A DNA stretch of 64,000 bases from assembly GCA_030324005.1 (NCBI GenBank), contig JARDVH010000163.1:63338880-63402879 (forward strand), written 5' to 3'. Positions 1 through 64,000 of this stretch are shown here, in pieces. Each line of letters begins with the position of its first letter. The first letter of the stretch is position 1. This stretch comes from Negaprion brevirostris. Lineage: Eukaryota. The notes beneath the pieces are model-generated. The model was not told where the DNA came from and did no database searches. It saw nothing but the letters and a program-made list of their open reading frames with translations. Both the position numbers and the translations under genes were made by a program.

Positions 1-39
1 TCCAGGGGGTGAGTTGGATCGGAGGGGGCTGGGGGTTGA

Positions 40-215
40 AGTAGTGCAATTTTACAAAACTCATTGCCTAAAAGGGTGGTGCAAGAGGATTTGATCCATG
101 ATTTCAAAAGGATATAGGGGAGACACTTCTTGCAGAGTTATAGGAATAGAATGGAGAGAATGGATTGCTCTATACAGAGCTGATATGGGCCAAATGGCCT
201 CCTTCTAAAGACACT
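40..215 (+). mobile_element. Decayed CR1-like LINE 3' end
   Basis: aactcattgcctaaaagggtggt...atgggccaaatggcctccttct resembles the other CR1 3' ends in the window. Confidence 0.5.
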
Positions 216-224
216 GATTCTAAT

Positions 225-740
225 GTCTTCTCCTTAATCGATCCCTCAGGATGGAGGCTGACTGACTTCTACACTAACAATGAGTGCTCAGGTTACTGAA
301 GAGTCCAATATGTGATCTACAAGTTTCTGTCACAGATAGGGCAGAGAACGGTTAGAGGACTGGGCAGGTGGGTTGCCTGGGTTGTCAAGCATTCTTTTCA
401 CCATTGACACTTGGCTTCAGCTTGCTCTCGATGATGAAACGTGAGGTGTTCAGCTCCTTCCCAGATGCTTTTCCTTCACTTTGGGTGGTCTTGGGCCAGG
501 GATTCCCACGTGTTGGTGGGAATGTTGCACTTTTTCAAAGATGCTTTGAGGATATCCTTGAAGAGTTTCCTCTGCCCTCTTGGGGCTCTCTCGCTGTGTT
601 GAAGCTCTGAGTAGAGTCCTTGTTTCAGGAGTCTCGTATCAGGCATGTGGACAATGTGGTCCAGCCACCAGAGCTGGTCAAATGTGGCCAATGCTTCAAT
701 GTTGGGGGTGATGATGGTGACCTGAGCAAAAACATTGATT
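225..740 (-). mobile_element. RTE-type LINE 3' fragment
   Basis: Peptide WLDHIVHMPDTRLLKQGLYSELQHSERAPRGQRKLFKDILKASLK matches the typical RTE/BovB ORF2 C-terminus. Confidence 0.75.
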
Positions 741-2154
741 CAAACTCTGGCCTTTGAGCCAGTTCCACCATTAATTAGCCCATGGCTCATTTATATATCA
801 ACTCCATTTACTGGCCTTTGCTCCATGTCCCTCATTAACAATCTATTTCTGACTTAAATTTCAACTGATCCAAACAGGCACCCCCTCCCCCCCTCATATC
901 CACAGCCTTTGGAATGGAGGAAGGTCCTGATTTCCATTAGTCTTTTGCACAAAGTGCTTTCTAATTTCACTCCTAAATTCTGAGCAGGAGAAATTTTGTT
1001 TCTGTGGGAGAGGAGATGGTACTTCTCATTCACAGACTTGACTCTAGGGATTTAGCAACGTGAAATCATCAGACTTTGCTCCATTTAACATGAGCCATAG
1101 ACAAAAATACTGGAAGAGCCAAAGGCCCTCATGCAGCCACGCTGATTGAACAGACTAAGGAGGAGATATGGTAATTAAGTCATGGTTAAATGAGATGATG
1201 TATCTCTGGCAGCAGGGGCATGCTCATCAGAGCTCAATCTCACTGAATTGGTCATGTGGTCTGAATTGAGGAGTCCTGCAGAACAAACGCAGAACCAACT
1301 GAACACAGGAACCAGCAACAAAAGACATTCCAAATAAAGATCTAAAGACAATGTGAAAGCCAACTTCAGAGTTTCAAGCTGGATCCCATTACAAATGGTG
1401 AAATTTCAAGTGATTTTGATATTTAGGGAAAAATATCTTCAGGACAAGCAAAAGTAGCACAAAGTCAATGCCTCCACCCATCCCTCTAGTACTGACTTTA
1501 TATGCAGTATCTGCAATTGGCTATCCAATCGAGATTTGGCCTAATGTCACACACACACTAGACAGCATCAACCAAAATTATCAATTGTTTTTTCTTTTCG
1601 AACTGCAATGGAAGAATCCATTAATGGTTAGATGATATCAAGCTCAAGTTCAGGATGATTGTCAACGTGCCATGTTGGTTTATCTGGACTGCACTTTTCA
1701 TCAATGTAAAAACAAGTGTTGCACCTTGTGTGACACCAATGTAGCCTTGGAGCATAACTTGGTGTGCCACACCCCCAAATTTACAGATCTATCGGATATA
1801 AAAACATGATCAACTAAACTGTCAAACACTTGTTAAATTAGCAAATATTGAATCAATTAAATCTTAAAATCAAAAAGTACAAATCAGTGAGACACAAGAA
1901 TCTGAGCTTTTTAAAAGTCACCAACTACATTATACTCAGCACCTATCCAATTGCTCAAATCATTCCCATCCATTAATTCCCACCCAGGTGAAAATAGCAT
2001 GAATGAATCTTACACATCAACATTGGGTAACTGATATGAAAAGCAAATTCTGCACATAAGCCCCCATTCAGTTAGGAGCCCGTAGAAATTGAGTGCTGCT
2101 GGGATTTCCTGCTCGTGTAAAACAATTTTTGCAAGTTGAGCAGCATTTGAAGCT

Positions 2155-2160
2155 TTTATT
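2155..2160 (-). promoter_or_regulatory. Candidate distal poly(A) signal of WDR33 (would give ~3.2 kb 3'UTR)
   Basis: Only canonical minus-strand AATAAA I found downstream of the stop; an ATTAAA variant lies at 3163-3168. Confidence 0.35.
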
Positions 2161-5100
2161 CTGCTCCTGTGGGACAACACACCAATGGCCATACATGAGG
2201 GACAAATAGGAATATACCAGGTAGCTTCACCTCCTACAGAATGATTTAGATTGAGATAGGCATAGACATCACAGAGGCTGTAGTTTTTACTACATTTCTG
2301 CCTAACTCAAAGATACAGCAATGAAGTGGAATGAAAACGTACAAATAACTGCTGCAGAAAACTAAAAAGGCTTCATATTTTCCAATGGTTTATACTGTGA
2401 GTCATAAACTCCAACATTTGTCAGTTGGCAAATTTGCAATAAAGTTGAAGGTTGTTGACAGTTCCACTAGTTGTGAAGGATAATGCCAAACTTGGGATGA
2501 TGCCCTGGTCATATATATATGAAACTACCTATGCTGCTTGTTGTGAAAATACCACAAGATCATTTTTTTTCATTTTAAAAAATAAGCATTTGTTTCAGTT
2601 ATTTGTTGAAGATTGAATGATACACTTACTTTTCTTGGCAGCTATCCAGGGAGGTGCATGCATTGAAAATTACTTCTTTGAAGGAGAGAAGGTCCAACTG
2701 CAAAACTTGGGCTGGAGGCATGGACAACAAACACTGTTTGTAAGCTTACAAGGAATTCTGGTGCCACCACATTTACATATTTCGGATGCAAAGGATCTCA
2801 GAACCAAATAATCAGATTCAGTTGTGAACCACCTCAGGTTGTCAATGCACAGGAACAAAAAGAGTTTCTTGCTCTGAAAATTAAACCACAAACACTAGAT
2901 GCTATACTCTGAGTGTAATTTGAGAAGGCCTAAAGAAAATGAATACTGTTGACATATTTTTCTGTCAATTTATGAGTATAACACAATGCAACCTTTGAGG
3001 CAGAATTTCCAGTTGAGTTCTGGCATTGGAATGCTAACTCAGGCAGTCTCTTTCAACTGACCCAAATAGTTCATTGGCCCTTATTACAGTCACACTGGGA
3101 CTTTTGGTACATTTTATCCACAGAAAGAATTTGGCAGAGTACTTAGTTTCCAATTTTGGTTTTTTAATGCAAAGTGGGTTCACATAATTTTTAAAAATAT
3201 TTTCAACAAGGTACTGAAGACATAAAGGAAAAATGTCACTTGGCTTAGATATAAATAATGATGTTTGCTTTAGCTTGTCTCCATAATTGAGTTAACAGCT
3301 CTGACTGATTGGGTTGGAACGTCCTTGGTTTCATGTGCTTGAGGGTCTTCCCTTACGCATGTGAACACAATAGTAAAACCAGAGGCACACATAAAACGTC
3401 ACTCAAGTTTTAAACTTAAGGCTACAAGGACAAGCTTTAACCCATACTCAGATAGAGAATGCAGGGAAGGTAATTAGGATTTCTTTTAAATCACGTTATG
3501 GAGAAGTGTTGTATCTTCATTATTTTTCTATAACTATGTGCTTAGTGACCTAATCAAATCTAATCACTTTGCTCTGTATGTTCACTTACTGTGAAATAAA
3601 GCACCTTCATGATTCCTCTCTGGCCTTGTTTTACCAAATGGTTACTGAATTTGTCTTCAAAGTTTGGAAAGGCATGTGGAGACAGGTAAAATATTTTAGT
3701 ATTTGGTTCAAATCACAACAGGGTATTATCATTATACCGTCATGCTGATATCAGGCAATATAGGCACATCTTAAACACAAAATGGGAATGACTCGCACCT
3801 ATGAGCCCAAAAGAATATTGCGGTTAAAACTCTAAAAATTTAGCCATCACTTTTAGTTCTTACCCATCAAACCAACTAAGATCTTACTCTGAAGTAAAAA
3901 GGCTCTTGTTTCTATCTTGCTTTAGAGGGTAGTGTTCAGAAGTGATCAGCAAAATGAGAGGTTAAGTGAATGAAGGGGAGCTGGGTTGAGCTAGTTGGTG
4001 ACATTATATACAGGGTATGTGAAATTAGAATGATCTGCAGAAGATTCAGTTTATCTTTATTACAAAGTAGATTGTTCTTTATGTTAGCTGTGTCAACAAA
4101 GCACAGGGATCTATTGGTCAAGTCATCAAAGATTAGCATGCCAAGTGAGCACAATGATAAATGTGTGTACTGGGCAAATTTGTGCAAGGAAGTCAGTGAA
4201 ATCTAGTGAAATCTTGGCCACAGGAGATAGGACCAACTGACATTACAGATAATTAGTGAGCTGGCACTTTCTCGATCTCTTTCTCTACACTTTCTGAAAT
4301 TCCTCTTGTATTGCCAGTAAATACCTGCATTGTTCTTACCACTTGCATTCGTCAAGTTCTGGTAGCACCTGATTCGTGATGTTTCCACAGGCCCTTAATT
4401 ACATTTGTATTAAAAAAATCTGTAACTGCCTTTGTATTGTTAATGCCCATAGCAGCCCTTGGAGTGTCTCTGTGCCTTTGCTCACACTTGCAGTGAAAAG
4501 TATATTAGCACCACTCATACTTCTCATTTTGTTACTGGTCTCCAAATCGCATTCTCTTCCCCTCTCAAGCTTCAGTGGTGTATCTCTGCTGCACCCATTT
4601 CGATCTAGTTCTGTGCCTGTGACCGTACTGCCCATAGCTGGATTAGAGATACCTTAACTTGTGTATATGAAATGTTTTGAATTATTTGTATCTTTGCTGC
4701 CAGTATGTATCTCTGAAATATCCCAACTTGTATGGTACCTTGGCTAAGAACTTGAGTGCAGAATCTAGGCTTATACCTCAATATAGTAATGAAAGGTTCT
4801 GTGATAAGTACAAGTCCTAGATGACACTAGACAAAGGCCCTGTTTGTATGTACTGTCTGTATGGTGCCTATCAGTACTTGCTTTTAACACATCTGTTCCA
4901 TTGGAGTCAGCGTCAAATTTCACTACCACGAGCCCTTAGTTTTGAATCAAGCAAAGACCTCACAAGACAATCAACAGGTGTGTGATGTGATATGCGGCAA
5001 AATAAAAACAGGCCAGTTTTCATGTCTTTTTGTTAAATTTTGCACAAATTATATTGTGTAGTCATACAAAATGACACTTGAGACAAACTGTACACGGAGT

Positions 5101-5339
5101 CAGAGCCGCTCTGTTCTGACACATATCACTGTGTGTGGCAATGCTCCGGAGCCCACAACACTAAAACTGCTGGAGTTTAACAACAAACACTGCTGCCAAC
5201 TGTACAAAAATGAAAAAGGAACGATGGCTGCTTCTGAGGCCAGATCCGCTCACTGGCCACACGCACAAGTTCCAGTTGAAAGACTGTACATGTCACTGGG
5301 TATCAGGGGTAAACACTATTCTCTCAGCTGCTGCTCCAC

Positions 5340-5668
5340 TCATCTNNNNNNNNNNNNNNNNNNNNNNNNNNNNNNNNNNNNNNNNNNNNNNNNNNNNNNN
5401 NNNNNNNNNNNNNNNNNNNNNNNNNNNNNNNNNNNNNNNNNNNNNCATCTTCCCCTGCTGCCTCTGGAGGAACCTCGGCGCGGCACCGGACCTGAACCCT
5501 TGCCACTCCTTCCCCAGTTGGGCCCGCCTCTGGCTCCACCCCGTGGAGGGGGTCCTGCGGGGCCACTGAATCCATCATCTCGGTGGAAACCGTCGTGTCG
5601 ATCTCCCTCATGTGAATTGGAACGGCCGGACTTGGGCATGCGTGGTGATGAGGCTGGCCCACTTCGGC
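5340..5668 (-). CDS. WDR33: WDR33 terminal exon, coding part (stop codon split by an N gap)
   Basis: ttttacag|GC CGA AGT = RSGPASSPRMPKSGRSNSHEGDRHDGFHRDD...RRGSSRGSRGR then TG|gap; the other gap flank reads AGA TGA. Confidence 0.9.
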
Positions 5669-6150
5669 CTGTAAAAGAATCCATTAAGAAACAGGTCATT
5701 TCAAATCCTACTCCTCTCGCTGATATCCTATGCAGAATATTTTATAATAAATCCCTCTGCAGCAGTGACAAAACAGTCGACACAAACATTCTACTTTGCT
5801 GCTAGTTCACCACTGAGAGGGCATAGCATAAGGAACCTGCTTGTCTTAGAGAATAACAAAACACCTCAATTTGAGAGAAAGACAAATGCGTGATTAATCC
5901 CTTCAAGACGCCAAGCTGGGGTACTTTGCTGAAACACCAACGAACTTCAAACATCATTAATGAAGTTCTGATTGCCTCGGCACTGATTTACACAAGAGAA
6001 GTGGCAAGCACTTGGTCGTGCTGCTCCCTATGTCTTTGTGCAGCAACAGGGTGGTTCCGATAGCAACCTCTCTGCCACGGGATTGATCCATTGCAAGCAT
6101 GGCACAGACTGGCGAGAGCTGCCCTTCCACTAGATTCCCTTCCAAAGTTA

Positions 6151-6170
6151 ACCCTGTGCCGGCACAGGGT
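6151..6170. repeat. Perfect 20-bp palindrome
   Basis: accctgtgcc|ggcacagggt. Confidence 0.95.
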
Positions 6171-6204
6171 GCTGCCACTGACAAGCAGCTTTGATTACTC
6201 AGAC

Positions 6205-6250
6205 GTCCTGTCACTGTCTGGCTGCTGGTGCAGCCAGACAGTGACAGGAC
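6205..6250. repeat. Perfect 21-bp inverted repeat with 4-nt loop
   Basis: gtcctgtcactgtctggctgc-tggt-gcagccagacagtgacaggac. Confidence 0.95.
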
Positions 6251-6276
6251 ACACACACACACAGGCAGAAACTTAC

Positions 6277-6492
6277 TTGGACCTCTGTCCTCAGCCAGGG
6301 AGCCAAGTGCACCCAAGTTTCTTTGATCAGGTGTTCCTGGCCCTTCATTCTATAGTCGCTTGCGGGGTAGAAGTGACACAGTGTCCATGCTATGGAGTGA
6401 TGTAGGTCTCCCTCTGCTGCTTGGAGATTGGCCATGAAGAGATGAGTGGTTCTGGCAAGAATCATCTGCATAGCGACTGCAGCCAGTCTCGC
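6277..6492 (-). other. WDR33: WDR33 exon 21 homolog with an in-frame TAG at 6350-6352 (poison/edited/degenerate exon); acceptor uncertain (6492 or 6465)
   Basis: Hand translation ...HGQSPSSRGRPTSLHSMDTVSLLPRKRL*NEGPGTPDQRNLGALGSLAEDRGP; donor A|gtaagt intact; phase 1-1. Confidence 0.78.
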
Positions 6493-6935
6493 CTTCCAAC
6501 CAGACAAGTATATGATAAATTGGATGAACTGAAACTTCACAGTAAAGGCCTCTTGTAAATCAGCTAACCACTATTTATATTCTGACTATGGGCCACTCAA
6601 ACTTTACAGAGCCAAATAAAAAGAGAATTTAAAATGTTTGGCATAAAACAAACATAAATTATATTTTAGCTCAGGCAGCTGAAAATGCCACAGCCAGATT
6701 ACAGATTGAGTTTCGTATAAATAACCCCAAAACTAGCTATAGATTCTTCCAGGGAGGAGCAGATATCAACATATACAACCATTTGGACTTGTATATTGAT
6801 ATCATTGCACACATGGTGGCCTGAGCGCGCACACTGGCTCGACACACAAATCCCCCCAGCAACCCTACCACTGGGACTCTGCTTCACTATTTAGGCAATA
6901 TTTGATTATGGATGTTGATGATCCTCAGAACAAAC

Positions 6936-7097
6936 CTTGTTCTCTACTGGCATCATGGATTTCACCTCGATCTCCTCGGCCTCCCCAGCCATCCCGGTGA
7001 CCTCCTGGGGACAATGGCCTTTTCTCTGACTTACGGCCGCCTTCAAAGCGAGGGAATTCATCATGGCCAGGGAGAGGAAGGAGACCCCCTCGCCCGC
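6936..7097 (-). CDS. WDR33: WDR33 exon 20 equivalent, 162 bp (in-phase alternative donor would end it at 6966)
   Basis: ttttgcag|GC GGG CGA = GRGGLLPLPGHDEFPRFEGGRKSEKRPLSPGGHRDGWGGRGDRGEIHDASREQ; donor G|gtttgt. Confidence 0.85.
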
Positions 7098-7708
7098 CTG
7101 CAAAACCAAAAATGAAACAACTCAACAACTTGGAATCAATCCTGTCACTTTGGGTTGTCACCATGCAGTATCATAGGTGCCTTCCGTGATTAAAGACACT
7201 TACAGGGAGATAGAGAGAAAAATGTGGGGGGCTGAACATCAAAATCAGAGTTAGAAGCTTTCAGAAATAAGATTGACAATTTTCTGTAAGGGAAGATTAT
7301 TGAGGGTTATGGAACTAAGATGGATAGAACAGCTGAAATGCACAATCCAAAAAAATGGCACATTAGGCTTGAGGGGACGAATGGTCAGCCCATGCTTTTA
7401 CGTTCTAGTTGCAAGCTGGGGTACCATTGGAAAGCCTGTAAGCACATTCAGCTGTCAACAGGTCAATGTTTTTGAGGGGGTGTGCTGTAAATTGGATGGC
7501 AATTAAATCTGTATTTGTGTACTTTGCATCACCTTCCACCAATAGTGTCTCTCACTGTTGAGATATAATTGGGATTGACTGTGCCAGTAACCACTTTATG
7601 TGTTTGAAGTGCTTTTTAATTTGGCCACACACATATTATTTATATATGGCTCAATGCCTACCCAATAAACTACCAATATAAATATAGTACGCTGACAGTC
7701 AGCTATAC

Positions 7709-7878
7709 CTCGCATTGTTCCACGGCCCCGTCCTCTCCCTCCTGGATCACGGCCCCTTGCATTCTCCTCTGATTGGTCAAACTCCTCATCGCCCATGAAC
7801 TCATCCATGTTCACGAAAGCATCTCTCCCTCGTGGACCACGACCATCATGCCGTGATGCCCCTCGAACGGGCCGGAAC
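7709..7878 (-). CDS. WDR33: WDR33 exon 19 equivalent, 170 bp
   Basis: tgtccag|G TTC CGG = FRPVRGASRHDGRGPRGRDAFVNMDEFMGDEEFDQSEENARGRDPGGRGRGRGTMR; donor G|gtatag. Confidence 0.92.
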
Positions 7879-9479
7879 CTGGACAGAGAATATTTGGAGG
7901 TTCACACAGCTATTGCAGTCTCATGGGCCTAATTGACCATAACATTTCTACATCTCATGAAGAATAGTGACCATATAGTAGTCTGAGACATTTCAGAAAT
8001 GCAGGTCCGACTGCCATAAACTAGAATGTTCGTATTACACATAGCCTGATCCTTCACCGGAAATAAGCTCCAAGGATCCTTTCCAGGCCCCAGTAAGCTG
8101 CATACAACACTCTCAGCAATATTCTGAACACCAGTACTGATGTTCTGCTCACATAAACTCAATTTCAGTATGAACATGTCAAATAACAAAAATCATGTTA
8201 TCCCAGCACTACAATCCATTGGTTCACTACAGCACATGAGCTCCATCATCTGTCGTCCCTCAGTTGCAGCTCACTGGGACATCAACTATTCAGCCAAACA
8301 AAATGCTTTACTTCACCCTTATAAACTAATGACTTAGATTAATAGATGCCCTTTATCTGATCATAGAGAATGCAATGGTTTATCATCAAAGTGATCCTCT
8401 TGCAAAGGGAGCTTAAATATCCACACCCATGATTTTCTGAGATAAAATTTGAGTTAGTGTAGTTTACGGTTGCCCTAGAAGACTTAATCAAAACACCACA
8501 ACAATCTGAAGACAACCTGAAACAAAAGACTTTATAAAAAATAAATCAACACTGAATTATAAACTTGAATAGATGACATTCTGCACACAGAACAAGGATT
8601 CTAGCTCCAAAGAAGTCATACTGGACTCAAAATGTTAACTCCGTTTTTCTCTCTCTACACGTGCTGCCAGATTTGCTGCGTTTCTCCAGCACTTTGTTTT
8701 CATTGCAGATTTCCAACATCTGCAGTATTTCGCTTTTTAGGCATTTGTTTAGATGTTGAAAATAAGGTGGTCATCTTAAGGATAGGTAATTCAGGGGAGC
8801 TCAAAAATAACCTTAAAACATGAGTCCATTATTGCAGTAGGACAAGAGATCTTTAATCCTGTCAAATCCTTTGAGATTAGTCAATCAAATTGACTGTCCA
8901 GCTAATGAGGAAGGTGCTATGAAGATATACATACAGAAGGAAGAAACAAGTTAACCAATTTTACACCTGTTGACAGGCCAAGGGTTCAATCCATTGGTAT
9001 ACTGTCTTTGTTGCAGCTCCTCCATTTGGGTGCGAACAGTTGCATTAAGTGAAGGCTAAAGGAAAACATTTTATTCAACTTGTGTGAAGAAATTTTAACA
9101 CTGACCCCAAACCCAAAGCACTCCTCAAAAAATGGGCTTAAAAGACCAGTGTTTGCTTACCTTTGCCCACGAAACAGCCCTCACACAATCCTTGTAATTA
9201 ATTATACAGTCCTTATACCTGATGAGCATAACTGGCAACCGAGATCGAATAACACTACATGGAAAGTGGCCCAACAACAGATTACAGCGTGTATAGCATA
9301 CTCATCAAAGTCGCTGCTGTTTTCTCAACACCCATTTCAAGCAGCAGCTGCCCAGTACAAATTCCCAACATTGATAGCAGCAAAGGTGCGATTATCTATG
9401 CATAACTATAGTTGTCAGTATTCTCACAGGACGTCACCTATACATAGGCACTAGTACAGCCTTGCAGATGGCAACAGCA

Positions 9480-10300
9480 AAAGCTTATAAAACAGACAGA
9501 AGAACCATGAAAAGAAATTTGCAAGGGTATCAAATACAAATTGCTTTTTTACAATATTGGGAAGAAAGGTGATCAGGAACCAAATGGGTCCTGTGAAAAC
9601 TGAGAATGGTGATGTTGCCAATGAAAAGAAGGAAATGGCAGATATGTTGAATAATTACTTTGTGTCAGTATTTACAATAGAGAAAGAGGTCAATATGACA
9701 TCTTGAGGAAAACTATGATTGAATAAGGGACACAGACTCACTAAAACTAAGGTTAATAAAATTACAGACAAAAGAAGCTAATACAGAGTGACAAATTCCC
9801 AGAAACAGATGGTTCCAATCCAAGATTTTAAAGGAAGTTGGTGAGAAAATTGGCAATACGAAAGTGTTCTAAAGTTCTTTCAGAATGTAAAAATGAATGT
9901 TGTTCTGCTATTTAAGAAAGGTGAGAAGAGGAATCCAGAATAACTGACCAGTTAGTTTAATATGTGTTTCCTGTTTCTCAACACTTGGAAATTTTTCAGC
10001 AGATCAGAGAGAGCCAGCATGGATTTGTAAAGAGTAGGCGATGCTTGATAAACTCCAGTGATTTTTTTTCAAGGTAGCTAAAATAGTGGATAAGGGAATA
10101 CCAATGAATGGTGTACATATATACATGGACTTCCAGAATGAATTTGATAAAGTCCTTCATAAGAGGCAGTTGACTGATGGTGATGTCCATGGAATTAGTG
10201 GTAAATTATTCACCTGGTTAGGAAATAGATTGAGTGGCAGGAGACAGAGTGTGGGGATAAATGGGCAGAATATGACTAGTGGTATTCCACAAGGTTCATC
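9480..10300 (+). mobile_element. Decayed CR1-like LINE ORF2 fragment
   Basis: Remnant motifs LNNYFVSVFT, QHGFVKSRRCLINS, YMDFQNEFDKVLHKR, MTSGIPQGS. Confidence 0.8.
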
Positions 10301-12864
10301 AGTTCCAATACCTCTATGTGGCTCAGTATCAACATTTTGTTTGGCACAAATCCTGTGAGGTGCTTTGGTATGTTTTATTCCATTAGAGGTGCTATGTAAA
10401 TACAAGCTACCTTGTCTGGATACATTAGAAGGTAGAACTATGAAAGGAGGAGGAGGAGTTACAGACTCCTACTAATTATCAAAAACACTTCATGTGCAGA
10501 GTATCTGGTATACTTACCTACACAACAACAATGAACGCACTTTACAAGTAGTATGTGGGTTGTGAAGCACTTTGCATATTCAGAGAACATGAGAAGACAG
10601 ATTATTTCTTCACTGGTCTCCTGCGGAGTTGCACTCTTCCTAGGATCATGGCTGGTTAATCATCAGAAACAGCCTCCAGAAACTGATATTTCCCATTCCT
10701 GGGCTTTTACTGTGTTGAGTGTTGTTTGGCGTACCTCTGCTTTAGCCCTTTGAACACTGACTCCCTCTTGCAGCTCAATGTCAGATAACAAATAATGAAG
10801 CCAGATTGAAGTTTGGATATTTCTTCAAGATGGTGAATAAAACAGATGGAAACCATTACTGGTGACTCAAAGAGAGGTTCTTAGCCTGACCTGTGCATCA
10901 ATGTCTGTACTTCATTTATACATACTGACCTGGTTAACCAAATCAGAGTTAACTGTCAAGGCCAAAAAACAGCTTTGGAGTGGCTGATGTATTTTACCAA
11001 GGTTATTATGAGTTGAACACTAGAAGCTAGAGTAGGCAAAAGGGAATTCCATCCTTAAATCACCTTGTCCCATGTCAAGAAACAAGTGCAGACAATCTCC
11101 AAGTTGTTGAGCAAGATGGCCAACTAATTGCATCATTATTGTTCCACGAACAGACTAAATCCATAAAATGAAGCTAAATTTGGGACAGATTGTACCAAGT
11201 TTTGCTGTCTTCATGAGTGTGTCAGACATGGGCACTGGTGCTGGACTGAATCAAGTTAAGGATTTTCAGTAGGATTGTTTGAATATTTACTTGAGTTATA
11301 GATCATACTGTCATGGGAGATGGCATATTTAACAAATGATGAAAAATGCCCCATCCGGGCATTCCAAAAGTTATGGCATACTTCTACATAACATTTACCA
11401 TATGTACTGCCCTTCGTTTGAGGAAACTTGGCATGGTACAAAAACACGTCAAAATCTAGTTAATGGATAAATTTGACATTAGAACTCCAAGATCTCATTC
11501 TGATAGGTCTTGGCGCTTTGACGGAGAATTCATCCAACAATGAAACAACCCAACTTTCAAAATCCTCAAGTTCACAAAATCCAAACAAAGACAATAAATA
11601 CAATATGAACAAGTTCCCGAGTTTTGAGAACTGGTTTGTCAGAGTGCAGGAGCTGTATTTGGGAACAGGTCACAGTTTTGACATTGCTGACAAGGGAAAG
11701 TATCTTTGATGCAGGTATTTTGATGATAAAACTAAGTCATGAGTGAATGTATTGGTTGAAATAATTGCTGTAATCAAAATCAAATAGGCTGCTCCTTTTG
11801 ATCAATAAAGGGTCAATTGGACAACAGCTCAAACAAAGGATGCACACATCAAAGGCCACAGGCCAGCACAAACACTTTTCTGAGTTTGTAGATTATTAAG
11901 ATTGTCAAAAATTTATCCTTTCAGACTGACCTTCAAAACAAGGCCCGGTGGTTATTAGTCTTGGGATGAGAAAACAGGACGATTCTCTGTAGGTGATTCC
12001 TAAAATGTCAATTCAGTCAGCTCCCTGAGGAATGTCTACTATTTCTTTCTGAGAAGTATTTTGATCTCAAGGGTGGGAAAGATTCTGTCTGGCTGACTTG
12101 TTTGCTCAAGTTTTGAGAGTTGGCTCTACACGAATGTATTTGAATTGATTCAAGGTGTTGCTTATACTGCTGCTTCTGTCCATAAACCTGCTTGCAGGTT
12201 TATTCTGTTACTAAAAGCGTCTGGTATGGCCAATACTAGCCTTTGGAAACAATGCAAGGTAGAGTGGAATACCTAATACGATCCAATAGCAATAAAAGAG
12301 TTCATCGTTTGCCTCGGTTAAGCTATCCCAGGAAGAAGGGACTTTCAGTGAACCTTCTATGGAAAACACAAATACAAAATGTCTGGATAGAGTTTGAATT
12401 GAAACTGCACATTTCCAAATGGTCTTGAATAAATGGATTCAGCCATATACTGACCCGATCTACTGCTGGTCTGTATCCTGCTGGCAGCAGTGCCTGATGG
12501 ATTGTCGCCCATTCCCAACTTCCAAAGAGAGTGGTTCCAGGGATATTACAATTGGCTGATATTTAAAACCTGATTTTCAAATCTATACAAAAACACTGGG
12601 AATCTTCAAACTGATCACATGGATCAAAACCTGGTCCCCATCTGCCTTGAGATGGGTGTAGTTGATATCAATATCTCTGCTCAAATTCATTCCCAGGTTG
12701 TTTGAAAACCTGTTCAAATCCACCAAAGGAATTTTACAACTCATTCCTTTACAGTAAAACCAAGCTGGAGTCATGAATGCAAATTATCTCAAGTAAAGGG
12801 TAAACCAGACCACCTCTTGGCAGATTCTATCTTTGTGCCTTCACGCAGCTTTTAAGAAATTAAT

Positions 12865-14780
12865 TTAGTGGATGTGGGTGTCAGTGGCGAAGCTAGCATT
12901 TATTGCCCATCCCCAATTGCCCTGGAGAAGGTGACATTGAACAGCCTTTTCGAACTGCCGCAATCCAAGTACAGATACACCCACTGTGCTAAAGAGGAAG
13001 TTCTAGGATTTTGACCCAGCGACAGTGAAGGAACAACCAATATATTCAAAATCAGAATGGTGAATGACTTGGAACTCCAGGTGTTGGGGGCGTTCCCAGA
13101 TATCTGCTGTCCTTTGTCCTTCTGGATGGTAGCGATCATTGGTTTGGAAGAGCTGCTTAAGGAACCTTGAGTTCCTGCAGTGCATCTTGTAGATGGTAGG
13201 CACTGCTGTCATTATTCGTTGGTGGTGGAGGATTGTTTGTTGAAAGGGTGATGGACACTCTCAGAGGCCAAGATGGTTCATCCACTCAGCATTTCTGCCT
13301 GAAGGTTGTTGCGAATGCTTCAACCTCGCCTTTTGCACTGCTAATCTCTTCCATCATAGGAGGTGGGGATATTTGTGGAGCCTCCTCCTCCAGTGACTTG
13401 TTTAATTGTCTACCACCTTTCACTAGCAGGACTGCAGAGCTGAGATCTGATCCATTGGTTCTGGAATTGTTTAACACTGTCCATTACTTGCTGCTTGTGC
13501 TGTTTGGCATGCAAGTATTCCTTCATTATAGCTTCACCAGGTTGATGCCTCATTTTTAGGTGCGCCTGGTGTTGCTCCTGACATGCCCTCCTGCACTCTT
13601 CATTGGTGGTGATGGCAGAGTGGGGAATATGCCAGATTATCAGGTTACAGATTGGTTAAGTACAATTCTGCTGTTATTAATGGCTCACAACGCCTCATGG
13701 AGGCTCAGTGTTGAGTTGCTAGATCTGATCAAATTCTATTCCTTTTAGCAAGGTGGTAGTGCCACACAACACAATGGAGTATCCTCAATATGAAGATGGG
13801 ATGAGCTACACCTATGACGGTTCTCCACCAGGATTGTGCATTGGTAATTTATAATGATACTATCATGGACAGATGTTTCTATTGCAGGCAGGTTGGCGAG
13901 GATGAGGTTAAGTATGTTTTTCCCTCTTATTGGTCCCTCATCATCGGCCGCAGATCCAGCTTAGCAGCTACGTCCTTTAAGACCCAGCTAGCTCAGTCTG
14001 TGGTGCCGTTATTGAGCCACTCTTGGTGATGGACACTGAGGTCTCCCACCTCAGTGCTTCCTCCAAGTGGTGTTCAACATGGAGGAGTATTGATTCCTCT
14101 GCTAAGGAAGGACAGTACATGATTATCAGCAGCAGATTTCCTTGTCCATGTGTGACTTAGTGCCATGAGATTTCATGAAATTCAGAGTTGGTGTTGATAA
14201 CGCCTAGGGCAATTCCCTCAACGACTGCATACTACTGTACTCCATGTTGAACACCATTTGGAGGAAGCACTGAGGTGGGGGTCTTCAGTGTCCATCATCA
14301 AGAGTGGCTCAATAACACCACCCAGACTGAGCTAGCCAGGTAACATAGCTGCTAAGCTGGGTCTGCGGCAGGTGATAATGGACCAAAAGAGAGAAAAACA
14401 TACTTCTGCTCGTGATGGTGGTAACTGGAATATTATCCACAAGTTATGATTCCGAGAGTATGATTATGTTAGACTGCTGCTTGATTAGTCTGTAAAACAT
14501 CCTAATTTTGGCACAAATCCCTAGGTGTTAGTAAGGAGGACTTTGCAGGATCGACATGGCCAAGGTTACCNNNNNNNNNNCCTGTCCCGTGTCACTCCTT
14601 TTTGGTTTCTTTGCATTTGTAGCTAGGCCATTTAAGAGTCAACCATGTTGTTGTGGGTCTGGATGACAGGTTTTCTCCCCTTAACAACATTAGTGAACCA
14701 GAAGAGTTTTTATGTCGATCGACAATGGTTTCATGGTCATCATTAGGTTTTAATTCCAAGTTAATTTAAATTCCACCATC
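12865..14780 (-). mobile_element. Decayed LINE (RT/endonuclease remnants) with internal inverted segment
   Basis: Its 12865-13200 end is the reverse complement of the element at 28570-28932; remnant peptide SSAKGEVEAFATTFRQKC. Confidence 0.6.
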
Positions 14781-15519
14781 TTCTGTGCTTAACTGTGGAG
14801 ACTTAGTGCGTTATAACTGCAAGCTGCAGTTTTACACTCACAAAAGTAGTATCTTTAGGAATATGTTTGCTGGGCCCAACAACCTGTCCTTTTTGGCTTG
14901 ATCCAATTCTATACCTCTCAAATTTCGAGTAGGGCATCTCCCAATTATCACCACCTTCTATTGCCAAATTGATTCTTAATATTTAGAAATTGTAATCAAT
15001 TTCAGAACACTCGCATAATGAACTTTGTTGAATGCTTTTTGAAAAATATAAATAAACTGCATTTTAATGGTTCACTGGGTTATACTAGGCCCTCAGCACA
15101 ACCACTTCCTCAAGGAATTCTCAAAGAAATGTATGTCGCAATCTATAACACCATGCTGAAAGCTCTTCCTTAAATATAATGCCCTCAATTTTTTCCAATA
15201 TAAGTTTTTAGGTTAGCTAGCTTGCAATTGCCAATTTGTACTTCATTCCTTTTTTGAATACTTAGAACCACATTGGCAACCTTCCAGCCCTTGTCTATGG
15301 GAGTAATTACGGAGCTCTGTGTAATGTCAAGGTATCATTGATTTCACTTCATTCCTTGGACGTTGTATTCCCAATGGGTCTCATGAGTCCCAGGAACCTT
15401 CCAGTTTCTGCTTAACATATTTTTACCAGCTTCTCTCGTGCGCTACATATGTCTGCGCCCATTCACGCTGATGTATTATCATTAGTATAACAAAGTCCTC
15501 CTTTGTTGTACTAATGACA

Positions 15520-16203
15520 GCGAAAATGTGAGTCTCCCCCACCGTTCTCACCGAAAACTGATAGCAAAGTTGGGAGATCGGAAATGCACAGCATAATGCA
15601 AAAATTCAGAAGTTGCAGTCAGTGAGTGTACAGAATCTCCACCATTAAATGTGAAAAATTTTCACAAAGTGCAATCTCCAATGTAATCACGGTTTGGCGA
15701 GAATTTCACTCATTCACTCGGACTCCTCAAAAAGTTACATTTTGTTGAATGAGAGTTTACTGAGGTTTTAGCAAAGTGGTAACTTCAACATCTTTACCAG
15801 CCCTAAGAAACTAATTTTCTACTTGTTGAATATCAGATTTCTCTGAAACAGTAAGAAGTTGCATTTGAAAAAACAATTTTTTTATTTTCAAGTCTGTTTA
15901 TCTTTATTTTAGCTCCTTCCTTAATATTTACACATTTATTTCACTATCTGAATATATAACTTAAAAGTGAAGATTTTTAAGTCGTTTTAACTTCCTGGTT
16001 TGCAGTATGTGAATACTTCAATTTGATTGGTTGTTTCCCTTTAGTTGCTGACCTTACTAAACAATGCAAGAGATCACCTTAACTTGGTATGAGATTTAAA
16101 TGTCTGTCAGGAAAGGGGAAAGCCATGCCAAAGAGATCACTAGATAATTGAGGTCTGTGTAAGTATTCCCAACTAGCTTCTAACTGCAAAATCTGGGCCA
16201 CTG
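15520..16203. repeat. Unclassified ~680-bp interspersed repeat, copy A
   Basis: Reverse-complement similarity to 51745-52445 (e.g. actgcaaaatctgg/ccagattttgcagt; gagatcactagat/atctagtgatctc; cttcctggtttgc/gcaaaccaggaag). Confidence 0.75.
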
Positions 16204-16555
16204 TAAAGGATATGACTGATATTCCTTTACGGGTACATTCGTTCCTATTAATAGTTTGCTCTAAGTTATCTTTTAACAGACACGCTAGTTCTTTGACCTC
16301 CCTTTCACTGGTAACATAGTCGTCATACTTTGGCTACTTGCTGTAACTTGTTTGTACGACAAAGCTCAATAAATTGCACTTCCAACTGAAGGAATGTTTC
16401 ACTTCACTAAGCAAAAACTGTGGGTCTAAAATTATACTGGGTCTCATTTAAAATCCAGTTGCGTACATATTTGTGAATAAAATTAGTGCTTTTGATTTAC
16501 TAGAGCTACATGCAAGAGAGTTCCCCATTTGTTACCACTGAGAATTTATTCTCAC

Positions 16556-17030
16556 CTGTCATCCCTCCGCCCACGAAAGCGCATATCATCTGGCTCCCTC
16601 ATGAATCGTTCATCTAATGGTTTCCTTCCATCCCAACCTTGAGGTGGACCCCGGCTTGGGCCTCTGTGCTCAGGATCCCCAAAGTCCCTGTACTCCTGAT
16701 CAGGAGGAAAATCCCGCTGAGGACCAGGCCCCCGTCTCCAGCCCTCATCAAGGGGTAGCGGACCCATACGGTTCTCAAACTCCCGCGACCTGTGGCTGTA
16801 TCGCTCGTCCTTCCGGTAATCATCATGATACTGATCTGGTCCTTCAAAACGATCGTGGTAGTCTTGGGGTGGGCCTCGTCTCTCTGCAGACCCTCTGTTT
16901 TCCCGAGGATCATTCCAGTCATGGGAACCCCTGTAAGGAGGTCCCCGTTCAGGATCACGCTCTGTGCTCTGATCACGCCTCATTTCTTGTGGATGACCCA
17001 TGTGATGGTTTGGAGGACCATGAGATTCAC
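16556..17030 (-). CDS. WDR33: WDR33 exon 18 equivalent, 475 bp, R/G/D/P-rich
   Basis: ttgacag|GT GAA TCT = ESHGPPNHHMGHPQEMRR...DMRFRGRRDD; donor AG|gtgaga; phase 1-2. Confidence 0.93.
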
Positions 17031-17379
17031 CTGTCAAAGCAAAACAAGCTTGAAACTTAATTAATACAAAAGTTGAACTACATGTGCACAAACACAAGAG
17101 GATCATTCTCCTCCTGCACAGTGGTATTTAACTGAGCAGATTGACTGTCCAGCCAAAATACACCTAATCACTGATGGCCCATTCACTGGTCAAAGACTAA
17201 AATAGCAGCAAGAACTGGGGTTCTGAAATCATATATTTGGAACACTCGACATTATTACATGTTTTTATTTGTCAGATATATTTCATTCAACCATTGAAAT
17301 ATTTGATTTCCTTTAGACAGCCAAACAGACAAGAAACGAGCGAATAGGAACTGTGCTGGATTGTCCAACGAATCTAAAA

Positions 17380-17762
17380 AAAAACTTGCATTTACATTGC
17401 ACCTTTAACTTCAGGATGGCCTAAAATACTTAGCAGACATTCAAGTACTTTTTAAAGTGTTTCCCTACTTTCATGTACATAATGTGTTTTGTGCACAATA
17501 AGCTCACAAAAATAGTAACATAATAATGGGTAGATGGTAGCTGATGGAAACATATTTGCCAGGATACCAAGGGGAACTCTCCTAGTCATTTTTATCAACT
17601 GATTGGCCTCAGATTAACATGTCATCCTCCAACAGTATAGTACTTTCTTAGTACTGAACTGGGAGTGCCAGCCTACATTTTATATATAAGTCTTTGGAGT
17701 GAGACTTGAATCTAGAACTGATTGACTAAGAGACAAAAGTGCTACCCACTGAATCACAGTTG
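17380..17762 (-). mobile_element. Old tRNA-headed SINE with L2-like tail (DeuSINE/SacSINE-like)
   Basis: Similar to 37255-37640 and, in reverse, to 55670-56070 (actgtgattcagtgggtagcact head). Confidence 0.55.
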
Positions 17763-19172
17763 NNNNNNNNNNNNNNNNNNNNNNNNNNNNNNNNNNNNNN
17801 NNNNNNNNNNNNNNNNNNNNNNNNNNNNNNNCAAACCTCTTAATGGGTTAATCTGAAAACTTATAAATGGATTAATTTGCAAAACTCTAATGAAATAATT
17901 CCTCGATGTACGTTAGAATTATACCTGACGATGTGTACTTTAATGGATCATCCGCGGTATTGATTTGAGGTCATGCAATGAAAGACAAAGATGTTTTACT
18001 GAAGCTCACTGGTCACAGTGCTCTTTTCTGGCACTGTGTGGAAAAGTGATCCAGCCTAAAATCCAGTTGTACTAGAATCAAAGGTGATCCAATTTCTGCC
18101 TTTATTAGGTGTGATAATGGTTTAAACACAAGACATTTTCCTAAACACACACACTATCTTAAATGAGGCACACTTATCTGACCTCGACAACGTCACAAAT
18201 GGCAACACGCATTGCAGCTGCATTTGAAGTAGTCCAGTGTTACAGAGCCCTAGAAACTGAAAGACTATTTCAAGAACAAACATTAGGTCAACCTTTGCAA
18301 CACTCTTACTTAATGAGCAAAAGATGAACATGTTTTTAGGCAATGTTTTATTCAGCATACAATATGTTGCATAAACTGTCTGAGTCGGGATGTAAACTTG
18401 AATTAGTAAACATCTCACTTGTCTTTTTAAAGTCACATCTTTTCCTAGCCTTCCAAACATTTTGTGGACAGAACCAAATGCAAATCCACTTCAGTTGGGG
18501 TTGCAAATCTTTATGGGTCAATCAATGCCAATTATCTATCCAACAAGAAGAGGAGCAACCCCCTGCAGGTTCAACAGGTTTGAGAAGGTTTCATGCCTCT
18601 TCTGAATTTTGCTAGTCACCTGGCCAAAAACAGATGATCAACTGAGATTAGTGAGTATGACTGGCAGATATATTGACCATCCAAATATCACCTGCTGTTC
18701 GAGGATCAACCATTGACAAAAGAAGCTAGTGAGTTGGCCAATCAGCTTAATTTTTCCTCAATCAGAGCCCTATATTCTCATTGTTCACTCTATGGATGCA
18801 CTGTTTCGACAACATGATGCATCAAGAGTCTTATTTCAAATTGCTGCAGGATCAATAACATCATATTTGTAATTTGTGCTTTGTTGTCCGGACTCTGTTT
18901 TTGCACCTTATTTATTGTAATTTGTTAGCATATAATTTTTTCACCAAATTTGGTAATAACCTGCATAAAGGAATCATTGTTGCTTCTTCCCTCTCACCAA
19001 AGTTTGAATATTACTGCACAAGATAGTTACAAAATAACAATGAACCTTTATCTTTCTTTAACTCTTAATAACCTTTGTGCACAGGAAAGTTCAACAAGGC
19101 AGAGTGACAAGTGTGAAGCTTGGATGAGTTTGTTGAATAAATCTTGCCTATTTGCATTGCTGCTCTTCTCAC

Positions 19173-19269
19173 CTTTGTTCGGTCCTGGACCTGGAGGTCC
19201 CTGATTAGAAGCAGGTAATCGAACTGGTCCCTGTGGCACCATCATCAATGGTGGAACTTGGTTTGGAGC
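19173..19269 (-). CDS. WDR33: WDR33 exon 17 equivalent, 97 bp
   Basis: ttttcttacgtaag|GCT CCA AAC = APNQVPPLMMVPQGPVRLPASNQGPPGPGPNK; donor G|gtgaga; phase 0-1 fits neighbours. Confidence 0.88.
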
Positions 19270-21239
19270 CTTACGTAAGAAAACAAAATAAGAAATGAGA
19301 CACAGACCCAATTTTAAAAAATCCTTTGATGATTCATAAACCAGGCTGGTCAGAAATCAGTCAAATGCTGGGAAACCAGGAAAATTGAGCCAAAATTATG
19401 GAATTTTATTTTGCACCTTGCTTTTTTGGTGAAATCTAATTTGGTCAGAAATAGAATGTCTGTTGAAGAAACACTTTCTTCACAACATCAGTTTAAGAGA
19501 CTTTTCAAAGTTTTTCTTAAAATGAATTTAGTTTCATATAAAACTGAACAGAATGAGTTATTGAGCCTGTTATGAGAGTGTTATTTATCTGAATAAATAT
19601 ATTCCAATTCAATCCAATCAAGTCCAATTAAATATAACTCAACAACAACTTCAGTTACTATAGGATCACACCACCCCAAAGCACCTCGTGCTGGGTAGCA
19701 GCAGTGGAAGAGAGGTAGATCCAGACATTGAGTAGGAACTGGGTGTCGAGTTAGAGAAGGTGACCATAAGAGAGGTCAAAAAGGTAGGTTGTCAGAAGGT
19801 GAATTCCAGACTTAAAACTGGAACAGCAGAAGGAATGGAAAGAGCCAAGGGTGAGGGTGGAGATGGTGATGAGGGCAGTGCGTGTGGAATATTATACAGT
19901 AGTTCTTTCAAGATTTTAATCCGTAATGTTCCAGTTAACTGGTAGAAGTAGGTGCTGCCAGAAAGGCCATTTAATTGTGTACGTGTTAAATGATTTTCCA
20001 AATTGCTGAGCTCATCACCAACTCTCAGTTAGTTCTCCTAATTAATCATTGGATCTCACTACTTAAGGGAATCGTCTGATAACATTCAAATAGATCTGGA
20101 TGAAGTATAGGAGTTATCAAATAACAAATGGAATCAATGCGAGTAAAGACAAGGTGAAACACGTTGGTACAGTAATACAAAACAGATGTAACTGAGTAGA
20201 TGCCCAATGACAAATTGTATTTCAGTGCAGTTATCAGACTTGCTTTTTTACGGTATCTTTTGTGACAAGGTGTCCCAAAATGCTTTATGAAGTACTTGAA
20301 GTGGAGTTACCAATGTAATTTAGAAGAAATGGCAACCAATTTGCACACGGCAAACTCTTACACACAATCTGTTTTGCAATGCTGATTGACGGATAAGTAT
20401 TGGCCACGATACTAGGGATAACTCCCCTGCTCGTCTTTCAAAAATATTTAATGACTAATCTGAAAGATAGTGCAAACTCCCTCAGTATTGCACCGGAAGA
20501 TCAACAGGAAGCTGTCAAGAAAAATCCTATTCCTGGATTAAGATGCATTTCAATGGTGAGGTCATTCACAATAATGGACTGAAACTTTCTAAAGGATATT
20601 GTAACACAGGAGACAAGAATGACCACAATGACTCTGGGATATGCACTTCTGGCTGACAGAATTTAAACAATCCTCATTAAAAGAGTTGAGTTTGGATATG
20701 GTTCAGGCCTTTAATATGTTGTAGAGAAAATGAAAAGGTAATTTCTCTTAATCCACCATGCTCTTATCAGAGGTAGGAAACACCATTACTGAGTTCCTTT
20801 AGCTACACAGAAAATAGGTGGATGAGACCTTCTCAAGGGCATTTAGGTTGGGCAATAAAGTGGATNNNNNNNNNNGGATGGTCAACTAGGAATATCTATT
20901 CAAATCCTGATTGAGACCTTAAGCCTTTAGCCTTCTAACCCAGAGGTAAAAATGACACCAACTGAACCAAAGGACATAATAGCCATGTGGTACGGCAGGA
21001 AACACGAGTGTATTTCCAAAAGGCACATTAAGGATGAAGCACTGCTGCATGACACAGTAAACTGCATTGAGAAGAATCAACAAGCCATTCATTCCATAGC
21101 ATGGACATGTACTTACTCTACCTTAATCTCCCAATGGAATACAAAATGCATCCAGTCCTCAAAGGTAACTGAGCAAAAGATACAGGACATCTATCTGCCC
21201 AACTGCATTCCACAGAGGGTAATCAGCACTCAAGTACGA

Positions 21240-21610
21240 CTTTCACCGTGGCTCAGCGGCCACACTCAGCTCTGGGCCAGAAAGCTGTGGTTTCAACCCC
21301 CTTTGCAGAACCTGAACTAAAATCTAGGCTAGCAATACTAAGGGATTGCAACTTTGTTAAAAGTAGCAGTCTTTTGATGAGAAATTAGTCTGCACTTCAA
21401 TGAAGGTCAATCACAGATGACAAAGAATTGCCCGATCTTTTATGTAAAGGATTAATAGATCAATCATATATGTTATCTGTTAGATTTTCTTTTGCGCAAA
21501 ATGGGTGTTAAGTTAAATACAATTGCTTTCAAAGCAAACTCTTGCAGCTGAAGCACTTTGAGATGTTTTGCAGAGACATGTGCCATGTAAATGCAAATCT
21601 TTTATTCTTT
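21240..21610 (+). mobile_element. Old SINE, same family (decayed)
   Basis: gtggctcagcggccacactc head; aagcactttgagatgttttg...atgtaaatgcaaatctttt tail. Confidence 0.5.
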
Positions 21611-22195
21611 AGACTTAATATGTTGGAACATTTAAAAATACCAAGGAAGCTTGCAAGTGAAACAACACGAGCTAGAACATTTCTTGTTTCCGAGTTAATA
21701 TCCTAATTTGCATATTTCTAAAAGTGTCCTCAAAGTAAGTTCCATTCTGCATGATGGAACAGATTATTCAGAACCATACGAGTGGAGAGCACATTACCTG
21801 TGGGCCACCTTGATACACAGATTTTCAATTATCATCAACACTTTGATTGCCTCAGTAATGCATGCTGTTCTATCTAGCCTGCACGTCACCGCTAACATGA
21901 ATGCCCCCCATCTTTCTCTCTTTGAGGCTACTGACATTTGCCATTTCACGTGTTAACACGCCTTATCATTAGCAGTGGAAAACTGGAATAGTGGGCAGAA
22001 TTGCTGGCCAGCTATTAACTATTCCCATGTTGACCAAGCTGATGTAATTGTGAATAAAACATTTTCTAAATCAGTACCAGTCTTCAAATATTAAGTTCAA
22101 ACCAAAAAGCTTCCTACATTTTCAATGTTGTACTGTATATAGATATGCTTTGCACAATACTCGGTGTAAAATATAATAAATACAAGATGACTTAC

Positions 22196-22993
22196 CTGGT
22201 TGAATGGCATTCTAGGTCCATCACCCAATAATGATGGCTTGGCTGGTTGCTGAAAGGAAGGAGCTTGATGTGGCGGTCCTTGTGCGTTTGAACTACCTGG
22301 CTGAGAATGTGGTGGCCCTCCTGGTGCACCCTGAGGCCCTTGAGGTCCTGATGGTCCTTGCATGCCCTGGGGATGTCCTTGCATTCCCTGAGGAGGGCCT
22401 TGCATTCCCTGAGGAGGTCCCTGCATAGGAGGACCTTGCATCCCTCTTGGGCCCGTCGGCCCCTGCATTCCCTGGGGTCCTGGATGTCCTTGTGACCCCG
22501 AATGACCTTGGGGTCCCAAACCTTGTTGAACATGCGGTCCTTGCTGTCCTTGAGGTCCAGGATGATTTTGGGGGCCTTGAAAAGCCTGTGTTGCATGTGA
22601 TCCTGGATGTCCCTGAGGTCCTGAAGGACCTCCTGGACCATGAATTCCTTGTGGCCCTGCGTGTGTTTGGGGACCCATTAATCCTTGTGACACCACAGGA
22701 CCCTGCATGAGTGGGGGAACTTGAAGACCCATTTGTCCTGGAGGTGCTGGTGGTCTGAAATTGCCTTGAGGTCCTGAATGTCCATGTGGCATATTCATCT
22801 GCATCTGCTGAGGTGCATGTGCCTGTTGAAATCCTTGAGGAGGTTGAGAGATAAACCCTTGCCCTGGGAAGGACTGTGGTGGTAAAGAAGCTCCTTGTTG
22901 CTGCTGCTGTTGTTGCTGCTGCTGCTGCTGTTGTTGTTGTTGCTGTTGAACTTGCTCAGCCTGTTTTTGTGCCATCCTTTCAATCTTGAGTTG
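22196..22993 (-). CDS. WDR33: WDR33 exon 16 equivalent, 798 bp; polyQ and collagen-like G-P-Q/G-M-Q repeats
   Basis: atgcag|CAA CTC AAG = QLKIERMAQKQAEQ...GPQGMQGPPQG...PSLLGDGPRMPFNQ; donor gtaagt; 266 codons, phase 0-0. Confidence 0.95.
22896..22950 (-). repeat. CAG/CAA trinucleotide repeat encoding a polyglutamine tract
   Basis: ttgttgctgctgctgttgttgctgctgctgctgctgttgttgttgttgctgttg on plus strand; Q run in ORF 22097..22999. Confidence 0.95.
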
Positions 22994-24025
22994 CTGCATG
23001 GAAGGAACAAAACAGACAAAAGGTAAAAATCTTTCCCTTCCAATTCGGACTCTTATCGGAAACTACAGAAGAAACTGAGTATACACTTCAGTCTAACATG
23101 GCTGAAGGAGGGCATCAAACACTTTTTCTTAAACAGGGCTATATGACATTGACAATGTCAAGTAATGATAATTTTCCACTCCTGATCCCAACCACATTAT
23201 ATGCTATTTTGACTACCACAAATTTAATGGTGGAAATATTCAAGGAGCAATGATGGGAAAGCAACTAATGCAGCTCTGCAATGGAATAGTGGGTTTAGGC
23301 AGTGACCTGAGATGTACAAATCACAAAGTCCAGTTCAATTGCTGTCTCTGCTGAATTAGTCCAGAGGCAGAGAAGATAAATAATTGGATTCAAAGCCTGT
23401 GTGATCACCCTTCAGAGACCATTGTAACAGCTACCTAGTGATTCCAATTGAGAAAAAAATAGGGCTCAGCTGTAATGTCCTGAGTTCATGGTTACTTTGG
23501 TTGCTAGTGCAATAAACCCTTGCATATGATGAGCCAGCATCAGCAGCATTAGTTGCCCCCTGCAGTCTGAAACTAAAATAAAAAAGTAGAGCTGTTGTAT
23601 ACAAAAGTAATAAGACAGAGGATCTCCACAGCATGAGAAGAATTATTTGCGCCGCTGGGAAATGAATGCACAAGTGACTCAGTACAACATTTCCTCTGAT
23701 TTTCCCACTCCATTAAAGGAGTATGGCATCAGCTGAGACCATTAAATAATTGTGCAAAGATATATTTCCATACCTAACCTGTTTGAGAGGTAACATGCTG
23801 CCTCTTCAATGTGACATCCTCATGGATCACCCATCATTTTAACATTTGCTTCATCCGTTGGATCCAACAATCAATAGTCAAAGATTCCAACAATTTAGTT
23901 TGCATTTCTATTCATGCTAACGAAGATATTTAAAAGCTAATAGCTACAAATAAACTTTTAAAGAGCCACTGACAACACATTTGAAGCGCCCAGGTTATAA
24001 GGAAGGAATTGCAATCTCCCCTAAC

Positions 24026-24178
24026 CTCTAAGAGCAGCGGATTGGTGTATTGTAGAGCTGCCATCTCTTGCTCAATCTCTGCTTGAGATTTCTTCTTTTC
24101 ATCCTGTTTCTTCTCTTCCGTCCTTTCAATTTTTGGTTCTTCAATAGGGACTGTGAGAACCTTATTTTGGGACCATGC
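24026..24178 (-). CDS. WDR33: WDR33 exon 15 equivalent, 153 bp
   Basis: ctgcag|GCA TGG TCC = AWSQNKVLTVPIEEPKIERTEEKKQDEKKKSQAEIEQEMAALQYTNPLLLE; donor gttagg. Confidence 0.93.
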
Positions 24179-24433
24179 CTGCAGTCAGAAGGTAGAGATT
24201 ACATAACATTCATATCTGTTTCCCATCTTAAAATCCCACTATTTTCCCATGTTTCTGTCGCTTTAAATTCCTAACTGCCCGCTTCACTGAATGATGTTCA
24301 CACAGTGGATGGTGAGGTTTCATTTGCACTTGTAAAAACGAGTGGAAATTTGCTTTAAGTAAGCCAGGAATATGTTCTGTAGTTGATGCAAATTAGTTGT
24401 TTAATACATACATATCATGGGGATAATGCAAGG

Positions 24434-24720
24434 AGGGGAGATGGTGGCATAACCATAATGTCACTGACTAATAAATCCAGAAGTCCAGGCTAATAGCCTA
24501 GTGACACGGGTCCAAATCCTACCACGGCAACCAGCAAAGCGAAATTCAATTAATAAATCTGGAACATAAAGCTAATCTCAGTGGTAGTGATTGTTGCAAA
24601 AATCATTAATGTCTTTTAGGAGGGGGAAATCTGCCATCTTTACCCGGTCTATATGTGACTCCAGGCTTGTAGCAATTAACTACCATCTGAAATTGTCTAG
24701 CAAATGCCTTCACCCCATAA
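24434..24720 (+). mobile_element. tRNA-derived SINE (second family)
   Basis: tggtggcataaccataatgtcactgact...gggtccaaatcctacc; shared body with 42525-42960 (attcaattaataaatctggaa, gtcttttagg..ggaaa). Confidence 0.55.
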
Positions 24721-25022
24721 AAGAAGGTACCCTGCATACTCTCCATCTTACCCAGTATACCCTCACTCTCCCAAAGTTAGATATAATAAGGTTCTAGAAA
24801 CAGTGGCAGTGTCCATTCCCTTTTCCAAGTAGTCATGCAAGAATCTACGTAATGAATGGCAATGGGCTACTCAACTATTAGATCGTTTCTGATGAAGGAT
24901 CATCAAAATGCAATGTTAATAGTGTTTCTTTCTTCATAGATCCTTCTAGCTCAGTATGCATCATATAATGTGTTCAAAACAGGTCAATTAAACAGGAGTG
25001 AATTATACTAGATCTATCCGAC

Positions 25023-25162
25023 CTGTTGAAACTGCACAGGAATTGGCTTTGCATAGGGTACTTTCTTCTGTATCACTTTCTTCTGATCCTTTAACATCAT
25101 CTCATCCATGCCCCAATCCAATCCTGGGATTGCCATCTCCACCTCATTCACCTCTTCTTTGT
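25023..25162 (-). CDS. WDR33: WDR33 exon 14 equivalent, 140 bp
   Basis: tttacag|AC AAA GAA = KEEVNEVEMAIPGLDWGMDEMMLKDQKKVIQKKVPYAKPIPVQFQQ; donor gtcgga. Confidence 0.93.
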
Positions 25163-25714
25163 CTGTAAATAAATCAGGCTTTAGAAGGTTATGAAACCAA
25201 GTAGCAGATTTTTGAATTGTTTTCACGTGACTCACTTTAACAGATCTAAAGATCATAAGTGCAGCCAAAATTTTTTTTAAATGAAAGAATTGCTGGTATG
25301 CTGACCCTCAGCAGTATCCAATAAGTGCCTGTTTTTACTTTAGCAAATAATATAATTAGTTATCTTTGTTATGGTGCTGTGCTAGATAAACAATGTGACT
25401 TCTCTGCTGAGTTTTATTAGATTGCATCAAATATTTATCTTTCGCCCTCCACTTTGCCAATTTGTTTCCTTTGCTCTACTTAAGGGACTAACTTTCTGCT
25501 GAGGTAGTGTCCCAGTGGGATTGGTATTTGAATAACTCACCCAGAAGACAATTCTTTATATTTGAATTGAACAACTATTCAACTATGTTGCGCCAACTTT
25601 AGTGACAAATTTAACAGAATGATAATGCAAATGGTTCAGTTGGTCAAAACACAGATTCGAACACAAGAGATAAAATCTGCATACTGACAATATAAAATTC
25701 TGTGATCTACTTAC

Positions 25715-25801
25715 TGGCCTGCTCTAGTTCCAAAGCCTGTTTCAGTTGTTCCGGAATACCCATCCCAGGAATACTCGATAGACTGTTGGGTTCAATGTCA
25801 T
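25715..25801 (-). CDS. WDR33: WDR33 exon 13 equivalent, 87 bp
   Basis: ccacag|AT GAC ATT = DDIEPNSLSSIPGMGIPEQLKQALELEQA; donor gtaagt. Confidence 0.93.
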
Positions 25802-26200
25802 CTGTGGAATTCCAAATGTAAATAAAAGTTCAGGGTGGGTGCAGGAAGTTCCATCTTTATGAAATATTGTGCTTGTTTATTTCCGTTTACAGGAAGTGTG
25901 TGAGGCAGTAAACAACTCCTGTGCTGGTCAGTGGCTGAGTGACACATTCTCACCACACATGGAACTATTTAGTGTGAGATATTTCTGATAGGACTATGCA
26001 TTTAACAAGATTTGCAATCTTGCTATAGCCCATGATCATGCTGTATTATATTCTGTACATTAAATAATGTTTTCTGATGGTTTGTTTCTTAGCAGGAAGT
26101 TATTTGATTTACTGAAATGAAAGTATAGTCTGGTCTCTTCTACTATTTATGACCCTGTAAAGTAGTACATAAAGTCAGATACTGCCTTTTCGATTCTTAC

Positions 26201-26298
26201 CATACTCGCCAACTGCTTCATCTGACATCCCTGGCAGCAGATTGAGATTATAGCGATCCCTCATTTTATCGCCAGGTCTGTTTCTTGTCCAAAATTTG
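26201..26298 (-). CDS. WDR33: WDR33 exon 12 equivalent, 98 bp
   Basis: ggcag|C AAA TTT TGG = KFWTRNRPGDKMRDRYNLNLLPGMSDEAVGEY; donor gtaaga. Confidence 0.95.
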
Positions 26299-26441
26299 CT
26301 GCCAATGAAAAGTTGCATGTAATTTAACATATTGCTAGACTGGCTTTATAGTATTAAGAACACTTACTGAGCCATAGCCATTCTCATTCCTTGAACAGGG
26401 TTAACCTCCACATTTAATATTTGGCCAAACTAGGACAGAAC

Positions 26442-27672
26442 AATAGAGTCATAGAGGTTTACAGCATGGAAACAGGCCCTTCGGCCCAACTTGTCCACGC
26501 TGCCCTTTTTTTTTAAAACCCCTAAGCTAACCCCAATTGCCCACATTTGGCCCATATCTCTCTATACCCATTGTACCCATGTAGCTATCTAAATGCTGTT
26601 TAAAAGGTAAAATTATACCCGCCTCTAATACTATCTCTGGCAGCTTGTTCCAGACACTCACCACCCACTGTGTGAAAAAGTTGCCCCTCTGGACACTTTT
26701 GTATTTCTCCCCCCTTACCTTAAACCTATGCCCTCTAGTTTTAGACTCCCCTACTTTAGGGAAAAGATATTGACAATCTATCTTGTCTATGGCCCTCATT
26801 ATTTTATAGACCTCTATAAGGTCACCCCTCAGCTTCCTACCTCCAAAGGAAAAAGTCCCAGTCTATTCAGCCTCTCCTTACAACTCACTCCATCAAGCCC
26901 TGTAGCATCCTAGTAAATCTTTTCCGCACTCTTTCTAGTTTAATAATATCCTTTCTATAATAGGGTGACCACAATTGTACAAGATATTGGCCTTACCAAT
27001 GTCCTGTACAATTCCTGTATTCAATGTTCTGACTTATGAAACCAAGCATGACGAATGCCTTGTTCACCACTCTGTCCAGCTGTGACTCTACTTTCAAACA
27101 GCTATGAACATGTACCCCTAGATCTCTTTGTTTTGTAACTCTCCCCAGTGCCCTACCATTAATTGAGCAAGTCCTGCCCTGGTTCAATCTGCAAATGCAT
27201 CACCTCGCATTTGTCTAAATTAAACTCCATCTGCCATTCGTCAGCCCACTGGCCCAATTGATCAAGATCCCATTGCAATTGGAGATAACTTCCTTCACTC
27301 TCCGCTATGCCATGAATTTTGGTGTTATCTGCAAACTTACTAACCATGGCCCCAGTATTCTCATCCAAATCATTAAAATAAATGACAAATAACAGTGGGC
27401 CCAGCGCTGATCCCTGAGGCACACCGCTGGTCACAGGCCTCCAGTTTGGAAAACAGCTCTCTACAACCACCCTCTGGCTTCTGTCAATTTTGTATCCATT
27501 AAGATACATCACCCTTGATCCTATGAGATTTAACTTTATGCAACAACCTACCATGCGGTACCTTGTCAAAGTCCATGTAGACAACATCAACTACACTGCC
27601 CTCATCTGCCTTCTTGGGTACCCCTTCAAAAAACTCAATCAAATTTATGAGACATGATTTTCCACTCACAAA
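26442..27672 (-). mobile_element. CR1/HER1-like LINE, 5'-truncated, RT domain with frameshifts
   Basis: YMDFDKVPHGRL, WRPVTSGVPQGSALGPLLFVIYFNDLD, SKFADNTK, WQMEFNLDKCEVMH, KTRGHRFKVRG; tail atagagtcatagag. Confidence 0.93.
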
Positions 27673-28569
27673 CACATGATATAGCTCCTTTAAGAGTAGG
27701 TAATAACAGTGCTTTGTTTCAATGTACACCAACTCCTATGGTCTCCTAAACTTTTATCCCTAATGGTTTCCAGGATTGAAATCTGTTTTCCAATGTGTGA
27801 TATTTGAACAAATGACTGAGAAATGCATAATGGAATTAAACATCTGGTAGACATATATAGAGGGAACTCTCCAGGACTTGATGACCACAGAAGGTGCGTT
27901 CATAACATAGCCAAGTAGTTTGATTAGCAGCTTGTAAATCTTTCTAATCTGAATGCAGTTGGGGGAAACAATGGGAAAGACTTTTTGTCAACTATGCTTG
28001 ATGGGAAGTGGCACCCCTGAAGCCATTGCCTCTGGTTAGGAAAAACTATCAAAACACTCAATTTGCCTGCCTCATACACTACTAAGTGAGGGAAGGAAAA
28101 AAAATGACATAAGAACATAAAGAGGAGTAGGAGTTGGCTCTTCAGCCCTTCTGGTTCACTCTGCTATCTATTGGCTGATCTTTCACTTCAATGACATTTT
28201 CCTGCACTATCCCTGTACCCTTTGATGTTTTTAATATATAGAAATCTATCGATCTTAGTCTTGAACATAATCAGTGATTGAACCTCCACAGTCCTCTGGG
28301 CAGGGAATTACAAAGATTTGCCACCCTCTGAGTGGAAAAATTGCTCTTCATTCCAGTCCTAAATGATCTCCCCCTTACTGAGAGACTGTCCTTTCTGGTT
28401 CTAGACCCCCTCAGATAAGGGAAACATCTGCCTGCATCCACTATGTTGAGCCCAGTAAGAATTTTGTGTGTTTGAACGATATTACCTTTCATTTTCCTAA
28501 ATTCGAGAGAGTAAAAGCCTGGTTTATTTCTTTCCTCATAGGTCAATCTCTTCATCTCAGGAATTAGTT

Positions 28570-28932
28570 ACGTGGTAACATCTACGAGATGCACTGCAGG
28601 AAATCACTAGTGGTCTTTAGGCAGCACCTTCCAAACCCAAGACTGTGACCATTTAGAAGGACAAAGGTGGCAGACACATGGGAATAACACGATCTGGAAA
28701 TTCCAAGTCACACACCATCCTGACCTGGAATTATATTGCAGTTCCTTCACCGTCACTGGGGACAAAATTCTGGAACTCACTCCCTAATAGTATTGTGGGC
28801 ATACCTTCACCACAGGGAACCGCAGCTGTTCAAGGAGGTGGCTCACCGCTACTTTCTCACGGACAATTAGGGATGGACAATAAATGCTGCCCTAGCCAGT
28901 GACATCCACATCCCATAAATGAATCAAAAAAA
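28570..28932 (+). mobile_element. LINE 3' end with short A tail inserted in the CR1
   Basis: SKSHTILTWNYIAVPS..WNSLPNSIVG; ends cacatcccataaatgaatcaaaaaaa. Confidence 0.7.
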
Positions 28933-29604
28933 ATCTTTGTTGCACTTCCTCTATGGCAAGTACATCTTTCCTTAGATAAGGTGACTAAAACTGTATACAA
29001 TACTTCAAGTGTGGTCTCACCAAGGCTATATATAATTGCAATAAGACATCTTTACTCTTATACTCAATCCTCTTGTAATAAAAGCCAATATACAATTAGT
29101 CTGTTTAATTGCTTGCTCTTCCTACCTTTTAGCTACATTTTAGGTCACCTTTTGAAGTTTAACACTCTCTAGCCTCACTATTTCTGTTTTTCCTATTAAA
29201 ATGGATAACCTCACACTTTTCACATTGTATTACATTTAAATCTTTGCCCACGCACTTAGCCCCTCTAAATCTCCCAAAGCGTTCTTGCATTTGTTATAAA
29301 ATGCTATCATTAGCATCTTCTTATTTAAATTCATTTGCTGATGTCAACCGCTGAATGCTTGCATGGACTGGCATCATCAGCAGTGCGGGTTTCACAGGTT
29401 TATCTTTGAATGTGGACCTGTGCACTAACTGCTGCTCCCGGTCCTGAGTTCTTGCTGTAATATAAGTTGATGTTTCTTTGTATATACAGCAGTTTGAATT
29501 TACTGATGCCTTCAACTACCTTTTGTGGGCGAAGTTACAGCGGTATCCGCCTCATAACTCACGCTTCCACCTAGGTTTGTGGCATCTTCAAACCTGGAAA
29601 TACT

Positions 29605-30123
29605 GGCCTGGATTTTCCAGTCCCCCGCCATGGTGGGTTTTCCCAAAGCTGATGTGAAGAGCCAGTGGCCGTCAACAAGGTTCCACCAAAGTCCACAGAA
29701 CCATAAAATCCCCACGCTCCAGAAGCAGACCATTCAGCCCATCAAGTCTGCACCGACTCTCCAAAAGAGCATCCCACCCAGGCCCAACCCCGCCCTTCCC
29801 CATAACCTCGTGCATTTGCCATGACCAATCAACCTAATCTGCACATCTTTGGACCATGGAAGAAAACTGGAGCACCCAGAGGAAACCCATGCAGACACAG
29901 GGAAAACTCCACACAGACCTGTCACCTAAGGCCAGAATCAAACTTTGGTCCCTGGCGCTGTGAGGCAGCAGTGCTAACCACTGTGTCACCAAACTGAGTC
30001 TAGGGGTATTTTCAAGGCTCATCTGCCTCTCTGCAGAGGACTTTGCCGGGGGGGGGGGGGGNNNNCCCCACCTCAGCTGGACTAGAACATCCCACTAGCG
30101 GGAAAGGTTGGAAAATCCTGTCC
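29605..30123. mobile_element. MITE-like element with terminal inverted repeats, itself interrupted by a SINE
   Basis: ggcctggattttcc (29605-29618) versus ggaaaatcctgtcc (30110-30123): 12/14 inverted match. Confidence 0.5.
29698..29990 (-). mobile_element. HE1-like V-SINE (tRNA head, V domain, CR1-derived tail)
   Basis: Minus strand ggtgacacagtggttagcactgctgcctcacagc...tgtgtctgcatgggtttcctctgggtgctccagttt. Confidence 0.85.
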
Positions 30124-30755
30124 ATTACATTTAATCCTCACATCCAGATCACTGATATAGATTGTGAATAGTTGGGGCCCAAGCACTGTTCTTTGCAAGA
30201 CCCCATTAGTTATGGCCTGCCAACTTGAAAATGACCCTTTTATTATTCCTACCATTTTCTGTCTGTTAACCAGTTCTCAATCCATGTCAATATATTCCCC
30301 CTCAATACCATGTGCTCTTATTTTGTTTACTAACCTCCTTAGTAGCTTTATCAAAGCTTTTCACATTCACCTGTTCCCCTGGTTATATTCTCAAAAAACT
30401 CCCAACAGGTTTAATAAACATAATTTCCCTTTCGTAAATCCACATTGGCTCTGCCCAATCCCAACACTATTTTCTAAATGTTCTTTTATTACTTCCTTTA
30501 TGACAAATTCTAGCACTTTCCCTACAATTGATGTTAGGCTAACTGGTTTGTAACTTCCCTAATGTTTCTCTCCTTCCATTCTTAAATAGTGGGGTTATAT
30601 TTGCTACTTTATTTTATTAAATCCTGTGGGTAGGACACATTGTTCATCAGAAACAGAACTCCAGGACTGAAGGTTTGCTCTACATTAATTGCTTCATTAC
30701 CCAATATAAGTTTAATTCAGTTCCCTAAGTATCTTTTAAAATTCTCTCTCTGTCA

Positions 30756-30947
<192 letters not shown>

Positions 30948-31227
30948 CTAGATCAGTACTGCATTACAAAAGAAAATATTAATCTCATCAAGGTTCTCAT
31001 CAAGTCTAACACAGAATGTGGACTGAAGACATTTTGGAAGTTGTGTACCTTAGTTGATGTGAAATTAATTAAAGTATATTCATTCTGACCAGCCTAGGAA
31101 AGTTATACATGGCCCTTATCTTCCACAGAGAAAAATCAAAAGGACAGGAAACAATCAGAGTGAATTTGTTTGGAAATGTTATATGTTACATGCCCTTTGC
31201 ACACACCACTTCTTCAGATTTTACTCA

Positions 31228-31326
<99 letters not shown>

Positions 31327-32459
31327 TCAAAGAAAGGACACAGGCTGAAATCATTTTATACTGCAATGCAGCCTTTCCATGACACAAGTTTAACCTTACT
31401 GCAACAATTCGGGGGATTTTTATTTTGTTTTCCTCTTTAGATGAGATAAAAAGTGATTTAAAAATTGGCTTCAAATATCTCAATTTTTAAAAGAGATCTT
31501 TGTCAGGCCACTGAAGAGATCTGAGCAGACCCATCTTCACTTTGGATAAAAAACAGCTGTGCCACTGTCAGTTATCACACGGAGTCAAATTTTGCTTCCT
31601 AATTTGGCAGTTTCTCTTTACATGTTGCTGTGCAGATTGAGGTGAACAAATACATAATTCCTAGTGATATGCTTCTTGGAGTAGATGGTAATTGTCTTAA
31701 CATTAATACTTTTGATGTGAAAGGTCTATTTTGGCATGAAATCACTGACTTAGCTGCTTGACTTTAATTCAGGCTGCTCGTGAAGTTAAACAGTGTGACA
31801 TCGCTGAAGGGAATCATTCCTTCAAATACATATGTTTGAAGGGGAACAGTTTGATTCTATCTTTATTGTGCCCTTCAATATCTGTATTATGAGTAACTTG
31901 GTGTTCTTCTGCTTCTTGTGCTGTCACTAGTTGGCCTTAGCTTGAACATAATAGCCAGATTGGATGTTATTTAGCATCTTTCAGAGTGAACAGAACACTG
32001 TGGGAATTCCACAAGATTTCTAGCACAGTGAACTTATAAGTTGCAAAGAGTTCTATCCCACTCATGACACAAATGAGGTTACAGATTACAGTTCATTGAA
32101 GGCTTTTCCTCTCTATGCAAACTACCATTCTGCCATGAGCACAAGTTCAAGGCAGTAAGAAAAAGCTCAAATAGTAGCATTCACATCCAGAAATACTGGG
32201 ACAACAAGGTTGCCATGAATTGTAGTCATTTATATTGAATTAAGATAATCTGGATTCTATGGACCTACTTTAGACTGTCATGAACTACCAGATAAAATGG
32301 TAAATCTTCATGAAAACATGCCAGTTACTCCATGAGGCTGCATTACAGACACAATAACAGTCATCGAGATGTCTAAGGGCTTTATTGGAAGCCCCATAAA
32401 TTCCTCACGTCCTACATTGGCAGATATCCTATCGATCACATTGGCATTGACCAATGCTT

Positions 32460-32610
32460 GTCACAGAATCATAGAGTTATACAGCACAGAAAGAGGCCCT
32501 TCAGCCCATCGTACCTGCATCAGCCATCAAGCACCTATCTACTCTAATCCCATTTCTCAACATTTGGTCTGTAACCTTGCACCCTTCAGCATCCCAAGTG
32601 CTCATACAAG
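32460..32610 (-). mobile_element. Short CR1-like 3' terminal fragment
   Basis: cacagaatcatagagttatacagcacagaaagaggcccttcagccc, like the tail at 26442. Confidence 0.7.
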
Positions 32611-33840
32611 AGCAGTCACTGAGGCAAATTCTGGCTGTGCAGGTTTTGCACTTATAGACATTTATGTTTGGGATTTTTATTTGTGTTTTTAGGTACCACT
32701 ACAAAATTAGAGTCTGGAAGTTCCATTGTGTCACAACTTGAAAAATGGAGTGTGGGTCTGAGGCATTCTGCTGAAGATTTTCACATCAGCAGGGAATATA
32801 GCTCAGCTAGCGCGGTCACTGCAGCAAGTAGTCTAATTTGTGTTTAATCTTTGGTAGAGCTTGAGATCTGGCACAAGCTGCAAACTTGGGGAAATAATAT
32901 GGAAGCTGCCTGATAGGCAATACAGGTGTGTATATCATGGATCAGACGGAAGGGTGTATATGTTGCCATCACCTAAGACCAAGATCATTCAACAAAGACA
33001 CAATGGTTCAACCAAGCAAATTAAACCACAAAAACAAGTGGCCCAGATTTACAAATTATTGTCATGGATTTNNNNNNNNNNNNNNNNNNNNNNNNNNNNN
33101 NNNNNNNNNNNNNNNNNNNNNNNNNNNNNNNNNNNNNNNNNNNNNNNNNNNNNNNNNNNNNNNNNNNNNNNNNNNNNNNNNNNNNNNNNNNNNNNNNNNN
33201 NNNNNNNNNNNNNNNNNNNNNNNNNNNNNNNNNNNNNNNNNNNNNNNNNNNNNNNNNNNNNNNNNNNNNNNNNNNNNNNNNNNNNNNNNNNNNNNNNNNN
33301 NNNNNNNNNNNNNNNNNNNNNNNNNNNNNNNNNNNNNNNNNNNNNNNNNNNNNNNNNNNNNNNNNNNNNNNNNAAGGGTTATTATATAAACGGCTGGCCT
33401 TATGGTTCATAAACTAGAACAGCGAATAAGGTTTATATAAAGGGGCTGGGAATAAGGTTTATAGTGGGGGAATATAGTTTATATACGGTTTAAATATACA
33501 AACATAGAATAAGACTTATGTATAGCACTGGGACTTAAGAAATTTCATGTAATATGACTCACGCACTCCTTCAAAAACTAAAAGGGGAGGGTTTCTCCCT
33601 TTTCGATAACAGTTTATCAATTTGGGTATGGGAGTTGAACAGGAAGACTCTTACATCTTATAATACAGGAGCTTAGTTCTGGTTGGTATATATTTGGACC
33701 TCACACCATTGCTGTACATGTGTTGGTTCATTCATGTTGCTTGGCAGAATGTTAACAAATGTCAAGTTAGGATTTCTGCCTGGCTGCAGAACTAGACTAT
33801 TCATTTACTGCTCTGAAATGTGCATAAAGACAAAGATTTA

Positions 33841-34086
<246 letters not shown>

Positions 34087-35491
34087 TCAAGCCAAATTGC
34101 TAACTATCACACTGGCAAAGCAATTCAAAATTTAAGCTTCCCCCATCATATCTGTGCTGGCTCTCTACTGGAACAACCCAAAAGCCCTGTTTCTTCACTG
34201 CATCATAAGTTTATCTAAATTCTCCCTTTATGAATACAATGGTCTCTGTCACAGTCATTCAGCACTCCTATATCTCGTTACATAAGGACATTTCTTCTCT
34301 GGAAATTTTAAGTTGATAACCCCTTAACTGAGTCTGCTGTCCCAGGAAACAGTCTTTCCTTATTTACAATAGTGAATTCCCTTTGTAATCAAATTAAAAA
34401 TCAATGAAATCCACTCTTGGCCTTTGCTGCTGCAGTAGATTTAACAGTAACATTTCAATTCTGTTTCCATAACTAAAGGTTTCATTCGCTGAAAACCTGT
34501 GCCATTTGATATTCTTTATCCCACCATAATTAGATGCAGTTGCAGAATGCAGCTTCCTTGTTTCACACAGTCTTACCCTCCTGGCTTCCCTATTCCTTCC
34601 CCTTTAAGACATTTGATCTCAAGAGCCTGCTTTCCATTGTAGTCTTCCTTCTGGGAGTCTTCTCTGCTGTAGGTAATAGAAGTCTGCCAGCTTCCCTTGT
34701 TGGTTCCACTAGCACCATACTGTTTGCTGCTTACCTCTGATTCAACATCAGGCTTCATGTTTTCTACAGTTCTATTCTTCTGTGTACAACTCCTTTGCCT
34801 GCCTCAGATTTAGTACTATTTGTAAGGGTTGGCACTTCTCCCAGGCAATATGCTGTCAACAGAACCTCAGTCCCTCTATTCCACCTTGAGTAGCATGAGA
34901 TTCCAGGGCTCCTGGTTCTCCACTTGTATCAGGTGCTGTAGCTCATTGCTTTCACATTGTATGTTCCTCAGAGTTCCAGTTTGCACCTCAGTCACTGTAG
35001 CAATCAGCACCACAGAGAAGGGATGCAGAAAGAGAGGAAGATTGCTGCTTTGGAACATTTTCATGAGGTCTCACAAGGAAAACATCAAAAACTGCTTATA
35101 TAGGGATAACTATAACTAGGCAGCACTCTGAGCTGACAACTTTCTTGAGTTCTTGCAATGCCCATCAGAGCCTACATTATATAAGCCAATTTAAAGTTGA
35201 CAGTTTTGATTGAGAATTACAGTGCTTCAGTAAAAGTTCATCTACAAATAGGGCACTAAACTGCAGACTCCATTGGGACAGAGCTAAATGATATACAATG
35301 CACAAGCAGACTTTCTTAGTCAGGACTACATTTTGCTGGATGATACTCAAGAACTTGAAATTCCTGTTCAACCTTGATAAAACTACTTCCTTCCTGCTAA
35401 TATTTTAACTAAGATGATCCCATTTGTTTCACTGGATCAGAAACCATTCTGACATTACAATATTTATTGTCTACATTTTAACCATCACTTA

Positions 35492-35647
<156 letters not shown>

Positions 35648-37254
35648 TTATTCAAAGCAAACTTCACTATACCTTCCCATCATTACATTGTGCTTTTGAA
35701 CTCATACGCCCACTTGATTAGAAATTAGCCAACTCCCCAGTGTCACATAGCAACCCTCAAATGGTCTTCAGCACTTCCTTTAACCCCACCAATCAAGTAA
35801 TGGACAGCACCTCTATGGAGTCAATGGACTCAGCAACAAAACCCCACCATTCAGTAACCCATATCCATCCACTCAGTTCAGCAAGTAACTCTACTGTTGC
35901 TCAGCAATGCAGGCAAGTGCTTCACAAACATTGCAAACTCAGCAATCATACACCCCCTTGACAAATAACTCAATCGCAACATTAGTCCTTCACAATTACT
36001 CGGCAACAAACCACTCAACAATATACATACCAGATCCCAGCTCAGAAATTTGTAACCTTATTTAATCATTCTACAATAAACACACATTCCTCCATACACA
36101 ATGCAATGCCAGTGCTGCACAATATAATGGGCGGAGGACCTCCTTCTGCAATTCTGGAAATGGTGTTGAAATCAAAAGAGAAAATGTTGGAAAATCTCAG
36201 CAGGTCTGACAGCATTTGTAAGGAGAGGAAAGAGCTGACATTTCTGGTCCAGATGACCCTTTGTCAAAGCTGATAATGCTGCTCTTTGTTTTCTTTCCAC
36301 TTAATCTAAGCATACAGAAGCTAATTGTAATATCCCTACCACTGATCCAACTGTGTTCACCACACTCATCATGAGCTCAGGATCTCAGCTATTAATTTCA
36401 TTGACAAACCAGGGTTCCCAAAAGCAGTCCTGACCCATCTGTTTGGTGATTATTTAAAGCACAGAATATAACTGGGGAAAATAATGTAAATGTTCCATTT
36501 AAATAGACTTCAAGAGGACTGGAATTGATAAGTGAAAGATACGTTGGTTATATATTGGAATAGGGAACAAAGGTTTCATTGAGCATGTTCCTTTTCGCTA
36601 TTGGGCCCCCTTCTCTTTGTCACATACACATCACTTCTCAGTAACTTATCTCAAAGTGTGGCACACAGTCTTACTTTTACCCTTGACTTCAGGACTGCTG
36701 CGATACTGCTGATTGTGCTGTGCCTTTCCAGCATCAAGTGAATGAGCCAATATTTCCTCCAATTAAGTAATGGCAAGATAACCNNNNNNNNNNNNNNNNN
36801 NNNNNNNNNNNNNNNNNNNNNNNNNNNNNNNNNNNNNNNNNNNNNNTTTGCATAAGCTTAAACCAACAGTTCAAGATATTGATATCCTGCTCAATACCTG
36901 CACTGAGCTTCAAACTCCACACCAGCCTAACAAAAGACCATCTTTCCCCATTTCCAATATATCAAGCGCTTCCATCTCTTCTCCTGTTTCCAAAACCATC
37001 CTAATATGGCCTCCCAAAATCCAATATATATCAACTCCAAATCATATAGAATTCTGATATTCACAGCTAATCTCTCTCATCAAAAACTGCAGTCCTTGAC
37101 TACCTTCACTGACAGAGCCTTTAACCATCAATGGCCTTTCTCTTGTGCACCTTTCCCCACCTTCACAAGGCACCTATTAATTTGCCTCTTTGATCACATT
37201 CTTAGCCATCCTTCCTAACCACTCCCAGTTGATTTCTGATGTCCACTACACTCC

Positions 37255-37640
37255 CGTTAAAGAAAGACTTGCATTTTATACCACCTTTCAGAACTTTGGA
37301 GACAGTCACTTTTATAATGCAGGAAACACACCAGCCAATTTATGCAGTGCAGGCTTCCTCAAACAGCAGTGATATTCTGTTTTGCTGATGTTGGTTGAAG
37401 ATTAAATATTGGTCAGGACACCAGGGAGAACTCACCCACTCTTCTTCAAATAGTACTTTGCGATTTCTTACATCCAGCTCAAGGGCAGAATGGGAGATTG
37501 GTTACAGTCACATCTGAAAGATGGCACTTCCTCAGTACTGCACTGGAGCCTAGATTATGAGCTCAAGTCCCTGAGTTGGTCTTGAATTCACAACCATCTG
37601 ATTCAGAAGCAATAGTCTTACCAACTAAGTCACAGCCATG
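37255..37640 (-). mobile_element. Old SINE (DeuSINE/SacSINE-like)
   Basis: agacttgcattttata tail; ggacaccagggagaactc core shared with the 17380-17762 copy. Confidence 0.55.
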
Positions 37641-40600
37641 AAGTCGTGAATTATGTTGCGATATTTCACTGTGATAACTCTCAGTTGTCAGTACCCAAGA
37701 CAATTTGAGTTTTTTATTTTTTTGTCCTCTTCTGTCATCTAATCCAGTTTAAGATTGGATCATAGTATGCACTTTCATGACAATCTTAATAAAACACAGA
37801 CTTACAAAACATAGGGAACAAAAGGAAGACTTTGAAAGCAGGGCGAAGGAAGATTTCTAGGACAAATATTTAGGAGCCAAGCTCCATAATTTGGTACATG
37901 ATAAATGAAAGAGCAATCAGCAATGGCACTGTGGGAGCAGGGAATAATCCAATAGCTAAAGTATTTGCAGGGATGTACAGCTGAGATCACAGTGCTTTAC
38001 AGAAAGGCTGTACGTTCACTTATACTCAGTTCCCATTTCTATCAGTTCTGTTCTCTCCCATAGCTGAAACCTAGCATATTTCTCAATAAAAACATGGCTG
38101 GAGAAGTGGGACACAAGCACTTAGTGAGGGGTTAATGAAATTGTGGCTTTACCTCTTCTGCTGAGAGGGATTAGAACTGCTCGACTTTGTGGAGGAAAGG
38201 AACAGTTCAAAATAACGACTTGAAGTATTTTGTGTGGGAGATGCTCATGTTGGTTTATAAAGTTCCTTGTTTTTTTCAATAAAATGTAAAGTCAGCCTTA
38301 TGCTAAATCAATAGGAATTCATTTTTAAAATTTCAAAGCAAATTTGAGATAGTTTGAATTAGTGAAAATTAAAGTGACTTAAAACTACAGTTAATGTTTC
38401 TGTGAAGCAATTTGAAATGAAATGACAGTATCATATATAAACCACAAAATATCGAAAACAAAAGATTGAACATGATTACCGTGCAAACCAACTGACTCAA
38501 GAAGCAGGTTTATTCTGTACCCAGAAGGGTAAGGATTACCTACTGCAAAAGTATGTCGGCATTCGTATTTTATCTTACATAATCACATAGCTATTCACAA
38601 GAGCAGAATACTGCATAACGAACCTCTTCACAATGCAGCACCAGGCGGATGGGCCAGCAGTTACTGTATTGCAATGGAATGAAAATTAAAGGTTTATTTT
38701 TCAAAAAGATAATTAACTTTATACCAGGTTAGAACTGATGAAGCACAGTGCAATTCAGGGAAGTGAATTCCCTTTCTTGCTCACACATACACAGGTGTAA
38801 GAAATTAAAAACATGTACCTTTTCTAACAGTCAGCACTTTGTTTAATTGAACTATTAGCAAGACGAAACTCAGTTAAAGCTAGGACAAGTGTGTAATTAG
38901 TCATTTCTTTTCATTCTTTTAAAAATGAGATCATAGCAAACTTCATCTCAAATAAGCATTCAGTTTGTTCTCTAGCTTCTCAAATTTTTTTAAAAAGGAA
39001 CCTAAGCATAAATTGCTCAAAGTTAGAAAAATATTCCATCAATACTGCTGACTGACTAGTACTGATAATCCTGAAAAATTAGTTACTGTGTAATCCAAAT
39101 TCAGTTTACAGCAGTCAGTTCTAGGCAAAGATACCAAGTCCAAGGGCAGGATTTTTGGAGAGACTGAGGTCAAGTAAATACTGTTATCAGAAATATACAA
39201 ATTTTAATTAAAAATTTAATCATCTATTTTGGATAATAGAAACTTGAGAGGAAATGTTAGCCAAGATAGGGCTTTAATGTGGGTATTAGATAATATATTG
39301 TTAATAAACCATAAAAATGCGTATGTGTGTTTGGTGACAGATTGTGCGAGACAGACCAACAAAGAGCGGGCCACCAATGCACATTCCTAATTTTGTTGGG
39401 ACCACAAAGTTGGAAGGCATGTCCTGAAATAACGCAGTCTTCTTCGCCTGATGACTCAGTGAGCTTATCCATTGAGGAGTTGAGCCATTTGCCAAGATTG
39501 AGGTGCCCAAACTGTGGGTCATGAACTCCATGGGGTCACAGGACAAACAACCGGAGTCTCAAAGTTCCAAGGCAGCACTGACAGCTGTGGAGTGGAGACT
39601 CAAACTTGACAGGGGATCAGCTGTGAAGACTCCTTTAAGTTGCATCATTTTGTTACCGTGGGTGTGGTCTAATCCAATGGTTACCAAAGCCTAGTCACTG
39701 GCACAAACAGAGCCTGCAAATTGGTAGGTGTCTTAGCTGTTTTTTGTAGCTGTATAACTGCTGTTTCAACTCCCAAACTGCTCAACAACTCTTTCCTCTT
39801 TCCCCTTCCATTTTCACTTTGGGGTTGCAGAAAATGTGAAGCATTAAAATGGGGTCACAGTAGAAAAAAGTTTGGGAATCATTAGACTAGGAAAATCCCA
39901 CGGTCAATTCCCAGTCAGTGCTTTTGGGTGATCAGAGATCAGGCGACAGAAATTCTGTGCAGAATCCAGTGATACTTCATAAACGTGCATGCTAGTAGCC
40001 TCCAAATTAATCCATTGCCTGCTGAATAATTAATTGACCCACAAAAAAATGAAAGATATAGCAATGCAGTGCTTATGGTACAAGACTACCAAGGTCATGA
40101 TTTCAAACCAAACTACAGCAAGTTGTGAAATCTGTAAAGTCTTTTGAGCTAGCCCCAGAAATGCGGCAGGCATTGATGTAGACACCAAACTGGTTCACTC
40201 ATGTCCTTTAGGGAAAGGAGTCATTCACAGCTATATTGTACCCAGCCGGTTGAATTTTAGTGCCCTCTGAATTGGCCTAGCAAGCTATTCAAATATAAAA
40301 CGATCACTCAACAATACATGCTAATTTGTCAGCATCACTCACATCCTGGGAACAAATTTTAAAAACATGTTGGTAAGGTGTGAAAGGTTGCCAGATGGTG
40401 GTGAACCGTGTCTTTGTACAGAACCAACACATTCAGAAAAGAGGAAAACTTGCACCAAAACAGGAATATGCCATAGGTTTCAAAGCAATAGGATTTACAA
40501 TAGCATGCAACAAGAACTGCCTGGCCTTCTAATGATTCTAGCCGCCCCTTGGTTCAAAGGAAGGAGTGTGCCAAGTGGTGTGACAGGCTGTATTATATTT

Positions 40601-41476
40601 TCACATCCAACCTATTAAAATATTGGAAGTATATCAGATTATTCAGGAGATTGCTCAAAATTTATAAAGACTCATAACTATTTTTGAATGAATGCTTGTG
40701 AGTAAAGCCATTAGAATGGAAGGAAGTTGCATTAGAGAAACAGGAAATAGTTACTACCATCGCTTTGTTTGGAAATCCTATAAAGGACGTACCATTGTCA
40801 AAGTAGTACAGTATTTTGTCTAATGGAGAAATCAAACTTTGCTGAGGATATGCTACACAATTTTTCAATGTACACCAGGTATTATGGGAGAAGACACTAG
40901 TATACAGAAACTGATTAGACTGATTTTATTTTTAAACAGCACAGGATTCCAGAAATTTTCCTCATATTTTGGGACTGCAATCCACAATTCCATTTGGTAT
41001 ACATTACAGCAAAACATGAGCACAGATAAACTTGTCAAAACACAAGTATGAATAAAAAAAATTTCAGATTAATACCCTTGTATCAAATGGGGCTTCTCTT
41101 TAAATATTTGGCACTATAAATTGCCATCTTGACCCAGGTATTTTTCCTGTTCCTGCTATACTTTAATGACCATGCTTAGAACCATATCACAGGAAGCAAC
41201 ACAGATTTGAGTTAAACCATAGGCATTGGGAACACAAAATAATCAAGAGAAAGAATTCTAAATAGAAGTGAATATTAAAAATGGAGGAAGGCCAGATCTG
41301 CTGGTGGTTCTTTCACATTCTTTCAACCTCCCACATAACTGAACTATGCAGGAATAAAGCAAAATACTGGAGATGAGAAATTCTGCGATTTCCCATTAAA
41401 CGCTGTTCAGAGCATTGCTAAGGTGCAGGTCTTCAGATAAACAACATTTTGTTAAAGCAGAAGCCTTTTACATTGA

Positions 41477-41616
41477 GGGTATCTTGCAGATGAAGTTAAC
41501 AGAAATTATATTGTTCTGTCACCACCCTTGACTTTACCACTGCTGCTAAGACTTAAGGCCGTTAAAGGTCATCTCCTACCAGGACCTGTGCATCTTGGGC
41601 GCCAGCTTCTATCACC
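41477..41616. repeat. ~140-bp direct repeat, copy 1
   Basis: tatcttgcagatga...atattgttctgtcaccacc...gctgctaagac shared with 43394-43534. Confidence 0.9.
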
Positions 41617-42524
41617 TCGTTACACGTCTGGCTGCTCTTTCAGGCTAAGTCAGGCGGTAAAGAGCCTTGGTGTTCACATCAAACATGAGCTGAGCTTCAA
41701 ACCACACACCTGGTCCATTCACATTAACTTTACCTGCCTAAGTCTTAATCTTCCCACCATCAAAACCTTTAAGCCCATTCTTTATAACTATCTCATATAC
41801 CACTTGATGTGCCCCAATTCCTTTTGACTATCTCAACTCTACCTTAAATAAACTTTAACTCTCTAAAATTCTTGGCCGTTCCCTAACTGCACCGTTACTC
41901 CTATTCGCACTGAGTCATTGGGTTCCCTCTCCTAATGTGTTGACCTAAAAACCGTTCTGTTCAAATCCCTCCATGGCTTCACATCCCCCACATGCACACA
42001 ACCTATGTAATCTAACACAACCTTACATCCCAACATGCACCTGCTGCTCTTCCAATGCTGGTTTCGGATGGAATATGCTGTTTTGTGAAAGATACAATAA
42101 AAATATAAAAATTAGTATCTAAAACTTAGTTCTCAAACAAATTGTCTTCATTCTAAACTGTGGTGCTGTGATCAATAAAATGGATGCTCCAATGGAAGAG
42201 GTATGCAAAATTAGATAGGCAGGGGTGTAAAATATTAAGATAAATGATTTTGAAGGTAACAATTACAAATGTTATGATTAACCTATCCAAGTACGAAACG
42301 AGATGCTTAATCCTTGCAAACTAAAGTGCATTGAGGATAAATGTGAAATCACAGCACAAATAGGTTAAAAATTATGGTGCAATGTTATGGATAAAACTAT
42401 ATCTTCCGTGCTGTAACAGCTTAAGATTCTAAGAATCAGATTATTTGGTGTTGGACTTTCAGTACCAGTCAAAAAAAAACAGGCACCATTGATGAAATGG
42501 GATACCAACTGGCATTTAATACGA

Positions 42525-42960
42525 TATAGTGGTTATTTAACTAGACTAGCAATCTAATTGCCCAGATTAACAATCTGGAGACAGGAATTCAAATTTCACC
42601 ATAGCAGAAAACAAATTTGAATTCAGCTAATTAAATAAATCTGGAATTAAAAAGCTCGTACTAGTAAAGATGGTAATAGAGCAGTCAGATTGTTGTAAAA
42701 TCCCAACTTGTGCACCAATGTCTTTTGGGGAAGGAAACCTATGGTTTTGACTTGGTCTGGAGTCAACAATGTGTTTGACTCTTGACAGGCCTCCGAAATA
42801 GCCTAGCAGGCTACTCGATTGTTTGAAACTGCTATATTATAGCAAAATAAAGATTCACAAAGGTGGCTCATTATTACTTTCACAAGATCAAGAGGGATGG
42901 ATAATAATTCTGGCCTTGTCAGCAACAGCCACATCCTACTAACAAATAAACAAAAGGAAA
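42525..42960 (+). mobile_element. tRNA-derived SINE with tail like the 28570-28932 LINE end
   Basis: Body similar to 24434-24720; tail ggatggataataattctggccttgtcagcaacagccacatcc. Confidence 0.55.
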
Positions 42961-43393
42961 ACTTTTTCCTAGTAGCACATAGCTAACAACGTGATTCCCA
43001 GTGAGCTACAAGAAAAGCCCCCAGCTTTAAGCAAACTGGAATAGCTGAAATACCCCACTCTTATAGATTGCAGCTTTGTTGCTGACAATAAATAATCTTT
43101 TGCACTTGACATTATACCCTTTTTAAAGGATAGTTTTCAGCAGGAAGGTGGCCAAATCGTGTTGCTGGAGGCAGATGTGGTAATATGTGCTGCTTAAGGC
43201 TGCCTCGAGAGCCACTTTGGAAAAGGTTATCTTTCATTCTTAGAACTTGCCATGTAAATGGACTATGCTGAGGTAAAAATACTAGAGATGAAAAATTCTA
43301 TGAGTTTACATCAAGCCTGTTCCAAGCATTGACAGGGTGCAAGTCTTCAGATCAACATAACAATGTTAGTTAAAGCATAAATCCATGACATGT

Positions 43394-43534
43394 GGGTTAT
43401 CTTGCAGATGATGTTGACAGAAATCATATTGTTCTGTCACCACCTTTGGCTTTACCACAGCTGCTAAGACCAAGGCCATTAATATCATCTACCAGAAACA
43501 GTGCACCTTCGGAGCCAGTTTGTATATCACCACC
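43394..43534. repeat. ~140-bp direct repeat, copy 2
   Basis: Colinear match to 41477-41616. Confidence 0.9.
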
Positions 43535-45894
43535 TGAGAATCTGAGAAGCTCCATGCCACATTTAACTTTACAGCTGTGATTACAGATTCCATCTGTGGG
43601 GTGTCTATAAATGCTGAGAGCAAGAAAATCCAGCAACTAAATTGTTCTCACCCAGCAACATTTTAATCAATATAATCTGATCTTCTAAATCCTAGTCAGG
43701 AGATGAAGCCAGCAAATAGATCCACTAACCACCCGAGCTTCCCCAACCCTTTGTCTTTACAGGGAAGAGGCTATTTAGTTTTACAGTTCAATTACCCTAG
43801 TGGCTGTAATAAAATTGAGGTGACGTCATGTTCTGGAGCGTGACCATGACATATGGCTAACATATATTTCAGGTGATTGTATCAGCTAAAAATGATCTGA
43901 TTCATCATTACTGAAGGCTCCATGTTTGGACAAAAGAGTCTACTACTGACATCCATAATGACAATCTGCACACTTAAGAAGGGTTGAAGGACCTAAATAA
44001 CAATGGCACAGCGGCTCTATTAAAACATTGTGGGGCTTTCTGTGCAATTCTCATCAATAAGAACTTGCTCATTAAGTATGGAGCAGCGAACTAAACTGTT
44101 CAATACTCAAGACCATTAACATGCCAAAATTAATGTTCCTTAGGTCCATGCTCCTGAAGGCGAACCATTCCGGGAAAGAAACCGTCTTCAGGACAAGATA
44201 AAAGAGGGGCAGGTCAACTATTCAATCGCATTCTGAATATTAATCATCTCGCACTTGTTCCTAGTTGATCTATGTTCCTGCATAACAGAGGCCTTTTCCT
44301 GGTGCCAGAAGTGGTATTTTACTTCTGGTACCATGAAAACGTTGCAGGGGAATTGTGTCTCCTACCAAGTCAAGGGAAATTTCAGGTATTTGGTTTAATT
44401 CAAGTCAGATAGTTGAACTTGAATTTTCATAAAGCATTCAAAAGGTTCACATTAGAGGTTTTAGATAATGATTAAGATCATGGAATCAATTATAAATATT
44501 AAAGGAATAAAAATGGCTTAGAAAACAAAGCATGTGATCCTTAGTGGGAAAAGCCCTGGTGGCAGTAGCAGCCACCCATGGAGTTCCAGAAGGATTTGTT
44601 CTGCTGCACATTTTGCAGAAATTACATGGCAAATACTTCCAGTAATATTTAACTGACTAATTAAACCAAATTATACGGTCACAAAAAAGGACAGGTAATG
44701 TTGTGCTCATCTTTTAAGAGAAAATACACGGAATAAATATCTAATCAAATATAGAGACTGTAGTCATTTCAGGAAAGTTCTGTGAGCAACATGGGCATTT
44801 AGTGAACCTCCCCAGCTCCTTTTCATTTGCTTCTTCAGGTGTCATTGAAACTTTCTAGCCTCACTTCAAATGCATTCTGAAAGAGGTCCCTTCAAAGGGA
44901 TGCTGGGCTCCACCTGTATGTTTGCCATTGAAACCTTGTTAATGGAGCTATGTATAGGCTGGTCTGCAACTCATTTAAGTGTAGCTATCACAAAAGGTTT
45001 ATGACAACGTGAAGTAAGCCATTGAGTTCGATTGACTTGTGTCATTTGACTATTAATCCAATCGATTTTGCAAATTTTCATGTATAGCTTGGGCAGAAAA
45101 TTAAAGCTCTGGGCAAGTTGATGATAGAACTGTAAACAAACTTCTAACACAATGCAAACAAACTGAAAACTTCTAATGTGCTGCAACAAACTGAACCGCT
45201 GACAGAAGCACTATTCATGTTTGGCACCAGAACAAGGTAGGAACAGTTAATAAATAACTACTATAGCATTATGTTTTATTAAAAAGTGTCTAAAATGGTT
45301 CTCCCCATTTGGTTAATGGCCTATTAATTTTAATGTGAAGGTTGAAACAAAGAAAATAATGGGCTCCGAAGTCAGTAACATGTGGATTGCATTACTAAAA
45401 AATGAAACACAATAGCACAGGATAGAAATCCTGGCATGCATACAGACCATGAGCCTCAGTTCCATTTCTTACTTGCTGATCCATTTGGTTTAAACTTTGT
45501 GACCTGGAGGTCCGGAGAGATTCACTTGTAGTCTGTTACCGCACTGGTGCATAAATCCCAATTCAGAACAAACTATTAGTACTAGTAGCTTCAGATCTAT
45601 GCAAACTAATGGGAATTTTGCTTAGCCTGTTGGGCCTCATGGCATCAGCATAAGGTGCCTTGGGAGATAAAAGGTGTGGGTGTTCCAATCAGTTTAATTC
45701 ACCCAATGCATTGAGCTCAACAGCTGACAAATCCAACAGGAGTGCAAAACTTTGACAACTAAAAGCAAAAATGTTAATGTCCTAGAATTAGCTGGAGAAA
45801 GGGAGATAACAAAAAGTATATCCCCTTCACTCATGATTAAAACATCAAGGTGGGATATTTCATTTTTTTAAATGAGTTATGAATTTCAAACCAA

Positions 45895-46880
45895 CATTAG
45901 CCATAGTTGAATTGGTAGCACTCACACGTATGAGTCTGGAGACTTCTGGTTCATGCCTCACTCAAGAAATTTCAGCATATAATGTAGGAAGGTACTTCAA
46001 TGCATAACAGAGTGAATGTGGAACTATCAGGTATACAGCATTTTGAGTTGTCAAACCAAAGGCCTTGTGACATACATGAAAAAGATTCCATGGCACTATC
46101 TGAAGAAGAGCAGAGAGTTCACTCAGTGTCCTGGTCAATATTAATCAATCAACACCTAAATACTAATCATACAATTGTGTAGCACAGAAACGCCATTGTG
46201 TTTGTGTCTGGTCTTAATTAGTCCCATTCCCCCATGCTCCCCATAGCCCTGCAAATCTTTTCCTTGGCAAATATACATTCCATTACCTTTTGAAAATCAG
46301 TACTGAAGCTGCTTTCACTGCACTTTCAGGCAATAAAAATAATTCTCATCTCCTCTGACTCTTTGCTAATTATTATAAATNNNNNNNNNNTGTTTCTATA
46401 CCATCATGAAGTGGAAACACTTTCTCCTTACTAATTCTATTAAAACTCCATCAAATTTGAAAAACATTCATTAAATCACACTTCAACATTTTCTGCTCCA
46501 GGGAGAAAAATCCCAGGTTCTCTTGTCCCTCTACCTAAATTGAGTCCCTCTTCCCTAGTTTCAATCTGCTGGAATTCTTCTGTACCCTCTCCAAGGCCTT
46601 AACATGCTTCCTAAAGTGCGCTGAATTCTATACAATACTCTAAGCTAAGGCTCTTCCAGTTTCTTGTAGTGGGTCTCTATTAATAAACCCAAGGATTCCA
46701 AATGCTTGTTAACAGCCTTATAAACTTGTCCTTATAACAGATTACCCAGTCCTGCTATGCACAATTTGGCTGGTGCTCCCCCACATGACAAGAATGACTA
46801 TGTTTCAAAAGTACTTTGCTGATTATAAAACACTTTATAACATCCTGAAATAGTGAAAAGTGCTTTACAAATGTCATTGC
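45895..46880 (+). mobile_element. Old SINE split by a decayed opposite-strand CR1-like fragment (~46170-46740)
   Basis: SINE head/core 45895-46160 (gattccatggcactatctgaagaagagcag); tail aaacactttataacatcctga..gtgaaaagtgc at ~46830. Confidence 0.45.
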
Positions 46881-49800
46881 TTTGTTACTTTCTAAAGAAT
46901 GAAAGGCTCTGTGTTTTTTTGATCCTCAAGTGTAGTGAATATGGCCAATCTCAATATCCAGCTTCTAGGTGCAAATCACACATGCATAGATAATGTGCTA
47001 TCAGAATAGATTTAGAGAAAAGATCTGCCACTCATGTACCAGAATGTTCTCCTATCAGTGAAGTTATCTTGAACTTGAATTTATCCCCAATAACAAGAAT
47101 GTAACTGCTTGAACCATAAAAGGAAGATTTTTAATTCCCTGGATAATCTTTTATTCTGGTGAGCATGAAAAATTGTTTCACAAGATTTTTAAATCAAAAT
47201 CACTAAATAAGGAAACTATCATAATTTAAAAGACTATCAACGTTGTCTATTAATTCTAAGCTCTCAAGAACATAAGATGGTGAAAGCTGCATAAATATAA
47301 TTTTGCCGACATCTGCTGAGGCTTACATTGGCACAGCATGATTCCCAGAAATAAGTATTGTTATCAAGATAATTCTTCGGGGAAGACATATCCTGTTAAT
47401 TTGCAACTTTGATGTGTATTATATTAGTCACCAGTTAATATTGATGGTTATTAGCAGTACATGAGTAACTGAGAACAAGTCTAACAGAATACTAGCAAGG
47501 ATGTGCAAATAAAAATCTGATTACGTGTTCAGAAAGAAATGTATTATTTAAATAGCCAACTTAATCATTCATTTGGATTCCATCCAAAGAAAACAGGAAA
47601 GGTTTAAAAGCGCGTTTACCAAATCATTAAAGTTGGTATGTGACGTCAGGGAGTTTATTTTCTGCAGTAGTGGAGAACATATCAGAATGTGAAAGGTCAG
47701 ACAGCACTTTGCAGAATCCAAAATCTGATGACAGTGATAAGAAAAAGATTCAGTCTTCTACAATTCTACACTTGGTTTAGTTCCATATTTGGTCCCAGCC
47801 CGGGTACCTTTCGCCCAATGCATTTCCTGTAACATAGGAGTATTATACACAATAGCTTGTGTTTCATGTGCAATATAGCTGTAGCTATGTTGTAATTATT
47901 GAGATCCAAAGTTAGGACTAAAGCACAATATTGGGAAAGGTTACTTGTGCTGTGAATCAAACCATGTCATTTTTCACAACAGATGCCAAAACTTGATGGT
48001 ATCCCTATCTCCAATCAAGTCCAAAACCACATTTGCTATCAAAACTTTACTGTTAATTATACAAGATATGGCATTATGAGAATTTGTTTTTCTTCCAAAA
48101 ATGCAGACTTCACACGTCATTTAAATTGTAGGTGCAACTGTTAAAATTAAAGAGAAACAATAAGAAATCTAATACAATCACAACTTTCCAAGAGCACAAG
48201 AGGTAATGAATTCCCTCCAAGTAAAATATATTCAGCCTGCATTAACACTGTTTGACACACTAATAGTGAGAAACAGTATTAAGTGGCATGCAGTCAGTGC
48301 CATGGGGAATCTTGCCAAGTGAAAGCACTGTCACCAAATGGGAGTTTCCACTATGTTGCTCATGAACGAAAGAAAAGAGGACAGTCAATGCCAGGCTTTA
48401 AACAATGTTTAAAATGACTGGGCAATTTGTGTCAGGAGGCAATAAAAGAAATGAGCGTCAAAAGTAACCTAGTGCCCAATATCCACCTTTTCCACCCTGG
48501 CACTACCAGAACAGGATGAAGCTTAAGAAAATTCTGAAAAATCAAAGACTCAAAACCTAAGACTCATCTTAAAAAAAAACACATTAGATCTGAACTAATT
48601 GGAAACAGATATGCCAATGCCATGATTGAGAGACAGAGTGGCAAATAATCAGATTCATTGCCAAGCAAACTAGTCTGGAATAACACTGCCATTTCAATAA
48701 GTGTAACTGGTTGATTCACTGCCAATATAATTGTTGCCTGTTTTTATTTTGCACTTTGGTTAATAATGTAGAAGAAAGGCATTTTAAATGGTTTCATCCC
48801 AAAAGTGAGCAAGTGTTTTCGCAGTTTGTTTATTCTATGCGATATAGAATTGGTTTCCTGAACCAGATTACATCAAATTCAGTCCAGACCAAAGGCAGAC
48901 ATTGCTCAAAGCTGGACAGTCAGATAGGAATTTGTTCTGGTTAATTCCCAGCCGACAGCTATGCCATGGTGGAATCAGAGGAGAAAACAAGATCCAGAGC
49001 CAAGAAACACAAGATGACAACATCTTGGAAAAGGTGGTGGGTTGTTTAGAATCTAGTAGACAGCATGGTAAAAATATTGATCAGATACACTGAAAGCAGC
49101 AATGCTTCTATACCCATGGAGCATTTTCATTACAGTTAGAAATGTGACAAGAGAAATACCACTACAGCATGTATGGTATAAATGGCCTCTTGAATACTTA
49201 GCAAGGCAGTTAACATGAGTGCATGGCATTGTCTGGTAAAAATAACAGAGCAGTTGAACAAACACTTCAAGAGTTAAAGCTATACTGCCCCCCAGTGTCA
49301 GTTTTCACTCATTACTCACATGAAGATTTTATTTTAAAGTCATAATGTTTTTCATGCTAATCTTTGCTTCCCTCCTGAAGAACCTTGGTGAGACAGAATT
49401 CCATGAGTTTCCTACTACCTTGGCTGAGTTGCCCTCACATGGCAGTCTGGTTGTGAGCAAGGAGGCTAATCAGTAAAGGAGGAAATCACAATGGACCCTA
49501 ATTCAATCCTGAAACCTCGTTCATATATCAAGTACACCTCCAGTAAAAATGGTTATGACAGCAATTAAGAACAATTTTTTTTGCTCTTTCCTAACCAAGG
49601 AACAAGGGCCAATTGTAGACCTCACGTCATTTAAGGATGAGGTTAGCTCACTCAACATGGATTGAGATTTGAGTTTAGGAACACTGAGATATTGGACTCA
49701 ATGGAATTTATGTTGACTCCAAATACAACTTGAACACTTAGGATATTTTGAAGACAGTGCTTCAAATATTTAACTTGGAAGACTAGTAAAATAGTCCAGT

Positions 49801-51744
49801 CTACATCAGAATCCCCAATGTGCCCTCAGAAAATTAAAACCCACTCCCAAAAGCAGCATCTGACTGAATCACAGCATCAACCTTGCTCCCAAGCAGTTGG
49901 TTGCCACTGTTACACAGAATTAAAGCTTAGGCATTTCTTATGGTGACTACTGAACCCACCTAATCTGAACATACAACAAGATGCATGCTTTAAACTGTAT
50001 GCAGTGAAGTTAGAACTCAGCAATGAAATATGCAGCAATAATCCCAGTGTCCTCAGTTAAGATGCACACAGCACCGTAAAGAACAACTGCAACCACCTGG
50101 TTGATACTACATGCAAGAAAAGTCCTCCCATGATAATTAAATGGGTAAATGCATCAGTAACATGAAACCAAGTCATACAGACAAATTACGTTCCAGGTTG
50201 CTGACTAGTATTCGAAAGGAATGTACTACTGTTGTCGTAGAATCTGCCACTCATTATCCTACATTCATCACATCCTGACAAGTGCATGTGTACAAATCAG
50301 ACAAGGGCATGAGCAAAGGTGGGTGTGATTCAACTGAGGTCAAATGCCTGCCATCTCTAACTACCTCAGCTAACATATGAATAATGGTCACTTATACTGG
50401 AAAGCTGGAAATGCTTACGGTGCTAACATCCTAAAGCAAATCATTACCTTCAGAACATGAGGAGAAAAGAGAAAACTTGTGATTTTCTTTACTTACTTCT
50501 AGAATACATGAAGTAATGAAAGCAACTCATGGGGTGAACCAGTAACATAAATGATTAACATTCATACTGAAGTACACGTCTTAAAATATGCATTCATTTC
50601 AAATACTTATTTTCACAGATATGGATTGGTAGCAAGTGTTAGACAAGCAGTTCATCTGTGTGCCCTGTATCCACTATACTTACATTATTAAACAAACGAA
50701 TTAATACTAGATTCTGGACTACGATTAAGAGTTTAAGAGCTCGTGCTTAATTAGTGGGTTTGAAAGTGATGTCACACTGACATTTAGCATTACATAATGC
50801 CAAAGTCCTATTTGACATTGAGGAATGCTTTAATATAAGTTCCCTCTCCAATAATCACTTTGTTCTTTTCAAATGCCTTCCTTTTGCTTGTACAAATCTA
50901 TATATTTCTGCATGAAGTAGCACGGACTGCTAACATTCGCACAAAGCATGCCCATTCATCTTCTTGTTCCCAGCACATGTCCTTGGAGTACTTGAGAGCT
51001 ATAGGGCCCTTGGTCATGCTGTGGCACCATAAAAGTAATATTAACCAAAACTATTGAAGTTAGTGACTGAAATTAAAAAAAAATCAATAGTCATACGTCA
51101 CTTCTGAACAAAAGCTTTATATGAATTGTGGGTCTCTCAACACACTGTGGGAAGAATGTATTTCCCAACAAGGAGTGGCTAGAAGGTCAGAAATAATTAA
51201 CTCAGTTGATCTGTGTGCACGTGTATGCCACAGAAAAAGAGAAAGAAAGAAAGGAGGATAACAAGTAATTATGATTTGATCTAATTTATATAATTTATTC
51301 AGCTCAAACTCTTTTCCTGACCAAGGCCTCAGTCCAAATTTCCAAGTCACTGTCAACATTACAACAGAAACAAATACATTTTCAAAACCGATCTCCCTTT
51401 TTTGTAATCTGTCATTTTAGCATACTGGATTCAAACCAAATAATGCAAATCCACCCTATTAAGTAGCAATTGCTGTGACTATCAATAAATATTGTAGTCT
51501 AAACAGAGTACTTTATAGCAAATTTATCCCAGTCATTTCACCAATCTTTTATCTTGGATCAGAGGCCTTTGCGAAATGAAAATTGTTCCCTCATTTCAGT
51601 TTTTCACGTGATCAGTAAGGAATTGAAAAGATAGACTGGGGTCAAGGCATGCTCTATCAAACATTGGTTTTATATCCATACTGTTTGACCAGTAGAATGA
51701 TGTGTGCAATCATTTATCTTTCATATCAGATGAACCAGTGATAA

Positions 51745-52445
51745 TGGTCCAGATTTTGCAGTCAATAGCATACCAATGACACTCACCACTGATTCCAAAG
51801 TAAGTTGTTCACAACAATCTAGTGATCTCTATGGCATAGATTTCCACTTTCCTGATAAGCTATTTAATGCTGCTGCCCAGGAAAAGGAATGGTCTTTTTG
51901 ACATATAACCGCAGTTGTATCAGCAAGCAGGTAAGCAGCCAATCAAACCGAAGCAGTCAAAGACAGCAAACCAGGAAGATGAAAGCACTTAAAATTTTTC
52001 ATTTTAACTTAAATGCTGAAAGAGCAACTTAAATGACAATTGAGTTTAAATGCAAGCTTAGAGTAAACAAACTCAAAATTTATTAAATTTGATTTTTTTT
52101 AATGGAGAAATTTGATATTCCACAAATATAATATTAGCTTGTCAGAGCTGGAGAGGTTTTTTTTAAAGCAGTAATTATGAAATTAATATGTTGCTAAAAC
52201 CCAATTACTCCTCATTTTTTCAAATGTTTTTATACTGAGATTAACAGCATGAATGTAAATTTTCATCAATTTAATTGATTTTCCATTGATTGCAGTCTGG
52301 GGGTCCCTCAACATTGCATCTTTGAGAGTGAGACAGAATCAATCACGGCAACATCTGGATTTCTGCATTACTCTGCATCTCCAAAAGTTGCTGTCATTCT
52401 CAGTTGAATAAAGACAACAGTCACTGACAGTTTCACCATCATCAC
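51745..52445. repeat. Unclassified ~680-bp interspersed repeat, copy B (opposite orientation)
   Basis: Colinear reverse-complement blocks shared with 15520-16203. Confidence 0.75.
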
Positions 52446-53653
52446 TAAGGTTGGGCAGTATAGTCACATCAATGCGATCACTATACATTTAATTGGGTTC
52501 CAGTTAATAATCACAGACTAAAATACCCCTGGGACATGGATAATCAATAAAAGGTAAAGGTTCTAGGTGAACTAGCGCATTTCAACACTACTCTTTCAAT
52601 TCTGAGACTTGGGTTTGAATTCTGCACGGGCAGTTTGGCTTTCAGATGAGCTATTACCAATTTAATTCCAAAAATAAAGTCCACAGTACACGTTTGTCTT
52701 CAGGATTCTGATTCATAATTCAGCAATCATACTGAACGCTAATAAAAGACTAGAGAAGAGTTCAGATGCATGGTTATGTAAGTTGTTATCACTCAGGAAT
52801 GAGACATTATCATGGAAAACAAAGAGGAATAATTTAATTTTCTGGACTGCAGCCTCATAGCTGAAGCATAAGTGAATATGGAGAGACTTGAGCACATGTT
52901 AGCACCATTTGAAGGTGTTTGGATCAACTATCCTCAAATGAGGCTTTATTTGGAGTAGTAAGCTTTGAATCAGTTAGATTGAACTGGCTAACTGTTCTAC
53001 ACTGCACACACAAACAATCAGGGCAGAATTCAGGCATTCAGCTAGAACAGGAGCTACTGTTTTATATAGCTTGCTGTGGCTGTTGTCAGCCCACTGAATT
53101 ATCAGTCACTATTGAAATGAAGCAGGAAAATATCTTTATTCTGTATGCTTCTGAAACCTGCTGTGAGAATCAATTTCAAACCCATTTTACATTCACAATA
53201 TATATTTTTTGTTAAAGATTATGGCAGTTTTGTGCCCAGTGCAAGAGTTAGTGCTGAGTAAAATGTCTCCACTGTGAGCACCAATATCAAGAGCTCTCAG
53301 GCAATATATGGTACATCAATCTACAAGCAAAACACATCTGTGATTCTGACACAAAAATGTGCTTTAATGCCAACCTCAGACATTGACAATTAACATCGGA
53401 GCACTTTATGTTGTGGGCCCTTGTCCACTGGGAATTTGACTTAAAACAAGCTAGCTGATTATGTTCCAGATTGCATCAGTGTGGCTGGATATGGGTTGAA
53501 ATTCCCACCAAGCAAATAACTCCATGACGCTTAACCTATCACAGTGGTTAAAAACATAGCTTTCAAAACTTACATAAACAAGATATTACACTGTCAAAAC
53601 CTTTGAAGATTCATTTTCAGTATTTTGCAAATTAACAAGTGTACAATTGAAAT

Positions 53654-54060
53654 ATAGAATCACAGAACCCTACAGTGCAGAAAGAGGCCCTTCGGCCCAT
53701 CGAGTCTGCACCGAACACAATCCCGCCCAGGTCCTACCCCCATATCCCTACATATCATACCACTAATCCCTCTAACCTACACATCCCTGGACATTAAGGG
53801 GCAATTTCTTAGCATGGCCAATCAACCTAACCCGCACATCTTTGGACTGTGGGAGGAAACCGGAGCACCCGNNNNNNNNNNNNNNNNNNNNNNNNNNNNN
53901 NNNNNNNNNNNNNNNNNNNNNNNNNNNNNNNNNNNNNNNNNNNNNNNNNNNNNNNNNNNNNNNNNNNNNNNCCACACAGACAGTGACCCGAGCCGGGAAT
54001 CGAACCCAGGACCCTGGAGCTGTGAAGCAGCAGTGCTAACCGCTGTGCCACCGTGCCGCC
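53654..54060 (-). mobile_element. Young HE1-like V-SINE spanning an N gap
   Basis: ggcggcacggtggcacagcggttagcactgc (A box) ...gggttcgattccc (B box), V domain, CR1-type tail; CpGs retained. Confidence 0.9.
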
Positions 54061-55669
54061 ATATCCCTTGGAGAATACGATAAATCTTTAGGGAGTGGGG
54101 GGCACGTGAGAGAATGGTGGATTTCATCTAATCATTTTAGTGCACTTTAGGATAGGCTACTCAGATTAAGGCTTATATAACAAATTTCCAGAGTTTTAAA
54201 GTAACTAATTTACTTCATGACGAATCAATGAAAACACAGCTACTCAGAAACGATGACATAGAAAGCCCTCAGCTTCAATCACTGTACATTACAGTGCAAT
54301 GACAAATGCTTGGCAACGCTCCAGTATAACTGAGACCAGAACTAAATCAGGTTTTCTCTCAGAATATACATGCATGGGTGTACAGTAAAAATAACAGTTC
54401 GCTGACAAGTAGTGAAGATGAAAACACAAAAAAAGACTTATGATTCAAACTTTCACTTCTTTGGTCTGGTGGCATGATTCCCACTTGGGGAATTCACAAA
54501 AATCATCTATCACTCCAAACATTATGTGCTTCTGCTCAAACACATTACCTCACCTGTTACATTAATAGCAAATATTACTATTAAGCTATTGTTTAAGGTG
54601 TGTATGCATATTACAATTTGTAGAGTGTTTGGGCATTAGAGGAGTGAAAATATCAACCCTGTTTGCTGGCAGTCCTGGTAAGTGATAGGCCACATGTACA
54701 TGTTTTGGTGAAGAGAATAGATGCTTGAACATTTCTCAGTAGAACCTTCCCCCCAGTGACTCACTAATCAAAGAATGCAGTGTGGTGTGATGTAAAGCCG
54801 TAAGGAAGACCCAGATTTAATTTCCAATCAGCACTACATTAACTTGACGATAAAGGCTAACATTGAGGGTAACACATCAATATTTCTGAGGTTGTTTTGG
54901 AATGGGGAGAGGACAGAAGCAACTTTCATGTCAGCTTCACTCATTGCATAACATTCTTGCTTCTAGACAAAAGGTGTGAACTTAGCTTGCACCAGCGTTT
55001 GAGATCTTGGTCTACTATGAAGAATGTTGCATTATTGGAGATGCTGTCCATTAAGTAAAATAGTGTACGATGCTAGATTAATTAATGCAAGTATCAATTT
55101 AATCACGGCTGAATTCCAGATCACTATTCAGCCACCTTCCACCATACATGAACGACCTTGGAACCAAGATAACTGGAGAACTCCAATATAACACTGCCTT
55201 CAAAAGAAACATATCTTCCAAAGAAGCAACTTCTATTGCAGTGATTTAATCGATCCTAAATCTGCCACGCGCTAATTATTTGATAATGGGTTCCTCAGTT
55301 TACAAAAGATGAAATCATGAGGATAATGCTGACATCTCACCTACATGTTAAACTTGAATACACTCACTTTGAATAGTTCACTTTGTGACTGCTTTGAAAA
55401 ATAACAACATGAATATTCTTCAAAGCAATAAAGCCTTCACTTAAAACAAAGAAGGAATATTTCTAAAATAATATTTGAAATCTTTATCCCTTTCTCTAAA
55501 CACTCTCCTCACCAAGTCCTAAAACCTCTTGGTACACAAGTGGAACAGACTAACGAATGAAATAATGTTAAAGGAAGCCATCTATGTCACAGACTCATGT
55601 CCCATTGGTACAGACATACCCAACTGATACAAGTGCCCCTCCATCAGTACAGGCTGGACCTGGATACAA

Positions 55670-56075
55670 ATAGTTAAGTGTGAGCTGTAGTTCAGTGTTA
55701 GCACTCTCAACTGAGAAAGAAGGTCTTGGTTTCAAGTCCCATTCCTGGCATGAGCACGAAGTCTAGACTGGAACTCCTGTGCAGTATTGAGGAAGGCTGC
55801 ACTGTCAGAGGTGTTGTCTTTTCAGATATGTTGCTAATCTCAGGCAGATGTAAAGGATTCCATGGCATTAATATCTTATGGAAGAGCAAGGCGGTACTGT
55901 CCAATGCCCTGGCCAACAGTTATCTCTCAACCAACAACTAAAAGGATCACACTACAATTTGTGGGAGCTTGCTGTGCATAAATTGGTTGCTTGGTTTCCT
56001 ACAGTACAACAGTGGCCACGCTTTAAAATGCTGTGCAACATTCTGAAAGGAGCTACAGAAATACAAGTCTTTCTT
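55670..56075 (+). mobile_element. Old SINE (DeuSINE/SacSINE-like)
   Basis: gctgtagttcagtgttagcactctc...tttcaagtccc head; tgtgggagcttgctgtgcataaattgg core; atacaagtctttcttt tail. Confidence 0.6.
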
Positions 56076-56671
56076 TCAAATCCCAGGGATTACGAAACCC
56101 AATTTGATAGAGAAATAAAAAACACACCGACAGTTATGAGCAGCATACTTAAGCCACAATGTTCAGATTGCGGAATAGGTATTATGCAGCACTGGGGCTG
56201 CATTATGAACAATTGGGTGCTAACAGTTTGGGATTGGTTGCAAGAGTGGCCTGTGTGTGTATGTATGCAAAATTTTTGTGTCAATATATGGTTTTCATGT
56301 GCTTAAACAACAAGACTTAATTTCTTTGGTAAAATTTCTGGGGGCAAACCTATGTGCTTTTTGAAATAATGAAATGGAGACCCACAAAACTACCTTAATT
56401 ACAGTTGCCCTCAGAAAAAAACACACATTACAAAAGGAGACATCCCACAAAAATATTATAATCTTAGCATTTCAAATGAGAGGACACATGATATGATGGA
56501 CAGAAGTATCGGGAATTGAAGAGTTATGAGAAATATGCGGAAGATGTATTAATAATACATGTTTTGCTACTCTCTGCATGAAGGGGGAATGGGGTTTTAA
56601 GCAGATGTTTAACTAATTGTCACAGCCTACTCAAGCACTGGTTGCTGGATTATTGCCAGATGTACATGTTA

Positions 56672-56857
<186 letters not shown>

Positions 56858-58523
56858 TTAACAGGAGCCGAATTGAGCCCATTCTGGAGCATCCTCACAA
56901 AGCGTTCTGTACAAATGGACTCCAGAAGTTAACTAGAATAACCACAACGCTTTACACTGGAACCTCGATTATCTGCCAATGTGGGACAGAATTCTTCCCC
57001 AGCAGGAAACAGGAATTGGCAGACAATCGAAAGTCCCCTAATACTTAGACTGATACCAAGATTTTTCAAACTTCCAATTGATTTTAGATTAATTAATGAG
57101 GATGAATTAATTGCATGTGCAATTAAGACCCACATTTTTTTCATTTAAACATGAGTATCCTCAAATAAATACCAGCACTTCAACTCCTGCTGAGCTCCGA
57201 GACACAAAGCTCTAACCACTACTGGGCTCTCAGACAAAATGCATTGACTCACATTGTGCACCCACACTCAAAGCCTAACATTAGAACAGTGAATTCTGTC
57301 AGGTACCAGTCATTCAGTACCTACTAATTCTGTTGGATGAAGAATCCAGAAGTTGTGAAAATTCTATTTATAAACATTTCACTATGTATTAATTGTAAAA
57401 TTATATGCAACTAAACAGGGTCTCCCATGAAATTTATAATTGGGTATAACTGAGTGTCCAGATGGCAGGTATGTCTATAATTGAAGTTCCACTGTGCTAA
57501 ATAGACAATACCTAAGCTGTTGAGCTTCTGCACTACCAAGGACAGTGCACACACTGCCACACTGGTGTTAACAACTGGAAGAAACAGTGACTATACCTGC
57601 ACCATTTAAAGGTCAACATGGCATCTCTAGAATATAACGTTCTTTGGAGTCCATATGCAAATACTGTCCTGATGTCTCTTTCTGTTTTAACACTTCCTAC
57701 AATGCACTTTTTACATAGCATTAACTCCCAGTCACATCATTCATAGAAGCAGGGATGAGGGAAGTTACAAAAGAATACTACAAGTTAGATTGCAGAAATG
57801 GCATTGGGAAATGTAGTGTGCTAAGGGAGGTAGACCATTCGATTTCATTGTTAAAAAAATGTGATTGTGTATTTTCAAATCAGATAACCACAATAACCCA
57901 CTCAATGATTTTCTGACCCAAGAAGTGAAAAGTATCTGCAAATGTGAAATCTAAAAGTGCAGGTGTCACATTGCAAGTATTATACATTCAAAACATGCAG
58001 CTCAATCAGCCACACTTGGTGCAAGCACTTCAGTGTTGCACATCCAGTCTTCAACATCTCCAGACACATCAACTTTAGTCATAGTAGTGTATGCTGCTGC
58101 TAGTTTACTGATATTTACCTTCTGGTTATTTACTGACACTAGCTGCCTCTGGTATGCTGTGCCAACACACCACAGCCCAAAATCAGAGTTTAATCAGGAC
58201 ATAGATTGGCATTAATCTGGCATTGCAGATCTTAAAAGAACAGCTGGAAACAGAACACACTCCTAGGATCCATGGAAAATACCTTGCCTCACCTAGCTGC
58301 TAAGTGGATTGGTTTAGCTCCATTATCCAAATGGAAAGGTTTTCGAATGAGCTAATGTTACAACATAGTCTGTCACAATACTGGAAAAAACTGTGACATA
58401 ATTTTCTCAAAGTAATGGAAACCCAGATGAAATGGGATAATTTAATTTTTTAAAAACCGTTCTCCCTGGAAGTGAATTCAAAGTACGCGATAAGCAAAAG
58501 TTACAGTCTGCAAAGCCCGCCAC

Positions 58524-59261
<738 letters not shown>

Positions 59262-59899
59262 TTACATTCTCAGATGGATTTTTGTTTCTGTTTCACATGA
59301 AAGTCTCATCCATAAACACTTTAAGCAAAGATTTCAGTTCAGATACTTTGTTTTAGGGAATATTTTGTGTCCCCAGCACCATGCATGAAGGTCTTTTGCT
59401 GCTCAAGACAATGGAGTCCATACTCATACAGCTACCTCTCCAAGCATGTTTACATACGATAATCTCAGCAAGTACTTCAAATGGGGATATAAATCAGGAA
59501 TGATGGAAAGGGCACCCTCATCCAGTATCAACATTAAATATGGTAAAACTAACAGAGCAGCCTATTCATCTGTCAGTGGCAGCAAAGGTGTAACAGCACA
59601 TTGTGAGGAGCTCAAAGTTGGTACTTTATGCAACTACTGCACATTAACACAAGTAAGGTAGAGCAATGACATCAAGTCTCGGTACAATCTGGGGATCTCT
59701 GGGCCATCTATATTAACTTTGCATTTGCAGACATAGGAAGTTCATTGCTAATACAGGGAGTTAGTTCTGTATGAAACGGACAGACTGAACATTACCATGA
59801 AAAGACTACTAACTGAAGTTGGGCCTCCGACAACCGCATGAGAAATATTCAGAAGTGGTATAAGATGCATGAGAAACTTAAAACCCGAGAAGTCAAACT

Positions 59900-60790
59900 G
59901 GGATAGATATGGAAAAAGTTGAATATTAACGGAGGAAAAAGAGATGAGGCTGTGACAATTAAATGAATCAGGGGAAGAGAAATGACAGAGAAACCAGAAA
60001 AATAATTCAGTTAAAAAGCACAATTGTGTACTGAACATTTGGTCTAACAGATGAAATACAAATAAATGACTGAAATACATTTCTGGAGCTCAGTATATAA
60101 TATTTTATATCCTGGAACTGACTAACATTCATGACCCAATAAGAATTCAGCTCAACAGCAGAACTTCATTAAGGACAACTATGTATAGAATGTGAGTAAT
60201 AGGGTACAGAGCAGGACAAGGATGAATATACTATTAAACAGTATTGGGAATTAAACACTCTGATTAGAAAGTCTTGAGGAGAAAGGCTACAGAAGAAAAA
60301 TTAATGAAAATATCCTGCATCAAATAAAAGAAATATAAAAAACAGAATTTTCAATACAAAGACAAGAAAGAAAAGGTGTGCTACATGGGAAATGTGGTTG
60401 GAACGACTGAGTAGAAGAATTTAAAAAATGCAAAACCGCTATTTGGGAGTGAGTGAATACATCCTAGTGAATGGTGACCACTGAAGCCCAGAGAAACGAG
60501 AACTGCTGGTAATTATCACTATTGGAATAAGGAAGGTGTGATTGAGACTACTCAGTCAACATTGCAGACCTGCAAAAACCTCAACAGAAAACATGATTTG
60601 TGTCCGTAAATGCCCGAGGCAGCAGGCTTTCAATCTCAGCCTGGGCCACGAAAGGATTCACCAGGATAAAACACAGAACCTTCAAAGTGCAACTGGGAAA
60701 AATGGAATGGGGAACCTCTGTGCATGAATAGAAAGGAATGGATTTTGTTGGCCTTGATAAAAGATTTGATACAAGCTATCTGACTAAGTG
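59900..60790 (+). mobile_element. Possible highly decayed L1-like ORF1 region
   Basis: Strongly A/purine-skewed plus strand; faint IGIKEG-like remnant near 60520. Confidence 0.25.
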
Positions 60791-61134
60791 GTCAAGATAT
60801 TACATTGTTGAGATGGAGGGGGAGAAAGAAACTTCAGAAAAAAGGAAAAGTTACAAGTAAGCACAGTATCAAGAGCAGTGTTACTGTAGCTACTGAGAAA
60901 TATAGTCTTGCAGCCCAATAATACACTATCAATAGGATATCTCCTGAAGCAAGAAAATGAGAAGTCTCACCCACACCTGGCACAAATGCACATTCATTTG
61001 GGACACCAGTTTGCCAATATAATTCCAACTGTCAGTTTTCCTGATGACATCAGTTTTTGTCATTAGAAATGTATCACTACTACAGAAACAGCTGAGTTCG
61101 ACATCACCGTTCTCGATTGCTGTAACATAAGTTA

Positions 61135-61797
61135 TATTCTCCCACCACCTCCCCAGGCAGCGCGTTCCAGACATTCAGCAACCTCTATGCAAAAAAACGT
61201 TTCCCCACGCACCTTAAACCTATGTCCCCTAGTACTTGACTCTTCTACCCTAGGAGAAAGCATCTGACTATCCACTCTGTCTATGCCACTCATAATCTTG
61301 TAAACTTCTATCAGGTCACCCCTCAATCTCCGTCATTCCAGTGAGAACAAAGCAAGTTTAGCCGACCTCTACTATAGCTAATACCCTCCACACCAGGCAA
61401 TATCTGTACCCTCTTCAAAGCATCCACATTCTTCTGATAGTGTGGTGACCAGAATTGTACATAATATTCCAAATGAGGCCTAGCTAAGGTTCTGTACAGC
61501 TGAAGCATTGATCTGCCAACTTTTATACTCAATATTCCTTCCGATGAAGGCAAGCATGCCGTATGTCTTCTTGACTACCTTATCCACCTGCGTTGCCACT
61601 TCTAGTGATTGGTGGGGATGTACGCCCAGATCTCCCTGCTTGTCAACACTCCTAAGGGTTCTATCATTTACTGTATAGTAATTGCTACATGCATTGGACC
61701 TTCCAGGATGCATTACTTCACATTAGTCCTGATTATATTCCATTTCTCCACCCAAGTCTCCAACCAGTCTCTACCCTGCTGTATCCTCTGACGGTCC
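61135..61797 (-). mobile_element. CR1-like LINE 3' fragment
   Basis: LQLYRTLARPHLEYYVQFWSPHY, RGDLIEVYKIMSGIDRVDS, STRGHRFKVRG. Confidence 0.9.
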
Positions 61798-62544
61798 TCA
61801 AGAGTGTCGAAATATGAAAAACAGAAGTTGTGTATTGCTGCCTCCATGACAGTGCCTCTGGAGATGATAATTGTTTATGTTGGTGGGGCTTCCATTTAAC
61901 AATTACAATCTTTTGTTGATATAGAGTATTTATCATGGAAAAATATCCCAAAGCACTTCAGATGAGCAGAAATAGACTAAGATTGTCCCTGTGCCAAAGG
62001 AGATAAGATAGAAATGTGGAACAAACAACCAAATGGACTAAAAGCTCGGCCTTATAGGTAGATTTTGAAGAAGATCTCAAAGGGGCAAGAGAGAAATGGA
62101 GGGGATTAGAGCAGGAATTCCAGAGCTTAGGTCCCAGCTAACTGAAGGCACAGCAGTCAGTGTTTGGGCGGAGAAAGTGGGAGAGGCACAAGAGAATTCC
62201 TTTGGAAGCTGTAATGCTGTCTCATTTACTTTGCAACAATGATGGCGAAATCAGGGCTACTAATCGCAGCCCTGTCACATGTCAGGCACAAGTTAAAACT
62301 GGCAGGGCTCATTTCACAGAGGATCAGAGCAGTTGCTGGAAAGAACATACCATCAGCCCCATCTGTTTGGATCCAAACTGAGATAGCAGAGATGAAAGAG
62401 CATTGTTCTAACCCACTGTGGCACCCAGTCCGTTTCACGCGGCCCGCAAGTGGAGACAGGACACTGCCTGTATTTCGCTCCAAGGATTCAACAGAGATAG
62501 ATCATTTAAGAGAATTACGGAGCCGAAGCAAAATTTAAAGTTTA

Positions 62545-62790
62545 TTTATTAGCCACCAGTAAGGCTTACATTAACACTGCAATGAAGTGACTGTGAAATT
62601 CCCCTAGTCGCCACACTACGGCACCTGTTCAGGCCAATGCACCTAACCAGCACGTCTTTCAGAGAAGAAACCGGAGCACCCGAAAGAAACCCATACAGAC
62701 ACAGGGAGAACATGCAAACTCCACATAGTGACCCAAGCCAGGAATTGAAGCCAGGTCCCTGACACTGTGAGGCAGCAGTACTAACCATTC
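62545..62790 (-). mobile_element. V-domain SINE with non-CR1 tail
   Basis: ggttagtactgctgcctcacagtgtcagggacc head; tail gtaagccttactggtggctaataaataaac. Confidence 0.8.
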
Positions 62791-63464
62791 AGCACCTTCA
62801 ATGCTATTACCCAATGACTCTTTAAAATATTTCCTTAGAAGAGAACTGGAAGCAGGGATTCTACTCAAGCCCAGTTTTAATCTTTGGGTGATAATGTCAG
62901 TCGTTTGACATTTCCCTGCGAGGTCCATGATCAGCCAGCTACAAGATCATTGCCAGTAAATGCTTCACACTCACAGGATTCAAGCTAATTTAATTCTTTT
63001 CAATTTTTGGTTTTGATTGCTCTTTAATTGGAAAGTAATTAACTCTCTTACAGTCAAACAATTATTTGGTACGTCTAAATATGCTTGAGGTTCAGTTCTA
63101 ATGTATAAGAATTTTCAATCTCCAGGGTTACCAGTTCAAAGCTGCGTCGTGCGAGGCAAAAAAACAATGATGATTTTTTTTGTAGCAGCACTGCAACATC
63201 ATAGTAAAACCAAAGGCTTGAAAATTAGGCACCTTGGACTTGAACCTAACGTGCACCAGCTGCTGAAGCGGTCTTCATGCAGATATGAATTTTAAACAAA
63301 TCCACTCAACTTTAGCAATACATTTCCCCAAATGTTTAACCTTCTTTTCTGTTTTTGTTTTGTTACTAGTCAAAATGGTTTCTCAAGGAATGTTTTTCAT
63401 GCATCCCCAAAAGGACTTTATACAAATGCCCAGCAATTGTGGGATAATGTTTCATAAGTAGAGC

Positions 63465-63740
63465 TTATTTATGGTCACAAGTAGGATTACATTAACATTG
63501 CAATGCAGTTACTGTGACAATCCCCTAGTCACCATATTCCAGTGCCTGTTTGGGTACACTGAGGGAGAATTTAGCATGGTCACTGCACCNNNNNNNNNNT
63601 GGGAGGAAACTGGAGCACCTGGAGGAAACCCATGCAGACACGGGGAGAATGTGCTGACTCTGCACAGACAGTGACCCAAACTGGAAATCTAACCCAGGTC
63701 CCTGACACTGTGAGACAGCAGTGCTAACCACTGTGCCAAC
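63465..63740 (-). mobile_element. V-domain SINE, same subfamily as 62545-62790
   Basis: Shared ttacattaaca..gcaatg..gt.actgtga..a.tcccctagtc tail and V domain. Confidence 0.8.
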
Positions 63741-64000
63741 CTGGGCACTGGACTCCATTTTATGGAAGGAGTTGGGGAGTAGAGATGGGAACTGTGTAAG
63801 CCTGCCCTCCAGCCATAACATGGCCAAATTGGGCAAATTGGCTAACAGTGGGATCTCCTTCCCTCACAGGAAAGGAGGTCTGCCCTCAGGAGTTACCGGC
63901 CAGTTTGATAGACAAACAGCTCCAGCAATCTCAGCAGTGTCGAGAGCTCAATAGTTGTAATATTGAGACTACCTTTATCTCAGCAAGAAGACCCGATGGA

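What the first reader, a model, noticed from the sequence alone, without database searches (positions are those of the whole stretch)
6277..6492. Exon-21 homolog carries TAG at the Trp position: poison exon, amber-to-Trp RNA editing or exon loss in progress
Seen: QSPSSRGRPTSLHSMDTVSLLPRKRL*NEGPGTPDQRNLGALGSLAEDRGP with no frameshift and a perfect gtaagt donor. Recalled human exon 21: HSPASRERSSSLQGMDMASLPPRKRPWHDGPGTSEHREMEAPGGPSEDRGG, so TAG (6350-6352) replaces TGG. The exon is phase 1-1, so skipping preserves frame. If included, the stop lies 73 nt upstream of the final junction, beyond the 50-55-nt NMD rule. Both candidate acceptors (6492, 6465) have poor pyrimidine tracts. UAG is the preferred ADAR triplet and UIG reads as Trp. 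Alternatives: decaying skipped exon, regulated poison exon, edited codon, polymorphism or consensus error.
Basis: partly seen in the sequence, partly recalled or inferred. Interest (0 to 1): 0.8.

Follow-up and report, generated by a model that had tools for sequence, protein, structure and literature searches.

The report
Decaying skipped exon in shark WDR33
A once-optional piece of the gene WDR33 has fallen out of use in this shark lineage and is decaying by mutation, so its stop codon is most likely an ordinary scar of exon loss rather than a sign of RNA editing or a regulatory switch.

Summary
In detail: WDR33 (minus strand) has a 216-nt, phase 1-1 exon (6492-6277) with TAG at 6352-6350 where orthologues have Trp. 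It is best read as a dead cassette exon. (1) Gene models of catshark, sevengill shark, chimaera, cats and warthog come with and without it; 7 of 7 ray models lack it. (2) The window changes 16 of 52 otherwise invariant residues here against 2 of 242 in neighbouring exons (p=1e-11); only 2 of 16 are reversible by A-to-I, CpG content is intron-like, and neutral simulation makes one stop the commonest outcome. (3) Spliced contigs from the same organism label and a relative join 6936 to 5668. (4) TGG is not a difference shared by two related DNA runs, so an assembly error is unlikely (inferred). (5) A second WDR33 cassette exon (about 12720-12599) is equally decayed, with a non-editable TGA and no acceptor AG. 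A poison-exon role is not excluded (splice sites intact, no frameshift, only two assembled transcriptomes). Editing is very unlikely.

The parts
6277..6492 (-). Decayed 216-nt cassette exon of WDR33 (penultimate coding exon, phase 1-1)
   Evidence: skipped in both spliced contigs
6350..6352 (-). TAG at the position of the conserved Trp of the P.KRPW motif
6493..6520 (-). Weak acceptor (AAG). Chimaera models that read into this intron imply CAG and a similar upstream text; DNA run X17 carries 12 extra, sense-strand pyrimidine-rich bases after 6513
   Evidence: (table 4); direction of the 12-nt change is inferred, not shown
6256..6276 (-). Donor gtaagt and the following bases; translate to 6 of 7 residues of a chimaera model that reads into the same intron, so the flank is old
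6205..6250 (.). Perfect 21-bp inverted repeat with 4-nt loop in the downstream intron; not perfect in the two related DNA runs
   Evidence: gaps at 6238, 6242, 6246 in X8 and X17
6936..7097 (-). Upstream constitutive exon (52 of 53 residues identical to catshark)
5448..5668 (-). Last coding exon (68 of 72 identical to catshark); its stop falls at the N run 5346-5445
12599..12720 (-). Second, equally decayed WDR33 cassette exon (40 codons; Arg to TGA at 12670; no AG at the expected acceptor, no GT at the expected donor); internal control
   Evidence: skipped by the X16 contig (table 7)

Best explanation
Lineage-specific exon loss caught part-way. The exon was an old, frame-preserving cassette exon in the low-complexity C-terminal half of WDR33, included in some transcripts and skipped in others (shown by annotated isoform pairs). 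In the ancestors of this shark it became skipped in essentially all transcripts (skip junction shown in two assembled transcriptomes; 'all' is inferred), probably through further weakening of an already weak acceptor (CAG to AAG, loss of a 12-nt pyrimidine run; inferred). The skipped mRNA stays in frame and makes a complete WDR33 lacking 72 residues, like the catshark X2 isoform. Freed from protein-level selection, the exon accumulated mostly transitions and lost CpGs (shown); TGG to TAG is one of these hits. Any rare inclusion would be removed by NMD (established rule, not tested), which would tidy up rather than regulate.
For: 16 of 52 residues invariant in catshark, sevengill and chimaera are changed in this exon against 2 of 242 in four neighbouring, equally low-complexity exons, Fisher p=1.2e-11; within the exon 16 window-only against 5 catshark-only changes, p=0.027; on the constitutive exons the window's branch is not long (0.021 against about 0.03 to catsharks). 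8 of the 16 are single C>T changes. CpG observed/expected 0.27, like the three introns (0.17-0.37), unlike the four coding exons (0.58-0.94) (only 4 CpG, small numbers). Neutral simulation to 16-22 changed residues gives at least one stop in 63-84% of runs, one stop being the commonest outcome in all 6 settings. Both spliced contigs laid, X16 (same organism label, no differences) and X14 (relative), join 6936 to 5668 with GT..AG ends. Isoforms without the exon: catshark 1 of 2 models, sevengill 2 of 4, chimaera P0032 and P0036, six cat and warthog proteins; 7 of 7 models of 4 myliobatiform rays. The second cassette exon shows the same decay (9 of 28 invariant residues, TGA, 0 CpG, splice dinucleotides gone). 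Two of the three exon differences that both DNA relatives share against the window are amino-acid changing, at a density like the introns (3 in 216 nt; too few for a test).
Against: The exon keeps AG and gtaagt and has no indel, whereas the second dead exon lost its splice sites; rough chance of no indel under neutrality 0.05-0.45. That the only stop is TAG at the exon's only Trp has 5-7% chance in the simulation (7-10% given a stop). Only two transcriptomes, as assembled contigs of unknown tissue, which drop rare forms. One of the 16 changes (Pro to Leu before the Trp) is also in four bird proteins, so is tolerated, and catshark also shows some excess change in this exon (5 of 41 against 7 of 247, p=0.017), so part of the signal is general relaxation. 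No orthologous shark DNA was available for a dN/dS test.
Confidence: 0.87

Rival explanations
1. Co-opted poison exon: the former coding cassette is still included under some condition or tissue, and the stop 73 nt before the last junction sends the mRNA to NMD, tuning WDR33 (CPSF) levels. Protein-level decay would be expected in that case too.
For: Splice dinucleotides and a consensus donor are kept; no indel; stop position satisfies the 50-55-nt rule (rule from established knowledge); donor flank resembles the chimaera's; an NMD substrate would be missing from contigs anyway; WDR33 is an RNA-processing factor, the class in which poison exons are common (PMC11357089, passages).
Against: No nucleotide-level constraint seen: run X8 differs at 20 of 474 bases over 6114-6587 against 11 of 550 and 29 of about 1360 in the flanking pieces; indels lie right at both flanks (6238-6264, 6513); CpG decay. 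Keeping 4-8 splice bases at about 10% divergence per site is unremarkable (my estimate 0.4-0.65). The sister cassette decayed to the same depth without splice sites. No inclusion junction seen.
Confidence: 0.08
2. ADAR edits UAG to UIG (Trp) in included transcripts, restoring a full-length isoform (NARF exon 8 or hepatitis delta amber/W type).
For: The one stop is an editable TAG at Trp (5-7% under neutral decay); the A is paired with probability 0.5-0.77 in a short local stem; a perfect 21-bp hairpin lies about 100 nt downstream; precedent in NARF (PMC1852406, passages).
Against: Editing only makes sense if the product is under selection, yet 15 other invariant residues are changed, including both neighbours of the Trp, and only 2 of 16 are single G>A changes. 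No transcript contig covers the exon; both join across it. None of the 25 longest of 116 inverted repeats in 4500-9500 has an arm over the codon; the hairpin is interrupted in both DNA relatives. The sister exon's TGA from an Arg codon cannot be repaired to Arg by A-to-I.
Confidence: 0.015
3. Assembly error or private polymorphism: the true or common allele is TGG in a working, fast-evolving exon.
Against: Both X8 and X17 cover 6350-6352. One search prints 40 difference rows, among them 22 shared by both runs and single-run rows up to 5872, with 130 hidden as less supported; 6350-6352 is not among the shared rows, so at least one other organism lacks the TGG restoration (inference from the table's ranking). 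One error would not explain the other 15 changes or the skip junctions.
Confidence: 0.03

Closest known systems
Lineage-specific exon loss through weakened splice-site recognition (review PMC12992808, passages read, citing Wang et al. 2015, which is not held; TNNI3 exon 3 lost or inactivated in moles and shrews and skipped in bats)
   Same: An exon kept in relatives is skipped, frame is preserved, the remnant persists and decays; apparently repeated in separate lineages (this shark and myliobatiform rays).
   Different: The exon was already an alternative cassette rather than constitutive; no phenotype is known; two cassettes of the same gene are affected.
Poison exons of RNA-binding proteins, e.g. 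Smndc1, SR proteins (PMC11357089, passages)
   Same: Cassette exon with a premature stop upstream of the last junction in an RNA-processing gene.
   Different: Those are highly conserved with demonstrated inclusion and NMD; this one is intron-like in divergence, derives from a coding exon, and inclusion was not seen.
NARF Alu exon, site E1: UAG edited to UGG (PMC1852406, passages); hepatitis delta amber/W site (recalled)
   Same: In-frame UAG at a position where Trp would be read.
   Different: NARF has a long Alu-Alu duplex, observed inclusion and over 97% editing; here no long duplex over the codon, no inclusion, and the rest of the peptide is decayed.
Annotated WDR33 isoforms without this exon (catshark X2, sevengill X2/X3, chimaera X4, cat and warthog X3/X4)
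   Same: The product predicted for this shark is the same skip isoform.
   Different: Those species keep an intact exon and an inclusion isoform; this lineage appears to have only the skip form.

Membership tests
Lost (pseudogenised) cassette exon | Homologous exon intact and used in outgroups | tested here: met
   Present in catshark, sevengill, chimaera, coelacanth, bichir, sturgeon, birds, mammals
Lost (pseudogenised) cassette exon | Release from protein-level constraint | tested here: met
   16 of 52 against 2 of 242, p=1.2e-11; intron-like CpG
Lost (pseudogenised) cassette exon | Mature mRNA skips it and stays in frame | tested here: met
   Joint 6936-5668 in 2 of 2 spliced contigs; both ends phase 1
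Lost (pseudogenised) cassette exon | No meaningful inclusion in any tissue | not testable with these tools
   Only contigs of two runs; no raw RNA reads offered
Poison exon | Premature stop more than 50-55 nt upstream of a junction | tested here: met
   73 nt
Poison exon | Inclusion observed and raised by NMD inhibition | tested here: inconclusive
   No inclusion contig in 2 runs; contigs drop rare forms; no NMD-inhibited data
Poison exon | Nucleotide conservation of exon and flanks among relatives | tested here: not met
   Exon region as divergent as, or more than, neighbouring introns; indels at both flanks; low-depth contigs, part of the table hidden
ADAR stop-to-Trp recoding site | UAG in frame at a Trp position | tested here: met
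ADAR stop-to-Trp recoding site | Extended duplex with an editing-complementary sequence | tested here: not met
   Only a short local stem, p 0.5-0.77; no listed inverted-repeat arm over the codon among the 25 longest of 116 within 4500-9500; more distant partners not searched
ADAR stop-to-Trp recoding site | A-to-G mismatch in cDNA | tested here: inconclusive
   No transcript contig covers 6351; both join across it
ADAR stop-to-Trp recoding site | Rest of the encoded peptide under purifying selection | tested here: not met

The most novel reading that the evidence does not exclude
An ancient coding cassette of the CPSF subunit WDR33 has been converted, in one shark clade, into a tissue- or state-restricted poison exon: its peptide is free to decay while AG, gtaagt and the old intronic flanks are kept to allow regulated inclusion and NMD, with the editable UAG as a possible off-switch.
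Probability: 0.08. Interest if true: 0.55.

Novelty: new member of a known kind. Interest (0 to 1): 0.2.

Why it matters
Modest. It removes a striking-looking editing candidate and documents a natural deletion experiment: a motif conserved from chimaera to mammals in the WDR33 C-terminal half, whose function a 2024 review calls unknown (PMC11331416, passages), is dispensable in this shark lineage and, by annotation, separately in stingrays and devil rays. Two cassette exons of the same tail have died here. It also matters for annotation: homology-based models would wrongly call this WDR33 a pseudogene or truncate it.

Tried and rejected
PDB sequence search with the exon peptide: 1 hit at E 4.5, uninformative. 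Second or processed WDR33 copy carrying an intact exon: one locus only in three searches of the own genome. Reassigned genetic code: rejected, 18 Trp codons and no stop in 13 other exon segments. Alternative acceptors: 6465 keeps the TAG in frame; 6487 and 6451 shift frame and stop inside the exon; 6476 gives a frame open through the last exon, but that frame is open in about 57% of random recodings of such peptides, the acceptor has 7 of 21 pyrimidines and no contig uses it. One search used wrong frames for two control exons; its totals were discarded and redone. Three of 14 constitutive acceptors were mis-indexed by one base in the pyrimidine count and are left out of it. Run search: no RNA holder listed on record; 4 of 24 listed runs were laid; X1, X2 and the other 18 were not. 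Protein searches returned no further shark orders; the representatives search gave 9 hits, 6 fetched, all intact bony-vertebrate-type motifs and no other decayed shark exon; the rest were not examined. Rfam: 8 sub-threshold miRNA matches, all on the 21-bp hairpin, none near its gathering score. Earlier scan findings: nothing in two look-ups. Literature: 8 searches; listings only, apart from passages of PMC11331416, PMC12992808, PMC1852406 and PMC11357089; none of the 10 listed papers of the shark search mentions WDR33 and no listed title concerns this exon; supplements were not read, so an entry in a splicing table cannot be excluded. Wang et al. 2015 was not held.

Full report
What is there. 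The window carries most of WDR33 on the minus strand; 16 exon matches to catshark WDR33 were mapped. The genome is 2.69 Gb and holds one copy of the gene region. On constitutive exons the window groups with the two catsharks at 100/100 support, and a clade of window plus rays is rejected (p-AU 9e-7). The exon 6492-6277 is 216 nt, phase 1-1, bounded by AG and gtaagt, with TAG at 6352-6350, 73 nt before the donor.

The exon is an old cassette. Annotated isoform pairs differing by exactly these 72 residues exist in catshark (1269/1197) and sevengill shark (1263/1191 and 1303/1231); chimaera has models with and without it; six cat and warthog proteins skip it; all 7 models from 4 stingrays and devil rays lack it, including their longest. 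These are annotations, not my junction counts. Where included, the Trp is invariant (60 of 60 motif matches; 4 further bird proteins). Chimaera models that read into the flanking introns match the window's intron text on both sides (HILV upstream; 6 of 7 residues downstream), so the weak acceptor context and the strong donor are inherited; the chimaera text implies CAG where the window has AAG (inference).

The stop is not alone. At residues identical in catshark, sevengill and chimaera, the window differs at 16 of 52 in this exon and 2 of 242 in four neighbouring exons (p=1.2e-11, which corrects the frames). Identity to catshark is 46 of 71 here against 153/158, 48/56, 52/53 and 68/72. Both neighbours of the Trp are changed. 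Eight changes are single C>T, three A>G, two G>A, and three others; only the two G>A could be undone by A-to-I. CpG observed/expected is 0.27, within the intron range. Simulated neutral decay to this depth gives at least one stop in 63-84% of runs. Against over-reading: catshark also shows a milder excess in this exon (5 of 41 against 7 of 247), one of the changes is tolerated in birds, TAG at the Trp has only 5-7% chance in the simulation, and the lack of any indel has a rough chance of 0.05-0.45.

Transcripts. Of 24 listed runs four were laid. X16, same organism label, gives one spliced contig with no differing letter that joins 7709 to 7097 and 6936 to 5668; X14, a relative, gives the same joints. 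Neither covers the exon; the DNA runs do not hold the joined form. Contigs show presence, not absence, tissues are unknown, and an NMD substrate would be under-represented.

Is TAG real? Not read directly in raw reads. DNA runs X8 and X17, other organisms, both cover the codon. The difference table shows 40 rows, including 22 shared by both runs and single-run rows up to 5872, and hides 130 less supported rows; the only shared rows in the exon are 6421, 6474 and 6491. An error or private allele in the window would have put 6351 among them. So at least one other organism does not restore TGG, and by the same logic most of the 16 changes are shared with at least one relative. This rests on my reading of the table's ranking and on contigs of depth 2 and 4. 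The exon region is no better conserved than the introns (X8: 20 differences in 474 bases against 11 in 550 and 29 in about 1360), with indels at both flanks; X17 has 12 extra pyrimidine-rich bases in the acceptor tract.

Internal control. Sevengill and chimaera have a second cassette of 40 residues further upstream. The window keeps its remnant at about 12720-12599 (E 2e-13) with 9 of 28 invariant residues changed, an Arg-to-TGA stop, no CpG and neither splice dinucleotide at the expected places; the X16 contig runs from the exon ending near 16556 straight into 7878 (table 7). The same depth of decay with a stop that editing cannot repair shows that exon death with an in-frame stop and no frameshift is what happens to cassettes of this gene in this lineage. 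Catshark and ray models also lack this exon, so its loss may be older.

Editing. The A of the UAG pairs with probability 0.5-0.77 in a short local stem; no listed inverted repeat covers it (25 longest of 116). The strong folding of the region (z -4) comes, by the structure shown, largely from a perfect 21-bp intronic hairpin at 6205-6250 that is interrupted in both relatives, which suits a recent template-switch mutation (PMC5453318, listing and start of abstract only). The known precedent, NARF exon 8, has observed inclusion, a long duplex and over 97% editing (PMC1852406, passages); none is seen here.

Mechanism, with status. Ancestral optional exon (shown by annotation); shift to skipping (skip shown, exclusivity inferred); cause in the acceptor (inferred); in-frame WDR33 without 72 residues (follows from the joint); neutral decay including TGG to TAG (shown statistically at protein level); NMD clean-up of rare inclusion (established rule, untested). 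The propeller half suffices for signal recognition and the function of the C-terminal half is described as unknown (PMC11331416, passages), so loss is plausible. Confidence 0.87; poison exon 0.08; error or polymorphism 0.03; editing 0.015.

Novelty. A new instance of lineage-specific exon loss (PMC12992808, passages). I found no paper on it in 8 searches read mostly as listings, without supplements. The apparent parallel loss in rays rests on protein annotations alone. Interest is low: 0.2.

Noticed in passing
window 12720-12599 (-): Second decayed WDR33 cassette exon (40 codons), intact in sevengill shark and chimaera models; TGA at 12670, no CpG, splice dinucleotides lost; skipped in the X16 contig.
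   Followed up: yes
window 6205-6250: Perfect 21-bp hairpin with a 4-nt loop 27 nt after the donor, interrupted in two related DNA runs; likely a recent template switch; only sub-threshold miRNA-like Rfam matches.
   Followed up: partly
P0005, P0025-P0030 (rays): All 7 myliobatiform ray models lack both cassette exons; the tree makes loss of the 216-nt exon independent of this shark's, if the annotation reflects a true loss.
   Followed up: partly
window 5346-5445: 100-N gap at the WDR33 stop codon with AGATG on both sides, probably two overlapping contig ends; the stop is likely AGA TGA.
   Followed up: no
window 6476 acceptor: A cryptic CAG would give a 200-nt exon whose shifted frame stays open through the last exon; expected by composition (about 57%) and not seen in contigs.
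   Followed up: yes
P0044, P0045, P0047, P0052: Four bird proteins carry Leu instead of Pro just before the invariant Trp, the same change as in the window.
   Followed up: no
P0002, P0003: Catsharks already show mild excess change in the exon, including two substitutions in the core motif, suggesting relaxation began before the split.
   Followed up: partly
window 22957-22892 (-): Polyglutamine run of about 19 Gln at the start of the collagen-like exon of WDR33.
   Followed up: no
window 61722-61135 and 14156-12868 (-): Broken reading frames that look like LINE (CR1/L2-type) reverse-transcriptase remnants in introns; label recalled, not tested.
   Followed up: no
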